DNA of 62,988 bases, filler included, from Globobulimina sp. (Eukaryota), in assembly GCA_003354225.1 (NCBI GenBank). It is 18 parts of 18 records of this genome, joined end to end, with 100 filler letters (N's around TTAATTAATTAA, not from the genome) between each part and the next. Parts side by side here need not be neighbours in the genome. Positions count along the whole stretch, not along the records: positions 49,076 to 52,479 come from PIVH01002888.1; 17 more parts are not named here. One strand, written 5' to 3'. This document shows, piece by piece, positions 1-62,988 of this stretch; the stretch's first letter is position 1; each line of letters begins with the position of its first letter. The notes below the pieces were generated by a model. That model searched no databases. It saw only the letters and a program-made list of their open reading frames with translations, and had not been told where the DNA came from. The position numbers and the translations under genes were made by a program.

Positions 1-559
1 CTGATATTAATTGTAATAATATTAATACTTTTCGTTTTGTTGAAATATTATTTTTATCATTTTTATTATTATTATTATTGTTTGTTTGTGTAAGCAATAT
101 ATTTTGTATTATATCGGTCCAAATTACTTCTTCGTTTAATATGTGATGTTTATAAAAGTATGAAATCAGAGATTCTGTGATGACCATCAATAGCTTCCAT
201 CTGATTTTGTTACATTTGGATTGCTGCTCTTTATCACATTTACTCTCTTCGTTATTGTTATCATTGGATAACTTACGCGGTATATCCATTATTATTTGAT
301 GGTAATATTCAAATAATTTGATAATGAACGATGGAGTGGAATCGTCACAATTTTTATAACTATCATTGTTTTTAACAATGTCCTGAATCATTGATAAAAT
401 CTCTTTTGATAATTGTTCAATATGTGAATTTTTGCTAATATCAATGTTCAGTATTTTCACAATTTGTTGCGTCATTATTCCTTGTTTTATCTGAGTTGAT
501 TCCATGTGATCTGTTTCAAAATGCTTCAGTACTTCATCGATAAGTGCTGTCGACGCCAT
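1..559 (-). CDS. 5' part of a tandem paralog of the adjacent Cid1/TUTase-like gene (runs off window; absent from ORF track)
   Basis: Manual translation from ATG at 559 is open to base 1: MASTALIDEVLKHF...KLFEYYHQII...IRWKLLMVITESLISYFY...VIWTDIIQNILL...STKRK. This aligns with MSSLILINKLLKHF...KLFLKYYDII...IKWQIFCEIIEHLMCYLY...LIWTNIIKQLLL...QTKRK of the next gene. Confidence 0.8.
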   Translation of the reverse strand, partial: MASTALIDEVLKHFETDHMESTQIKQGIMTQQIVKILNIDISKNSHIEQLSKEILSMIQDIVKNNDSYKNCDDSTPSFIIKLFEYYHQIIMDIPRKLSNDNNNEESKCDKEQQSKCNKIRWKLLMVITESLISYFYKHHILNEEVIWTDIIQNILLTQTNNNNNNKNDKNNISTKRKVLILLQLIS

Positions 560-615
560 TTTATAAATACTACACAAAAGCAAGTAAAACTCACAGTTTC
601 ATTTTTAAATATCGA

Positions 616-2397
616 TCATGTCACTGGCTTGCATAAATCAGAAAACGTCCCATTGCAATATTTGAACAATATCTTTGCTCTTAAAAATTCTATTTTCATT
701 AAATTCGCGGTCGATTCTCTGATATTTTTCGAGCAACTGTACGACGTTTGAATTGGATCTTCGATCACAAATATCAACTTTTTGCCTTTCAACGCATACC
801 CGGTCAAATCGCTATATTTCCGATTTTTTTTCATAACTTTTTGTTTAAACAATGACACGGATTGATTTACAAAATCAAACTCATTATAAAACTCAAAAAA
901 TCCAATCAATAAATCAGCTAAACATAATTTCTTATTTTTATTTAATTTGTCACCAACCACTAATTCAACTTCATTGCATAAACTCGCACCAATATTTTTT
1001 ATTTTCCTTAACATTGGCAAAATCTTTTGAGATTGCAAATATTTAATGGTTAACAAGACAAATCCAAAAGAATTCAATAAATGGTTCTGTGCATCGTTTA
1101 ATTTCCTTTGTTCTGCCCAATATTTAATGGCAATGATTAACTGTCTTATCCTTAAATCATTGTTGTAATCACAGAACGCATTGATTAATTGCACAATTTT
1201 CGCGTTTTCATAACTTTTTCCAAAGGAAATATCCACAAAAATATTATTTCCCTCATCTTTTATTTTAATAATTGGCACAGTGCAGTTAAATATATTTGTC
1301 ACCGTCAATTTGAAGTTGTTTGTGGTGCCTAACTCGATGGATAATTGTTGAAATAACTCCCATTCGCCAGATACAGATAATGCTAAATGTTGCGGTGTGG
1401 TTAGATACAAATCAATATCACTTCCTTTGCCATCTAATTTTGTGGCGGAACTACCAAATAAATGTACATATGCGGCACCGTTAAATGTCGCAAAATTAGC
1501 ACGCGATTTGAATGATGGCAGCGTTGAAAATAATACCTTTTTCCATAAATGTCCAATATGTCCAATTAGCTCATCTTTACATTGTTTTTCCTTTCCATCC
1601 ACTCGAGTTTTATCATAATAATGTCCCACTTCTTGAGATAATAAAGTCAGTGCATCCGGATTATTGTTTGTGTTTTTTCTCTTTTTTCTCCTTTTTCTTT
1701 TTTTAAACTTTAAGAGTTGGAATACATTATTTATGTCTTGTAATGTATGCAAATCATTGTATTCTTTATGTTGTTTATAATTAATTGGCATAAAATTGAT
1801 AATAAACTGCGTCAATAATTTTTTACAATCAATGATTACTGATTTTTCATCATTGGCTTCGATTAATTTACGTCCAAAAGATATGATAATGCGCGATAAC
1901 GAAATACTTTTCCGCTTTGTTTGAATCTTTGGGCTTTTAAGCAATAATTGTTTGATAATGTTTGTCCATATTAACTCTGATTGAATTAAATCATTTTCAT
2001 ATAAATAACACATTAAATGTTCAATTATTTCACAAAATATCTGCCATTTAATATTATTGTCGTGTTTAATAATTAATGTTTTATATTGACAAGAAATGGA
2101 TTCGTTTTCCGTTGTACTCTTTGGATCTTCCATTCTTATGATTATGTCATAGTATTTCAGGAATAATTTATAAACGATATCATTCATACAATTAAAACTT
2201 GTCTTTGTTTCGTTATTGTAATCATCATCGTTGATTATATCGCGTATAATTTTAGATATTGTTGCTTGTATCTTGTCAATTTGGATGGTTTCATCGATCA
2301 CAATCCGCTGCAGAGACTTGATTCTTTCAATAATATGCGACTGTTCATTGTTATCAAAATGTTTTAACAGCTTATTGATAAGAATCAAAGACGACAT
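616..2397 (-). CDS. Cid1/TUT4/GLD-2-family non-canonical poly(A)/poly(U) polymerase with helical N-terminal extension
   Basis: Pol-beta motif LFGSS...SDIDL, VPIIK, FVDISF, IKYWA, LNSFGFVLL and PAP-associated LLIGFFEFY...IEDP. Start moved to ATG 2397 by alignment with the paralog. Confidence 0.88.
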   Translation of the reverse strand: MSSLILINKLLKHFDNNEQSHIIERIKSLQRIVIDETIQIDKIQATISKIIRDIINDDDYNNETKTSFNCMNDIVYKLFLKYYDIIIRMEDPKSTTENESISCQYKTLIIKHDNNIKWQIFCEIIEHLMCYLYENDLIQSELIWTNIIKQLLLKSPKIQTKRKSISLSRIIISFGRKLIEANDEKSVIIDCKKLLTQFIINFMPINYKQHKEYNDLHTLQDINNVFQLLKFKKRKRRKKRKNTNNNPDALTLLSQEVGHYYDKTRVDGKEKQCKDELIGHIGHLWKKVLFSTLPSFKSRANFATFNGAAYVHLFGSSATKLDGKGSDIDLYLTTPQHLALSVSGEWELFQQLSIELGTTNNFKLTVTNIFNCTVPIIKIKDEGNNIFVDISFGKSYENAKIVQLINAFCDYNNDLRIRQLIIAIKYWAEQRKLNDAQNHLLNSFGFVLLTIKYLQSQKILPMLRKIKNIGASLCNEVELVVGDKLNKNKKLCLADLLIGFFEFYNEFDFVNQSVSLFKQKVMKKNRKYSDLTGYALKGKKLIFVIEDPIQTSYSCSKNIRESTANLMKIEFLRAKILFKYCNGTFSDLCKPVT

Positions 2398-2544
2398 GTC
2401 GAAAGAGTAGGGTGCAGGTTTTTTTTTAGCTGTTCTAAAAACAAAGAACAAGTATGATAATTAAAAAACAAAGAACAAGTAATTATAAACATATATTACA
2501 TATTGAAAATACAAATGACCTGCAAACAAGTCATGAAAAATATT

Positions 2545-3390
2545 TTAATTTTGCCCTTGTTCACGATCAAAATATTCAGCATCAAACTGTTGATTTGTAT
2601 AATTTTGGTCAGTCCCAGATTTATCTTGAAATCTTTGTTTAATCCAATCGATGGCCGTGAAGACTAAAAATAAAATGACCAAAGGAAGCCATGCTAAGGG
2701 GATGAATACAAATGTTATTCCTGAACAAAATTCTAACAATGCATCAAAAGGTGATGCTAATTCCTTATCAATCGCTTCCTTTTGATTTGTAAATGGTTTA
2801 TAACATTCATTACAAAATAATGTATTTGTGGTAAGTTGCTTTAATACTGATTTATCTTCGGCATTTATTGCACTATGCTTCGATTCATACTCATCGATAT
2901 AGTTTGTCATCGTAATACCATTCACCGGGGCATGCTGTCGTGATTTAGTTGAAACTCGCAACTCAGCGAAACAAATTCGATGATGCACTCTTCCAATATT
3001 TTTCTTATCATTTTCTTGTTTACGACAACCACAATACAATTTACATAATTCTTTTCTTGCCATAAATTGAAAATGTTTTATAGGTTTGGTACCCTCTCTA
3101 AACACATAAATCAGAAAAACAATCCAAAAAAAAACCATTAATGCTGCTGTTATCATAGCAATGACAAAACCTGTTTCATCATTTACTGACATACCGATTA
3201 TTAATATTATCCATAATATAATGGTTACAAATATTGCCCAGCCATAATGCTGCCGGAGAAGAATGTTAAATGAATGATGGTTTAAATATGCATAAATATT
3301 CAATTTTGGATGAATTACTGAAAAAAAACAGTTAAAACACCAGACAGCAAAACAGAATGCAATAACAATTATATTAAAAGGTGGTGGCAT
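2545..3390 (-). CDS. Hypothetical multi-pass membrane protein
   Basis: 281-aa ORF with about 4 hydrophobic segments; may be 5'-truncated at the contig end. Confidence 0.55.
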   Translation of the reverse strand: MPPPFNIIVIAFCFAVWCFNCFFSVIHPKLNIYAYLNHHSFNILLRQHYGWAIFVTIILWIILIIGMSVNDETGFVIAMITAALMVFFWIVFLIYVFREGTKPIKHFQFMARKELCKLYCGCRKQENDKKNIGRVHHRICFAELRVSTKSRQHAPVNGITMTNYIDEYESKHSAINAEDKSVLKQLTTNTLFCNECYKPFTNQKEAIDKELASPFDALLEFCSGITFVFIPLAWLPLVILFLVFTAIDWIKQRFQDKSGTDQNYTNQQFDAEYFDREQGQN

Positions 3391-3407
3391 TAATCGTAAC
3401 CTCGTGG

Positions 3408-3507
3408 NNNNNNNNNNNNNNNNNNNNNNNNNNNNNNNNNNNNNNNNNNNNTTAATTAATTAANNNNNNNNNNNNNNNNNNNNNNNNNNNNNNNNNNNNN
3501 NNNNNNN
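3408..3507. other. Artificial contig spacer (first of 17)
   Basis: N44-TTAATTAATTAA-N44 (six-frame stop linker). Others start at 6915, 10421, 13927, 17433, 20939, 24444, 27949, 31454, 34959, 38464, 41968, 45472, 48976, 52480, 55983 and 59486. Confidence 0.99.
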
Positions 3508-4513
3508 TCTCCGACTCGCAGTCCTCCTCATCCTCCACTAAAATATCGAATTTCTCATTAATTCGATCCACTGCAATGGGCGCAACAGCGGGCACTTTCA
3601 CTTTAAGGCCAAGCTTCTCCTCTTTTTCGATGTAATCTAAGATGGCGAAGCAGGTCAACATTTTGCTGCGGTCGCCATCGCCGTCCGTACGGCTCTCCGC
3701 CTGCGCCGCTTGTGGTGGTGGGGGCGGCGTCAATGAGATGCTCAGAGTCTCAATGTTCTTATTATGCGAAGGGGCCGCGGGCGATGTGGTGTCTTCGACG
3801 TGGCCATGATGTGGGGAGTAGGCGTAGGGCGAAGGCGACAACGTAGCAGATTCAGACAGATATTCACATGAATCTGATATGATGTTAAGGCAGCTATTCT
3901 CATCGGGCGCGGGTGTAAGCGCAGCGGAGTCCGCTTTGCGTGGACAAATGGCAGACCAATGATGGATTTTGGGGTCTTCCACCACGTACAATTCCTCGTA
4001 TTGCCGCTGCAATCGCCGCATATATTCCTTTTGCAACCATGCCGGATACCGAGATAGTACTTGCTGTAATTGCAACTGCGAGTATTTGGCAAATTGCTGC
4101 AAATTTGCAGTCATATTGTTGTCGGAGAGGTTTTTGGTGCGATTCATGGCCGGTTTGGGCGGTATGGCGGTGTTGGAAGACAGCGTTTGTAGCACAATGC
4201 CGCTGTTGGCGTTGGCGACATTGCCGGCGTTTCGTGGCTGCGGATGGCTCACACAGCGATTGTTCATGCTTGGAACGGCAGTGCCGGTGGCCGGTCGTTG
4301 TCGTTGTTGCCGGTTGTAATAAGAGCGTAAGTTGGAGTGGCTGAGGCTGCGCGATTGGCCAAGCAATTGCGGGTTGGTAGCCGTGGCGGTGTTGTTGTTG
4401 TTGTAGTATTGCTGTAAACTATAACTGGAACGCGACTGACATGGCACATTTGTATTGTATTGGTTGTTACCCGTATTTTGAGTAAAATACTGATTCTGAT
4501 TTGAATAATTCAT
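3508..4513 (-). CDS. N/Q/P/S-rich low-complexity protein, 3'-partial
   Basis: ATG at 4513, open to contig end; GC is higher than flanks; no domain recognised. Confidence 0.6.
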
Positions 4514-5229
4514 GATTTGTGGTCTCTTTTTTTAAATAAATGTACCTGTTCAGTGTGGATTTGTGTGTTTTTTTTACATGTTTTTATGCATGATTTGGGG
4601 CATTTTATTTATAATGCAATATGACGTCAAAGTGGGCACAGTATTTGTAATACGAAGACGGTGAAATACAAAAGGGAAATAGGAGTCGGATACTTTGACT
4701 TTTTTTGTTTGTTAATTATGGACAAATTTTGTTGATTAATGGGATAACAGAATCAGAATATAGACAATGTCAACAGTCAACACTCTGGAAACAAACTACG
4801 AAGTGCAGTGACTCGATGAGAGCTACATACTTTGTGCGATTTCTGTGCTTATCCATGTTAGAGAGCAGATGGATGAATGGGCAGAGTGGATCGAGTTATT
4901 TTAAATATTTCGTTGTTCGGATTGTGATTAATGTGAATTCAGACAATGATATTAAATGTTTGTAATGGAAGGCCGTATGCGTTGATGATGTGGGTGAATT
5001 GGTTTGTTTTTTGTAATGTATGATACGTTGGTTTTCAATTAGACGATAGTTTGGGTCAAATAAATGCATTTCTTTTGAATCATACCTTGCTAAACAGAAG
5101 AATCGAATATGAAAGAGTTAGAAAGACGGTAAGATTGAAATGGACTAATAACAAAAAATATGCTGGGAAAATTGTTGGTAAAATGAAAACCACGCAAAAT
5201 CATCAACTTTGGTCCTCACACTAAGATAA

Positions 5230-6684
<1,455 letters not shown>

Positions 6685-7151
6685 GTATTGTAGGAGTATT
6701 TATTTTGTCTGATTTAATATTTTCAATTATTTTATATTTTTTCATCAGGTATAAATCCGATAAAATACGAATTGATAAATTAATCTAGTTTGCTAGATCC
6801 ATGCTTCTCAAAAACAGATGTTGCGTTTAGTCAACACTGCGGAGCAAAAGTTGACACATCGCGCGAAAGCTCTAACATGTATTCGGCACGCATGAGACAG
6901 CAACAGAATATACANNNNNNNNNNNNNNNNNNNNNNNNNNNNNNNNNNNNNNNNNNNNTTAATTAATTAANNNNNNNNNNNNNNNNNNNNNNNNNNNNNN
7001 NNNNNNNNNNNNNNCATTATCAAATAGTTTGTGATATATTTTGTTCTCAATCCCGTATGTTATGCAGCGAGTTTTCAGTCTTTTGTTTACTTCATACATT
7101 CGTACAAGTGTGTCGCCTCAGCAAGTAACGCTTAAAATATAGACATATCAA

Positions 7152-7382
7152 ATGACAACAGCTGACAAAAATGTGACTACAGAATTAATTATGAGATACG
7201 GAATCTCTCTATTTATTTCAATTATGAGTGGATCATTTTGGATTATATGGCCAAATATAGGAATAATTAGCAAAAAAAAACTGAAAACTCATCCATCTGT
7301 TCCCTCAAGACAATACCAAATAACATCAAAAGACATCTTTACAAATAAAGAGAACAAAAGCAATCACTCCCACAATTATTAA
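7152..7382 (+). CDS. Small ORF with one hydrophobic segment
   Basis: 76-aa ORF ending 26 nt before the aminotransferase ORF; no homology recognised. Confidence 0.25.
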   Translation: MTTADKNVTTELIMRYGISLFISIMSGSFWIIWPNIGIISKKKLKTHPSVPSRQYQITSKDIFTNKENKSNHSHNY

Positions 7383-7408
7383 ATTCAATCAATTATCTAC
7401 ACAATAAA

Positions 7409-9484
7409 ATGATAAACATTGCAAACAGTGACATGAATATGAGTATTTTAAGTGGCTTTATAATAATGATAATATTTGTTGAAATCATTCATATTATTTA
7501 TGACAAAATTACATTATTTATTTGCGGTAATAATAACAAAATAATATCAAATTTGAAGTCAAAATATTTATATCAAAAAATGCCACTATCATTTGAAAAA
7601 GCAATAAATTTGGATAATGTGTCATTAAATATAATTAAGAAAAGAATAAAATCATTAGAAACACTTTGTAGTAAATTAAAAAAATTTGATTATGGAAAAG
7701 CAAATGAAATCCATTCAACTGATCCAAAATTAAACATATCAGCTTCAATGTATACACCAAAACAATTTTCATCGATTTTGCGAAAATATAAATTTTTTGT
7801 GCCACATATGTTTACAAAATATGATGAAAATGAAGGTTGTAAATTGCATGATATAAATAATAATATTTTATTTGATTTAGACAGTGGATGTGCTGTTAAT
7901 ATTATTGGTAATAAGAAAATGAATGAATTAATTCATAATAAAGTAAATAAAAATATGTATTGTGCCGGTGTTGCCAGTGTAGCAACTAAAAATGCGATAA
8001 ATAATATATTAAAAATATATAAAAATAAAAATCATTCATTTGATTGTGTGTCATTTATGGAATCAGGCAGCACAGCTGTTGCGTCGGTAGTTAAACAGTG
8101 TCGATTTTATCATTACAATTCAGGCAATACTGGCAAACGAAATAAAATTATTTTTTTTAATAATGCGTATCATGGTTGGATTCATTACCCATATAATAAT
8201 GACTTTAATATTGATAAAAATTTAATTATTTTAAATACATTGTCTGACAATGCAATAAAATATATTATTAATAATCACAAAACAATTGCAGCAATATTTA
8301 TTGATGCAATGAATGTATTTGCAATAAATAAATCATATCCATTTGAAGGCAATGGTAAAAGAATTTCAACATATCCAATATTATTTGCACAACACATTAA
8401 ATGGATGAAGAAAATGAATGAGATTTGTAGTAAATATGAGATATTATTTGTATTGGATGAATGTTACTCTGGTTTTAGAATTGGACCATATGGCGCAACA
8501 ATAACTTATGGTTTAAAACCTGATATTATAATATTATCCAAACAAATTGGATGTGCATTTAATACATCTGTAATTGTTTCAAATAAAAATATTATGAAAC
8601 GAAATAAAAATAATCTGTCATTAAATGTATTTGTAACAGGCACAGGCACAACCAATCCAAATCATCATAATTTAGTGAATAAATTTGTTGAGTATACGTT
8701 AACACAAAAATATTTAAATATTCATAAAAAGAAAATGAATATGTTTCACAATTGGTGTAATGAAATTAATTTTCAATTTAGTGAGAATAATTTACCATTT
8801 AAATTATATAATTATTATAACGTATTTACTTTAAATATATTAATTGATTCACAATATTCATGGATATTTATTTGGAAATTAATAAGTCATAATTTAATAT
8901 TTAAATGGTGTGGCACGGCAAAATTCACATTATCATTTGATTATAATGAAAAACACTTAAATGAATTGACAAATATATTTATAAAATGTGCTAAAGAAAT
9001 GTTGACTGATGCATGGTTTTATCATCAAAATAATAATATGAAAAAATCAAAGTCAAATTCAAATGAAACAAATATTATTTTATACAATGCAAAAGTGTAT
9101 TTGAACATTTTTGTAAATATGATAAGAATACAAATGGGACACATGCAACAAATGCAAAAGAATGTCTGGTGTTCATTATTGCAAATTGTAATCACATATC
9201 CATTGTGGTTATCATCATACAAATTTGAATCAATGATATTATTTTTATTGTTTCAATTATTAAAAGAAAAAAAATATTTCTTATTATTTATTTTAATTAT
9301 TATAATAGCAATTGCTATTAATTATATTAGCATCAAAAAAATATTTGTTTATATTGCATTATTATTATTTATTCACAAAGCAACTCAAAAAGCACGGAAT
9401 TATGGTAAATTATATGAAATTGTATGGTGTCTCAAAATATTTATTCATCCATTTGTTGATTTATATTATTCTGTTTTTTATTAA
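7409..9484 (+). CDS. Class-III PLP aminotransferase (GSA-aminomutase-like) with N-terminal TM and C-terminal membrane domain
   Basis: FDLDSGCAVNIIG, FMESGSTAV, NAYHGW, FVLDECYSGFR, PDIIILSKQIG (PLP Lys) and GT loop; intronless. Confidence 0.82.
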   Translation: MINIANSDMNMSILSGFIIMIIFVEIIHIIYDKITLFICGNNNKIISNLKSKYLYQKMPLSFEKAINLDNVSLNIIKKRIKSLETLCSKLKKFDYGKANEIHSTDPKLNISASMYTPKQFSSILRKYKFFVPHMFTKYDENEGCKLHDINNNILFDLDSGCAVNIIGNKKMNELIHNKVNKNMYCAGVASVATKNAINNILKIYKNKNHSFDCVSFMESGSTAVASVVKQCRFYHYNSGNTGKRNKIIFFNNAYHGWIHYPYNNDFNIDKNLIILNTLSDNAIKYIINNHKTIAAIFIDAMNVFAINKSYPFEGNGKRISTYPILFAQHIKWMKKMNEICSKYEILFVLDECYSGFRIGPYGATITYGLKPDIIILSKQIGCAFNTSVIVSNKNIMKRNKNNLSLNVFVTGTGTTNPNHHNLVNKFVEYTLTQKYLNIHKKKMNMFHNWCNEINFQFSENNLPFKLYNYYNVFTLNILIDSQYSWIFIWKLISHNLIFKWCGTAKFTLSFDYNEKHLNELTNIFIKCAKEMLTDAWFYHQNNNMKKSKSNSNETNIILYNAKVYLNIFVNMIRIQMGHMQQMQKNVWCSLLQIVITYPLWLSSYKFESMILFLLFQLLKEKKYFLLFILIIIIAIAINYISIKKIFVYIALLLFIHKATQKARNYGKLYEIVWCLKIFIHPFVDLYYSVFY

Positions 9485-10070
9485 ATTAATTGACAATTAA
9501 TGTATGCATTAAATTCCATAAATTTTCTTTACACATTGGCGCCATGTTAAATATCATTTTTGATTTGTGCAATATGCGGTGTTGAATAAACATTTGTCAG
9601 TATTTCTTAATCTAACATCACACTTCTCTACCTAACATCAAACTTTAATTCTTTATAATTATAATCTATTGTCACATTATAATTGAGGATCTTCAAACTA
9701 AAATAAAAAAAAATAAAAAAAGTGTGCCAATGGTAAATATGCAGTAAATATAATCATATCACAATTATCTAAACAGATACACATATAATAAAACACAATA
9801 AAAATAAACAAACAAATAACAAAATACAATAACAAAAACTCCATTAATGACAGAGGCACGGGTGACTAATCTGTGTTAGTCTCAAAAATTATGCAACTGA
9901 CTTTACCCACTCAAAACGTGTGTAAAAGGATATCTCCAATGATTCATGAATGTCGTTGCATTGAATAATTGATAGATTGTTTGTGGCGTCAGACCCATAT
10001 AGTGACCAGTTTGACTTTTTGGCAAAATTATGAGGTCGTCGTCTACTACTACTAGTACACAATTGTCCAA

Positions 10071-10420
10071 GTTTTTGAGTGAACTCAAGTTTTTAGTCTG
10101 AACACTTTAACATTAAAAATCATCCGAAAATCTGAAAATCTCAAATTTTGAAATCCTAAAGGAATTTACTTAAGGGATATTGAGATCGAAAATTCCAGAA
10201 ATTTCTAGATTTTTCTAAAGGAATTCCTTAAAGATTTACTTAGGGGATATTGACATCCAAAATTCATTCGTTCAGTCGAAATTTGAAAATTCCAGAAATT
10301 TCTAGATTTTTCTAAAGGAATTCAAATGTTTTTGAGTCAACTTAAAGTTGTTTTAGTCTGAACACTTCGACATTAAAAATCATCTAAAATCTGAAAATCT
10401 CAATTTTTGAAATCCTAAAT
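10071..10420. repeat. Complex nested direct repeat (about 258-nt period) at contig end
   Basis: About 90-nt block TTTTTGAGT..TTTTAGTCTGAACACTT..GAAATCCTAAA at ~10072 and ~10329; GAAAATTCCAGAAATTTCTAGATTTTTCTAAAGGAATT at ~10188 and ~10285; ATTTACTTA.GGGATATTGA at ~10164 and ~10233. Confidence 0.85.
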
Positions 10421-10520
10421 NNNNNNNNNNNNNNNNNNNNNNNNNNNNNNNNNNNNNNNNNNNNTTAATTAATTAANNNNNNNNNNNNNNNNNNNNNNNN
10501 NNNNNNNNNNNNNNNNNNNN

Positions 10521-13500
10521 TTTAATATCTCATCGCATGCCGGTAAAGATGTCAATGTTTTGTTATTTCAACTATTGATATTGCGACATATTACAAAATC
10601 AAACGGTGAATCATTTATTGTGCGTCCACATCACGTGTTTTTCATTGAATTACCCTCTCAAATTAGCAATACGTACTCAAAAACGGGCATTGACGATGTT
10701 AAGAAACACTTTTATTTCATTGCTGGTCCGCGCTCTCATATTCATAGAGATATAATCAAAATGGATCTGAATAACTATGATTGTTCCGAAGAACATCAAT
10801 TTGTTTTAAAATATTTAGATGTTTTAGATGAAACCACCAAAAATAAAAAAGGTTTACTAACAATCCTGGGTCCAAATGCAAAGAATGCAAAGGATTGGGA
10901 TTTCAGCACTCATCCAAATATTAGCATCGCTCGAATGCAGCAATTAGTGAAACAATTTGCCAATAAATCAGAGGACGACGAACTTGATTTTGTGTTTTTG
11001 AAAAGTTATTTGGATTTTTTATATCGTCAATTCATTCAACTTACAGCCTCCTTCGTGCTAATCAGTAATGACTTGGCGGTTGACATTAATGCAGGATTTT
11101 GGAAAAGTGCTCGTTATATACAATACCACCAAATTATCGCGGCGTCCTTTGCCCGAATGGGCTCTAGTTTCGCCTGCGAAAATTATGAAGTTGGAAATCC
11201 ATTTTTGCAGAAACAACATCAGAATTGGCTCAAAAAACGCAACTCCGAAAAACAGCGCGCAGCGCAGCATTTGCTGCGAATAAATGATTTTGAATCTTTC
11301 GAACCGTTTCGCAAAGAAGAAATGTCCCACAATTATGATAGTGATACGAAAGAAGATGAGAAATATGATACGAGAAATAGATCTTTTTTAGAAGAAACGT
11401 CCGGTTCTGAGACTTTCTCATTGGTTCAAAAGTGGGCCACCGCGGACCCGCCGATCGTAATTCTGAATCCTGCCTTTATCGCAAAAATAGAAAAACCAGA
11501 TTTATGCAAAGATTTACAGTTTCAAAGGGTTTACGCAGAGAATGCCTTTACTTTATTATGCAAAAATTTAACGCAATGCACACATATTGATGCCGAGGAA
11601 TGGAAAGTGTTTAAACAAACATTGGACGCTACAAAAGCAGGGAGGCTTAAGTTCGAGGAATTGGATTTTGACAAAGAAGATGAAGAGCGAAGGAAAAATT
11701 TCTCTGATAATAAAATATTGGCTGAAAATCAAAAAGCTCAAAGAGCAAAATTAGCATTGTTGTTAAGGCTATGTGGTGGATATAGGAAATATGATAAAAC
11801 GGAGCAAAAAGTGAAGCCGGTGATAGATGAGAATAAAAGGGATATTTTGGTTGGAAGGTTATATAAAGAAAACGCAGATTATGCGCTCACATTTGATAAT
11901 ATATTAAAAATAGCTGCTATATTTTTCAGGGTTCAATCAGGAATCCCTGTGTTGGTAAGTTATGTTCATTTTTTTTTGATACATATATAGATTTGTTTTG
12001 TTTTTTGGTTGTTGATATCGATTATGGGCGAAACGGGTTGCGGCAAAACTCGCCTTTTACGGTATATGGCGGATATATTATCAATGAAAATGATCACAGT
12101 CGATGTCCACGGCGGATATATATTAAGTGATTTAGAGAGAGATATAGCTCACGCGATTGATGTGGCAACCAATAAATATACGAATAGGACAGTTTTACTG
12201 TTTTTAGATGAAATAAATACATCAGAAGAGATTGCCTCATTTAAAGAGATTATTTGTGATCATCATTTTAAAGGCATTGAGTTGCCGAGTAATTTGGTGA
12301 TAATTGGTGCGTTGAACCCGTACAGAACAAGAAAATTATCATTGGAAAAAAGTGAGATTAAAAAAGTGGATGCAAAAAATATTAAGAAATATTATAAAAA
12401 TGCGATTGAGAAAAAAATGAGTCAGTTGGTTTACACTGTTTTCCCGCTACCACCATCCATGAAATATTTTGTGTGGAATTTCGGTTATATCCATCCAATC
12501 GACGAGAAGCAATACATTGCAGTGATCACAGCGAATGAATGGGACAATATATTGATGCAAGAGAGGCACAGGATGTTAATGAGTAAATATTTTAAGAAAT
12601 ACCAGCCAATATTTGCAAAATTAATTGATTTGTCGCAGACATTATTGAGGCAATGGTTGCAAGATGTTTCTGTCTGTTCATTGCGGGATGTTCGCAGAGC
12701 AAATAAATTCTTTGCATGGTTTTACAAACAGTTTCGAAATGATAAGTCCATTGGTCCCGTAAACCGGGTCATTCGCTCAATGGTCATGGCATTGGCGCAG
12801 TGCTTTTATTATAGACTGACATTTCAACATAGAGGACATTATGAGACTAAAATATCACAGCAATTAAATAAATTAGAAGACGTATTTTCGGTGAATGAGA
12901 GTACGCAGCCTGGGCCAAAATTTTCCGCGCATAATTTTAAGAAAATATTAGCCAGAGAACAGGAACGATATATTAAGCTATTTAAAATACCGGATGGCAT
13001 AGCTTTAAATAGAGCATTTAAGGAAAATGTATTTGTGTGTTTGGTGGGTATTGTTACGAGGTATTTTGTTTATATTTTTATATATTATAATATTACTTAT
13101 CAATATATAGTACACCAACTATTGTGGTGGGAAGACCTGGTATGGAATGTTATACATTTTATTGTTGACAACATTATATTTTATAGTAATATAAAATATC
13201 ATATATAGGCTCATCCAAAACATTGGCAATGAATATATTGGAAGCAAATTTAAACCCAGTTTCTAAAAATAACGAATTAACAGCGTTGGACATTGACGAT
13301 TATATGGTTCAACAGTTTCAATGTTCTAAATTGACAACACCTGAATCCATACAAAAGCAATGGAAAAATGCTGAATCTATACAACAATTAGAAGATGCTG
13401 CAAAAAGAGTATTATTTTTGGATGAGATGGGTTTGGCAGAACAATCAAATAAGAAACCGTTGAAAGTATTGCATAAATTGCTGGAAACCCCCACCATCGC

Positions 13501-13926
13501 ATTTATTGGTTTATCAAATTGGTCGCTAGATTCAGCTAAAATGAATCGCGTTGTTTTGCATGAAGTGATGCCAATACATCAGGACGCAAAAGATTTGCAC
13601 AAAACTGCCAAAGCATTGGCGGAAAAGGGACCTGGTGGCCAATCTGTGGTCGCTTTGAATAATAAATTATCAAAATTAGTCACATTTTACCGCAATTTAA
13701 TTGAAAAACAAAAAACGAGAGAATCACCGTTTGAAGGCAGATTTAATTTTTTTGGAGCTCGCGACTTTTACAACACTTTGGCGTATTTGAAGTATTGTTG
13801 TAATGCATTGAACAGGAAAATGGACACAAAATTAATGATGGAGGGCATATGTCGCAATTTTGGAGGTTTACCAGGGAAAACGTTTGCTACATATCAGTAT
13901 GGAATGATATTAAAAACATTGGATTT
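10521..13926 (+). CDS. RNF213/mysterin-like giant AAA+ ATPase, internal fragment
   Basis: LTFDNILKI..GIPVL/IMGETGCGKT, LFLDEIN, ALNPYR, LVYTVFPLPPSM..VWNFG, SLRDV, second Walker A GRPGSSKT (introns 13061-13110 and 13140-13208), LDEMGLAE..PLKVLHKLLE, IGLSNWSLDSAKMNR, FFGARDFY, RNFGG. Confidence 0.92.
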
Positions 13927-14026
13927 NNNNNNNNNNNNNNNNNNNNNNNNNNNNNNNNNNNNNNNNNNNNTTAATTAATTAANNNNNNNNNNNNNNNNNN
14001 NNNNNNNNNNNNNNNNNNNNNNNNNN

Positions 14027-14452
14027 GATTTATGAGTAATCCTTAATGTTTTTAAATCTTTAACAGTGCGCGTCTTCTCTTCCATATTTGCTTCCATCTA
14101 AATATATATATCAACAACATTAAAAACGCAAAAACGTTAACATGTACACAGTACGCACATTATTTGTTATTTTGATAATTTGTATAATTGCGGGTGGTGA
14201 TGATAATGATAATATTTCACCAAATTTTGATGGATCCTGTTTATTGATAATTTTGTTATTTATGGATAATAACCATTCTGATTCATTTACATTTTGTAAA
14301 AATTTAAATTTCTTTGGTATTCGTTTCAATATCGATTCTAAATTTATTGCCCAATTACTTGATGATGGTAATTTTATTTTCACTGATTTTTGTGTTGTTG
14401 ATTCTATAAAACATTGCAATTCTACAAAAACATGATTATATTTGGCCGCCAT
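14027..14452 (-). CDS. Hypothetical protein, 3'-partial
   Basis: ATG at 14452, 110-aa ORF, probable short intron near 14100-14158; divergent from the kinase gene. Confidence 0.5.
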
Positions 14453-14546
14453 CGCGTGATCGCGAACATATTTATGTCACGATTTTCTACGTATACCTTA
14501 ACCACAAAACTTTACTTTACCTTTACAAGTGTTCTAGTCATAAAGA

Positions 14547-16681
14547 ATGGGCATTTGTCATTCCACAAAAAACAAATTTAACGAACAGCACAATCATTCA
14601 CTCAAAATGCCACAAAAAATACCCTTATTATACAATAAGTACAGCGAGAAAGAATTATATTTATTAGACCGAATGTTTAAAGACTTAGCAAAACGCTCAC
14701 CAAATGATACTATATCCAAACAAACATTTTTAGAATATTTTGGGTGTGCATATATTTTCTTAACCACGCACCAAATATAAACCATTTCATATGACCCTCT
14801 CAAAGATTGCCTGGCATTTTAGGTGACCGCCTATTTGCTGTCTTCGATACTGATCATAATCAAGTTATCAGTTTCAATGAATTCCTCTCAGGATTAGCAC
14901 GCGTTTAGTTACCTAATCACATTACATTCAAACTTTAACACTCTATAATTTTAACAGTATAATCAAGGCTCACTACAGGACAAAATTTATATGCTTTTTG
15001 AAATTTATGATATGAATTCCGAGCAGCAAGTGAACCGAGAAGAATTATCCCTGATTTTATACACTGTCACCACCCCAACAACCTCCATATTCCACGCCAA
15101 CGGCAATGAGTCGAAACATACGGAACACGTCACGCGAATCGCAAACGTTCCTGATGTTACTAAGCAAACTGTAGAAAAAACCATAAAAGACGCATTCGAA
15201 CACTATGACACAAACCATGACGGATTATTATCCAAACAACAGTTTACAAATTGGATCAAGCAAAATCCTGCGACTTTGAGTTTATTAGAACACGCATTAT
15301 CAAAACACAAATGGTCACTCAGTACAGTGAGTACACCCGATATAAAGCTCAATAGCTCCTATAACTATAAGCAAATTGAACAAATTGAGCAAAAAAGTGG
15401 TATTTTATATAATGTGCAGTGTGACAGTGGGTATTATGTGGTTAAAAATGACTTTTTATATACTTTTGCTCACCGCACTGATATAAACCCGGTCAATGTC
15501 ATATTCATTGCAGGCTGGTATATTAATGAAATAAATCAACATAACCAATGGTATGGCATTGAATTGACACCGCCGGGCCTCGACGACTGGAAAAATGGTC
15601 CATACTGCAACAAAAACAAGAAAAAAAAGAAAAGCAAAAGCGGGAACATATTATATTGTAAAACCAAGAAAGACAGAGATGACTGGATAGAATGTTTACA
15701 AATTGCAGCAGCCACTGTCGCCATACAACAGTACTATAATTTTGGTAGAATTTTGGGGAAAAGCCATTTTACGGTGGTTCGGGAAGCAACGCATAAAGCG
15801 ACCGGTACAAAATACGCAATCAAAATTGTAGAAAAGGCGAATATCGATGATGCGCAGAGCTTGAATTTGCGGAATGAAGTTGCTATGATGCGGTTAGTCA
15901 AACATCCATCGATTATACGGCTATGGGATGTATTCGCGGATAAGAAGTGTATTTATATGGTGATGACATTGGCGCCTTATGGCAATTTGTTTGCACGCTG
16001 GAAAATTCGAAGGAGGTTCGAAGAAGATGTGGCCAGAATTATTGTATGGAAATTATTGGATGCTATACAATATTTGCATGCATTGGGCATCGTACATCGT
16101 GACTTGGTATGTGACCATTCTTCGCATGAAAATAATATAATACGTATCCATTTTGACAGAAACCGGAGAATATACTGTGTTTAGATGAGAGTAATGACAG
16201 TAAAATCGTGATCAGCGATTTTGGACTGTCTAAGTTTGCCACTCCCGAGGCGGAGATGACAATGCCATGCGGTACTTTGTGCTATGTGGCGCCGGAAGTG
16301 CTCAACAAAAAAGCCTATGGGAAAAAAGTGGATTTGTGGAGTTTAGGCTGTATTATGCATTTATTGTTACGCGGTGTGTTACCGTTTGATGGGCATAGCG
16401 AGAATGAAATTCGTCACAAAACCATTAACAAAGAGTTGAGTTTAACATCGGCAAAATGGAATGTTGTGAGTCAAGATGCAAAGGATTTGATTAAAAAGCT
16501 ATTGATAAAGAATCCGAGCGATAGGATATCATTACACGATGCGTTGAAACATAAATGGTTTCAAAATAATAAGGACAAAGACAAACTTTATGTATACGAT
16601 GTTATAACAACGAGTATGCATATTCTTTCCAGAACGCATAGCGATCAAAGAAAGAATAAAAATAATTTACAGAAAATGTAG
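14547..16681 (+). CDS. CDPK7-like kinase: N-myristoylation motif, EF-hands, PH domain, CAMK-group kinase
   Basis: MGICHS start. Introns 14744-14805, 14903-14957 and 16107-16159 restore LPGILGDRLFAVFDTDHNQVISFNEF, EF loops (DMNSEQQVNREE, DTNHDGLLSKQQ), PH helix DRDDWIECL, AIK, HRDLKPEN, DFG and APE. Confidence 0.88.
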
Positions 16682-16915
16682 TGCCAATTTATTTGTTTTT
16701 TTGTACACAATTCATTCGCTACTAATTAATCTAAATTAAATTTCGTTTTTGGCTGTAATTGAATATTATTGTATAAATTGCGAATTAATTTTCTTGTCAT
16801 AATAAGGTTTTTAAAAAAACGTTTTTTTTGTTTATCAAACAGTAACGGTAACATTAGCAACACTTTAATCCATTGTAAACAACATAAAAATTATTGAATA
16901 TATATTTTAATCACA

Positions 16916-17432
16916 ATGAGTAGTAATATTGTCTATGGACAAGAAGAAGATTTCCGATCGAAAATGGCGAAATTTGGTGCCAAATTAAACAACCAAAAAA
17001 AAAACAATTACGGCAACCGACCAGCACCAAAAAAAAATTATGGTGGTAACTTACAAGATTATCAACCAATGCAGCAAAATCGAGGTGGTGGTACGATAAA
17101 ACCGTCCGGCGGCTATGATGATGGTGGCGGAGCACGTCCTCCTCGCAAACAATTGGTTAAATCCAAAGCCGCGCGAAAAATGGGACGCAATGAAGATGCC
17201 ATTAAAGTGAATCTCGACTCTGTTAAAGCCAAAGTAAAATTTGGTCGCTTGGTTGTGTATTCAGTCAATTGTTTAGGTTCGTTACCATATCACACCTATA
17301 AACGCGTTTTTTTATATAAAAACATCTAAAAAAAACAGCAAATTTAGCAGAGAATCGATTTAATTGTGAATTCATAGTGGAACAAGGCCGCACTAGCGCG
17401 ATGCAAGAACTCATGAAACATCACAGTGCCAA
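16916..17432 (+). CDS. Hypothetical protein with G/N/K-rich N-terminus, 3'-partial
   Basis: ATG at 16916; probable intron ending at 17338, then NLAENRFNCEFIVEQG to contig end. Confidence 0.55.
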
Positions 17433-17537
17433 NNNNNNNNNNNNNNNNNNNNNNNNNNNNNNNNNNNNNNNNNNNNTTAATTAATTAANNNNNNNNNNNN
17501 NNNNNNNNNNNNNNNNNNNNNNNNNNNNNNNNTAAAT

Positions 17538-17685
17538 ATGATCATACATATAATCATACATGATCATAGAGTGATCATATAATCATACATAAATAAAATA
17601 ATACATTCTATAATGTAGGATCACATTTTGCCTGGGAAAGGTCGCCCAGACTTCTGTAGTCATACAATATGATCATTTGTATGAT
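17538..17685. repeat. ATCATA/ATGATCAT low-complexity repeat cluster
   Basis: Five (G/A)ATCATA units in 17538-17590 plus TAGTCATACAATATGATCAT at ~17657; similar clusters at 38253-38308 and 52722-52815. Confidence 0.6.
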
Positions 17686-17837
17686 TCTTCCTCTTATAGG
17701 AGTTACCACTGTATTTCGATTTTTTGTTACGACACACAATCTACCATTTATATCCATTTTTGATGTAAAATTTGCTCCATTTTGACATTTAATTAATTTC
17801 CAAAAAAAAAACAAAAAACTTTGGCTCTGTTTCTGAG

Positions 17838-18341
17838 ATGGCACGATTCACAATGATACGTAAGCAAATCAAGAAATATGGTGAGCATAAATTAGATAAA
17901 TACTTTTATGTGTCAAGAGGAAAAAGAAAATATAAGAAACACGTTACGCACACCGAATATATTCAATTAACTGCTGAATTAATACTTAAACGCCTAAAGA
18001 TGAGCAAAAAATGTTTAGAATTTTTCAAACTGAAGAAGTTCAATTATATCTATCTGACAAGTAAGGACAAGAAAAGTTTAGAAGTTATGATTGAAGAACA
18101 AGTTTATGCGGTAAGAGTCGATATTAAGTGGATGTTATTGAATAAAGGCAATGTCGAAGATCTGGGATACACTGACTTAAGACTCGGTAATCGTATCATT
18201 GCAGCAAGATCATGTTATGCACAAACGGAATGTCGCTGTTCTTACTTTGATGAGTGCGTGTTGTATGGGTTCGGCCGGGCACAATGTGAGAGATCTATGA
18301 TGAGTGCGTGTTGTATGGGTTCGGCTGTGTTTTGTTGTTGA
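17838..18341 (+). CDS. Hypothetical basic ORF whose 3' end runs into a minisatellite
   Basis: 167-aa ORF; the Cys-rich tail is translated repeat. Confidence 0.3.
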   Translation: MARFTMIRKQIKKYGEHKLDKYFYVSRGKRKYKKHVTHTEYIQLTAELILKRLKMSKKCLEFFKLKKFNYIYLTSKDKKSLEVMIEEQVYAVRVDIKWMLLNKGNVEDLGYTDLRLGNRIIAARSCYAQTECRCSYFDECVLYGFGRAQCERSMMSACCMGSAVFCC

Positions 18342-18473
18342 GTGATCTATGAATGCGTGATACAGATTGGCCGTGTTTTGTTGTTGAGTGATCTATGAAT
18401 GCGTGATACAGATTGGCCGTGTTTTGTTGTGAGTGCTCCAGACGGCATGATACAGCTTGCCAGTCTGGAGCAC
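18250..18473. repeat. Degenerate 46-52-nt minisatellite (4 units) ending in a strong hairpin
   Basis: GATGAGTGCGTGTTGTATGGGTTCGGC x2 (18250, 18299); GAATGCGTGATACAGATTGGCCGTGTTTTGTTGT x2 (18351, 18397); inverted repeat GTGCTCCAGAC/GTCTGGAGCAC at 18433-18473. Confidence 0.85.
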
Positions 18474-18669
18474 ATAAATGTTAAAAACATTAAAAACTTT
18501 TAATCAAAATGACGCTGATAATGATGATAATTAACTTCTATTTAAATGGCTGAGTCTCAGGTGACTACTGGCTGAGTCTCGGGTGTTATCATCCATTATA
18601 TTTAACAACTAACATTCACACAAAGTTCGTAAATTCAACAATTATGCTATTTTTTATAATATAATATCA

Positions 18670-19154
18670 TTATTCCACTTTTAAATTCCACTTTTTCATT
18701 CCACTGCTCGACTGCTTGCCTTTAAATGTAGTTTCTGGCTTAATTTCGACTGACTCCTTTTTTTCTTCATATTCGTCATTATCGTTTTTATTTGTTTCAA
18801 TGTATTGATATTCACCTCTTCGTTTTAATAAACATTGAAATAATTGAAGCTGTAAATCTTCTTTTTCTGTCATTGAGACTTTTTCATCGCAATGAATGTT
18901 TGCATCCCGTTGCTCCAATGCTTGCTGAAGATCTTTTACATTCATTTTATAAATGGTCTCAAATGTGAGTGGCGCGTCTGTTGCATTGTCGGTATAAATG
19001 GTTTACTTTATAACATGTACAAAGTGGCAAAAACACATTGCTTCATACCTTCGATGATGTTTCCAAGGCGGATTTTTAGTGTTTTAGCAGGTCCTTTGGT
19101 ACTACCCCCTATGTTTTGTATTTGTGTAATGATGTCTTTTTTATTTGTTGCCAT
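18670..19154 (-). CDS. Small protein with SAP/HeH-like motifs (2 exons)
   Basis: ATG 19154 gives MATNKKDIITQIQNIGGSTKGPAKTLKIRL. GT-AG intron 19048-18978 joins in frame to MNVKDLQQALEQR...KEDLQLQL. Confidence 0.55.
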
Positions 19155-19192
19155 GTTTAGTGGTTGAAATATAAAAAACTGCAGCAAATATC

Positions 19193-20938
19193 ATGAATGA
19201 CATCCATTCTTATCAGCCACCGTGCCCTGTAGTCTTTTTTGAAAGAAAAGATGTTTACGGTAAATCAACACAAATATACACGATACACTGCCAGAAATTA
19301 GACGTTTTTGTTGAGTGCTATATATCCACAGCAATAATAAGATTGCGGGGTGAATGGAAAAATAGAACCAATGATACTTTAGATTGCGTATTTGCTCTAC
19401 CAACCAGTGGCACAGTGACAAGTGCGACTATATGCATTGGAAAGGACAGGGTGTTGACAACAGCAGTCATTGATAAAAAGGATGTGGAAGGACTAACAAC
19501 TAAAATAAACATAGCAGAAAAAATAATGTCATTGAAGTCGGCAAAAAAAGTAAAGAAGTCCGAGATTGTTGAAGCTGTACAACAAAAAGAGATGGAATCC
19601 ATACATTTAATCGCAAAACACAACAATCCATATCAGCAATACATACCTGATCTATTCAGACTACCTTTCAATAACATCGAAGCCGGAGATTCCGTCATTA
19701 TCACTTGCGAATATATTCAACCATTACTATATTATAAGAAAGGTTATCTCGTGTCATTACCATTGTATTTTCCATCCGGAACTATTGTTGCAAACACGGA
19801 ATGGCACAAAATCGTTTCTGTGCGGTGCAAAATAAATTCATTGACAAACACTAAGATTGATTGTTGGAGTCATGATATTTCGACACAGGAACATAAAGAG
19901 GATGGATCCATAACTGTCACTGCCCAGTTTTGTAAACCAACCACAAAACAAGAAGAAGAAGAAGAAGAAGGTGCAGATGTGTTGAATATAACAGGAAGGG
20001 ATTTTGAATTGAGTTACAGTGTAAAAACGGACAAAATTCAGTCTCATTGCATTGCACAAAGGGACTATGAAGATATGACTAAAGGAACATTGCTTATTTT
20101 CGTAACACCTCCGGCAACATTGCAGTAAGCAATGCATTCTAACAATTCCTTCAAATTAATTAGCCACCAATATATAATGAATATATTTTGAAAGAATTTT
20201 TAGAATTCCATTGTTTAATTACATTCAGAACTACATTTGGGAGAGCATTTTTTTTTGTATTTGATAGGAGTGGGAGTATGAATGGTGATCCATATAAAGA
20301 AGCAATGAGAGCACTGCGCAGAGCATTGGATCGTTTACGACCCAGTGATACATTTAACATTTGTGTGTTTAACCATACACAGCAATATTATACAGATAAC
20401 TTAGTACCAGCAAATAATGAACATTTGCAAGCAGCAAAATCATGGCTATCAATGTACGGACCTGAGGGTGGGACAATAATCAGTGAGCCAATGAGTTATG
20501 CTTTGGACATTTTAGCAAAAGAGTCGGAATCTGGTTTATTATCATTTATTGTATTTATTACTGACGGCGCAGTATTCGACGAAAAGGAAATCTGTGAAGA
20601 GGTAGAAAATCGAGTAAAAAATGAAAAAATGCAAGCACGGATCTTAACAGTTGGCATTGGTGAATATTGCAATTGGTATTTCTTGCAAACTTTGGCAAAA
20701 TTAGGCAGAGGATTTGCGGAAGTTATTGTTCATAAAGAAAATATATATTCGAGTATGGATCATTTACTACGGATGGCAAATACGCCGGTTTTGACCGATA
20801 TAGAAATTGGAGTGACAGGTTCAGCTATCTTTGTTTTGCAATTATTTCAATTAATAATTATATGTGCAAAAGGCGAAGAGATTGAAATATACCCGTTTCC
20901 AATTCCAGATTTATTCATTGGTGCTCCCGTTGTTATAG
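19193..20938 (+). CDS. VIT-vWA (inter-alpha-trypsin inhibitor heavy chain-like) protein, 3'-partial
   Basis: VIT-like CVFALPTSGTV; intron 20125-20228; MIDAS motif FVFDRSGSM, GGT, FITDG; TPVLTDI; PIPDLFIGAP. Confidence 0.88.
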
Positions 20939-21038
20939 NNNNNNNNNNNNNNNNNNNNNNNNNNNNNNNNNNNNNNNNNNNNTTAATTAATTAANNNNNN
21001 NNNNNNNNNNNNNNNNNNNNNNNNNNNNNNNNNNNNNN

Positions 21039-21632
21039 TCGATTATGTTTCTGATCCAGTAATTCCTTTGGCGTTTTAAAGTAAAGTGAAGCATCAAAAT
21101 TAACTCTCTCTTCGTTAGAATCCACATAAATTATATGATCACTTCTCTTCTCTTCTTCATTTTGTACTGTTAATAATGAGTTTGAATTTGATGGATTTGA
21201 TGATTCCACAATTTCCATTTTTTTTTGTTTTTTATATTTATTTAGATTCAAAGCATCAATACAATGAAACGAATTTAATTCTCGTTTTAATTTTTTTCGT
21301 TGATGTTGTAAGTCCATAATAATGCGTTTATGATCGCGATCTCTGTGAATTTTTAATTTTTCTTTAGAGATTTTTTTTTTTGGGTCAATCCATAACCGCC
21401 CATCCAATGCTTTTGTGTTTACCATATCTGAATGGAATTCATCTGGATTTCTTAACGATGCTAATAAGCGTAAATGTTGTAATTCATTCTGTTTTTCATG
21501 AAAATCCTTTGCTCGTTTTGCATAATCACTATGATGCTCCAAAAAACCTAAATGTCTACGTGCTGCTGGCTGAGATCGTTCATGTCGATGACCTTTACGA
21601 CCCAATTTATTCCAACTTTTTCCCATCGACAT
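21039..21632 (-). CDS. UTP11: U3 snoRNA-associated protein 11, 3'-partial
   Basis: HERSQPAARRHLGFLEHHSDYAKRAKDFHEKQ...RNPDEFHSDM and downstream HIIYVD...FDASLYFKTPKELL. Confidence 0.92.
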
Positions 21633-21690
21633 GGTTTAAAGATGTTTTTTAATATACAACTTGAGTAAGTAACAGTGACAAATATTGACA

Positions 21691-23676
21691 ATGTCAGATA
21701 AAAAAAAGAAGAAACAAGCAGCATCCGTCCAGATTTATGCTCGTGTCCGTAAATTAATGCCATGGGAACCAACCAAGATATCAGTCAAAATATTAAACCA
21801 AACATCTGTGCAAAATAAAACAGATAAAAAAACAGCACAATATACGTTTTCACATATTTTCAATATGACAAAAACAAACGAGGATATATACCGTGTGATG
21901 GGCAAACCATTGGTTCGCAAAGTATTAGAAGGCTTCAATGCTGTATTAATCGCATATGGTCAAACCGGCAGTGGTAAGACCCATACATTGGTCGGCAAGC
22001 CAGAGCAAAACGTAATGGGCGTATTACCGTTTATGTTGCAAGAACTATACCATTCAGAATCAGTGCAACAACTCTCTGTTTCCGGCGTTGAAGCCTACGG
22101 TACACACGTTTCTCGAATAGAATTATATGACTTATTTAATCCAACCAATCTCGAACAAGATTGGACCAAAAAAAAAGGTCAAGGTGGCCTAGAACCAAAA
22201 AAAGCCACTGGCAAAATAGTGGACCAGTTAGAAGATTGTTGGGTTCGCATCAACGAAGCTCACGATGCTTCACATTTTGCGCCCACTGGAAAAAACCCTG
22301 AGTCTAGTCGAGGCCATGTCGGCTTTGTCACTAAAATCCAACAAGAGAACCCAGCCAATGGTACTATCACGACCTCCTATCTAATCGTGGTGGATTTAGC
22401 CGGCAGCGAAGGCGAAAGTGCATTCACGCCGGAATTTGTCAAGAAAGTGGATCCACCGACATTAATGGCGAGGAGATTAGAAGCCGGCTGTATCAATACG
22501 GGTTTATCGCAGTTACAGGTTGTTTTTAATGAATTAAAAGTCAAAGGCAAACTATCCAAATCGCGCGGTACTGGTTTACGCCGTATCTTACATGCATATA
22601 TTAACAGCAATTGCATGATCAGTGTAATGTTTACGTTGTCGCCTGCTTTTACCAACAGAAGCACCACTGAGTCCACCCTCAAATTCGCAGTGCAAGCGGG
22701 AATGGTGAAGGTGAAGCCAGTTAAGGCCAAAGCACGCGTTAACTATAAAGCATTGGTGGCGGAGTTACAGAAACACGTTGCTGAGCAGACTGAGTTAATC
22801 GAGGAATTAAACGATAATATCGAGAAATTAACGGATAAAAATGGTGATTTTGAGCATAAAATCAAGCAATTAAGTGCTAAATTAGCGAGCGGTGTGCAAG
22901 TGGATGCGAATACGAATGACATTGGCATTGCAGACGCAGAAAAACAGAGAAGGAGATTACAAAAAAAGGCATTTAAGCGGCATACCTCGCGAATGCCAGA
23001 CACGTTGCAGAGTGATCTGAATGTATTCAATGCCGCACACGATTCGGATGATGATGGGGATGGATATGTGCAGTTAAGTGCGGATGATCAGAAATCGATG
23101 GTTGCCAACAACTTATCCGCTACCAAAGTGGACTCAGATATTAAACGGATCCATGCGTATCGGAAATCCGCGGCGATTGATACTAATATGTTGAACCACT
23201 CCATTCGGAAAACCACCACGTTACGCAATTATAAGGGGGATAGTGGGAGTAAGGTGGCGCAGACATTTCAGGTGGATTTGAGTGCTGCGTATGGTGATTT
23301 GGATGATGATAAATGGGAGGATGAGGAGGAGGATGATCCGGATAATATACCTTCGTTTAGTGATATTAAAGAGAGGCAGAATACGATAAAAGCGTCGTTG
23401 GTGGGACAGAGCAATTTGTTTGATGATAATCAATATGAGAACAAGGAGGAGGATGAGGATGATTATAATGGAGATTTTCAGACGTTTACGGTGATGGATA
23501 CAGCTGCAATGGAGCGGGATGAGTTAATTGATTATTGTGATCAGTTGGAATCGAAGTTAATTGAAGAGAAGACCTTAAGATATGGCTTACAGAAATCGCA
23601 ACAGGTTATCATTGATCATTTGATGGAAACCAATGAAGCGTTGTTACAATGGTTTAAAATTAAAAAAATATTGTAA
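21691..23676 (+). CDS. N-terminal-motor kinesin with coiled coil and acidic tail
   Basis: YARVR, AYGQTGSGKT (P-loop), NPESSRGH (switch I), VDLAGSE (switch II), STLKFA; intronless. Confidence 0.93.
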   Translation: MSDKKKKKQAASVQIYARVRKLMPWEPTKISVKILNQTSVQNKTDKKTAQYTFSHIFNMTKTNEDIYRVMGKPLVRKVLEGFNAVLIAYGQTGSGKTHTLVGKPEQNVMGVLPFMLQELYHSESVQQLSVSGVEAYGTHVSRIELYDLFNPTNLEQDWTKKKGQGGLEPKKATGKIVDQLEDCWVRINEAHDASHFAPTGKNPESSRGHVGFVTKIQQENPANGTITTSYLIVVDLAGSEGESAFTPEFVKKVDPPTLMARRLEAGCINTGLSQLQVVFNELKVKGKLSKSRGTGLRRILHAYINSNCMISVMFTLSPAFTNRSTTESTLKFAVQAGMVKVKPVKAKARVNYKALVAELQKHVAEQTELIEELNDNIEKLTDKNGDFEHKIKQLSAKLASGVQVDANTNDIGIADAEKQRRRLQKKAFKRHTSRMPDTLQSDLNVFNAAHDSDDDGDGYVQLSADDQKSMVANNLSATKVDSDIKRIHAYRKSAAIDTNMLNHSIRKTTTLRNYKGDSGSKVAQTFQVDLSAAYGDLDDDKWEDEEEDDPDNIPSFSDIKERQNTIKASLVGQSNLFDDNQYENKEEDEDDYNGDFQTFTVMDTAAMERDELIDYCDQLESKLIEEKTLRYGLQKSQQVIIDHLMETNEALLQWFKIKKIL

Positions 23677-23843
23677 AATTTATAACTTATAACTCTGTTA
23701 TGTGTATTTTGTGTTTGTTTTGTTTGTTGTTGGAAATATGGATCTTATATATTTTTTATTATTTTTCTGCCATAATACTTGCAATTGATATATTATGACT
23801 CACTATTATCGAATTGAACCCTGCCACAATATGAAGTTTAGTG

Positions 23844-24443
23844 ATGGCGTCTAAATATCCAAGTGTCTTTGCGGATACGGTAGAATTACAGTTTGGAGTG
23901 ACATTAGACATACAATATGCATTATGTCCATCAAGATACGTATGTTGGGGATTAGCATTTTACGTACTGTCCATCGCGTGTTTTCAACCAGGAAAAAAAT
24001 CAAAACAACCCAAACCAGTAAAATCAACTAAGAAACAGCGTAAATTTGGCCCAATTGAAGCTGTCATCTTTGTTCATAATTTAGTATTAGCAATTTTTAG
24101 TTTATTATGTTTTGTGAATACTGGACCCATTGTTTTTAACTTATTTAAAACCTATGGATTTCGTGATGGAGTGTGCAATTTTCATACCATTTATGATGCA
24201 CAAGTGTCAACATTTGGTTATTGGTCCTATTTATTTTATTTATCAAAATATTGGGAATTCATTGATACGTGGATTGTTGTATGCATTTCTCATTTCTTTG
24301 CCATCAGAGTCCAACGGATCAAATCTCCGATATAATGATGCATTTTTTGACCAGATTTCATTAATTCTGTTTCTGAGCTCGTTGGATACTCTGTATTTTA
24401 CATAATATGAACTCATATTAAAATACATAGATTGCGCGAGGAC
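23844..24443 (+). CDS. GNS1/SUR4 (ELO) fatty-acid elongase, 3'-partial
   Basis: HNLVLAIFS and WSYLFYLSKYWEFIDT motifs, then an intron and the contig end. Confidence 0.9.
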
Positions 24444-24573
24444 NNNNNNNNNNNNNNNNNNNNNNNNNNNNNNNNNNNNNNNNNNNNTTAATTAATTAAN
24501 NNNNNNNNNNNNNNNNNNNNNNNNNNNNNNNNNNNNNNNNNNNTCAATCATATTTATTCTATGTGTCTGTACA

Positions 24574-25791
24574 TTGGTGGCATTTTACATAAAATGGAGA
24601 CGGGTTGTTTATTATCAGCCGTTGATAACCAACACTCGAATTGATGCGTCGGTGCCTTTGAAATTGAATGTATGCGATGCTGTCAATGGAATCATTATGT
24701 TATCCATCACCAATTTAACCACAGCACAAATTGAAAACAATCGCCTTAACTTCGAATTAAATATCTCGTCCAATGACAATAATAAATCATATTCCATCAT
24801 TTTTAATGAATATAAATTGCATTTAAAAATGGCTTCGCCGCCTGCACTTTTTGTCAGATTTGCATTGAATTTGAATAATTATAAAATAAAATTCAAACTC
24901 CGATATAAATTATCATCAAAACAAAAATGGTCCGCAAACTATTCGACTCAACATATCATAGACATTCCTTCCTTAATTACGTCCTCTTTTGTCGTCAACG
25001 ATATTGTTGACTTTCGTGAGAAAAAAGATTTTTATCTGAAACAAGGAATTATTGTACAAACATTAGAAGATAATTATTTTGCAATTGCAGAAAGAAAACG
25101 GATTCAACAAATGGAGGACACTGAAAATATCCAAGATATAGTCATTACTGTGCATAAATCGCGCATTTTAGGGAAAAAAATACATTTATACTGCATTATT
25201 GACACAGCTAAATATGTTAATAATACTTTAACTAATTTCTTGTTACTGCGATCAACGGATATCGGATTAAACAAAATGTTTAATAAATTGACCAATGTTT
25301 ACGAAGATTATGCAACAAAATATGTATCCGATACAGAGGAGGAATGTAATATGTATTATATCGGAAAATATGTTGCAAAAAATATAATGGAATATTTATA
25401 TTTTGACGGAAATAATCGATTTATGTTAGATTGTTTGGTGAATTCTAATGATGGCGTTATGAATATGTACGAAGCAAGGCATTATATCATAAATTCAAGA
25501 ATTGAGTCGTTGCGAAATAATGTGATTGATAAGTCAGACTTGTCATATGTGGACAATTTGAGTGAGAGATGTGATATTTGTAATGTAGAGATAAGTAAAT
25601 TTGACTGGATTTTGAAATGCCAGCAAAGTATGTGCGATTATCACGTGATGTGCTCAATGTGTGGCAATAATGTTGTTATACAATACATTCAATTAACGCG
25701 AGTGTTAAAAGATATTTTGAGATTTTATTTAAATGATGATTGTATTCATGAAGTTGTGTCGTTTACTGTTGCATCAATTGTTCAATTATAA
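24574..25791 (+). CDS. Hypothetical protein with C-terminal Cys/His (ZZ/RING-like) cluster
   Basis: 405-aa ORF; CDIC-x11-C-x4-C-x2-H-x2-CSMC near C-terminus; start uncertain. Confidence 0.6.
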   Translation: MVAFYIKWRRVVYYQPLITNTRIDASVPLKLNVCDAVNGIIMLSITNLTTAQIENNRLNFELNISSNDNNKSYSIIFNEYKLHLKMASPPALFVRFALNLNNYKIKFKLRYKLSSKQKWSANYSTQHIIDIPSLITSSFVVNDIVDFREKKDFYLKQGIIVQTLEDNYFAIAERKRIQQMEDTENIQDIVITVHKSRILGKKIHLYCIIDTAKYVNNTLTNFLLLRSTDIGLNKMFNKLTNVYEDYATKYVSDTEEECNMYYIGKYVAKNIMEYLYFDGNNRFMLDCLVNSNDGVMNMYEARHYIINSRIESLRNNVIDKSDLSYVDNLSERCDICNVEISKFDWILKCQQSMCDYHVMCSMCGNNVVIQYIQLTRVLKDILRFYLNDDCIHEVVSFTVASIVQL

Positions 25792-25917
25792 ATTGTGTGC
25801 ATATTTTATTAATTCTACATTTCTACACTCCGATTTTAGCAAAGTTTTCATCTAAAGTCTTTGGACCATACGTACTTTGATCAGCTATTCATACCTTCAA
25901 TATAATATATTATCAAT

Positions 25918-27757
25918 ATGTCTATTCGCTTGAATGTTGGCGATGCAGTTCTTGTTATGATAAAGACTTCCAATTCAAAAAAAGCAAAAGCAGAAGTAAT
26001 TGGAGTTATTAAGTATATTGGCGGTATTCATGGTTGTGACATGACAACAGAATATGTAGGAATTGAATTTACCGAACCGGTTCAAAATGGTCACAATGGC
26101 TCCATTGCTGGATATCAATAGTTATTCTTTTTTTGTATTATCTTTCTATAAATATATTAAAATTTAAAAATATATTAAAAACAAATGATAGTTTCACATC
26201 GACAAAAGGTCATGGTTTCCATACAAAAATATCATCAGTTATTCGGAAATTATCATCACTTGAATTAGTTACGCGATTAAGAGAGACATTGGCATTATCT
26301 ACAAAACAAAAGACATATATTCAAAAATTAGAACAGACTCTTTTTCAAACCTCAAGTAAAATGAATCACATTTATCAACATCCTCCATCTGGTATGCAAT
26401 TACAACAAAAAAACAACGTTTGCCCAAACAACAAATTATCTCAAAGTGTTTCTCAAATACAAAAGGTGCCTCATCAAAGCGTACATCTTTAATGTTCAGT
26501 GAGTTCGATTCATTGTATCTACGGCGAGAATCTATCTCATTGACAGCAACAATTGGTACAAAATCAACACCCAATGACAGTGTGAAAAGCATTCATCGTA
26601 AAAAACCACATCATTTCCCATCAAGTCGACGAACTGTATGTGCAATAAATTCTATTTTTTATACATTCCATAATCATTTTGTATCATCGTAACTATATAA
26701 CACACAGAGCGCAAGCAGTACACGTACAGTATCATCATCCTCTTCAAGTATGTCGAAATGTATGAAATTTTAAGTTACTTAAGCTTTCCAGTGAAAAGTA
26801 TTTTGACCATGTCAACCATGCAAAAATGGCAGCTTATCAACACCATAAATTTCATACATTTTGCGCAACCTTTGACTATAAGCATCATCATATGATTCAT
26901 CCACAAGTGTCTATACAAACGATACATTATCGACTGTCGTCCATCGTCAAAACAAATTAAAAAAACGTAACGGCAGCAAAAGTAAAGGTATAAAAAGTAA
27001 AGCCCAAAAACAAGAAAAAAAAGTAAAGCGATGGTCCCCTTTCAAATCCAACCGATCAAAAAGTTCGAACCATATCGTTGGTAATAGAACCAGCAGGAAT
27101 CTCGAAAAAAGTATGATGAAACGTGAGAAAAATATGAGTGTTATCTATACGAATGCATTTATACCGTCTGGATATGTCCAGTCGCGATCACCGTCACCAT
27201 TGCCTGAGCATAATCCATCATTTGACCATAGAAACCGTTCAGTTTCACACATACTGCCACCAAATGCGCCGGTTTTAGCACAGTCGCGGTCAACACCTCA
27301 TATTAATACATTTAGAATGGATACATCACCAACACCATCATCGTCATATCACCATAGCCTACAAATAAATGTGCCGCAAATTGATACATGGACACCGCAA
27401 CATCGATTATCACCATCATGTACACCATCGTGTATTACGCCTATTTCACCATTAAATGAGACATATACAGTTGAGCCACACACTGCTTATTGTGATTTAC
27501 TGCAACAACAACAGCAGCAACAGCAACAACAGAAACAGCAACAACAACAGCTATTGATACCGATTTCAGTTCAGTATAATGGAATGAATGGACAGCCATC
27601 ATTTTCTGGACAACGAACTGGACAAAGAACACAAAAACACTCCGTTATGTCTTACAATTCACATCATTCCCCACCCAATCTCTCGCTCAATAATCTTCCG
27701 CATGCGGCTATGTATTATAATTATAATAATGTTAATTCTTACAACTTATCTAAATAA
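25918..27757 (+). CDS. CAP-Gly domain protein with long S/P/Q-rich disordered tail (multi-exon)
   Basis: LNVGDAV..GVIKYIG..YVGIEF..GHNGSIAGYQY. Intron 26121-26191 completes FTSTKGHGF; further introns inferred; polyQ at ~27503-27550. Confidence 0.75.
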
Positions 27758-28048
27758 TGTATTTTGTTTTATATTTTATTATTTTTGTATACAAAAAATA
27801 ATTATTCACCTTTCTCTGTCGTATTTATAAGTATTTGGGTTTTCTTTTTTTTAAAACAAACTCGAATTGGTTTATTTATTCCATTTTTTACTTTTCTCTT
27901 TGATTTTAATTGTTTTTTTTTATCCGTTAATTTATATTTATATTTCATNNNNNNNNNNNNNNNNNNNNNNNNNNNNNNNNNNNNNNNNNNNNTTAATTAA
28001 TTAANNNNNNNNNNNNNNNNNNNNNNNNNNNNNNNNNNNNNNNNNNNN

Positions 28049-31000
28049 TATTAGCAAATGGATGATGGTAAAACGTATATATCGGGAACACACGTTCCAG
28101 AAAACGTTTATTTCTATCCATCAGGAACAATTTTAGGACACACTGTACTCGCTGCGAAGATTAGGTCAGCCACAAATCGTGGTTTGATCTCGAGTACGAG
28201 TGTTGCCGCTATCGCGGCTTTGATCAAACAAAAGTTGATTAATCCATATGGCAATGCAAAAGGAATCAATATCGATTTACTTGCATTAAGCAACGCCTAC
28301 ACCAAAGCCAAAGCGTATGAAGAGAACCATGAAGATCACGAATTGGTCGATCATGCGGATTTAGCGGGTTTGCTATCGAACACGTTATGGTTTGAGAAGA
28401 CCCTCGGTTCGCGCAGACAGGCGACATGGGATAAGAGGTTAGATTTATTTGACATTCCATCTCAAATCGATAGATGGGACTTTCCAAACCCACCACCACC
28501 AAACGAACCAGAGTCCCGTCCAAGACGAGAGGAGTCAGACAGTGATGCAGTTGATGGAGAAGGAGAGGCAGTGGAAGTAGAGGAGGACAAAGATGAAGTG
28601 GCAGAAGATTCAGACGTGGACAGTATCTTTGCCATGGATGATAATGAGATAAAAATTGATGTCGAGAAAGAGGGTCATAAAAGTCACAAAAAGATTGATG
28701 ACATCGCAAATATTAGAAAACGAATCTCTATGTTTAAAGATTCACAATTTGTGAAAGCTGATGCTGCCAAAGTGTATGAAAAAGAATTTAAGAAACGATA
28801 TAAAGTCGTTATTAATTATCGTCTGGAAATGCTCAAAAATTTAGCAAAACATGAAAAAAAGGAGACAGTTAAATATGTAGATTATGCACATCATTTTAAT
28901 GCATACAATCACCGAATGACTCAATATTTGGTGAACTTTCGCATTTTTTATCATTTACCACCGGCATCGGTCAAATTCGTGCGTTTATTGAATACGAAGG
29001 AAGACATTTTAAAACAAACCATTATCGATACGTATTATAAACAATTTTTATTTTTAGAAGAGAAGAAATTCATTGATAAAAAGGGAAAACGCATCAAAGA
29101 ATATACCTCTTTGGATGTAATACCGAAGGAATTATATAAAACAAAGAGAAATAAAGTGATTTTTAATGGTGGCGATGATGAACGAAGCAAGAAACGAAAG
29201 GATCCGTGGGAGGAATTGGATGATTATAAACCAAAGAAAAAGAGACGTCGTATTGATACGTTCTCTGACGTTGATGATGAAATTGAATTTTTACCAGATT
29301 CATTTCCATCGACGACCACATCCTCAACACATCCACGTGACCCGTATGTACGTAATTTGATCGCTCAAACAAACAAATTAGCGAATTACATTGGCATTAT
29401 TGAGTCAAACAAGAATAAATCGCCACAGAAGCAATCTGTCGATGAAATGTTAAGGGATCAGACCACTGTGGGTTTTGAAACAATTGCCAAAAACACAGAG
29501 AATTATCAAAATAAATTCAATCAACAAGATATTTATCAACGAATGATGAACCATGACAGCAACAAGAATGTAGTCAGTGATATTCAAGGTTTGTAGGATC
29601 TGTATCCTATATTTTCATGTGAGTCGTGTGGATAATACGGTTATTCACAATCTTTTTGTATGACTTTGGGATAAATTTTGTTTTCACACAAAATTTAATG
29701 TTTTATCTGGAGTAAAACTGTAAATTTGACTAGATTTTATTGCAAAATGAGTCATTAATTCGTGAGTTAACCAATAAATACAAGTTCAACATAAGAATAT
29801 GTATGAACAGAGAACGTATTTTTGGTCATACAAAAATGTACAAAAATAGAATTGTTTTGACATTTTTCAGTTATAAATGTAAACAGAAACAGTACAATTT
29901 AATTGTTTACATTTTCAGATTCCGCCTCAGACGATGAGCTAGCAAGTAATAAGAAAGCGAATAAGATGAAAACAAGCAAACCAATCAAATCGCAAACGGA
30001 TTTATTGATGTTTTTATGGAGAGTGAATCGCAAATCATTTACAAATATTATGTTTGGAATAATGAGAAATGCAAAAAAGACTCAACATTATATTTTAGCA
30101 AATAGAACAACGACAATTAATAATATTTTCAAAGATAAATCAAATATCTCAGTTTATTTTGATGAAGCACTGAAAATTATGAATCTATGGTTACTGTGTT
30201 TGAGCAATCATAGAAAAGAATTATTCAGAAACACATAACAAAAATTAAGCCATCGGACGAAGTGGACCGTTTTGTGAGAATGTTGAACGTAGAAAGCAAT
30301 GATTGGCAACAAGCAAGAATTATTTTGACACCTTTAATTTTGGATAATTCATTGAATGAACATTTATTTTATTTATTTGTCAATGAATCAATTTCAATTT
30401 CAATTGTCGCAGTAACGAAATCAATTTCAATTGTGATGGCATTTCAAAATGTCACTTTGAGATCGAATTTAGAGACAGAGAAGGTATATGTTCAAAGATT
30501 ATGAACATGTGAAATTATTAAAGACACAAAAGACCATCGCGGAGCATAGAAATGCAATGAATAATACTGCTCAGCCAAATTTTAGTAACAATCATTTCAG
30601 AACTCAACAAACAACACAAGGACGACAATTTGAGCCAACCACAAACAATCAAACACAACACAGACAACGATCAGTCGCCCTCTCCCAAAATCAAAAAGAT
30701 GCAAGAGTCAAAAGGATAAATTCATGGATTGCCACAACTAAACCATTATTAAAGGAAGAGTTTAAGAATAAATTGAATGGTGATTTCTGCGCCGGATATC
30801 ATATGGACTCAGAAAAGTGCTTCGCCACCGGTCAATGTGCAGAACTGGAGGACGTACGAGAGTTCATCACTGTATTTGTGGTGATGCAACACACACAATT
30901 CCACATTGCAGAAAAATTTACAAATAATTGATGTTTTAATTCCAAATTGATTTAGTTTATATTGACAAATCTTTGAATTTTGTTCTTAATTTATTTTTGA

Positions 31001-31453
31001 TTTAATGATAATTATGGAGGTACATTGACATGACATTTTGTTCAAAATGTCATGCGTAAACTCATAATTCACTTTAACTTTTTAAAAAAACGAAACTTGT
31101 ATATGATTATCAAACTACTTAGCAAGAATTATCCCGAAACTTTCGGCGATCGACAGAGACTGCGCTGATTCACTCCAGGAATTAGTCGACCTCTGGTCAC
31201 ACCCACCGAGTATACCACAAAATTTCAATATCAACCTTTTTAAGGACTATTTGGCGGATCACCCGACTGGCGAAATTGAAATAAAATACTTCGAAGATGG
31301 TTTTCCACTCTGGTTAAAGAAACGAGACCCGTTGAAAGTGATACTTAATAGAATGGTAAAAGAGGCGAAAAAATGTTATATCACAGCCAGTAAGAAACGA
31401 TTACATTATACAGTAGTGTTCCCGATAAGAGGTACGAATATTAGTACTAATAT
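28049..31453 (+). mobile_element. Decayed DIRS/Ngaro-like (tyrosine recombinase) retrotransposon, gag end and start of pol
   Basis: Frameshifted Cys/His knuckle CAGYH..C..C / RVHHCICGDATHTIPHC (~30788-30910), then PQNFNINLFKDYLADHPT..YFEDGFP and LNRMVKE, resembling the pre-RT region of DIRS pol. Multiple stops and frameshifts. Confidence 0.5.
28058..29596 (+). CDS. Large charged ORF, possibly ORF1/gag of the DIRS-like element
   Basis: 512-aa ORF; possible intron 29589-29918 joins in frame to the 29903 ORF. Confidence 0.5.
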   Translation: MDDGKTYISGTHVPENVYFYPSGTILGHTVLAAKIRSATNRGLISSTSVAAIAALIKQKLINPYGNAKGINIDLLALSNAYTKAKAYEENHEDHELVDHADLAGLLSNTLWFEKTLGSRRQATWDKRLDLFDIPSQIDRWDFPNPPPPNEPESRPRREESDSDAVDGEGEAVEVEEDKDEVAEDSDVDSIFAMDDNEIKIDVEKEGHKSHKKIDDIANIRKRISMFKDSQFVKADAAKVYEKEFKKRYKVVINYRLEMLKNLAKHEKKETVKYVDYAHHFNAYNHRMTQYLVNFRIFYHLPPASVKFVRLLNTKEDILKQTIIDTYYKQFLFLEEKKFIDKKGKRIKEYTSLDVIPKELYKTKRNKVIFNGGDDERSKKRKDPWEELDDYKPKKKRRRIDTFSDVDDEIEFLPDSFPSTTTSSTHPRDPYVRNLIAQTNKLANYIGIIESNKNKSPQKQSVDEMLRDQTTVGFETIAKNTENYQNKFNQQDIYQRMMNHDSNKNVVSDIQGL

Positions 31454-31958
31454 NNNNNNNNNNNNNNNNNNNNNNNNNNNNNNNNNNNNNNNNNNNNTTA
31501 ATTAATTAANNNNNNNNNNNNNNNNNNNNNNNNNNNNNNNNNNNNNNNNNNNNCACACATTTTCCGTTGAATTGTCATCATTTGAAAATAAATATAATTT
31601 TGAGTCAATTTTAGATAAAACCACATGGTATGTGCGGTTAAACCATGTACTCCAACCTTCTAACGTTAATAAACCAGATTTTGAACTGTCTTCAATTCGT
31701 TTTAAAAATGCTGTAATGTCTTTCAATTCACTTGCTGTGGTGTTTATGATACGAGCATTTCTGACGTGCAATGTTAGTTGATCCATCACAGCACAGTCTG
31801 CAGACCGACTCAGTTTTTTGCAAGCTTTTAATTATCTCATTGTGCTGTGTTGACGAAAGATAAACTTAGATGTTATAGAGAAAAAAAATAGATGCCTCAT
31901 TGTAAGTTAGTATGTAACGTACTAAAATATATAGAGACCTCATTGTAACCCAAAAATA

Positions 31959-33475
31959 TTAATTATTATATAATTTTAAATGCAATTGTAAACTTGGATA
32001 AGTGCAATTTGCATTAAATGCCACTGATGCATGATCAGCTGCACCCAATGAAGGTTGTTGATTAATAGTACCTGAATAACTGTTGTTACATAACTTACAT
32101 TCCATATTGTTTGAATTCTGATATGCTTTTATAAAATGAATAGTTAATGCTCCACCATTTAATTTAATTTGATAAACAACTTTTATATAATGAGTTCCAG
32201 TTGAATTATTAAAGAGTCTTTGCATGGTATATGAAACAATAAAATATTTACTTTCCATATTTCTTTTCAAATCAATTACTTTTCCAATTACATAACATTT
32301 CTTATTAAATAAAAATTTATTCAATGAATCTAATGTAACAAAACGTGCAGTAGTTCTATTGTTGTTATAGCTTAAATTGTGTTTTTTTAATAACGCTCCC
32401 GTCACATCCATTTTTATATATAATTTTCCTGTCAAATAAATATCATTCTGTTCTTTTACTAATCTTAAAATGTTACTCAAATGGTTTGCTTTAGAATACT
32501 GCAATACAATCCCCTCAGAACTATTCATAAACACATTCTGTTTCCGATTCGACGCCATCGATACCACACTTGCATTATCGACAAAAATCATACTTTTCAC
32601 ATTTTTTTGTTGGATGATCCCAGCATGTTTTAACATTCCGACTGAATCCAATTTATCATTTGATTCTGGATTTTTATATTTTTTAAATACCCATTTTCTT
32701 ATATTATCTTTACTATCTACAATATCTTGGGTGTTATACGAAATATCAAACGGTGATTTTGTCCATAATCCACTTTGAATAAATTTTATTCTCGATATTT
32801 CTTCATAACAAAATTGATTTGCAATCTTTTTCTTTAACTCTTCGTTTTCATTTAATAAATGTAATACTAATGATGATAAATCAGTTGTTTCTAAATTTAC
32901 ATATTTCTTTGTGAAATAATCACGTTTTAAATTTAATATATATGTACACCCTAAAAATTCATGCACAAAAATTATTTTTATTCCGTTTTTAATGTCATAT
33001 TCTTTTTCGATGTTATAACTATTGTTTTTAATAATATTTTGTATTATTTTTCCAATTAATTTTACTAAATGAACGGGTGAAACGTCATCATCATCATTGT
33101 CATCAACATCTTTTTCATCATTAAACTTTGCCTCTTCACAAAATGATTTATTTTTAATTGTATCTAGAAAGTTTAGTGTTGTTTCATATGAACAACATTC
33201 TTCAATAACATTGCATTTAAAGATAAAATTATTATTCTTCAAAATCTTTTTAATTGAAAGTATTTTATCTGTTCGTGAAATATTGGATAAAAATATATTG
33301 CAACGCAAAATTAAAATTATATACCTCTTCTTGGTTTGAATTGGACATTTGATTTGTCGTTAAAACCCCAATCGTATTGGATATTTGATTTGTCACTAGA
33401 TTTATTTGATTTGTCACTAGATTTATTTGATGTTGAATTCCAAGCGACTGTGTTTTTCTTCGAGGTTGAACTCAT
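31959..33475 (-). CDS. Hypothetical protein (2 exons)
   Basis: ATG 33475; exon 1 has a 21-nt tandem repeat (SNKSSDK x2); GT-AG intron 33324-33269 joins in frame to the 449-aa ORF. Confidence 0.65.
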
Positions 33476-33556
33476 GGTAAAGCAGAACTGCACTGCTGCA
33501 ATGTTTCGAATAATTAAACTGAAGTGATCAAAAAACTTTATAGTCATCTTTCGTTA

Positions 33557-34958
33557 ATGGAACATAAGTCAGTGTTCAAAAATGACGACAATAATAACAA
33601 TGACAACAACAATAACCCTCCAATAAGTGCATGGGGTAACCCTCAAATAAGCAACAATCCATTCCAATTCACAAACGACAACAGCCAATCAGCCTTCTCC
33701 GTGTGGGGCAACAACAACAACACAAACACAAACACCACCACCCACACAAACACTAACACTGCCAATACAAACTCAACTAATCTCTTTGCTTCGCCATTCA
33801 AATTCACAAATGACAACCCATTTGGCACCACAACAACCCCCAACGCGAACACCACTAACAACACACCACAATCTGCATTCACACACACTTCAAACACCCA
33901 CACAAAAACACCAACAAACACATGGTGGTCTACCAACACCACCAACAACAACAACAATGCAAATACCACCACCAACAACAACTGGATAACTAACGGCGGC
34001 AACAGTATGAATGAGAATAAAATAGATGACGACAACAGTATGGATGGTAACCATTCGCAATCATTCACCAATTTCAATACAAATCCACCGCCACCTCCAC
34101 CACCAAAAGCAAAGCCCAAACCCAAATCAAATGGCAGACTGCAAGCCACAGCAGAAAGCAAATTGTTTCTCGGCAGTTGGAAACTAAAAACTGGACTTGT
34201 TTACATTACAATGAAACGGAAACAATCTGACCCCAATCTCTTAGTCGTTTAGTATTATTTCATATATTTATTTCGTGAAAAAAATAGCAAATTTCCATGC
34301 GCTTTTGCGTGATTTCCAAGGGTCTATGTGATAATTATCCCAGATATGAGATAAAAGTGACCGGATTTGGATTAGCTACGCGTACAGAACTACCCAATGG
34401 ACACAAATTGCATGGCATTATACACCTAAATTCACAGAGAAAAGGTGTTTTGAGTATACTGTGGTATGATGATCACGAAAACCATCAACATTATTGGAAT
34501 CAGGCCGGCTGCAATAAACATCCATGCACTTTTGCAGAGAATTGCAAATTTGCACATATTAATGACACAGTAACCCAACAATTACAAGTCAATAATAAAC
34601 GTGCACTGCAATTACAAGAAAAAAAGAAAAACAAACACCACAATAACAGCAATAAAAAACCACCATTCTCTAACAAAGTATACACATTCAACACTGATCA
34701 AAATAAGACAGAAGCAAAAGATAACCACACTACAAACACATCGGTCATACTTAAATCCGGCATACGATTCAGCCCCAAAACTAATAAAAACAACAAAACC
34801 AACACCAACAACACAGCAGAACCACCGCCTAAACCAATGTTGCCCAAAACATTAACATCATTTAAAAATCCATTACACAAAACAGAGGGTTTGTCATTTA
34901 CCACCACATACTTCGACACCAATGGCAGCTCTGTCGGCACGGTCATATCCACCCAAAA
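33557..34958 (+). CDS. N/T-rich low-complexity protein with CCCH-like zinc finger, 3'-partial
   Basis: Repeated NPFQFTNDN/SPFKFTNDN and SAWG/SVWG motifs, polyPro; probable intron ~34246-34320; CNKHPCTFAENCKFAH. Confidence 0.6.
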
Positions 34959-35058
34959 NNNNNNNNNNNNNNNNNNNNNNNNNNNNNNNNNNNNNNNNNN
35001 NNTTAATTAATTAANNNNNNNNNNNNNNNNNNNNNNNNNNNNNNNNNNNNNNNNNNNN

Positions 35059-36060
35059 AATAAAAAACAGTGTTTTGCTGTAAGTGTTGCTCATAATATT
35101 CGAAGGAAAATAAAAGAATGTGGAAAATGTATGAAATATATGGAATGTATAATAAATCAAACAAATGTTAGTAAGTGCATCCATTGTAATTGTGATAGAT
35201 TACAAAACATAATAATCCCAGCAACAAAAATATTGTTTCGAAGAAGGGAAATCAAGCACCAATCGTCAGTGTATGATGAGGAAGAGAAAGAAACCACATA
35301 TTATAAATTTGGAGACAATCGAAAGTGTTATAAGTGCGAATGTGAATATGTGGATGATTCCAATTATAATATATATCCATTACCAACCAATGGCTTTGAT
35401 TTTTGTTTATTATCATTTGTCAACGATGACAAATATAATTATCCGGTTTATTGTAAAAATATAAGGGTTAGAAATGAGATGAAAGCCTTAAGAAACACAA
35501 ATATCGCAATGTTCCATATTTTTGGATATCCAATGACTGAAAAATTAAAACAATATAAAATGTATGGAATGGAATCGAGTTCGAATAATTATTCCGTTAA
35601 AATATCAACAAAGAGCAACAAATGTTATTTGAAACAGATGGAGATTGATAGCACGGGCGGACAGTCGGGATCTGCCATTTGGTACAAACAACGTAATAAC
35701 ACCGTAATATTTGCTATTCATTCTGGTGGGAATAATATAAAAAAATATAATGTAGCCACTATTATTAATGACAAAATGTTGGAGGAAATCAAACAAGTTC
35801 ATTCTGAAAAGGTGGAATTACATTCTATTGGTTGTAACGATGATGGACAGCAAGGAAATGGAGGAAATGAAGATATTAAACAAATAACCAAAATAAAAAC
35901 ATTTAAGAAAAAAATAAAAAATATTGTTACTTGCGGCGGCTATGGCAATGGTTATGGTTATGTCGCAGCGTATATTTTGTTTGATGATGGAACCTATGAA
36001 TGTTGTGGCTATAATAAAAAGGGCGCATTGGGTATTGGACATGAAATGACATCAAATGAA
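35059..36060 (+). CDS. Trypsin/V8-like serine protease fused to RCC1 repeats; 5'-partial and apparently interrupted at ~36060-36080
   Basis: In-frame SVAHNI (His), FDFCLL (Asp), GYP, DSTGGQSGSAIW (Ser), AIHSGG; then SIGCNDDGQQGNG and CCGYNKKGALGIG RCC1 repeats. Confidence 0.75.
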
Positions 36061-36081
36061 TATTGTATTGAGTATAATTTG

Positions 36082-37575
36082 TTATTATGCATTGCCCTGG
36101 CCTCGCTTTGTTATTATATTATTATTTCAATTCATTACATTCATCAACATCTCCGTCGATCCCCTAAAATCCAAATACCTCATCACGAGGTTCCGTTCAA
36201 TTCCGTCCCAACAAACCAGCACTATAAGTTCGTGGTATATTTATTTCAGTATAATATTAGTCCTTTATGGATATAATGTGTATTGGTTTGGAACTACCGA
36301 TATGGAGCACGCGTTAGTGGGTTATTTTCAACAACCGACACGGAATATGTCTGTGTATCCATTCATTTTATGGTCATTCATTTATGGGTCTGTTATGGCA
36401 TCGGTCGACATCATAAACAATTTTTGTACAGATTGTTTTAGTTTATTTATTTCGTTTGGAGTGTTGAACATTTATTATCATTGGTATTTTTTGTGCGCTC
36501 TGTTTTATTATGATATTTTTAGTTATTTTTTATCGATAATTTGGATTATTAAGCAGTTGCGTTGTGTATATATCATCGATTATATATTTTATGCATCATT
36601 ACTATGGTTTATAACTCGCGTTTGGGTTTTTATCCAAATGTGCTTCCTCTCTGAAGTAAGGAAGTTGAAACCCGTATCTGCGAAGTACGATTATGCATTG
36701 TTGGAGTATTCACCAGTTAGAAATGGAGCGACGATTTCCAGGAAAGCAGTACCAGTGTTATGGATAGCTAGCGGTCCCGCACCAGAACAAGTTCATTTTT
36801 ATAGTTCTATTTTTATATCAAAAAAACCTGGTTATGGTGACTTGATGTCACACGGCGTAATTTGGTCGTATTGCTTAGAAATTTTGAAAATATTACACTT
36901 TTCTAGAATATTACAGGTAATATTAGTCTGCAAATCTATGGTATTATGTTTTGTGATTGGATTATTATATTTTGGTGTTATATGTGTCTGTTCATACGGT
37001 TTATATATATTTATATGTCGTTTTTATGGTATAGAATTATTCAGATATTTGATATGGAATTTGGGCACATTGTTTAGATTTAATTTTTATACAATTAGTT
37101 CAGGCAGATTTTATTTTGTTTTCATATCATTTTGCTTACCATATGGATCCGTCCAGTACGTTGGTAGCTTATGGTAGTAATCATATCTATATTTCTGCTT
37201 TGATTAAACTCTAATTGTAAATGTATATTTATTCTGTGCCCTTATTTTGTGTTGTGTTGGTGTTTCTGTTTAGTGTGTGAGTGCGTGGAGTTTTTCTGAT
37301 GTTTAATCAGTAAAAACTTTCCTTCAAACTCTTCATGTTTTCAATGACAGAGCTTACTTTTTGTTTTTTTCTATGTGTAACGGGAGCTTGCATTGCATGA
37401 GGTGCTTATTATGCATTGCCCTGGCCTCGCTTTGTTATTATATTATTATTTCAATTCATTACATTCATCAACATCTCCGTCGATCCCCTAAAATCCAAAT
37501 ACAACATCACGAGGTTCCGTTCAATTCCGTCCCAACAAACCAGCACTATAAGTTCGTGGTATATTTATTCCAGTA
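36082..37575. mobile_element. 1.49-kb segment bounded by 170-bp direct repeats (LTR/TRIM-like, unclassified)
   Basis: 36082-36251 and 37406-37575 differ at 3 positions; the host ORF loses RCC1 character just before the first copy. Confidence 0.55.
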
Positions 37576-38270
37576 GTTATTGGGATAACAAATGTAATTG
37601 ATAGTGAAGATGATATTGATATGAAACAGTTTGATGATAGAAAACACCCTGGAAAATATCCACGAAGTATAAATGCTATCAATATTGAAACACAAATAAT
37701 AGCAAATAAAGATAAAATAAAAGATAAATCAATTATATATATATACCAAATATTAAACGAAAGCCAACAGAGAATGATAGATTTGTTAGTTGGGCTCATT
37801 TATGGCCAGAATGTCTGGAGGAAAAGGAGGAAAAGGATGAAGATACTACTAATAATAATAATAATTTTGACACTGAACATCATGATGATAATAATTATAA
37901 TAATAATAATAATAATTTTGACACCGAACATGATGATGATGATAATAATACTAATAATTTTGAGCATGATCCTTTTGACATTGATGATAATCATAATAAT
38001 AATTATAACACTGAAGATAATAATATATTTGCACTGATAAATGGTACCTCTGAAAATATTAATTTGCCTAATTTATTGATTAATAATATTAGTGATATTG
38101 ATTTGTCTGTAGTAGATTTAGAAATTCTACCAAGTGAAGATGAGCAGCCTGATGTTGGCATTCCAGTTCAACCAAATGAGCATTATGATGATGATGATGA
38201 TGATGAGGAGGACACACACCTCTCATTTGTCCTAATGTTAAGTGTTGATTCCTATAATATGGTCATATAA
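37576..38270 (+). pseudogene. Frameshifted N/D-rich ORF with AAT/GAT repeats
   Basis: Frame switch near 37790; second frame reads ECLEEKEEKDEDTTNNNNNNFDTEHHDD... with repeated NFDTEH units. Confidence 0.35.
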
Positions 38271-38563
38271 TAATAGGGTAAAATCATATAATATGGTCAT
38301 AATAGGGTACAGAAGCGGCTTAGTCTCAATTTAATATTAATTTGACAAAACAAATTTTATTATACATAGTCATACAATGGAGTGATGGAATACGTCAGCA
38401 ATAACATCTGTTGTCTGTTGAACATTATTCTTTGTCCAATGCAATGGGATTCTCATATCACAANNNNNNNNNNNNNNNNNNNNNNNNNNNNNNNNNNNNN
38501 NNNNNNNTTAATTAATTAANNNNNNNNNNNNNNNNNNNNNNNNNNNNNNNNNNNNNNNNNNNN

Positions 38564-40625
38564 GATGATCGAACACAAACAATTGGTGTTAGATAATAAT
38601 ATGTTGGACGTCATTCTGAATTATATTCGCCAGCACGTTCTGTCGCATATATGTCCCATCGGCGCCATTCATTTATTGCACAGTATCTTGGATCGGAAGT
38701 TAATCAGTCCGAAGATTTATGATTTGATGTTTGAAATTCATGATAATTTAAGCAAGTTACAATCGGAGAAATTAACCCGTCATTATAGCGAATGTCTGAC
38801 CAAATTTTTATTATCTTATCCGTTGTCAGACGGCGGCATAAAAAAACACTTTGAGAAAATAATCGGTTCCTTGCAACATCCATTTGTTTTGGGTCGGTTG
38901 TGTTCGTTGCAGTTAATGGATGAAATCATATTGAAATTCCCCGGCAAAGTGATCGATGTCTACGGCTTGGTTTTGTTCATTTCATTGGTGCAGCAATTAG
39001 CAAATGAGAATGATAAAAGCATCAAAAAGAAAATCAAAGGAACATTGATTATTTTGTTGAATAAAATTGAAAATGACCAATTTTGGCAGTTTTGGACCAT
39101 GTTTGAAGAGTGGATCAAACAAAAGAAAAAATTCAAATTGACCCTCGCCTCGTTGCAGTGTGGAATATCTTTTATTTGTCAAAGCGAGCATGTTGTCACC
39201 AAAGCAAATTATAAATCTCTCTGTAAAATATTACTGAATAATGGCATAAATGATGCCGTCAAGCAACACAAATCTAGCATAAAAGTGCAGGATTACGGCG
39301 AGAATACTATATGGAAACCGTGCTATTTGTCATTGGTTTTAGTACAACATTTGTTTAATGGAATGCAGAGAGATTATTTACGGATATTACTGAAAGATGA
39401 GCTGTATAAAAATGCCTTCAATTCGACCATTATTTTGATGGATTTCCCGCATCGTTGGATCAGAACTGTTTGTTGCAAGATTTTAGGTTTTTATTTGAGT
39501 ATTGTTGGAAAGGAGGGATTGATTAAGAATAATTCTAAGAAGGATGAGGGAAATAGTAAGTTGTGGATAGGCTGCGATGAAGATAGCATTTACAATTTAT
39601 GCGAGAAACTATGTGAAATTATGCGCGATTTATATGTGTCGCATAGTTTATGCGACCAAGTCGTGAAAAACTTATTATTTTTAACTTTGATATTACACGA
39701 AAAGTATCTCAATGGTTTAAAGGGTGACATTAACTATGAATTCATCAAAGAAATGAAACAGCGACAAAAGGAAACCTATCAAAGGAAAATGAGAGAGCGG
39801 GAAATGAGCAGAGAAGAATTAAAATTGATGCGAATAAAACTAAAACAAAGCAGAAAAAAAGAAATTGCTGAAATGAGGAAGGAAAAAGCGGAATGGTTTG
39901 AGGGTATTGAGTATGAAAAAGAAAATGAAAATGAATTTGTATTTGAATCTGAGGAAGAAAATGAAAATAATGAAGAAAATAAGGAAGAAAATACGGAAGG
40001 AAATGAAAGTAATTTATGGATTCGACAGAAGATTGAAAATAAAATGGATGAGAGCGAAGATAAGAAATCACCGAATTGGAGAATTAATGCAATTTTTGAG
40101 TTTATGACTGAACGAATCAAATATAGGTCGACAACATTGGACATTCAATATTCTATTTTGGAATGGTTTGCTGCCATAATTATTAAATTCTCGCCGTACG
40201 ACTTACGATTGTATGATTATTATATTCTGACTGCGGTGGTTTATATGTTGAAAGAAAGAGACGATCCGTCGATTTCCATTGAACGGAGAAAGCAATTTTG
40301 TCTGATTGAGGGCAGAGACGTTGAACCAATAAATCTCAGACAACAGCATCGCATTGCAATGTATACAAAATGTGTGGAAATAAGCAATCAAATATTAAGT
40401 CAATTAAAAGATAAAATTGGTGATTCCACATTTTTAAAGAAATTTTATGAAATTCAACATAAAAAAAGTAATATGAGACGAGCGAGAAAAGCAAAAGCCA
40501 ATGAAATTGCAATCAAGAAACGGAAACTAGAAAATAAATCAAATAATAATCAACAACGACAACCTGCAAAGAAAAAACGTAAAACCAACAAGGATGATGA
40601 TTGGGTTTCATTTTTGTGGTCGTAA
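38564..40625 (+). CDS. UTP20: Small-subunit processome component UTP20, C-terminal part
   Basis: CLTKFLLSYPL..KHFEKIIGSLQHPFVLGRLCSLQLMDEIILKFP, PHRWIR..ILGFY, QVVKNLLFL and a basic C-terminal tail. Confidence 0.85.
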
Positions 40626-40975
40626 AATTTAAAATATATAAAAAAGCACAATGACTCTTTTTGTTCGATTGATTTATATAATATTTGTAATTTAAATTTT
40701 GAATTAATTGATAATATAATTTGTAGCATCTTTTTAATTTCGTAGCATCCAATGGGAATATGGGATATATCGTTCACTAAACACAACAATTATGGGATTG
40801 TGGTATTGTGGTATAAATAAGAATTCAAACTGTTTAAATGGATTCGTTTTCTGTTTGTGGTCACAAGGAAAATGTAATTGTAATATGAAAATACATACAA
40901 CTGAAAATACATACAAAATGGTATTGTGAGCAATCAACTCCAAAAGTTGAAGTCCGATCATCTAGTCAATGAACC

Positions 40976-41967
40976 ATGTCGTCTTTGTTTTTGTCGATTC
41001 TTCTAACAGCCACAAGCGGGCAACTTGTGTTAAATGGATCACTGTTCACTTCGAGTTCAATGGGCGAATATCAATTGGCCAGAATTTATTGTGCTCACAA
41101 TGTTGATTGTACAGTCAATTGCTATGCTCAAGAAGCATGTGGTGATACAAAAATCCATGGCCCAAACAATGCCACATTAACTATAAATTGTAACTCTGAG
41201 GGTCTGTCATCTCTCCCTAGCTATGCCCAGAAAGGAACTGCGTGCCAAAGCATTGATGTTTATGCTGAGAATTCAGCACAACTATACATCAACGTATATA
41301 ATGAAATCCTGTCCTTGTCATATTCATGGATCTATTTACCAACAAACAACAAGACAAACAATACAATCATTACCTGCGGAATCATCGGGAGTTACACCTC
41401 GCAAACTGAAGAACCTTCGAATACTGCATTTACAGTCTGTGGCAATAAAAATAGGATATACAGCAGATATGGTTTCCGCTCATTGCGCTGGACATATTAT
41501 GCCACAAATACGTGGGCATTGAAACTCGATGCGGACATATCTGACGACAATATGATGCTTTGTGGCGATGGCTACACATTACGGTGCGACGAATTTAAAG
41601 TTAGAGATAGAATGTATAGCTGCTTAGATAAATCATCTCCGTGTTACAGTGCATTATATGTGGCGCCGACAGACCAACCAACAGAAATACCGACAATTCA
41701 ACCAACGCAGATTCCGACTATGGCACCGACTGAGACACCAACAACAAAAACACCAACTATGTCAACAAAAGCACCAACACTGCGTCCAACTGCAGCTGTA
41801 CTTACTCAACAACCGTCATATTCAGCAGCACCGACTATGGTGAATGCAGCAGGAAATGAGGATGAATCTGATGGGAATGCCTTGGTGTATTATGTACTTA
41901 TTCCTGTTGTTTTGTGTGTTTGTGTTGTTGCTGCATATTGTTATCGAATGAGAGCAAACAAATCAAA
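40976..41967 (+). CDS. Type-I surface protein: signal peptide, Cys-rich ectodomain, PTxxPT stalk, TM
   Basis: MSSLFLSILL signal; DCTVNCYAQEAC motif; APTDQPTEIPTIQPT repeats; TM YYVLIPVVLCVCVVAAY. Confidence 0.75.
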
Positions 41968-42266
41968 NNNNNNNNNNNNNNNNNNNNNNNNNNNNNNNNN
42001 NNNNNNNNNNNTTAATTAATTAANNNNNNNNNNNNNNNNNNNNNNNNNNNNNNNNNNNNNNNNNNNNTATATTTAATTTAATTTCATAATAAATATATGA
42101 TCCTTGGATATGTTAATTAACTTTTTTTAATGAATTTAAAAATAAACTCATATTTTTGGAACGATACTCTTCTCCGAAATGTTTTATTTTTTGATGATAA
42201 TTCAGCTGTGAAATCAAAAGTGACCTCATGCGTATAACCAGTTGACATTACTAAACAAAGTTTTTG

Positions 42267-43996
42267 ATGAAAAACAAAATCATGGCTAACTTCCAATTCT
42301 CTCTCATCTTTATCTTTATATTGATATTATATGGCGTATCACGTGCCAAAATTTATGAAATTTACCATCGAGATCATTATCATGATACACTCCAAGATTT
42401 ACCAGTCGGATCTCGTTATGCCTCAGTCATTGCTTTTTACAATGAAACAACGCAATGTCAAAATAGTTTAAAACATTTACCATTTTCAGAGACCGGATTA
42501 CCTTCAGTTGAACACTTATTGTTGGGTCAATATGAAATCTCAACGGCACGAGAACGTGTTTGGTATGTCATAACAAATGATTTCCTTCTTTTTAATCATC
42601 CATTCAAATGTAAACAAAAACAGGTACGTTTATGAGGAACATCTGGATTTACCAAAATATATCGGCATCAATGATTACATGCACACCAAACAAGAATGTG
42701 AGTGTCCAATCCTTGCCTTTGTTCCCTCGTCGTATGCCGACGAACTCACCGACGATTATTTAAAAAATCCAGCGACAGATGGCATTAAAATATGGCATTC
42801 CGAATCTGACTCTGATTGGAAACTGTGGACCTGGAAAAATCTAGAAAAAACCATCCGGATTGTTATGGACTTACCCTTTGACTTTGAAATCACAATAAAC
42901 CACCAAACCATTAATACCTACTTACGACAACAAGCTAAGCCATGGACGCAAACCGTTACAATCAACTCTCTATTATCCCATCACGACCTCACTGTATTTC
43001 CAGGTACATAAATCCATTGCATTTCCACGCTCAGTTTGACGCTAAAAACACCCCTCCCACCAAGGTGACACAATATACATCTCGCAAAACCCCGAACTAT
43101 CGCCCCAATTTCGCCGGAAACGCGCCAAACAAACCAAAGCAAGCAAACCCACGGCGTCCGACACAAACCCTACGTACACCGTCCATGCCTCCATGTGGGT
43201 GTTGCATGTGATTGAATTTGCCGACGGTACGTGGGGCTTTGCCGATGACCGTCCATCCGACATTTCCGCCTCTTGGTTGGCCAAAAGGCACTCCACCACC
43301 CTCATGACCCATACTCGTAACTTGATTTTGCCGCAAATCTTGCCAGCCACACATCCGAAGGGCTTCATTAAAACCAAAATGCCCAGCGGTTTGCATGAGC
43401 GCTTAGTCGCTTTCTACAGAAAATGGTACCATTTGCGTGAGGAGGAGTCGTGGGATCAAAGTGCTACGCAAATCAATTATTATGCGGTGAAAACGCATAT
43501 GGTTTCGCTCGACCATGACATGCATGAACGAGACAGCATCGCGAATGAAGTGATGAGGCATGTGCTGCTGAACTGGGCGCGGGACAATGGTGCGACGCAT
43601 ATAAATGAGTTGAAGTTCAGTGCGTTTTATGGCATACGGGAATATTCGCGCGGCGCCAGTTTGCGTAATCACGTGGATAGAGTGAGTACGCATGTTTTGA
43701 GTGCGGTGTTGCAGGTGGCACAGACCGGGGTGGATACCCCGTGGCCGTTGCAAGTGATTGGATTTGATGGCATTTTGTATGATGTGGTGTTGCAACCGGG
43801 CGAGATGATATTGTATGAAGGGCATAAGTTGATACATGGCCGACCGTATGGCTTCAACGGGACCAAATTTACCAATGCGTTTATTCATTTTGCGCCGCTG
43901 GATTGGGACTGGACAACCGGCAAAGTATGGAAATCACCGCAGGCAAAGGAAATGTTGAAGAAAATGCATATGGACATGAGGAGTATATATGTTTGA
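42267..43996 (+). CDS. Secreted 2OG-Fe(II) dioxygenase (prolyl-hydroxylase-like), 3 exons
   Basis: Signal peptide; introns 42563-42623 and 43004-43064 join three ORFs in frame; YGIREY..LRNHVDR (HxD), PWPL, PGEMILYEG..HGRP. Confidence 0.82.
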
Positions 43997-44184
43997 CGGT
44001 TGATTGTTGATATTTTGACAGCTTTTTTTCCGTTTTTTAATTTAATAATTATTAAAAACAGCTTAATGGAACTTTCTGTTCGAGTTGAAAGGATTAACCA
44101 GGCCACGAAAAAACGGTAACTGTTATTTTGGTGATTAGCGAAGAAAGACAGAAGCAACAAAGATCTCAATGTAATTTAATTAAT

Positions 44185-44853
44185 TCAAGGTGCTGCGATT
44201 GATTTAATGTGCTGATATTGATATTGGCCGTCTTTACTGACAATAAATCGATACCAATTTATTTCCGCATTTGCAAAATGTCTCTTAACGTATCCTCGCA
44301 AAAAACTGCTATGCGATGTAACAGCCATACATTCTTCTTTTCTATCGTACAAAAATTGTGTAAATAATTTCATTCGGTTCTGCTCTCCATCAGATTCATA
44401 ATCCGTTGGCCACCAATGTTCATCTAAAATGTCCCAACCTTTATATTGTTTAAAGTGAGGATATTTACTCAATAATTTAGTTTTTGGTGTTCCTTCATCA
44501 CACGTTGCAGACCAACATTCTGTAATATTTTTATTGACCATCAAAGGAATCCTCATTCCTTCAAAAATATAATATGAAGTTTGTAATGTTCGTAGCAACG
44601 GGGATGATATCACCAGTTCAATATTTTTATAAAAATCACTGTTTGCCAATATATTTTTCCTCAATTCTTTCACACATTTCTCGCCTTTCTTTGTTAACAA
44701 AGTATCTGGAACATCCCAATAGTCGCTGTCAATATTATTCATTGCTTCTGCATGGCGAATAAATGCAATCATTTTGGATTTCCTTTTTGAGTCATTACTG
44801 TTCTTCTCTTTATTTTCATCTGTGCCATCATTGAGTTTAACTGCTTGAGCCAT
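44185..44853 (-). CDS. Histidine phosphatase (phosphoglycerate mutase family)
   Basis: FIRHAEA, DTLLT..G, SSPLLRTLQT, VTSHSSFL. Confidence 0.9.
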   Translation of the reverse strand: MAQAVKLNDGTDENKEKNSNDSKRKSKMIAFIRHAEAMNNIDSDYWDVPDTLLTKKGEKCVKELRKNILANSDFYKNIELVISSPLLRTLQTSYYIFEGMRIPLMVNKNITECWSATCDEGTPKTKLLSKYPHFKQYKGWDILDEHWWPTDYESDGEQNRMKLFTQFLYDRKEECMAVTSHSSFLRGYVKRHFANAEINWYRFIVSKDGQYQYQHIKSIAAP

Positions 44854-45055
44854 TAAGTTAAAAACCCGGGGTTTAAAGTAATGAGTAGTTATTATGTACA
44901 ATAAGTCAAGAGGACTTAAGTTGTAGGGTAAAGGGTTAGTTCTTTGAAAAGCTAAACACTATAAGACAAGACGATAAAGAAATAGTTCAAAGAATAGGAA
45001 ATCAAACATATATATTTATATAAGATATCAAACATAACATATTATATCACAATAA

Positions 45056-45471
45056 TTAATCAGTATCTGTACTCAGTACCGCTAACTCACCAAGTTCCTG
45101 CACTGGACTGGAATCTGCTTTTTCAGCAACTTTATATTCTGAACTCAGTCTCATCCTTTCCTGTTGATCTACCTTTTCAGGATCCGCTAAGTTTTCTTTT
45201 GTCTTAAACCACCAAAAAACTGCTGCTATCATTAATATACTGGTTAGAGTACATGAAATTGCAATAAACGCGACCCACCCTTTACCTAAACAATCTGTAC
45301 ATTGTGGTTTTGGTTTTGGTGTTAGTATTGGAGTGCCGCATGTCACAGTCAAATTGTATTCACCATATGAATTATCTGTAGCACCAACAATTAATATATA
45401 TTCCTCAGATGTAACTATTGATGCTGTTAATTGTTTGTGATTTGAATTATCTCTCTCCAGACCACTTTCTA
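45056..45471 (-). CDS. C-terminal TM and cytoplasmic tail of a surface protein, 5'-partial
   Basis: Frame continues to the contig edge; TM WVAFIAISCTLTSILMIAAVFWWF. Confidence 0.6.
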
Positions 45472-45571
45472 NNNNNNNNNNNNNNNNNNNNNNNNNNNNN
45501 NNNNNNNNNNNNNNNTTAATTAATTAANNNNNNNNNNNNNNNNNNNNNNNNNNNNNNNNNNNNNNNNNNNN

Positions 45572-47375
45572 GCTTCCACTTCAGGTTCAGGCTCAACTTC
45601 AGTTTCAGGCTCTGTTTTTTCCTCAAATTGTGGCTCTGGCATTATTTCTGGAGCAATGTCTTCAGGCTCAGGCTCAGGTTTTTTTTGTTCCGCGAGCTCA
45701 ATGGATGAAGCCGTTTGAGTTTGCGTTTGATTCAGAGACTTTTTCTCAACTTTTTTTAACTTCGAAGGGATGTAAACTTCAATATTTTTATCCTCGCCAC
45801 CACCATCACCTCCATCCGCCGCTGTATTTGTATTTTGTAGCTCGGCTTCTCGCGACCTTTCTTTCTCTAACTGTTCCTCATAAATCTCACCCAAATTCGA
45901 GTTCGCTTTGCGATGTTTTTCAACCCTCAATTTTTTTTGAAAAGTACCAGTGCGTCGAATATTATTTGCTTTCGCATAAATGTCCGCACGGTCTAAAACA
46001 TCATATTTTTGATATTTCTTCCAATCAGACCTTCCCGACTCACTCTCATGGTTTCCAGTCACGTATTTTTGTTCAGCGAATATAAATTCTGCCTCTTCGT
46101 CTTCTGCCTGATCGATTGCGTCCATTTCCTCCCATGACACTCGCAAACATTCCTTGCGTAACAACGCGACCAAAGCGATAATATGCACTATGATCCATAT
46201 CGCTGTATATATTATGTACATTGCAATCAATCTGAACCTATCATGGTGCGCTATATACATATCCTCGCACTCATACACAAACACATTACCTCCCGAAATC
46301 AGCGCGCAATACAGATCAATTTCGGCGCCATGCTCGTCCAACGAAGGTACGCCAGCCACCGCATTCTCGCCAATCAACACCATGACGGCAATGAAGCCCA
46401 ACAACAAATAATAATCCATAAAGGTCAAATATGACACTTTGGGCAACATCGTGGAAACAATAAACCGAAATGCCACAGCGGCCAACATCAACGTCACTGT
46501 CACAGATAACCTGTCCGCTATGTCACTGCGAGGGATCACAAACGCACTAAAACAGCCTGCCACGATCAGAAAATTAGGAAAGATTATATTCCCAAAATAA
46601 AAGGCACTGCGTATTATATATTGCACCGTAACCACAGTACGTACAGTCAGTCAAAGAGGCGCAAACTTAACGGCATTCGGTTTACACGTAAACGGATGGC
46701 CAATGGCTGTGGAGTGCTGAAATCGACCCAAGGATCAAGCAATTCGTACTCGGTGATGGAGGACAGCATTCGTACCGCAAATTTGCGGTCAAACTCTTTT
46801 AATTCCTGTGGCATCCACTCAGGATATTCTAATATCCAATTCCATGGCCCTTCGCCTTCAATGGCGGGCTGGATCATGGCATTGAACTCCATATTCAAAA
46901 ATTGCCGGTCTAAGGGAAACCTTTGCAATTCCATGCGTTCCACAAAGGTGCACTCCACGACAAACATCATGTATATTGTGCCCGTCGAGGCGAAATAACG
47001 AAATTCTGGGTCGCTGTGCGAAATATCCGTCTTATTTTCGAATATTTCGCTCATTTTAACGGGGACATAGTCGTCATGGATCTGGATTTCTTCGTTTTCG
47101 AAATCTGGGATTAAATTTGGTAAATTATAATCCTGCCAAAATAAGTGGATTTCGATGGAGGTTCGAAAGGTCTGTGAGGGGACGTTGATGTCTTGCAATG
47201 TGATTTCGAACCAACTGTACACATCGGTAGGTTTGTCGGAGGTTCGTTTTAATTTAATGCCTCTGTTTGCTTGTGGTTGTTCGAAGGGGTCGTCTTCTAA
47301 AAAATCTTCGGGTGCTCCTGAGCCTTGTCGTCCTACGGATCGTGCAGCTGAACTTGCTATAAATAACTCTGCCAT
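45572..47375 (-). CDS. Cys-less pentameric ligand-gated ion channel subunit, 3'-partial
   Basis: ELQRFPLDRQ Pro-loop. Intron 46671-46607 gives RMPAFYFGNIIFP (M1); then ADRLSVTVTLMLA (M2) and LPKVSYLTFMDYY (M2-M3); in-frame intron 46289-46203 within M4. Confidence 0.9.
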
Positions 47376-47457
47376 GTATTTGGCAAGTTTTTGGTACGTA
47401 GTTTTTGCACTTCTTTGAGTATACAAGAGCCATATGTTGCAACCATCAGCATTTTCA

Positions 47458-48975
47458 ATGAATAATGCACAGTCGCAACAGGTATGTTGTTGACTTGTGT
47501 ATTATCTGTTTGCTAAATCATTTAAATAAATACATGTTAGATGTCATCGCCTGCGATGAATCCATATCAAAATCATTCCAATATGCAATTACAGCAAACA
47601 TATAAACAACTGTCGAATCGAGCAATGGAAGAGTTAAATGATGAAATAAAACGATTAAAAGATATTATCATGGATAAAGATGAAGAAATAAATAAATTAA
47701 AAGAGATAACAAATCAAGGCACGTTACAAAAAAAATTAGCAAACATTTTGGAAGAAAATAATAATTTAAAGTTGCAAATAAATGAAGAAAATAATAATAA
47801 AAAAGAAATCAAGGAAATAAAACAATCACTGAATACAAAGCATGATCAAATATATCGATTTCAGGAAAAAATAAACCTTTTAAATGAACAATATCAAGAA
47901 TTAATGAATAAAAATAATGATTTAAATAAAGAATTAATTTCTAAAACAGAGATTATTGCAAATAACAAATATAAGGACAGCGAAATTGTTTCGTTAAACA
48001 ACAAAGTACGACAATATGAACAACTTATTAATGATTTGAAAAATGCGACAAAAATAACGGATTTAGAGAGCGAAATAAATGCATTAAATGGAAAAATAAA
48101 TACAAAAAACAACGAAAATGTCATACTGAACGAAAACAATAAAAATTTAACAAATATTTACAACGCAATCAAGACAAAATATACAAAATTATTAAACGAC
48201 TTCGATAAAAATCTGGAAGAAAACCAATTAAAATCTAACAAAAAATTAAATATTTTGACAGATACTGCGAATGATTTAAAACTGAAATTAAAAACAGAAA
48301 TGAATAAAAATGCAGCACTAAAAAAGCAAATGTCGCAATTACAAGTGTCGTACAAGGAAATGGAAGAACTAAATCTCAAATTAATAAAAGGATACAATTT
48401 GACCGACATCATCAACGATTTACAAATCGAGAAAAACCAAAAATTGAATTTACAAAATGAATTGAAACAAATCACCAAAACATTGTCCAAAAAAGAAAAA
48501 ACAAATCTCGTTTTATTAAATAAAAACAAAATGTTGACGCAAACATTGACGCTCAACAAAAATATTGACACCAATGAATATGACATCGATGATGAAGAAT
48601 CCACGTATTTTGACCATACGGATCAAATTGAAGGTTTACAGCAAAACATTGAATCATTAAATAACAAAATTGACAAATTAGAATCTGATAAATATAAATT
48701 ATTGATACAAATACATGAACAGGATAATGATAACAACGACGATGAAAATGATAAATTATATATTTCCGGATTAGACTCACAGCAACAAAATAAAGTTAAG
48801 TTGTTTGTGCAAAAAATGATTAAAAAATCGTTAATGCCAAGCAACATCGACTTGGATGATACCTATATTGATGCGGATGATGTTGATGATGCTAAATTGC
48901 TGCAATTACAAAAAGAAAATACAAAATTAAAGGAATGGAAGGATATGTTAATGACAAAATTATTTGAAAATGGTA
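47458..48975 (+). CDS. Long coiled-coil protein, 3'-partial
   Basis: Short first exon 47458-47481, intron 47482-47540, then heptad-rich K/N/E/L sequence. Confidence 0.7.
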
Positions 48976-49135
48976 NNNNNNNNNNNNNNNNNNNNNNNNN
49001 NNNNNNNNNNNNNNNNNNNTTAATTAATTAANNNNNNNNNNNNNNNNNNNNNNNNNNNNNNNNNNNNNNNNNNNNTTTAGTTTTTATTTTGAATTAAACC
49101 ACACAGTTTTTTATAGCCAGACTGCAGAACAAACA

Positions 49136-50072
49136 ATGCCACAGTGTTCCATGCTGATGCTAGTTCCTGTCATTCTATCTCTATATTTCCCGTGGCGTAA
49201 TGTTTGTGAGAAATATATATTGGTATCTAACGTTACAACAGTGGACATTGCAGAAGAATATTGCAATCAGCACTACCATACATCACTCGCATCTATCCAC
49301 AGTGAAAGCGACAACACAGCGGCAAAACACCTATGTCGCAGCGACTGTGTCAATTTGAGTCCATGTAAGCAAGCATGCAGCATCGGGGCAAATGATAAAC
49401 AAAATGAGCGAGGATCGAATCGTACTGGCTGGGTTTGGAATGATGGATCGATATTTAATTATAATAATTGGGAGAAAGATGAACCAAATGAGGTGGATGG
49501 TTTTCCAAATGGAGAAGATTGCTCTATAATGTGGTCCAGTGATCATTATCATGCCGGAACTTGGAATGATTGTCCATGCGATGGAACCGGTGACTATAAA
49601 CAAAGATTTTTATGCAATGCCCCACCTTCAAATGATCCATCTATCAATGCAACCGAAGGACCCACTGTTGCCGGAAAAAAAGGAAAGAAAACCATTAGAA
49701 TCAGTTTTTTAATCATAATAGTATATATCGTGTGCAGTGTACTTGTTTTTTTTTGCTTTCTACTGATAATAATGTTTTGCTGTAAAGTGTATTTTAAACT
49801 GATGAGGTGCAATGATAAAATAGAAGTGGCGCAACATACGACATTAAGCTCTGCATCGACATCGGTATTACCAACACCAACGACACCAACCACAGCAAAT
49901 GAAGGGTATCAGTCAACTGGTTTGGAGTCGGATATTCTGAGCGATGATGACCAAGAAGATGATGATTTATATTCCAAACCGGTTGACAACATATACACAA
50001 CAGATGGCGTTCCACCGTCAGGGAATATTGTACATTTTTATTATATGGAGGTTGTGCAACATGTGCAAGAGG
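49136..50072 (+). CDS. C-type lectin type-I membrane protein (may continue into the Josephin exon)
   Basis: Signal peptide; AEEYC..LASIHS, WVWNDGS, NWEKDEPN, EDC, WNDCPC, FLC; TM IIIVYIVCSVLVFFCFLLIIMF. Confidence 0.85.
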
Positions 50073-50692
50073 GTATTTATTTGTTTTTGTTTACTTTTAC
50101 TGTATATTGAAATTAATAATATGTAGAATTATATCATGAGAAACAAAAATGGGAAATGTGTTTAATGCATGCTTTGAATGGATTGCTACAAAAACAGCAA
50201 TTTACAGTAAAACATATGAACGCTATTTGTAAGGAATTAGCACCGCAAAAAGTGATAAATCCGCATAAATCTTTATTGCAGACTGGGAATTATGATGCCA
50301 ATGTTTTGATGATGGCTTTGGCTAAAATGGATATTGAGGTTCAATGGTATGATGCGAGGAAAAAAAATGAACTTGATTTGAATGATGAAGAATTTTTGCG
50401 ATTTTTAGAGCCGGCTAATCAAAAATTCATTGGATTTATATTAAACAAACCAATCAAAGCAGCTTTTATGATTAAACGCCGGCATTGGATTGCAATCAAA
50501 GAAATAAATGGCGAATGGTATAATTTAGATTCAAAACTGAAGGAACCTCAACAATATAAAAATGCACAACAAGTAACTGCATATTTGGTGCATAGTTTGG
50601 GCGAAAATGGCGCGGAACTTATGATTTGTAGACAGAAAATCCAAAATATGAAACAAAAAAAAGTTAAAATGAATGTGGTGTTAAACTGGTGA
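50045..50692 (+). CDS. Josephin-domain deubiquitinase (JOSD1/2-like)
   Basis: Intron 50073-50126 restores ELYHEKQKWEMCLMHALN; NPHKS..GNYDANVLMMAL, RRHWIAI and WYNLDSK give a full Cys-His-Asp triad. Confidence 0.92.
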
Positions 50693-52579
50693 TGTTGTTG
50701 AATTATGCTTTTATTTTTTAATTTATAGTTTTATAGCCTTACTCTTTATGGTATTGGTTTTTTTTTTTCGAAATACTAAGAAATCAATTAAAGAGTCATG
50801 ACAGCATGGTGACGTTACACTTGTCGCGTGACAATATTCCAATTTCTGTCACGTAACATTATTTCTACAACATTTCATGTACAAGACTGTTCATGACTTG
50901 TAGACTGTACATGGCTTGTAAACATGGCAACTTGTAGACCGTGAATAACAATTTGTTTTGAAGAAACTGGAAAGTTTTGAAGAAATTATAAAAAAAGCTT
51001 TGAAAAAATTATTAATGATTATGGTGTATGCTTTGCATTATATCTATCTCTATATTTTGTCAATGTTCTCGTTACATATTGCTGTATCATTGTAGACCAT
51101 GTTGAACAACAAATTTTATTCCTTAATGTTGCTCTATTTTCATCCAATACACACAGCGATCTAGTTTATGTTAAATTCATCTAATTTAATCTAATCTAAC
51201 AACACCAGGAGCACTATTAACACACCAATGAATATGCATATGCTATTCACAAATAACAGACTAAGACTTAACAGTGTTTCATTTTGTGATAATTGAAGGA
51301 ATTCTTTTGCCCAATGATTTGCTAAATATATTAATGATAATTTGAAAATACCAAATATTTTTTGAACATTTCCTCTTAAATATTGCTTTGCAATCTCATA
51401 TTAAACATAAATCTGAAAAATATGTAACATTGTCAACCTATATAGAATTACCTGATGTCTGCTGAAGATAACACAACTTTATAGACATAGCTTTACACCA
51501 ATCCTTTGTCATTTTTTGCATTGTTTTGGCTAACTCTGATGTGTCATCAATGTAATCAATACGATCAGATGTCATATCTCTCCAATTTATATTAATATTG
51601 TTAATAATTGTATTATAAATATATTGCGGTACTTTTTTTATGACTTCAGTGTCTTGACTGACTAAATATGCTACATTATCCGCTGTAGCTATACTTTTAA
51701 GAATATCTTTCAAAGGTTTCGCCTTTTTTTTGTTGCGGTATTGAATCAAACCACATATTGCTGAATGTTGCAACGTTGCAATTAACTCCAAAGCGTCTTG
51801 AATATCATTTTCAAGTTTAGTTTCCTTATCAATTTCATGTAAAACATTAAAATCACCATTTTCTTCATCATCACTAATTTTAATATCATTTTCAGTATTT
51901 AACAGTTTAATTTTTTTTGAGATTTGTATTAAAACTTTATTATTAGTTGCATAATTAAAAGAATATGTGTTTGTTGTATATTGTTAGAATTATTGTTGTT
52001 GTTGCTGTTATTATTTTCATTGCAATTATTGTTGTTGTTTGACAAAACTGTATTTAAATAGTCACTTTGCGCTACATATGAGTTTATAATGTTATCATGT
52101 TCATTGTTTTGTGATAATGATGGTATTAAAGGTGAGTTTGGATTTTGATTCCATGACAGAGCCGGATTTTGCAGTTCTGTCATGACTAACACGTACTTTG
52201 TAAATCCAGAACTAAGTCAGAACAAATTTATAATTGAACAAAAGGGTGAGGAAATGTTGGTAAATTACGTAATTAAAAGTGGACTGTAGGTCCTAGGTCC
52301 TGCATAATTGTGCATAAGTGTAGATAAGTTATTTTTGGAATGATGTGAATATAACAGTCAATTAGACTATGGCCAACTAAGTTTTTTTTGAGACCGTTAC
52401 ATTTAAAGTCTACTTATGTCTACGAGGATTGCTTGCTAGCAGCGTGGATTAATTAAAAGTCCTCACTCTATTGCCTCTANNNNNNNNNNNNNNNNNNNNN
52501 NNNNNNNNNNNNNNNNNNNNNNNTTAATTAATTAANNNNNNNNNNNNNNNNNNNNNNNNNNNNNNNNNNNNNNNNNNNN

Positions 52580-52695
52580 ACACGCAACTTTATGCCCTAG
52601 TTAGCCCAAAATATTTCCCAAAAAAAACTCGGCTAACTCTGGCGACAGTGTCGACCAACACCACCTTAAGCTAACTAGGGCATATTTTTGCGTGT
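52580..52695. repeat. 116-bp MITE-like element with 26-bp imperfect terminal inverted repeats
   Basis: ACACGCAA-ctt-TATGCCCTAGTTAGC (52580-52605) versus GCTAACTAGGGCATA-ttt-TTGCGTGT (52670-52695). Confidence 0.65.
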
Positions 52696-53135
52696 AAAAA
52701 AAACACACATTCCCTTAGGAAAAATCATACAATTATGATCATATTTGTCTGACAAAACCTCTGCTATAGTCATACATGTATGATTTTTGGTATGATTTTT
52801 ATAGTCATACATAATTCATTATCTCGGACGAGATCCCCTTTATTTCATAAATAATATCTAAATATATATGATTCTGCGTCTTATAGCAGTTATCCCTGTA
52901 TGTTGTTGGTTTGGTGATTTTCTTTGTTTTGAATGATTTGGATATTAATAGTTTGCCGGAGGTGATTGGGGGGTGTGACTCTCACAATTCTTGTTGTATG
53001 TCACCAAAATACAGCGTTGCTTTAGATAAAGCTTTTTTCCTTTCAAGACTTGTCGAACGACGAGCGTATGGTCTAAGTAAATTATACTTTACTTGAAAGG
53101 TTTTCACAGAACAAACATTATGTTTTCGAACACAA

Positions 53136-55982
53136 TCACACAGAAATCTGAACAACAGATTTCAAAGTTTTTTCTTTTGAATTATGCGTAAAAGTTATTT
53201 CAAAATGCACCACAAATGGTTCCTTTCCATGCTTTGTATTGTTCATTTCAAATTGTTGAGTAATTGTATTTGTTGATTCTTTCAATAACTTTACACCATT
53301 TGCTGCTTTGATTTGTAATTCAATATATTCTGCCACATCCACCACAAACCTAAAACCATCCATATCCTCCGAACTTTTATTATAAAATGTAGCTAAAACC
53401 CGACATATATTGCAATCTTTTGATGATTTAATAACTTCAAATGTGATTCTTATATCCTTATCATTATACACTTCAATAACTGTTCTAACCTCTTCTTTAT
53501 CATCATCACCAACCACAGCTAACACATCAACTTTTTTCTCATCATCACCATCCTCATTAATATTGCACATTGGAGTTGAACCATCCATCATCGCTTCCAA
53601 TTCAGCCAATTCATCATCTTCATCCTGTTGAATATCTAATTTTATCCGTTGTTGTGGCGGAGGCGCAGCGGGCAAATACATCACCGAACTACTTGCAATA
53701 TCATCACCCATTTCATTTAACAATTCGTCAGCTTCCATTTCTTCCAACTCTGCCAACTCAGCTTCCAATTCACTGTCATCCATAACTTGTCCTAACGGCT
53801 GCGACATTGCCTCGTTCATTTCAGCCACCTCATCCATTTGATCCATTGCCTCATTGATATCTTCCATTAATTCATCAGTTTTGTCTAAATCTGATTCTTT
53901 CACAGTTGCTTTCATTGTATTTGCTGATGTTTTCATTGCCTGTACGTTATAATCAGTGTTTATTGCAATATTAATATATATATATTTATAAATAATGTTA
54001 ACTTTTAATGTTTGTTTGTTGAGTTTAGCGTCTTGTAACGCCATAATTTGTGTTTCTAAATTTAATTTTTTTGCTTGTATTGAAGCTAATTGATTTTCGA
54101 ATTCTTTTTTCTTTTTTAATTGCGAAATTGCTCCTTTTTTATCTCTTTGGGTTGATTTTGTTTTTGCATTTTTTAAACAAACAGATATTTTCTGCTCTAA
54201 ATAAGCTTCTCTTTTTTCCAAAGTTCCCACCGCTTCACGTAATGCCTGAATATTGCTATTGGATGACGGTGGTTTGACTGCTTTCGGTCTTTTTTTCTTT
54301 TTTTTCTTTTTCTTTTTTTTCGAACTGCCTTCTTTTTGCTGAATATAAAATACACAGCTCACATTTTTTTGATATTTTGCAATGATAAAAATGATGCAAA
54401 CCTTAACCACAATCATCGAAGTCCACGGCGTCACAAATTTATACTTCATAGCCAATGCTAACGGCAATGTATCATCTTCTTTTTGTTCATCATCGTCTAT
54501 TTCAAGCATATCATTATAAAAAATCAATTTCTTTTTTGCAAACTGCTGTAACTTCAAATATGCCCATATTCGTTGGATATTATTCTCATTTACACCTTCT
54601 TTAACGTCATAATCTTCCTCCACAGGGATATTAATTTCAATTTCTTTATTTATCTCAATCGGTTTTGTAATGAATTTATTATCGCTTTTAACCCCTTTCG
54701 CAGTGATGGCAGTTATGGTGGCTTTGAGAGTTAATTGTTTCTCATTAATTAACTGACCGCCGATAATAATATCATTTCCATGGAACAATGTATTAAATTT
54801 GGTATTGGTGATATTTGTGATATTATTTGTATTATATTTAATGTTAATATTTGTCAAAAGTGGTCTGGATAAAATATGATAATATTGATTTAACTGCGTA
54901 TCGCAGTTTATCTTTTTTATTCTTTTATAGATTCCATTATTATTTAAAGATAATATTTTCAAAAATGAATGATTTAAATCTTTGATCCATTTCGAATCAT
55001 TGTCATTTGAGCCAACACCAAATGAATAAATGGATATCTTTGAAGAATATTTATCAATTTCTTTCAATTGATTTGCTTTTTCCACATTTAATAATATTTT
55101 GGTCGTATCCGTCACGCCATTGTTGGCTTCGCCATCGGTGATAAATATAATTTGATTGAGATAAAAATTATAATTGTCGTCAAGCGCCTGTTTGTCAATG
55201 AATGTGATGTCATTTTTTATTAAAATAATGCCATGCAATAATGCTGAATTTATATCTGTGGAGCCGCCAAGTTTCTGGGTTTGAACATAACTCATTGAAT
55301 CTTTGATATTTGCATCATTTGCTAATAATAAGTTATTATTTTGCGTTAATTGCTTGATATTTTGATCAAAAAATACGATGGAATATCGATCATAATGCAC
55401 TCTTAAAAGTTTTAGTGCGTTGATGGTGGCTTCTTTTGTTTTCCTCCATTTCTCGCCGTGCATACTGTAGGATCTGTCAATTATAAATATGACACGACGC
55501 GGTATCAATACATTTGAATCCTCTTTCATTTCATCACTGTGTCCCTCATTAATGTCTTTTGTATCACTTATTAACGAATCTGTAATCATATCAGATATGA
55601 TATGCACGAATGTTTGACTTTGTTGGTGGTATAATATCGAATGTTCGTTCTCTTCTCCTTTCACTTTGTATTTTAGCACAAATTCTGTCACTTTGCTCTG
55701 TTTATACCGTAATTTTCCTTTCATTGTATAACTTTGAGTGGATTTTTGCATTATATTTTCGTCAATTTGTAGTATATTATTTATATTGTCTGATATTGCT
55801 GGCAATTGAACATCAAATATGCCTCTCTTGTCAACAATATTTAAATTGAATGAGATATATTTGTAATTTTGTGAAATATGATATTTATTAAAATCACGCA
55901 CAATTTCAATATTTAATTCGTTAAAATTGCATTTTTTTTTAAGATATTGTTCAATTGTAATTGTTAATGATATTTCGGATTC
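53136..55982 (-). CDS. Fusion protein: ITIH-type VIT/vWA + Snf7 (CHMP4/Vps32-like) + gamma-adaptin ear; 5'-partial
   Basis: FIIDRSYSM, GGSTDIN, FITDG, RIWAYL, KYKFVTPWTSMIVV; then LEKREAYLEQKI..DKKGAISQLKKKK..LETQIMAL..AMSQPLG..DDSELEAELAELE; then VYNDKDIRITF..ATFYN..ITQQFEMNN..GKEP. Two in-frame 63-nt introns (54401-54339, 54002-53940). Confidence 0.82.
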   Translation of the reverse strand, partial: ESEISLTITIEQYLKKKCNFNELNIEIVRDFNKYHISQNYKYISFNLNIVDKRGIFDVQLPAISDNINNILQIDENIMQKSTQSYTMKGKLRYKQSKVTEFVLKYKVKGEENEHSILYHQQSQTFVHIISDMITDSLISDTKDINEGHSDEMKEDSNVLIPRRVIFIIDRSYSMHGEKWRKTKEATINALKLLRVHYDRYSIVFFDQNIKQLTQNNNLLLANDANIKDSMSYVQTQKLGGSTDINSALLHGIILIKNDITFIDKQALDDNYNFYLNQIIFITDGEANNGVTDTTKILLNVEKANQLKEIDKYSSKISIYSFGVGSNDNDSKWIKDLNHSFLKILSLNNNGIYKRIKKINCDTQLNQYYHILSRPLLTNINIKYNTNNITNITNTKFNTLFHGNDIIIGGQLINEKQLTLKATITAITAKGVKSDNKFITKPIEINKEIEINIPVEEDYDVKEGVNENNIQRIWAYLKLQQFAKKKLIFYNDMLEIDDDEQKEDDTLPLALAMKYKFVTPWTSMIVVKVCIIFIIAKYQKNVSCVFYIQQKEGSSKKKKKKKKKKRPKAVKPPSSNSNIQALREAVGTLEKREAYLEQKISVCLKNAKTKSTQRDKKGAISQLKKKKEFENQLASIQAKKLNLETQIMALQDAKLNKQTLKVNIIYKYIYINIAINTDYNVQAMKTSANTMKATVKESDLDKTDELMEDINEAMDQMDEVAEMNEAMSQPLGQVMDDSELEAELAELEEMEADELLNEMGDDIASSSVMYLPAAPPPQQRIKLDIQQDEDDELAELEAMMDGSTPMCNINEDGDDEKKVDVLAVVGDDDKEEVRTVIEVYNDKDIRITFEVIKSSKDCNICRVLATFYNKSSEDMDGFRFVVDVAEYIELQIKAANGVKLLKESTNTITQQFEMNNTKHGKEPFVVHFEITFTHNSKEKTLKSVVQISV

Positions 55983-56082
55983 NNNNNNNNNNNNNNNNNN
56001 NNNNNNNNNNNNNNNNNNNNNNNNNNTTAATTAATTAANNNNNNNNNNNNNNNNNNNNNNNNNNNNNNNNNNNNNNNNNNNN

Positions 56083-57912
56083 GCACATAAATATAAATAT
56101 AAGTTGTATGTAGCATAAATAGGTTGCTGCCAATTGAAGAGCCAGTCCACCGGTAGTTCTAGTAGATTTCGAAGCTGTGGAATTACATGCAAATACGATA
56201 TTGCAATTGGAGCCCTGTTCTTCCTGTCTGATAATATTATACATTCTGTGCGCTTCATTCTGAATATTTCAAACACGACAATCACAGCAAAAGTGCGGTA
56301 AAACTCTCTATATATCATTCATACCTTAAAATGCATCATATCCTTCAATAAAAACTGTACCTCAGCGATACACGAATTGACTGACTTTGCTGCGGAATAC
56401 ACCATGACATTCAACTTTATATCTGCATAATTGACATTGCTTAATTCAAACCTATACTCGTCATTATTGAAACCATTCTTACAGCGCACAATACCGACAA
56501 TACTGCCCGACTCGTCGCCAACCACTTTGTCATAAAATATTTGCAAACCATGCAGCAATGACTCGACGTCCTCGAAAATTAAAGAACAACGGTTGATATC
56601 AAGCACATGCGACGACTGTGGAAACATTTCATTTGCATAATCATTTTGCGATTTTTGTTTGCAGCGTAATAATTGTTTAAGAGGACCTCGTTTATATTTC
56701 AATTGGAGTTTGGTATTTAAATTGGTTTCAATATTAATATCAAATATCTTTCGAATGGATTGCTGGAATCCATCATCTAAAATATGGCCTAATAATACTA
56801 ATTTTGGTAGATATATCTCGATTGCATAATAATTTAACGGCGAAAATGTGGTCGATGGGGTTATATTTGTAATTAATTCTTCCCGCTTATATTCGGAGAG
56901 TAAGCCAAAAGGAATAGAATCTTGCCGTGCAATGGTTTTGTTTTGCATTAATTTATATTTACCGGGATCTTCCTGGAAAGAAAAAGTCATTAATCGATCC
57001 CATAATGCTCGCTGGTTATGGTATAAATTTGTAAATGGGTCAATCAAAAACATTTGTTTTTGTTGATCAGCTGCAATCTGCACAATGTTTAATAGTCGCA
57101 AAAAGAGCATATCTTTGTCGTTTACCTTATAATACCATATGCTCGATTGTAGCAAATATGTATTTAACCAGAAAAAATCAACATGATTGACGGGAAACGC
57201 CTCGATTATATGTTTGCAAACTGAATAAACGGTTTGCCATATCTTTGTATCGTAGGCATTGATGCCAAGTATTTCAATCTGATACGTCCATATTAACATT
57301 AATAAATCGTCGGAGAAGGCCAATCGTCGTTCGATTGCCGACAGTAACGTTTGCGTCAAATTGTCAATGAAGGCAGTGATATTATCTTTATTTATGATTG
57401 TTTGTAGAGATTTTATTAAAATATTGATTTTTCCATTTTGATTGGATAACATGGCGGAAATTTCAGATATTTTATTGCCAACTTGCGAGTTTCCAAGTTT
57501 TCGGATTTGAATAAGTTGTTCGATATGTGGCGACATTGCAAATCTGGCTAATTCTAAACCGTCTTTGTTTTTTTTATTTCGTTTATTTATGTCACAGCCT
57601 AATAATAAGCACCTTTTTTTTTTGAGTTTAATGTATAGGAATTAAACAAATATAAAAGACCGTGCCTAACATGGATGCAATGTTAAATTGACCTTTTCTG
57701 CATGCCAATAGAAATAAGGTTTCATCAAATTTATTTACATCGGTCATTGATACTTTTTGTAATTGAAACAGTTTTTTAATATATTCAATATCACCACGAC
57801 TCATTCTATATTCAATATCTTTCCATAACTCTGCCGATGTTGATGCAGTGTTGTTTTCTTCTTTGTTATCAGCCTCTTTTTTTTCTGATTTTTTTTCGTC
57901 ATCCAGGTCCAT
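56083..57912 (-). CDS. Ankyrin-repeat protein with RelA/SpoT-like nucleotidyltransferase domain (3+ exons)
   Basis: Intron 57670-57613 builds ETLFLLACRKGQFNIASMCLLLGCDIN. Then GPLK..RCKQK, VLDINRC, IVRCKNGF, YADIKLNV, IAEVQF; intron 56324-56260 adds AHRMYNIIR. Confidence 0.75.
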
Positions 57913-57959
57913 GATGAAACGTTGACGCTGCGGAGTGTTTGTACTTTGAAGTAAAAAAA
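57859..57959. repeat. Copy 1 of a ~100-bp duplication (upstream region + first ~18 codons); copy 2 at 59066-59166
   Basis: Direct repeat at offset 1207 with about 5 mismatches; encodes DDEKKSEKKEADNKE in both genes. Confidence 0.9.
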
Positions 57960-58225
57960 TTAAATTATTTCTTCTTCAGAATCATCAGATTCCTAGAGTC
58001 AGCTGCAGACAATGTTTCTGAATTCCCATTCATGTGCCAAGATTCCTTTGCTTGTTGTCAGCTATCATTTAAAGAATCAAATATACAGCATCTGGTTTAT
58101 AGAATAGCAGAACAAGAACAATCTGGTTTATAGAATGACAAAAAAGATTATAAAAAAATCAAACAAAAAATATAACGTGTTTTGGCTGATAATATACAGA
58201 TATTAAATTACAGATATTTAATACA

Positions 58226-59113
58226 TCATTTTTTATAAATACCATGTTTATGAATTTCTAAAATTCCTTTGGCAATCGCTTTTGCCACAGCTTTCCTTTT
58301 ATCTTTTTGTTTCCGTATTTTCGAACCAAATTCCAATTGTATGGCATACACATTATTTGTTTCCGAATGTGTCTGTACTGTATACCCACCGCTATACGCA
58401 CCATATTCGTCATTATGCTTTGATCCAACCAACTTAACCCAGTCCAAGTCGTCAATCACATATTTCAACAAACTCGCTAATATTTTATCTTTATTTCCAT
58501 TGCCATCGCAGGTCTTTCCACTCTTTGTTCCGATACAAATTCCATTTGCAAACTCTTTCTTTGCTTGGCCATGAATGTCAATTAACAGCATTCGAATTCT
58601 CTGCTTCTTATCATTGGCATTATGCTCACTTTCCATACGCATTCGGTCTATTTCTTTTGTAATGCATTGGTGATATAATTCATAAACAGATTTGGCCGCC
58701 GCATCCTGTGGAGAATAGGCAAATGATTCCATGCTTCTGTTTGCGTCCAAATACGTTCGATGCACTTTTAAAACAACATAACCGGGCACAATAACGTCAT
58801 TCTTCTCATCTGAATCTGAATCCATTTGTAATTGTTTAATTGCATCAGATATCTCATATAATATCTCCATTGTATTCAAATCACTCATTGTTTTAATATT
58901 TGCATTGTTTTTTATGTCTTTGCGATTCGAAAATATTTGTTCCTGTCGCGCTGTTCTACGAAATCCGTGCGGTGCACTCAAACATATACAACAATTTTTC
59001 CCTTCTTCATATTCCATAAATGACGAAGCTATGTCAACCTCTTTCTCTTTCCCATCAATGTCATATTCTTTGTTATCAGCCTCTTTTTTTTCTGATTTTT
59101 TTTCGTCATCCAT
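58226..59113 (-). CDS. N-formylglutamate amidohydrolase-like metallo-hydrolase
   Basis: LSAPHG, HRTYLDANR, YH, LLIDIHGQ, IGT, YSGGYTVQTH, AIQLEF; intronless. Confidence 0.8.
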   Translation of the reverse strand: MDDEKKSEKKEADNKEYDIDGKEKEVDIASSFMEYEEGKNCCICLSAPHGFRRTARQEQIFSNRKDIKNNANIKTMSDLNTMEILYEISDAIKQLQMDSDSDEKNDVIVPGYVVLKVHRTYLDANRSMESFAYSPQDAAAKSVYELYHQCITKEIDRMRMESEHNANDKKQRIRMLLIDIHGQAKKEFANGICIGTKSGKTCDGNGNKDKILASLLKYVIDDLDWVKLVGSKHNDEYGAYSGGYTVQTHSETNNVYAIQLEFGSKIRKQKDKRKAVAKAIAKGILEIHKHGIYKK

Positions 59114-59585
59114 GTCCAAGATGAAACTTTGACGCGGCGGAGTGTTTGCACTTTGAAGTAAAAAAACTGTGCAAGAACTTTTTTATATTACCGCATGCCA
59201 GTGATGGATTGATTTATTTCTTCTGCTGCAATGATTAAATACAGCAACCAGCTCAGAAGGACCTAACAACAGTTTCGTATGACATATATTGACTACCTGA
59301 CGGACTTAAGTTTTATATTTAGTTGATACTAGCATACAACATGGACTCTAACAACAATCAAGTTGATGATGTAGAGGTGCATACATATTGCCATTGTTAA
59401 CTTTAAAACAACAGCAATCTATTTTTTCAAATAATATCCATTAATTACTATTGTTAATAACAGAACTTTGATGACCGTCCATCCTNNNNNNNNNNNNNNN
59501 NNNNNNNNNNNNNNNNNNNNNNNNNNNNNTTAATTAATTAANNNNNNNNNNNNNNNNNNNNNNNNNNNNNNNNNNNNNNNNNNNN

Positions 59586-60207
59586 TCAATGTAATTAATT
59601 TTAATTTATTTATCATTCTTTCTTCCGATTTTATGATTACATTCTTGAAGGAATTATTTTTAATATCTACGCCAAGATGAATTGCCGTATTTAAATAGCA
59701 ATACGATGCATAATCAAAATTTCGTGATTTAAAATTTAAATTTCCTTCATATTTTAAATAAATGGCACTATTTATATCCAACATCCCTATTATTATTGGA
59801 TCAAATAAGTGCATATTTGTTAATTTTTTGAATATATGCCCTCTTTCAATGTGTTTTATTGCGGAACTTATCATTTTAAATATCATCGGATTATTAATAA
59901 TATCCGATAAAGGACCAACAACATTCATTTCACTGTTAATAATTGATGAACAATCTATACTTTTTTTCATTTCGCTATAATTTATATTCTGTTTTTTTAA
60001 TGAAACAATTAATTCATTTATTTCAACATTGTTTATTGGAATGCCGTTTAAATGATAATATTTAAAACATAAATCGCAAATATCTTTATGTAGATATTTA
60101 TTTGTGTAGAGATTTACCCTCGATTTACATTGACGAAATATTGATGACTCGCTATGTAATCCAATAGCTACCTCGAACTGTGATAACTTAACATCATCAT
60201 CATCCAT
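59586..60207 (-). CDS. Hypothetical protein, 3'-partial
   Basis: ATG at 60207, open to contig edge; no domain recognised. Confidence 0.45.
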
Positions 60208-61124
60208 CCTTTGATGCCTGCTTTATTTTATGTAATTTAGGTTCCATTGACATTGACATTGATGATGAATGATAAACCTATTCAAGAAAAACACAAACGA
60301 AAAAAAGAAGTGAACCCAAACCTCAAACGCAGTTTTTGCAGCAAAATGTAGAGCTAAAAAATGCGGCATAAAAAGATTTGAGCTGAACATTTCAAAAAAT
60401 AACTGTGGCACAGACTATATTCAATAATGAATCACAACTGGAACCTCGATCAATCAAAAAATAATTGATTAAACCTCTCATGGTATTTTGGATTAGAAAC
60501 GGACTTTACAGTATATACTGTATAGGTGTTACACACGATACATGTTAAATTTTCTAAAGGTGCCCCAGGAATGATATACAATTTCTGATTATGTTAATGT
60601 TAACAGTTGTTTATGTCGTAGAATCACAACATTTAATTTGTAAATTATAATCAAATATTTTTATGCCAGTCATGCGGATATTAATTACTATCCCATCAAA
60701 TCAATACCAATTTGAATATAAATTATTGCAGTCATTAATTCAAGATATTGTACACAAAAATATAAAATTCCGATCTATTGAAATCAAAATAGATACAAAA
60801 ATTATTGACCATTCACAAGCATTCAGTCATACGAATCACAAACAGTCTGTCAAGAGCTTGAAACCTCACTTTTCGATTATTATTGTTAAGTTAAAATTAT
60901 TCTCTATTGTATATAAATATTATTCTCTATTTGTATTATACAGAGCGAAAATATAGCAGCCACATCGTGCAATAATCATGAAATATACATTCCAGTTAAC
61001 ATAATCTATATATAATAGACACGATTCGTTTGTAACCTTTGCTTTTTCTTAATTTAAGGTAAAATTTGACACAAATTCTGTTCGGTATTGCATTAAAGGA
61101 TATTTTCGGGGATTTGTCGAGAAA

Positions 61125-61571
61125 ATGAAATCAAGTCAAGACAGTGACACTGTTTACGCTGCAGATGGTATACGTATCGCGTTGCAACAACATAAATTTG
61201 AGCCATTCACATCAGTTGAGGTACTATGTATTATTGTGTATAAATTGAAAATTACAATGCAATCTATTTAGATATCAGCCAATGGTGACTTGAATGAGGT
61301 TAACTTACCAAATAATTACAACGAAGCCAATGTTGAAGCGTCGATACACGATACAACATTTAAGGCATTTGATACTTCTCAATCTTTGCAATTGGAATCT
61401 GAAGAATCTGTAAACGATTTATTCCGAGATATTGGATCCGGTCAATATAACTATAAATTAGCAAACTCGCGATCGTTATTATCAGTGAATACTGATCAAT
61501 TACAACCAATATATCTGTTTTTCATAATTCTCATCTTGTGTTTAATGCTTCGAGTTCATTTTTTGAAATGA
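61125..61571 (+). CDS. Hypothetical tail-anchored protein (start uncertain)
   Basis: Exon 61125-61220, GT-AG intron 61221-61271, in frame with ORF 61290-61571 ending in a hydrophobic segment. Confidence 0.4.
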
Positions 61572-61660
61572 TAATTATATGAAACTTTTCTACTTTACAA
61601 CACAACAAATAAAAAAACCCCTTTTTGGATCGTCCCCGTATAAAGAATTTAAACATAAAC

Positions 61661-62134
61661 ATGGCACAACAAGCAGAGGAAGAGAAAAAAGTGGACGATA
61701 AAAAAGAATTAAAACTCGCGAATTATTCGGGTACGTGGAACTTACGAACGTCAGAGAAATTGGATGAGTATTTAAAATCAGAGGGTTGGGGATTTATTAT
61801 GAGAAAAGCCGCCGCCGCAGTCAGTGCACGCCAAATAATAACACAAGATGATAAATCAATGACCATCAATATAAAAAATAAAAAAGGTGAATATGAATAT
61901 ACGGCTCCTTTTGATGGATCAAGCTATAAATATGTGGACAATGATAAAGATGAAATTGAGTCCACTGTAAGCATTGAACAAAGCGATGATGGCGTTGTGC
62001 TCAAAGAGGCAATGCTTAAAGGAAAAGACAAAAAAGAATATACCACCACGCGTTATATGAAAGGGGATGAAATGTGTTTACGTATCGAAAATAAACAGGG
62101 AATTTATTGCATTCGATTCTTTAAAAAGGGATAA
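61661..62134 (+). CDS. Cytosolic fatty-acid-binding protein (FABP/iLBP)-like
   Basis: YSGTWNLRTSEKLDEYLKSEGWGFIMRKAA signature, beta-strand pattern, C-terminal TTRY..GDEM..CIRFFKK. Confidence 0.82.
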   Translation: MAQQAEEEKKVDDKKELKLANYSGTWNLRTSEKLDEYLKSEGWGFIMRKAAAAVSARQIITQDDKSMTINIKNKKGEYEYTAPFDGSSYKYVDNDKDEIESTVSIEQSDDGVVLKEAMLKGKDKKEYTTTRYMKGDEMCLRIENKQGIYCIRFFKKG

Positions 62135-62538
62135 ATAACTCATATATGTCTGTAAAATGACTTGTAAATTTAGCTTTTTCTTTTTTTATTATTATTATTT
62201 TGAATTTTTCTAATTATTAATTTTTAACCAGTTTCTCTTTTAATTTGCTTTGTGAACAGTATCCTCGCACTCAACGTTGCTTAGAGTTTTTGAGCTCAAT
62301 GTTTTCTCAGTATACATGGAAGCACCCTGATTTTCTTGAAGTTAGCTAGTAATGCTCACATTCGACAAGTGCTGTTTTTGTGTGCTATCCTGGCACATAC
62401 ACCGACGACAAACGTATTTACTGCCAGAAAAAATATATTGTAAGTTGATAAATAAAAAATAGACGAAAGCTCAAAAAGAAAAACTCCAAAATTCCATGCA
62501 AAAACAAATAAAATTATTAAAATTAAACATGCATTAAA

Positions 62539-62988
62539 TTATTTTTTTTTATTTAATGTGTTGGATAACCAATCCAGTCCTTCGTAGAGGCCGTCCCCGG
62601 TGGTGGCACAGGTCGACTGTATATACCATTGCCGGTTCCTTAACTGATTCAAACCCAAACGCTCTGTCACTTCATTTACAGACATTGCATTTGGTAAATC
62701 CTGTTTATTAGCAAACACTAATAACACGGCATCGCGTATTTCATCCTCGGCCAACATTCGTTGTAATTCTTCCTTTGCGCTGTTATCACTGCCCGATGCA
62801 TCGTCGATTCTTTCTCGATCATTGGAATCGACCACAAAGATAATACCTTGCGTATTCTATGCATATTCATATTGTCATGATTAGAAAATTAAAGTAGAGC
62901 TAAACTTGATAATAATGGCGCCATAGAGGGCGAATCTTGTCCTGTCCGCCAACGTCCCATACGGTAAAAGAGACATTTTTATATTCCA
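62539..62988 (-). CDS. ARF1: ADP-ribosylation factor (class I), 5'-partial
   Basis: [27 protein letters not shown], intron 62905-62857, [49 protein letters not shown]. Confidence 0.95.

Follow-up and report, generated by a model that had tools for sequence, protein, structure and literature searches.

The known outputs of enzyme-linked receptors include kinases, phosphatases, cyclases and ubiquitin ligases, and the receptor-type RING E3 ligases RNF43 and ZNRF3 (PA-TM-RING) have the layout of ectodomain, transmembrane (TM) segment and ubiquitin-system enzyme. Those ligases add ubiquitin, whereas the family described here would remove it. Among deubiquitinases (DUBs), USP30 is membrane-anchored by a TM helix; USP19 and USP30 both have the USP fold, terminal anchors and no known folded ligand-binding ectodomain, unlike the protein studied here. 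Bacterial Josephin clippases cleave after Arg-74. On the lectin side, C-type lectin domains (CTLDs) of the mannose receptor family and the collectins, such as Endo180/MRC2 and MBP, show the same fold and EPN/E/WND site as our protein; its CTLD is ~22-28% identical to theirs and has additional cysteines, and to our knowledge neither Endo180/MRC2 nor MBP carries a cytoplasmic enzyme.

Human JOSD1 and JOSD2 (MJD/Josephin, PDB 6PGV) share with our protein the catalytic domain, the Cys-His-Asp triad, a short hairpin, an aromatic pair and the Lys of the NLDSK loop, but they contain little beyond the catalytic domain (PMC7848729), whereas here the Josephin is the C-terminal module behind a signal peptide, an ectodomain and a TM helix. 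In USP19 too, a TM helix holds the catalytic domain on the membrane (PMC8020466). Plant lectin receptor-like kinases, including the C-type LecRLK, resemble our protein in having a lectin ectodomain, one TM and a cytoplasmic enzyme, and in their growth by ectodomain exchange, although their output is a kinase and not a cysteine protease. The bacterial clippases BpJOS and PcJOS share the Josephin fold (bioRxiv 10.1101/2024.07.24.604956), but identity is only 11-15%, and a fold search with the model of a homolog (P0003) came far nearer to JOSD2, its best match (33% identity) being the JOSD2-ubiquitin complex; those human Josephins that the preprint tested cleave conventionally, unlike the bacterial clippases.

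In the full-text literature covered, which leaves out most subscription papers, those on foraminiferal genomes included, neither a Josephin of receptor type nor any DUB bearing an ectodomain was found, and phrases of the type 'transmembrane deubiquitinase' led, as far as visible, only to USP19, USP30, JOSD1 and bacterial effectors. A survey of the eukaryotic ubiquitin system includes one rhizarian, and its main text does not name Reticulomyxa (PMC4327156). Judged from its sequence, the protein reported here would be a new, receptor-like variant of the Josephin family, each part of which is a known domain.

Gene model and domain order

The window, that is, the whole stretch of DNA analysed (62,988 nucleotides, N filler included, from Globobulimina sp., assembly GCA_003354225.1), is a chain of ~3.4-kb contigs separated by N spacers, and the whole gene lies within one of them (window 49076-52479, G000:C2888). 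The features of the locus are as follows.

49136..50072 (+): exon 1, coding for signal peptide, CTLD, stalk, TM and cytoplasmic linker (open frame)
49136..49207 (+): putative cleavable signal peptide, aa 1-24 (hydrophobic core aa 6-18; presumed cleavage site)
49208..49618 (+): C-type lectin domain, aa 25-161, containing extra Cys beside the canonical 43/160 and 129/148 (AlphaFold2 model, fold searches)
49481..49570 (+): Ca2+/sugar-site motifs EPN (49481-49489), E127 (49514-49516) and WND (49562-49570), aligned to Endo180/MRC2
49619..49699 (+): short P/T/S stalk, aa 162-188, with a basic KKGKK patch at its end (sequence; longer P/T stalk in a lectin-less sister form)
49700..49783 (+): single TM helix, aa 189-216, with a Cys-rich cytosolic end (hydropathy)
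49784..50071 (+): cytoplasmic linker of 96 aa, predicted disordered (20 Ser/Thr, 17 Asp/Glu, 3 Lys)
49967..49981 (+): linker motif LYxKP behind an acidic run (L, Y, K and P invariant in 6/6 linkers aligned)
50027..50044 (+): linker motif IVHFYY (HFYY invariant in 6/6 linkers aligned)
50073..50126 (+): phase-1 GT-AG intron of 54 nt (skipped in contigs of 4/4 runs examined)
50127..50692 (+): exon 2, coding for the Josephin domain, aa 314-481, and a C-terminal tail (Pfam PF02099, JOSD2 match)
50159..50530 (+): catalytic triad C324 (50159), H432 (50483) and D447 (50528), with W386-Y387 and K449 (alignment to 6pgv)
50633..50689 (+): C-terminal tail with a V-x-M/V-N-V...W motif at its end (similar Trp-terminated tails in L007, P0003 and P0007)

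The lectin frame is open from the ATG at 49136 to a stop at 50108-50110, which falls inside the AT-rich intron (GC 0.17), and removal of these 54 nucleotides yields a single frame of 500 aa, as an earlier note on this DNA had read it. Among the 24 in-frame GT/GC..AG pairs near the junction, 50073-50126 alone retains the HFYY motif as well as the YHEKQ with which the Josephin starts. Ten runs are listed for this stretch, none on record as RNA; contigs of four public runs (at most three samples, three studies) were examined, and a splice joint omitting exactly the 54 bases is present in all four. In X3, possibly the source sample, a 931-nt contig contains 49195-50071 with 3 differences and then 50126-50179, thus uniting lectin domain, TM, linker and catalytic Cys, and overlapping X3 contigs span exon 2 to the stop with 0-1 differences. 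A contig is not a single transcript, and the spliced form is conceivably an intronless DNA copy, in which case there would still be one frame. Towards the 5' end, X3 has no contig over 49076-49194, a gap that proves nothing; 49126/49131-49183 was found in X7 and X8 contigs, and the junction between signal peptide and CTLD (49184-49194) is carried by the window contig alone.

The architecture of the gene, one frame encoding in order a hydrophobic N-terminus, CTLD, short stalk, TM, linker, Josephin and tail, is well supported. That the protein is a fused single-pass CTLD-TM-Josephin, as previously proposed, agrees with the spliced contigs and with paralogs and homologs of equal layout, and we hold it nearly certain that lectin and Josephin belong to one fused gene. 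The earlier note had also considered that the Josephin starts at its own ATG at 50045, the GNIVHFYY stretch being former intergenic DNA. The ATG is indeed in frame (M304), but the invariance of LYxKP and HFYY contradicts this alternative, as does the paralog L013, in which HFYY and the Josephin share one unspliced frame; moreover, Met 50045, which belongs to the HFYY motif region, is missing in P0003 and P0046.

Upstream of the ATG at 49136 the frame is open up to the contig edge, so that a further exon is possible, and a T-rich tract ending in AG (49107-49116), 20 nt 5' of the ATG, is a possible splice acceptor. The same contig holds a convergent neighbour ORF of 181 aa (51438-51983, minus strand) with no Pfam match, and no tRNA was found in it. 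On a different contig of the window, a 948-aa open frame (53139-55982, minus strand) combines VWA, Snf7 (ESCRT-III) and adaptin C-terminal (ear) matches, each above the Pfam cut-off; it likely includes in-frame introns and may be an unusual fusion or a read-through of neighbouring genes. Pieces of a Cys-loop-type ligand-gated ion channel (Neur_chan_LBD and Neur_chan_memb, both just below cut-off) lie at 45574-47501 on the minus strand.

Lectin domain, membrane anchor and active site

Preference for mannose, fucose and GlcNAc goes with EPN, and Ca2+ site 2 is formed by EPN, the following Glu and WND. The EPN and WND pointed out from the sequence beforehand are in place, at aa 116-118 and aa 143-145, and together with E127 they align with EPN..ED..WND of Endo180/MRC2; by these motifs the domain is a candidate mannose-type Ca2+-dependent CRD. 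Its AlphaFold2 model has a pLDDT of 81.8, the EPN loop being the lowest-confidence part (61-67). Fold searches with the model gave 371 matches at E <= 0.001 (Foldseek E 2.5e-8), and mannose-binding protein C superposes with Z 15.8 and rmsd 1.9 over 112 residues. Sequence searches of the PDB gave weak matches to C-type lectins (E ~1e-4), and a profile of six CTLDs from the same genome retrieved 175 PDB sequences, with C-type lectin domains in the best 60 of them. The domain also shows what the definition in PMC4362344 lists, namely the fold, four conserved Cys and a WIGL-like strand, here CSIGA.

No Pfam Lectin_C match was obtained for this CTLD, so a Pfam-based architecture search for Lectin_C plus Josephin, as the earlier note had suggested, would overlook it; by contrast, P0156 and its closest paralog, L027 (50% identity), both score above the Lectin_C cut-off. 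None of the six longer CTLD homologs is annotated with a Josephin, and the lectin-Josephin pairing is therefore seen only in this organism. The two closest CTLD homologs, P0156 and P0157, are type I proteins whose tails carry no enzyme. At least 18 matches to the lectin domain are present in the assembly; in L031 and L041, C-type lectin domains occur in tandem, with a long charged region behind them.

The call of a signal peptide is based on hydropathy (11-mer 2.68) and on comparison with paralogs; in the homologous CTLD proteins L055 and P0157 the domain starts directly behind a similar peptide. The TM stretch has a Kyte-Doolittle 19-mer mean of 3.26, and its counterpart in the P0003 model is a single helix (269-297, pLDDT 81-95). 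That this T-rich stretch is an unspliced intron was considered and rejected; it is kept in spliced contigs. Basic residues stand on both flanks of the helix, so that charge alone cannot set its orientation. One frame encodes a signal peptide (called from hydropathy alone), an ectodomain, a single TM and a cytoplasmic enzyme, the layout of a type I single-pass protein, and an N-out/C-in topology is very likely.

The Josephin domain matches Pfam PF02099 with E 6e-26 (91.6 bits against a cut-off of 26), human JOSD2 (6pgv) with E 4e-35 and ataxin-3 with E 3e-9. It aligns ungapped to JOSD2 at the hairpin region, and the long helical hairpin of the ataxin-3 type is absent. In the triad of ataxin-3, Asn takes the place of Asp. 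Here the C/H/D triad is intact, as had been claimed, C324, H432 and D447 aligning to C24, H125 and D140 of JOSD2 (PMC7337049). K449 is the equivalent of JOSD2 K142, a proposed activating ubiquitination site (PMC7337049), and W386-Y387 stand at the position of JOSD1 W100-W101 (numbering mapped by offset), a pair required for esterase activity, with W101F retaining activity (PMC7848729). The oxyanion Gln and the NLDSK loop are retained along with the aromatic pair and the full triad, and the triad and aromatic-pair residues are intact in the receptor members wherever these are covered. Over the first 59 Josephin codons, 57 residues are identical to those of the paralog L017, with 13 synonymous and 2 amino-acid changes. 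The model of P0003 has a confident TM helix and a confident Josephin joined by a low-confidence linker; the ESM Atlas had no usable match to P0003 265-610 or L005. From these conserved residues the domain is likely to be an active ubiquitin hydrolase. Since 312 residues comprising signal peptide, CTLD and TM precede it, the protein is a Josephin-family enzyme and not one of JOSD1/2 architecture. Elsewhere in the assembly, a divergent Josephin (L012, G000:C3149) has Ser for the catalytic His (RSW for RHW), is without YHEKQ, and is likely a pseudo-enzyme.

Most of the P0003 linker likewise has pLDDT <50. HFYY occurs also in P0003 and P0007, and a related MHY in L004, L005 and P0070; overall, HFYY is kept in four paralogs of the same assembly and four Bolivina argentea proteins, a fifth having IIHYY. 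Among the loci examined, LYxKP and HFYY are confined to Josephin loci, and they are probably docking or phosphorylation sites. In the single-chain model of P0003, built on a shallow linker alignment, HFYY was undocked on the Josephin (pLDDT ~51). SH2 and tyrosine-kinase-like matches in the assembly were considered for tyrosine-phosphorylation control of LYxKP; the best SH2-kinase loci (L057, L058, L095 and L096), which look animal (nematode Fer-like), may be contaminant contigs and were therefore given no weight. Three further loci (L097, L099 and L107) encode TM kinases resembling receptor tyrosine kinases, two of them with an HRDIACRN catalytic loop, and L099 has a P/T stalk like other type I proteins.

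Receptor-shaped Josephins and their ectodomains

The assembly contains 19 Josephin matches on 17 contigs, and in 6 of the 17 a TM lies 5' of the Josephin in the same gene: the present locus, C38285 (L017), C4176 (L006), C15508 (L004), C18244 (L005) and C10330 (L008), the TM being called by eye in L004, L005, L008 and L017 and by hydropathy in L006. In L004, L005 and L008 the TM runs into the Josephin with no intron at the junction; L017 and L006 have introns (59 and 72 nt) at or near the position seen here. Bolivina argentea has seven entries with a TM 5' of the Josephin, of which P0001, P0003 and P0007 are complete from signal peptide (by eye) to stop, P0010, P0046 and P0070 are cut at the C-end, and P0019 is cut at both ends or TM-first. 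For each of the two domains, the nearest named homologs come from EukProt and belong to Bolivina argentea, Nonionella stella and Elphidium margaritaceum, which points to a foraminiferan; two clusters hold near-identical entries of Bolivina and Nonionella, so the genus labels may be mixed. Among the best 150 of 1,066 representatives matching our Josephin, nine have an upstream hydrophobic stretch (six of these Bolivina proteins, P0023 with several stretches, and two whose only such stretch is short and N-terminal), and just 25 have more than 60 residues upstream of the Josephin. P0023, on a 327-kb contig, is a possible multi-pass membrane DUB with a long tree branch.

The ectodomains of these proteins are unrelated. 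Besides the lectin of our locus there are Kelch (L008), ~1,250 aa of Cys-rich repeats (P0046), ectodomains without a Pfam name (P0001, P0003, P0007 and L006) and a bare short stalk (P0010 and P0070). By sequence comparison, then, the protein belongs to a family of receptor-shaped Josephins with exchangeable ectodomains.

A closer relative dispenses with the lectin altogether. In X7 and X8, a P/T-rich stretch of 131 other letters that keeps the frame links the signal-peptide region (to 49183) with 49666 in one contig, from which the entire CTLD is missing; X6 has loose ends matching this form. The sister form thus consists of signal peptide, P/T stalk, TM, linker and spliced Josephin. Over ~409 nt of TM and linker it has 26-28 differences from the window (~93% identical), the indels in its linker add up to whole codons, and of 16 substitutions placed in 49720-49983, 8 are synonymous (gapped stretches are left out of this count, and 64 further differences are unlisted). 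A DNA search of the assembly gave no second contig matching the lectin/TM part, hence the lectin-less form is not seen there. The closeness of a sister form without it suggests that the lectin is a recent, swappable module, and this form, with the missing Josephin pairing elsewhere, weighs against the lectin being essential. Of the lectin-receptor-DUB put forward in the earlier note, the TM-linker-Josephin layout is thus what is conserved; the lectin is not the defining part, because relatives have unrelated ectodomains and the sister form has none.

In a tree of 40 rows, from which six long or short rows and most non-foraminiferal JOSDs were left out, our sequence falls in a clade of 10 rows (support 99/94) in which five sequences of the same assembly and five of Bolivina are intermixed, thus the TM-linker-Josephin layout would predate the split between the two. 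An AU test rejected one common origin for the 15 receptor-labelled rows together (p = 0.008; the group tested was chosen after the first tree and includes L007 and L013, short contigs without TM), which suggests that the membrane module was gained or lost more than once. The same expansion includes soluble forms and ankyrin-repeat-Josephin fusions (L011, P0002 and P0004) whose Cys/His-rich N-terminus is common with Elphidium. Another possible fusion is L018 (G000:C4317), with Tudor-like and PH domains just 5' of a Josephin split over frames.

Proposed function and competing readings

The reading we favor, with a probability of about 0.52, is a type I receptor-shaped DUB that is clustered by ligand and removes ubiquitin at the membrane under proximity control. 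With Ca2+, the lectin domain would bind glycans of the mannose/fucose/GlcNAc type carried by prey, substrate or nearby glycoproteins, and such binding would gather the protein at the contact site. The Josephin, on its long flexible tether, would be controlled by proximity and not by a rigid transmembrane switch, which is unlikely since the 96-aa tether is predicted disordered. It could then strip ubiquitin, Lys-linked or Ser/Thr ester-linked as for human JOSD1/2, from co-clustered membrane proteins or from itself, and this would delay ubiquitin-driven endocytosis, sorting and degradation at the contact site. With 20 Ser/Thr and only 3 Lys, the linker composition would fit ester-linked ubiquitin if the enzyme acts like JOSD1, which contributes to membrane dynamics and endocytosis (cited in PMC7337049). 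Whether ligand binding directs DUB activity at the cell surface or in endosomes we regard as evenly balanced. A glycan sensor for prey or pathogens, as suggested in the earlier note, is a hypothetical role; for radiolarians, C-type lectins are a proposed means of recognizing symbionts (PMC4362344), which we take as a lead only.

The receptor Josephin may be the counterpart of TM-RING-H2 ligases of the same assembly. Among 30 RING loci examined, 11 have an upstream in-frame hydrophobic stretch and five (L080, L094, L071, L073 and L092) look single-pass with an ectodomain, so that opposing receptor-like ligases appear to be present.

The main rival, unlikely in our estimate although ahead of the others, is a DUB anchored constitutively in membranes of the secretory or endosomal system. 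Its luminal part would sort the enzyme or retain glycoprotein clients (e.g. with high-mannose glycans) for the DUB to rescue or recycle, with no outside sensing. Plain anchoring fits as well as sensing where close relatives have an absent or minimal ectodomain (the sister form, P0010 and P0070), the disordered linker agrees with it, and USP19 is a precedent as an ER-anchored DUB (PMC8020466). However, ectodomains as large and diverse as Kelch and the Cys-rich repeats, and P/T stalks like those of other type I proteins (P0156, P0157, L027 and L038), suit surface display, and the repeated exchange of ectodomains suggests ligand diversification.

Improbable, too, is a release model resembling regulated intramembrane proteolysis, in which ligand, or shedding at the basic patch next to the membrane, leads to a proteolytic cut and the Josephin escapes into the cytosol. 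KKGKK does lie directly outside the TM, the linker is long and unstructured, and the soluble and ankyrin-fused Josephins show that an untethered domain can work; yet the outer basic patch was not seen in the other receptor members read, and no conserved cleavage motif was found. Slightly less probable still is a fused protein whose Josephin acts on a ubiquitin-like protein, or mainly binds ubiquitin with little turnover. The low or undetectable isopeptidase activity of human JOSD1 (PMC7848729) speaks for it, but the conserved triad, oxyanion Gln, aromatic pair and NLDSK loop, and the fold match of P0003 to the JOSD2-ubiquitin complex, speak against it. Finally, it is hardly credible that a lectin receptor gene is followed by a separate gene for a small soluble Josephin starting at the ATG at 50045, or that the assembly is misjoined: the in-frame Met 10 codons before the Josephin, the minimal JOSD1/2 and a possible short isoform from an internal start would suit the former, but the unbroken spliced contig, the lectin frame ending within the intron, the conserved motifs 5' of Met 50045, the whole-codon indels and synonymous changes of the sister-form linker, the equal layout in Bolivina and the three paralogs without an intron at the junction all argue otherwise.

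Extending the favored reading of a ligand-clustered receptor DUB to the whole family is more tentative, and we would place it somewhat short of even: a foraminiferal class of receptor-deubiquitinases with ectodomain exchange like that of receptor kinases, with several origins in a lineage-specific Josephin expansion, paired with receptor-type RING ligases, and reading extracellular ligands into the ubiquitin code (possibly Ser/Thr ester-linked) of the reticulopodial membrane.

Josephins have been reported as ubiquitin esterases with poorly defined substrates (PMC7848729). The receptor Josephins may offer natural cases for what Josephins act on in cells, the candidate substrates being narrowed to membrane neighbours because the Josephin is tethered. 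If they are ligand-directed, they would constitute a new receptor class with a deubiquitinase output, in which a single-celled eukaryote couples glycan recognition directly to ubiquitin removal.

Follow-up and report, generated by a model that had tools for sequence, protein, structure and literature searches.

A Globobulimina locus best explained as part of a Snf7/CHMP4-class ESCRT-III gene with two added modules

The locus described here is best explained as the 3′ 85–90% of one expressed, conserved foraminiferal gene that encodes a Snf7/CHMP4-class ESCRT-III paralogue carrying two added modules, a von Willebrand factor A (vWA) module ahead of the Snf7 core and a gamma-adaptin-type ear (GAE) behind it. 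We give this reading a probability of about 0.6; that the locus is one real gene with a vWA-Snf7-ear architecture is, in our judgment, very probable. Snf7 proteins are normally small, standalone membrane-scission polymers, and the Snf7/CHMP4 class is among the most architecturally conservative of eukaryotic proteins. Foraminifera are organisms of extreme membrane and pseudopodial dynamics for which few genomic resources exist. A conserved, spliced and constrained Snf7 paralogue that carries two modules of a protein-binding type is an arrangement not described before: an earlier note, made from the DNA alone, knew of no described protein of this kind, and our search of the main texts of open-access papers likewise found none describing it.

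The window, that is, the whole stretch of DNA analyzed (62,988 nucleotides), consists of about 18 contigs of ~3.4 kb each from Globobulimina sp. joined by N44-TTAATTAATTAA-N44 linkers. The features of the gene and its contig are as follows.

52580–55982, no strand assigned: contig holding the gene, 3403 bases, with N44-TTAATTAATTAA-N44 linkers at both ends (from the N runs and linker positions)
54402–55982, minus strand: exon 1, 527 codons, 5′ end cut; end of the VIT region, vWA and ITIH-like region as far as VTPWTSMIVVK (VWA match at 1.1e-9, match to ITIH1, colinear with P0122 and P0273)
54996–55493, minus strand: vWA domain (Pfam), residues 164–329 of the read-through product
54339–54401, minus strand: intron 1, phase 0, 63 nt from GT to AG without an in-frame stop, at the very boundary of the vWA module with the poly-Lys/Snf7 part
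54003–54338, minus strand: exon 2, ten Lys and an Arg (54288–54320), a short Pro/Ser linker and Snf7 helices 1–3 as far as ...LNKQTLK (colinear with yeast Snf7 core 5fd7, chain 9–95)
53592–54263, minus strand: whole Snf7/CHMP4-type region from helix 1 through the alpha6-like helix, counting intron 2
53940–54002, minus strand: intron 2, phase 0, 63 nt from GT to AG without an in-frame stop, within Snf7 rather than where Snf7 meets the ear
53139–53939, minus strand: exon 3, second half of Snf7, acidic autoinhibitory-type region, alpha6-like helix (DELAELEAMM), linker and GAE, followed by TGA at 53136–53138 (CHMP4B fragment 3um3_B, 4e-6)
53166–53477, minus strand: GAE beta-sandwich (Pfam; predicted fold), best PDB sequences the gamma1-adaptin ear and the GGA2 GAE

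The open frame runs on the minus strand from the contig end at 55982 to the TGA stop at 53136–53138. The earlier note was right that this is a single frame within a single contig, but its count of at least 921 codons needs correction, since there are 948 sense codons when the frame is read through and 906 when both introns are removed. The 5′ end of the frame is cut off by the contig end, and alignment to the Nonionella stella protein P0122 places the missing part at ~137 residues.

Both 63-nt inserts, which the earlier note had described as intron-like, frame-keeping and in one case located at the vWA-Snf7 junction, are true GT-AG introns, and without them the protein aligns colinearly to homologues and to yeast Snf7. 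For intron 1, the homologues pass from VVK straight to E/Q-K-E/D-G and lack the 21-residue insert that reading through would give. The Reticulomyxa model P0035 seems to have an intron read through at the site of intron 2. For intron 2 itself, the alignment to yeast Snf7 breaks exactly at the intron, and the intron is absent from contigs in two (X4 and X6) of the four sequencing runs whose Logan contigs we examined, runs whose kinds are on record as "?" or "RNA? (a guess)" and none of which is recorded as RNA. Specifically, record 12 of X4 skips intron 2 exactly (63 nt, CT..AC on the plus strand), and record 19 of X6 skips 65 nt with 2 letters between. At intron 1, record 4 of X1 reads through the intron, and record 13 of X4 and record 20 of X6 cease to fit at 54402, their 23 and 38 extra letters not matching the intron. 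Record 15 of X4 continues for 428 letters beyond the contig end at 55982. Two further joints, 53111>55869 (side 21, one contig, depth 4.45) and 55595>55719, were taken as noise.

The Snf7 part is complete, from helix 1 to helix 6. Pfam Snf7 matches the read-through product at 3.5e-19 (69.5 bits; cut-off 27.3) with intron 2 still in, and P0001, an orthologue, reaches 99.7 bits across positions 3–169 of the 171 in the profile. Alignments to the yeast Snf7 core 5fd7 are ungapped on either side of intron 2, and over 171 columns the fused core is 76% identical to a standalone foraminiferal Snf7 (P0005). The match to CHMP4B fragment 3um3_B (4e-6) includes DEDDELAELEA aligned with EEDDDMKELEN, and an acidic C-terminal region of autoinhibitory type and an alpha6-like helix, a putative Bro1/Alix-binding site, are present. 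The apparently complete Snf7 domain with an acidic tail that the earlier note had reported is thus borne out by the Pfam score, the colinearity with 5fd7 and the CHMP4B match. The hydrophobic protofilament interface has been mapped by mutagenesis in yeast Snf7 (PMC4720517), and at these hydrophobic polymer-interface positions the window equals the standalone P0005 in 13 of 13 cases. Of the six electrostatic interface positions, three are as in the standalone form, and where yeast has E95 and E102 the window has Gln; relative to yeast Snf7, several interface positions differ in fused and standalone forms alike. The locus thus shares with the Snf7/Vps32/CHMP4 proteins the Pfam Snf7 domain, colinearity with 5fd7 and 3um3_B, the acidic tail and the alpha6-like helix, and differs from them in length (~225 residues as against at least 906 in the spliced product; the standalone P0004–P0030 have 221–246) and in having a VIT-vWA module ahead of helix 1 and a GAE after alpha6. 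Where the standalone foraminiferal Snf7 has TKKK, the window has a run of ten Lys (54291–54320), which is the poly-Lys linker of the earlier note. According to a survey of the PspA/Snf7 superfamily, fusions are no more than occasional in eukaryotes (<5%), and some of them are attributed to annotation errors (PMC11237479).

The vWA module is of the inter-alpha-trypsin inhibitor heavy chain (ITIH) type, with an intact metal-ion-dependent adhesion site (MIDAS), much as had been claimed from the DNA alone. Pfam VWA matches the read-through product at 5.3e-9 (37.0 bits; cut-off 23.8), and the MIDAS, read in translation, is complete, with DRSYS at 55464–55478 and GGSTD and ITDG downstream; the motif is kept in P0121, P0122, P0123 and P0273. 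The vWA part matches residues 277–598 of ITIH1 (6fpy) with an E value of 5.5e-33, its end FVTPWTSM corresponding to FVTPLTSM. The VIT domain, truncated by the contig end, escapes detection in the window; P0122 has it at 4.7e-19, and of 56 scanned relatives of the VIT-vWA part 27 have it. The ITI_HC_C domain had no match in the window protein or in the N. stella relatives scanned. VWA was found in 33 of the same 56 relatives, and the partner domains among them comprise HSP70 (3), adaptin ear (3), Ras (2), Snf7 (2), protein kinase, CAP-Gly, SAM and PH. The vWA module belongs to a VIT-vWA family of foraminifera whose members occur fused to many different domains. Intracellular VIT-vWA proteins include human VWA5A/BCSC-1 and Dictyostelium Vwa1 (PMC10539598). 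VWA5A/Vwa1 and the secreted ITIH heavy chains (6fpy) have in common with our module the VIT (seen in the orthologues), the MIDAS vWA and a region ending VTPxTSM; unlike the ITIH/VWA5A-type proteins, the module shows no ITI_HC_C and is followed by Snf7 and GAE. The orthologue N-terminus reads MFGRLFG followed by a polar stretch and, judged by eye, has no signal peptide, as in the cytoplasmic VIT-vWA members. A search of the ESM Atlas gave no usable match.

At the other end of the protein lies the ear. GAE domains recruit accessory proteins on AP-1/GGA adaptors. Pfam Alpha_adaptinC2 matches the read-through product at 8.5e-14 (52.2 bits; cut-off 27.6) and the ear on its own at 2.1e-15. An AF2 model of the ear from a 10-row alignment has a pLDDT of 86.1 and a pTM of 0.79, and all Foldseek matches listed to rank 26 are ears of gamma1- or gamma2-adaptin or of GGA proteins (TM 0.74–0.81, E 4.6e-9 to 7.5e-7). 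These results uphold the assignment of a GAE beta-sandwich in the earlier note. The predicted fold is the eight-strand beta-sandwich of the gamma-adaptin and GGA ears (1gyu, 1iu1, 1na8, 1p4u, 2ymt, 5cn1), from which the window ear differs in having neither an adaptin trunk nor VHS-GAT. Canonical gamma-ear partner binding by this ear is doubtful, judging from its residues: the position of gamma1-adaptin Ala753 is Asp in the window and varies among the orthologues (Lys, Lys or Cys). The position of Leu762 is Ile in the window and Met, Ile or Met in the orthologues. By their titles, the PDB entries 1gyw and 1gyv are the A753D and L762E mutants, respectively, and the A753D change reportedly abolishes partner binding (Kent et al. 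2002). The sole paper that our literature search on A753D in adaptin returned, PMC3285160, merely lists the PDB entry.

To related protist transcriptomes the earlier note had looked for a check, and there the same order of modules was found: vWA, poly-Lys, Snf7 and ear recur in transcriptome proteins of N. stella and in a marine metatranscriptome protein, P0268. Six N. stella sequences (P0122, P0273, P0001, P0002, P0003 and P0121) and two metatranscriptome sequences (P0165 and P0268) span the junction. P0268, of 664 residues, combines vWA with a full Snf7 and a GAE in a single product, and its junction, with no more than four consecutive Lys, is not low-complexity, and the ENA fragments P0058 and P0267 join the Snf7 C-terminus to GAE. 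Across the taxa with this architecture the Snf7 core is 39–66% identical. Three N. stella sequences (P0121, P0147 and P0271) have only the C-terminal half of Snf7 beside the ear, P0121 lacking helices 1–3, which indicates either that the polymerizing core is not always retained or that these transcripts are mis-assembled; in P0123 a low-complexity linker leads from VIT-vWA to GAE, and Snf7 went undetected. A search for long proteins with both Snf7 and ear gave four matches, of which three belong to N. stella and the fourth is a plant kinase with no relation to them, and no further species. The suggestion that the architecture is lineage-specific is supported, our searches having found it in foraminiferal or foraminifer-like data only. 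The trees speak for a single origin of the fusion. In the free tree the fused forms of the window and of N. stella fall into one group (SH-aLRT 85). That tree placed P0268, which has a long branch (1.25), apart from the other fused forms, but a constrained tree with all five fused rows in one clade was not rejected (p-AU 0.716); its log-likelihood exceeded that of the free quick search by 7.78 units.

The orthologues also bear on how the modules were put together. P0122 and P0273 from N. stella start with MFGRLFG, the Snf7 N-terminal motif, and continue with VIT and then vWA, so that ~640 residues of VIT-vWA stand between the motif and helix 1; standalone foraminiferal Snf7 starts with MFGRLFGTNQTKKK. 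Both of the fused-type sequences with a complete N-terminus begin in this way, P0122 and P0273 being the only ones that an N-terminus search returned; they share their first 41 residues, and a common assembly error is possible. Since these orthologues begin with the Snf7 motif, the VIT-vWA module would be an insertion ahead of helix 1, and we think it probable that it was inserted in the flexible stretch that separates the Snf7 membrane anchor from that helix. The earlier note had pictured a head-to-tail fusion, a picture that the orthologues speak against in that they suggest a VIT-vWA lying inside Snf7, after its N-terminal motif. The missing 5′ end of the window gene would then, to go by the orthologues, start with the MFGRLFG membrane-insertion motif, and low-complexity tethers would flank the VIT-vWA module, its 3′ edge being marked by intron 1. 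A globule of ~640 residues beside helix 1 may hinder filament packing.

The alternative that survives best, although we hold it rather improbable, grants the fusion but takes the protein for one of a foraminiferal family of VIT-vWA hubs with interchangeable C-terminal payloads, in which Snf7 acts as a coiled-coil spacer or autoinhibitory switch ahead of the ear and forms no filaments, and in which MFGRLFG is incidental or an artefact. Such a family would fit the varied partner domains of the 56 VIT-vWA relatives, the existence of P0123 and P0121 with no Snf7 detected or without Snf7 helices 1–3, and the change of two electrostatic interface residues in the window. It fits poorly with a core that is 76% identical to its standalone paralogue, that keeps the hydrophobic interface in full and that retains the acidic tail and alpha6-like helix, because conservation of this kind is not expected of a mere spacer; it also leaves aside the presence of the Snf7 N-terminal motif in both fused-type sequences with a complete N-terminus.

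Far less probable is that the frame is an assembly chimera, or that it comprises two or three neighboring genes, joined via the A-rich tract at 54284–54326. The assembly is highly fragmented and this contig a short one, and among the pieces listed from the four runs, beside which 264 others and 73 loose ends exist, none bridges the tract, which is masked as a repeat. In addition, word depth in run X1 is ~3700x over the far end of the contig (52580–52921) as against 5–8x over the gene, a difference of ~500-fold which indicates that this flank, outside the open frame, is a repeat or a doubtful join. (The 30-nt high-depth element occurs once in the window, and an Rfam search of the 3′ flank of the gene gave sub-threshold matches only.) X1 contigs, however, extend into the tract from either flank and carry 31 and 23 additional letters, no stop codon lies between the modules in any splicing state, and the in-frame junction recurs with diverged flanks in the six N. 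stella and two metatranscriptome products, in one of which it is not low-complexity. The same order in N. stella and metatranscriptome proteins thus agrees with the earlier note in favoring one gene over a chimera.

Sequence variation in the other runs speaks for constraint on the gene. Among the 39 variant positions listed (139 further positions exist), 18 are synonymous and 21 are not; among those listed in the ear, nine are synonymous and two are not, and the indels listed are all in frame (12, 9 and 3 nt). A dead chimeric pseudogene drifting neutrally is the least probable of the alternatives, for although it is unusual that both introns are multiples of three and free of stops, and although the 5′ end is unseen, 948 codons stay open in DNA of ~30% G+C, the architecture is conserved among taxa with diverged Snf7 cores, synonymous changes exceed chance expectation, most clearly among the listed ear positions, and spliced contigs occur in two other runs.

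As to what such a Snf7 paralogue with two added modules might do, we tentatively propose, from the make-up of the protein, a co-polymerizing, self-targeting ESCRT-III subunit equipped with targeting and recruiting domains of its own, a proposal that may well prove wrong. The earlier note had conjectured a membrane-remodeling protein that would couple cation-dependent ligand binding, ESCRT-III polymerization and clathrin-adaptor partners, and this coupling is likewise no more than a hypothesis. Canonical Snf7 relies on separate nucleators, for example Vps20/ESCRT-II, Bro1/Alix and CHMP7. In our proposal the Snf7 core would still open and, on membranes, take its place in ESCRT-III filaments, in all likelihood as the rarer subunit beside the standalone Snf7 of the same organisms, since a homopolymer would be crowded by one bulky module per 30 Å. 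The poly-Lys run could add affinity for acidic lipids beside helix 1, and the MIDAS vWA and the ear would be built-in protein-binding sites that either determine at which membrane site filaments assemble or supply the filament with partners. With vWA and ear both attached to Snf7, nucleation and partner recruitment would be built into the polymer subunit itself. An extended form of this proposal, which we regard as unlikely as it stands, has the vWA threaded between anchor and core and the ear on the tail, the subunit bypassing or supplementing ESCRT-II/Vps20 and Bro1, and the whole belonging to a broader radiation of Snf7 fusions within foraminifera; if true, ESCRT-III scission would be physically linked to AP-1/GGA-type accessory proteins. 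A precedent is provided by CHMP7, an ESCRT-III protein to which a targeting module has been added at the N-terminus, and in which a Snf7-family polymer domain is combined with a module that decides where filaments start. CHMP7 differs in that its N-terminal part is ESCRT-II-like, whereas the window has VIT-vWA and GAE, a CHMP4-like polymer domain and a module that apparently follows the membrane anchor. The role of CHMP7 in triggering Snf7 assembly is mentioned in PMC4720517.

Should the subunit still enter filaments, it would amount to a natural experiment on how much cargo an ESCRT-III subunit can carry, and would offer tests of filament targeting without the usual nucleators and of a direct wiring of the ESCRT-III and clathrin-adaptor networks. 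More broadly, one and the same VIT-vWA module is combined in foraminifera with many different domains of the trafficking and cytoskeletal kinds.

Other Snf7 fusions were also seen in foraminifera, namely Snf7-SAM in Bolivina (P0158), an anchor-insert-Snf7 arrangement (P0040) and Snf7 followed at its C-terminus by a novel domain (P0031 and P0051).

We file the product of this gene as an ESCRT-III subunit that bears two added modules, a pairing without precedent and so far found only in foraminiferal or foraminifer-like data. No description of the fused architecture was found in openly accessible articles, and sequences with this architecture are already present, unnamed, in public protein sets. 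According to a survey of the PspA/Snf7 superfamily, Snf7 architecture varies minimally, occasional fusions (<5%) occur in eukaryotes, and some of these are possibly annotation errors (PMC11237479).

The gene lies entirely inside contig 52580-55982. An earlier note had described a single frame with a MIDAS-containing vWA module, the VTPWTSM end, a poly-Lys run, an Snf7 domain and a gamma-adaptin ear, all of which we confirmed using Pfam, translation and an alignment to human ITIH1; its codon count and the position of its second insert, which falls inside Snf7, are corrected here:

53136-55982, minus strand: open frame from the contig end (55982) to a TGA at 53136-53138, 948 sense codons if read through
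55464-55478, minus strand: MIDAS motif DRSYS, read in translation, with GGSTD and ITDG after it
54339-54401, minus strand: intron 1, 63 nt, GT..AG, phase 0, no in-frame stop
54291-54320, minus strand: run of ten Lys codons, read in translation
53940-54002, minus strand: intron 2, 63 nt, GT..AG, phase 0, no in-frame stop

With the read-through product as query, Snf7 (3.5e-19, 69.5 bits), Alpha_adaptinC2 (8.5e-14, 52.2 bits) and VWA (5.3e-9, 37.0 bits) all exceed their curated Pfam cut-offs. The vWA and the region following it form a single alignment to ITIH1 (PDB 6fpy residues 277-598, E 5.5e-33), which ends in FVTPLTSM against FVTPWTSM, and in translation VTPWTSM closes the vWA module.

When the 948-residue product was searched against all of 1.84 billion representative proteins, 2273 matched at E <=0.001 and 61 at E <=1e-30. 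The best were proteins of the Nonionella stella transcriptome (EukProt EP01083), and the best matches for the gene overall came from Nonionella, Ammonia, Bolivina and Reticulomyxa, which puts the source organism within the foraminifera. Specifically, the N. stella protein P0121 carries VWA, part of Snf7 and the ear, and P0122 carries VIT, VWA and the start of Snf7, aligning unbroken to query residues 1-635. Three further proteins (P0001, P0002 and P0003) run from the last residues of the vWA module through poly-Lys and a full Snf7 into the ear, and P0268, a 664-residue marine metatranscriptome protein, has part of the vWA, VTPWTSMIVV, a complete diverged Snf7 and the ear, with only four consecutive Lys at the junction. 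In two ENA fragments (P0058 and P0267) the Snf7 C-terminus is joined to the ear. The claim that the parts belong to one gene is thus borne out by junction-spanning proteins from N. stella and the metatranscriptome.

Both 63-nt inserts, previously called intron-like, are introns, as indicated by spliced contigs and by colinearity with homologues. Intron 2 is skipped exactly in a 577-nt contig from sequencing run X4 and, with a two-letter difference, in a 909-nt contig from run X6 (~94% identical); at precisely this point the alignment to yeast Snf7 core structure 5fd7 is interrupted, and beyond intron 2 it continues in register. At intron 1, the fit of the X4 and X6 contigs ends with the last exon base (54402), beyond which they carry 23 and 38 further letters that lie off the intron, and all homologues pass from ...VTPWTSMIVVK directly into E/Q-K-E/D-G-...KKKK without the 21-residue insert. 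Contigs of run X1, whose depth is even and low, read through both introns, and X1 is probably DNA-derived. Removal of both introns by script left a 906-residue product that contains no stop and is colinear with homologues over its whole length. We note that P0035, a standalone Snf7 model (Reticulomyxa filosa RFI_07949), has an odd hydrophobic insert of ~50 residues between ...LNKETL and AMQTT..., at the place of intron 2. This looks like an intron left in by the annotator; if so, the position of intron 2 is common to standalone and fused genes.

Over 171 columns the window Snf7 core is 76% identical to P0005, a standalone foraminiferal Snf7, 66% to an N. stella fused form and 39% to P0268. Using yeast numbering from the ungapped 5fd7 alignment, anchored on residues named in Tang et al. 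2015 (PMC4720517), we found that the window agrees with standalone foraminiferal Snf7 at 13 of 13 equivalents of the hydrophobic protofilament interface and at three of six positions of the electrostatic interface; E95 and E102 both correspond to Gln in the window but to Glu in N. stella P0001. The acidic region and final DELAELEAMM helix align (4e-6) to 3um3_B, the CHMP4B C-terminal fragment crystallised with Brox. A quick ML tree built from 60 Snf7 cores groups the window with the N. stella fused forms inside the foraminiferal standalone forms (SH-aLRT 85, not starred) and places P0268 apart on a long branch. A single origin of the fused forms appears compatible with these data because an AU test does not reject (p 0.716) one clade made up of all five fused rows; by 7.78 log-likelihood units, the tree constrained in this way outscored the free quick search.

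The C-terminal 167 residues alone match Alpha_adaptinC2 at 2.1e-15 (Pfam), and among PDB sequences they match gamma1-adaptin ears and the yeast GGA2 GAE best. An AF2 model built from a 10-row alignment has eight strands (pLDDT 86.1), and with it Foldseek listed only gamma-adaptin or GGA ears to rank 26 (TM 0.74-0.81), with larger alpha-appendage entries ranking only below. By their PDB titles, 1gyw is an A753D mutant and 1gyv an L762E mutant. The A753 position is Asp in the window and Lys, Lys or Cys in orthologues, and the Leu762 position is Ile in the window. Because these positions are altered, and both mutants reportedly lose partner binding, the canonical peptide groove of the window ear may not be conserved.

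Alignment to P0122 indicates that the contig end cuts ~137 N-terminal residues off the window protein. P0122 and P0273, both N. stella fused-type sequences with a complete N-terminus, begin with MFGRLFG, a 23-residue polar stretch and then VIT; P0273 overlaps P0001 across the junction, and together they tile a protein of ~1100 residues. Standalone foraminiferal Snf7 (P0005; P0270 from Ammonia sp.) starts MFGRLFGTNQTKKK and proceeds to helix 1, which in fused forms follows the vWA module after ...GNQKKKKKKKK or ...GSSKKKKKKKKKK. The simplest reading of these sequences, based on one species' transcriptome, is that Snf7 received a VIT-vWA cassette in the short basic region separating its N-terminal membrane-insertion motif from helix 1, with intron 1 marking its 3′ edge. 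In P0040 (NCBI), ~200 unrelated residues separate MFARLFG from the Snf7 core, and the stretch behind the N-terminal motif may be a recurrent insertion point. Among other Snf7 proteins in foraminiferal or foraminifer-like data, P0158 (Bolivina argentea) has three Snf7 stretches and a SAM domain, and P0031 and P0051 (ENA/NCBI) combine Snf7 with a novel C-terminal region that the two share; with P0040, these suggest that the radiation of modified Snf7 proteins is wider.

We examined 39 variant positions between related strains or species (139 further positions lie outside this set), of which 18 are synonymous and 21 non-synonymous, the latter clustering in the Snf7-ear linker and in a variable stretch after the vWA. 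The ear accounts for nine synonymous and two non-synonymous variants among those listed, and the listed indels (12 nt in total at 53504-53521, 9 nt at 53832 and 3 nt at 54596) are all in frame. In this rough and incomplete sample the pattern does not look like neutral decay: the in-frame indels and the ear counts speak against the dead pseudogene that had been raised as a refutation. Relative to X6 and all homologues, the window has an extra 9 nt in the 53832 region (three codons, ...DQ-MDE-VAEMNEAM; Snf7 helix 4-5), and its linker ahead of the ear (53497-53521) is 12 nt longer; both are in-frame length polymorphisms between close relatives.

The Snf7 core would be expected to open and join ESCRT-III filaments on acidic membranes, because it differs little from a working paralogue and has retained the tail elements. 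Since a large globule adjoins helix 1 and the filament subunit repeat is given as 30 Å in PMC4720517, the protein is probably a minority subunit mixed with standalone Snf7, or one placed at filament starts. Low-complexity tethers flanking the insert could keep the anchor and helix 1 together at the membrane, and the Lys run would raise affinity for acidic lipid or, alternatively, serve nuclear localisation. On this reading, the MIDAS vWA and the ear would provide built-in docking sites that choose where a filament starts or load partners, tasks performed for canonical Snf7 by separate nucleators.

The main rival to a filament subunit is that the protein is one of many VIT-vWA 'hub' proteins, in which the Snf7 stretch now acts only as a spacer or switch. 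Some VIT-vWA proteins are cytoplasmic, among them Dictyostelium Vwa1 and human VWA5A (PMC10539598). Among 56 VIT-vWA relatives, 33 have VWA and 27 VIT, and partner domains include HSP70 (3), ear (3), Ras (2) and Snf7 (2, E <=1e-5), as well as protein kinase, CAP-Gly, SAM and PH; P0124 (Ammonia sp.) is VIT-VWA-Ras and P0129 (Bolivina) VWA-CAP-Gly. The N. stella protein P0123 has VIT-VWA, a low-complexity linker and the ear, with no detectable Snf7. Its linker contains three NPF motifs and DDLLGDLFGG. This stretch aligns with the Snf7 alpha6-like helix of fused forms and may be what is left of a decayed Snf7 or, alternatively, a group of short motifs like those of adaptor hinges. In the N. stella proteins P0121, P0147 and P0271 just the second half of Snf7 remains next to the ear, and two of the three have a membrane-protein-like N-terminus. 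They could represent paralogues, isoforms or mis-assemblies, and they speak against a simple account.

The window comprises ~18 contigs of ~3.4 kb (3400-3407 bases), apparently length-sorted, with a G+C content of ~24-41% in 2-kb windows. The contigs are merely joined by six-frame-stop linkers (N44-TTAATTAATTAA-N44), and neighbouring 'genes' are therefore not genomic neighbours. Six of ten long ORFs scanned had no Pfam match at 1e-5; matches in other contigs were:

619-2460, minus strand: Cid1/MTPAP-type nucleotidyl transferase (Pfam 6.5e-13)
7349-9481, plus strand: class-III aminotransferase fragment (Pfam 8.1e-29)
21679-23673, plus strand: kinesin motor (Pfam 5.2e-49)

By itself the contig leaves some doubt, as it could be an assembly chimera joined through an A-rich tract: the assembly is highly fragmented, the vWA/Snf7 junction crosses such a tract (54284-54326) that was skipped as a repeat when reads were mapped, and the contig's far end (52580-52921) has ~3700x word depth in X1 versus 5-8x over the gene. 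In the junction mapping proposed in the earlier note, X1 contigs enter the tract from either side, although none of the contigs listed from the four runs bridges it. The doubt is removed by independent data sets: the same in-frame order of parts, with diverged flanks, recurs in several assemblies made by different methods, unlike what assembly artefacts would yield.

The 3′ flank outside the ORF (52580-53035) is either a high-copy genomic repeat or a doubtful join; its ~3700x word depth occurs only in X1 and falls to 28 at 52922-53035 and ~7 over the gene. Within 53036-53149, an element of ~30 nt (core ~53080-53113), 25-55 nt downstream of the stop codon, has no Rfam match and occurs once in the window. 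Its word depth is 107-738 in all four runs versus 5-20 for the gene, and numerous different loose ends flank it on either side. It is therefore repeated in many contexts and could be a common 3′-UTR element or a small repeat.
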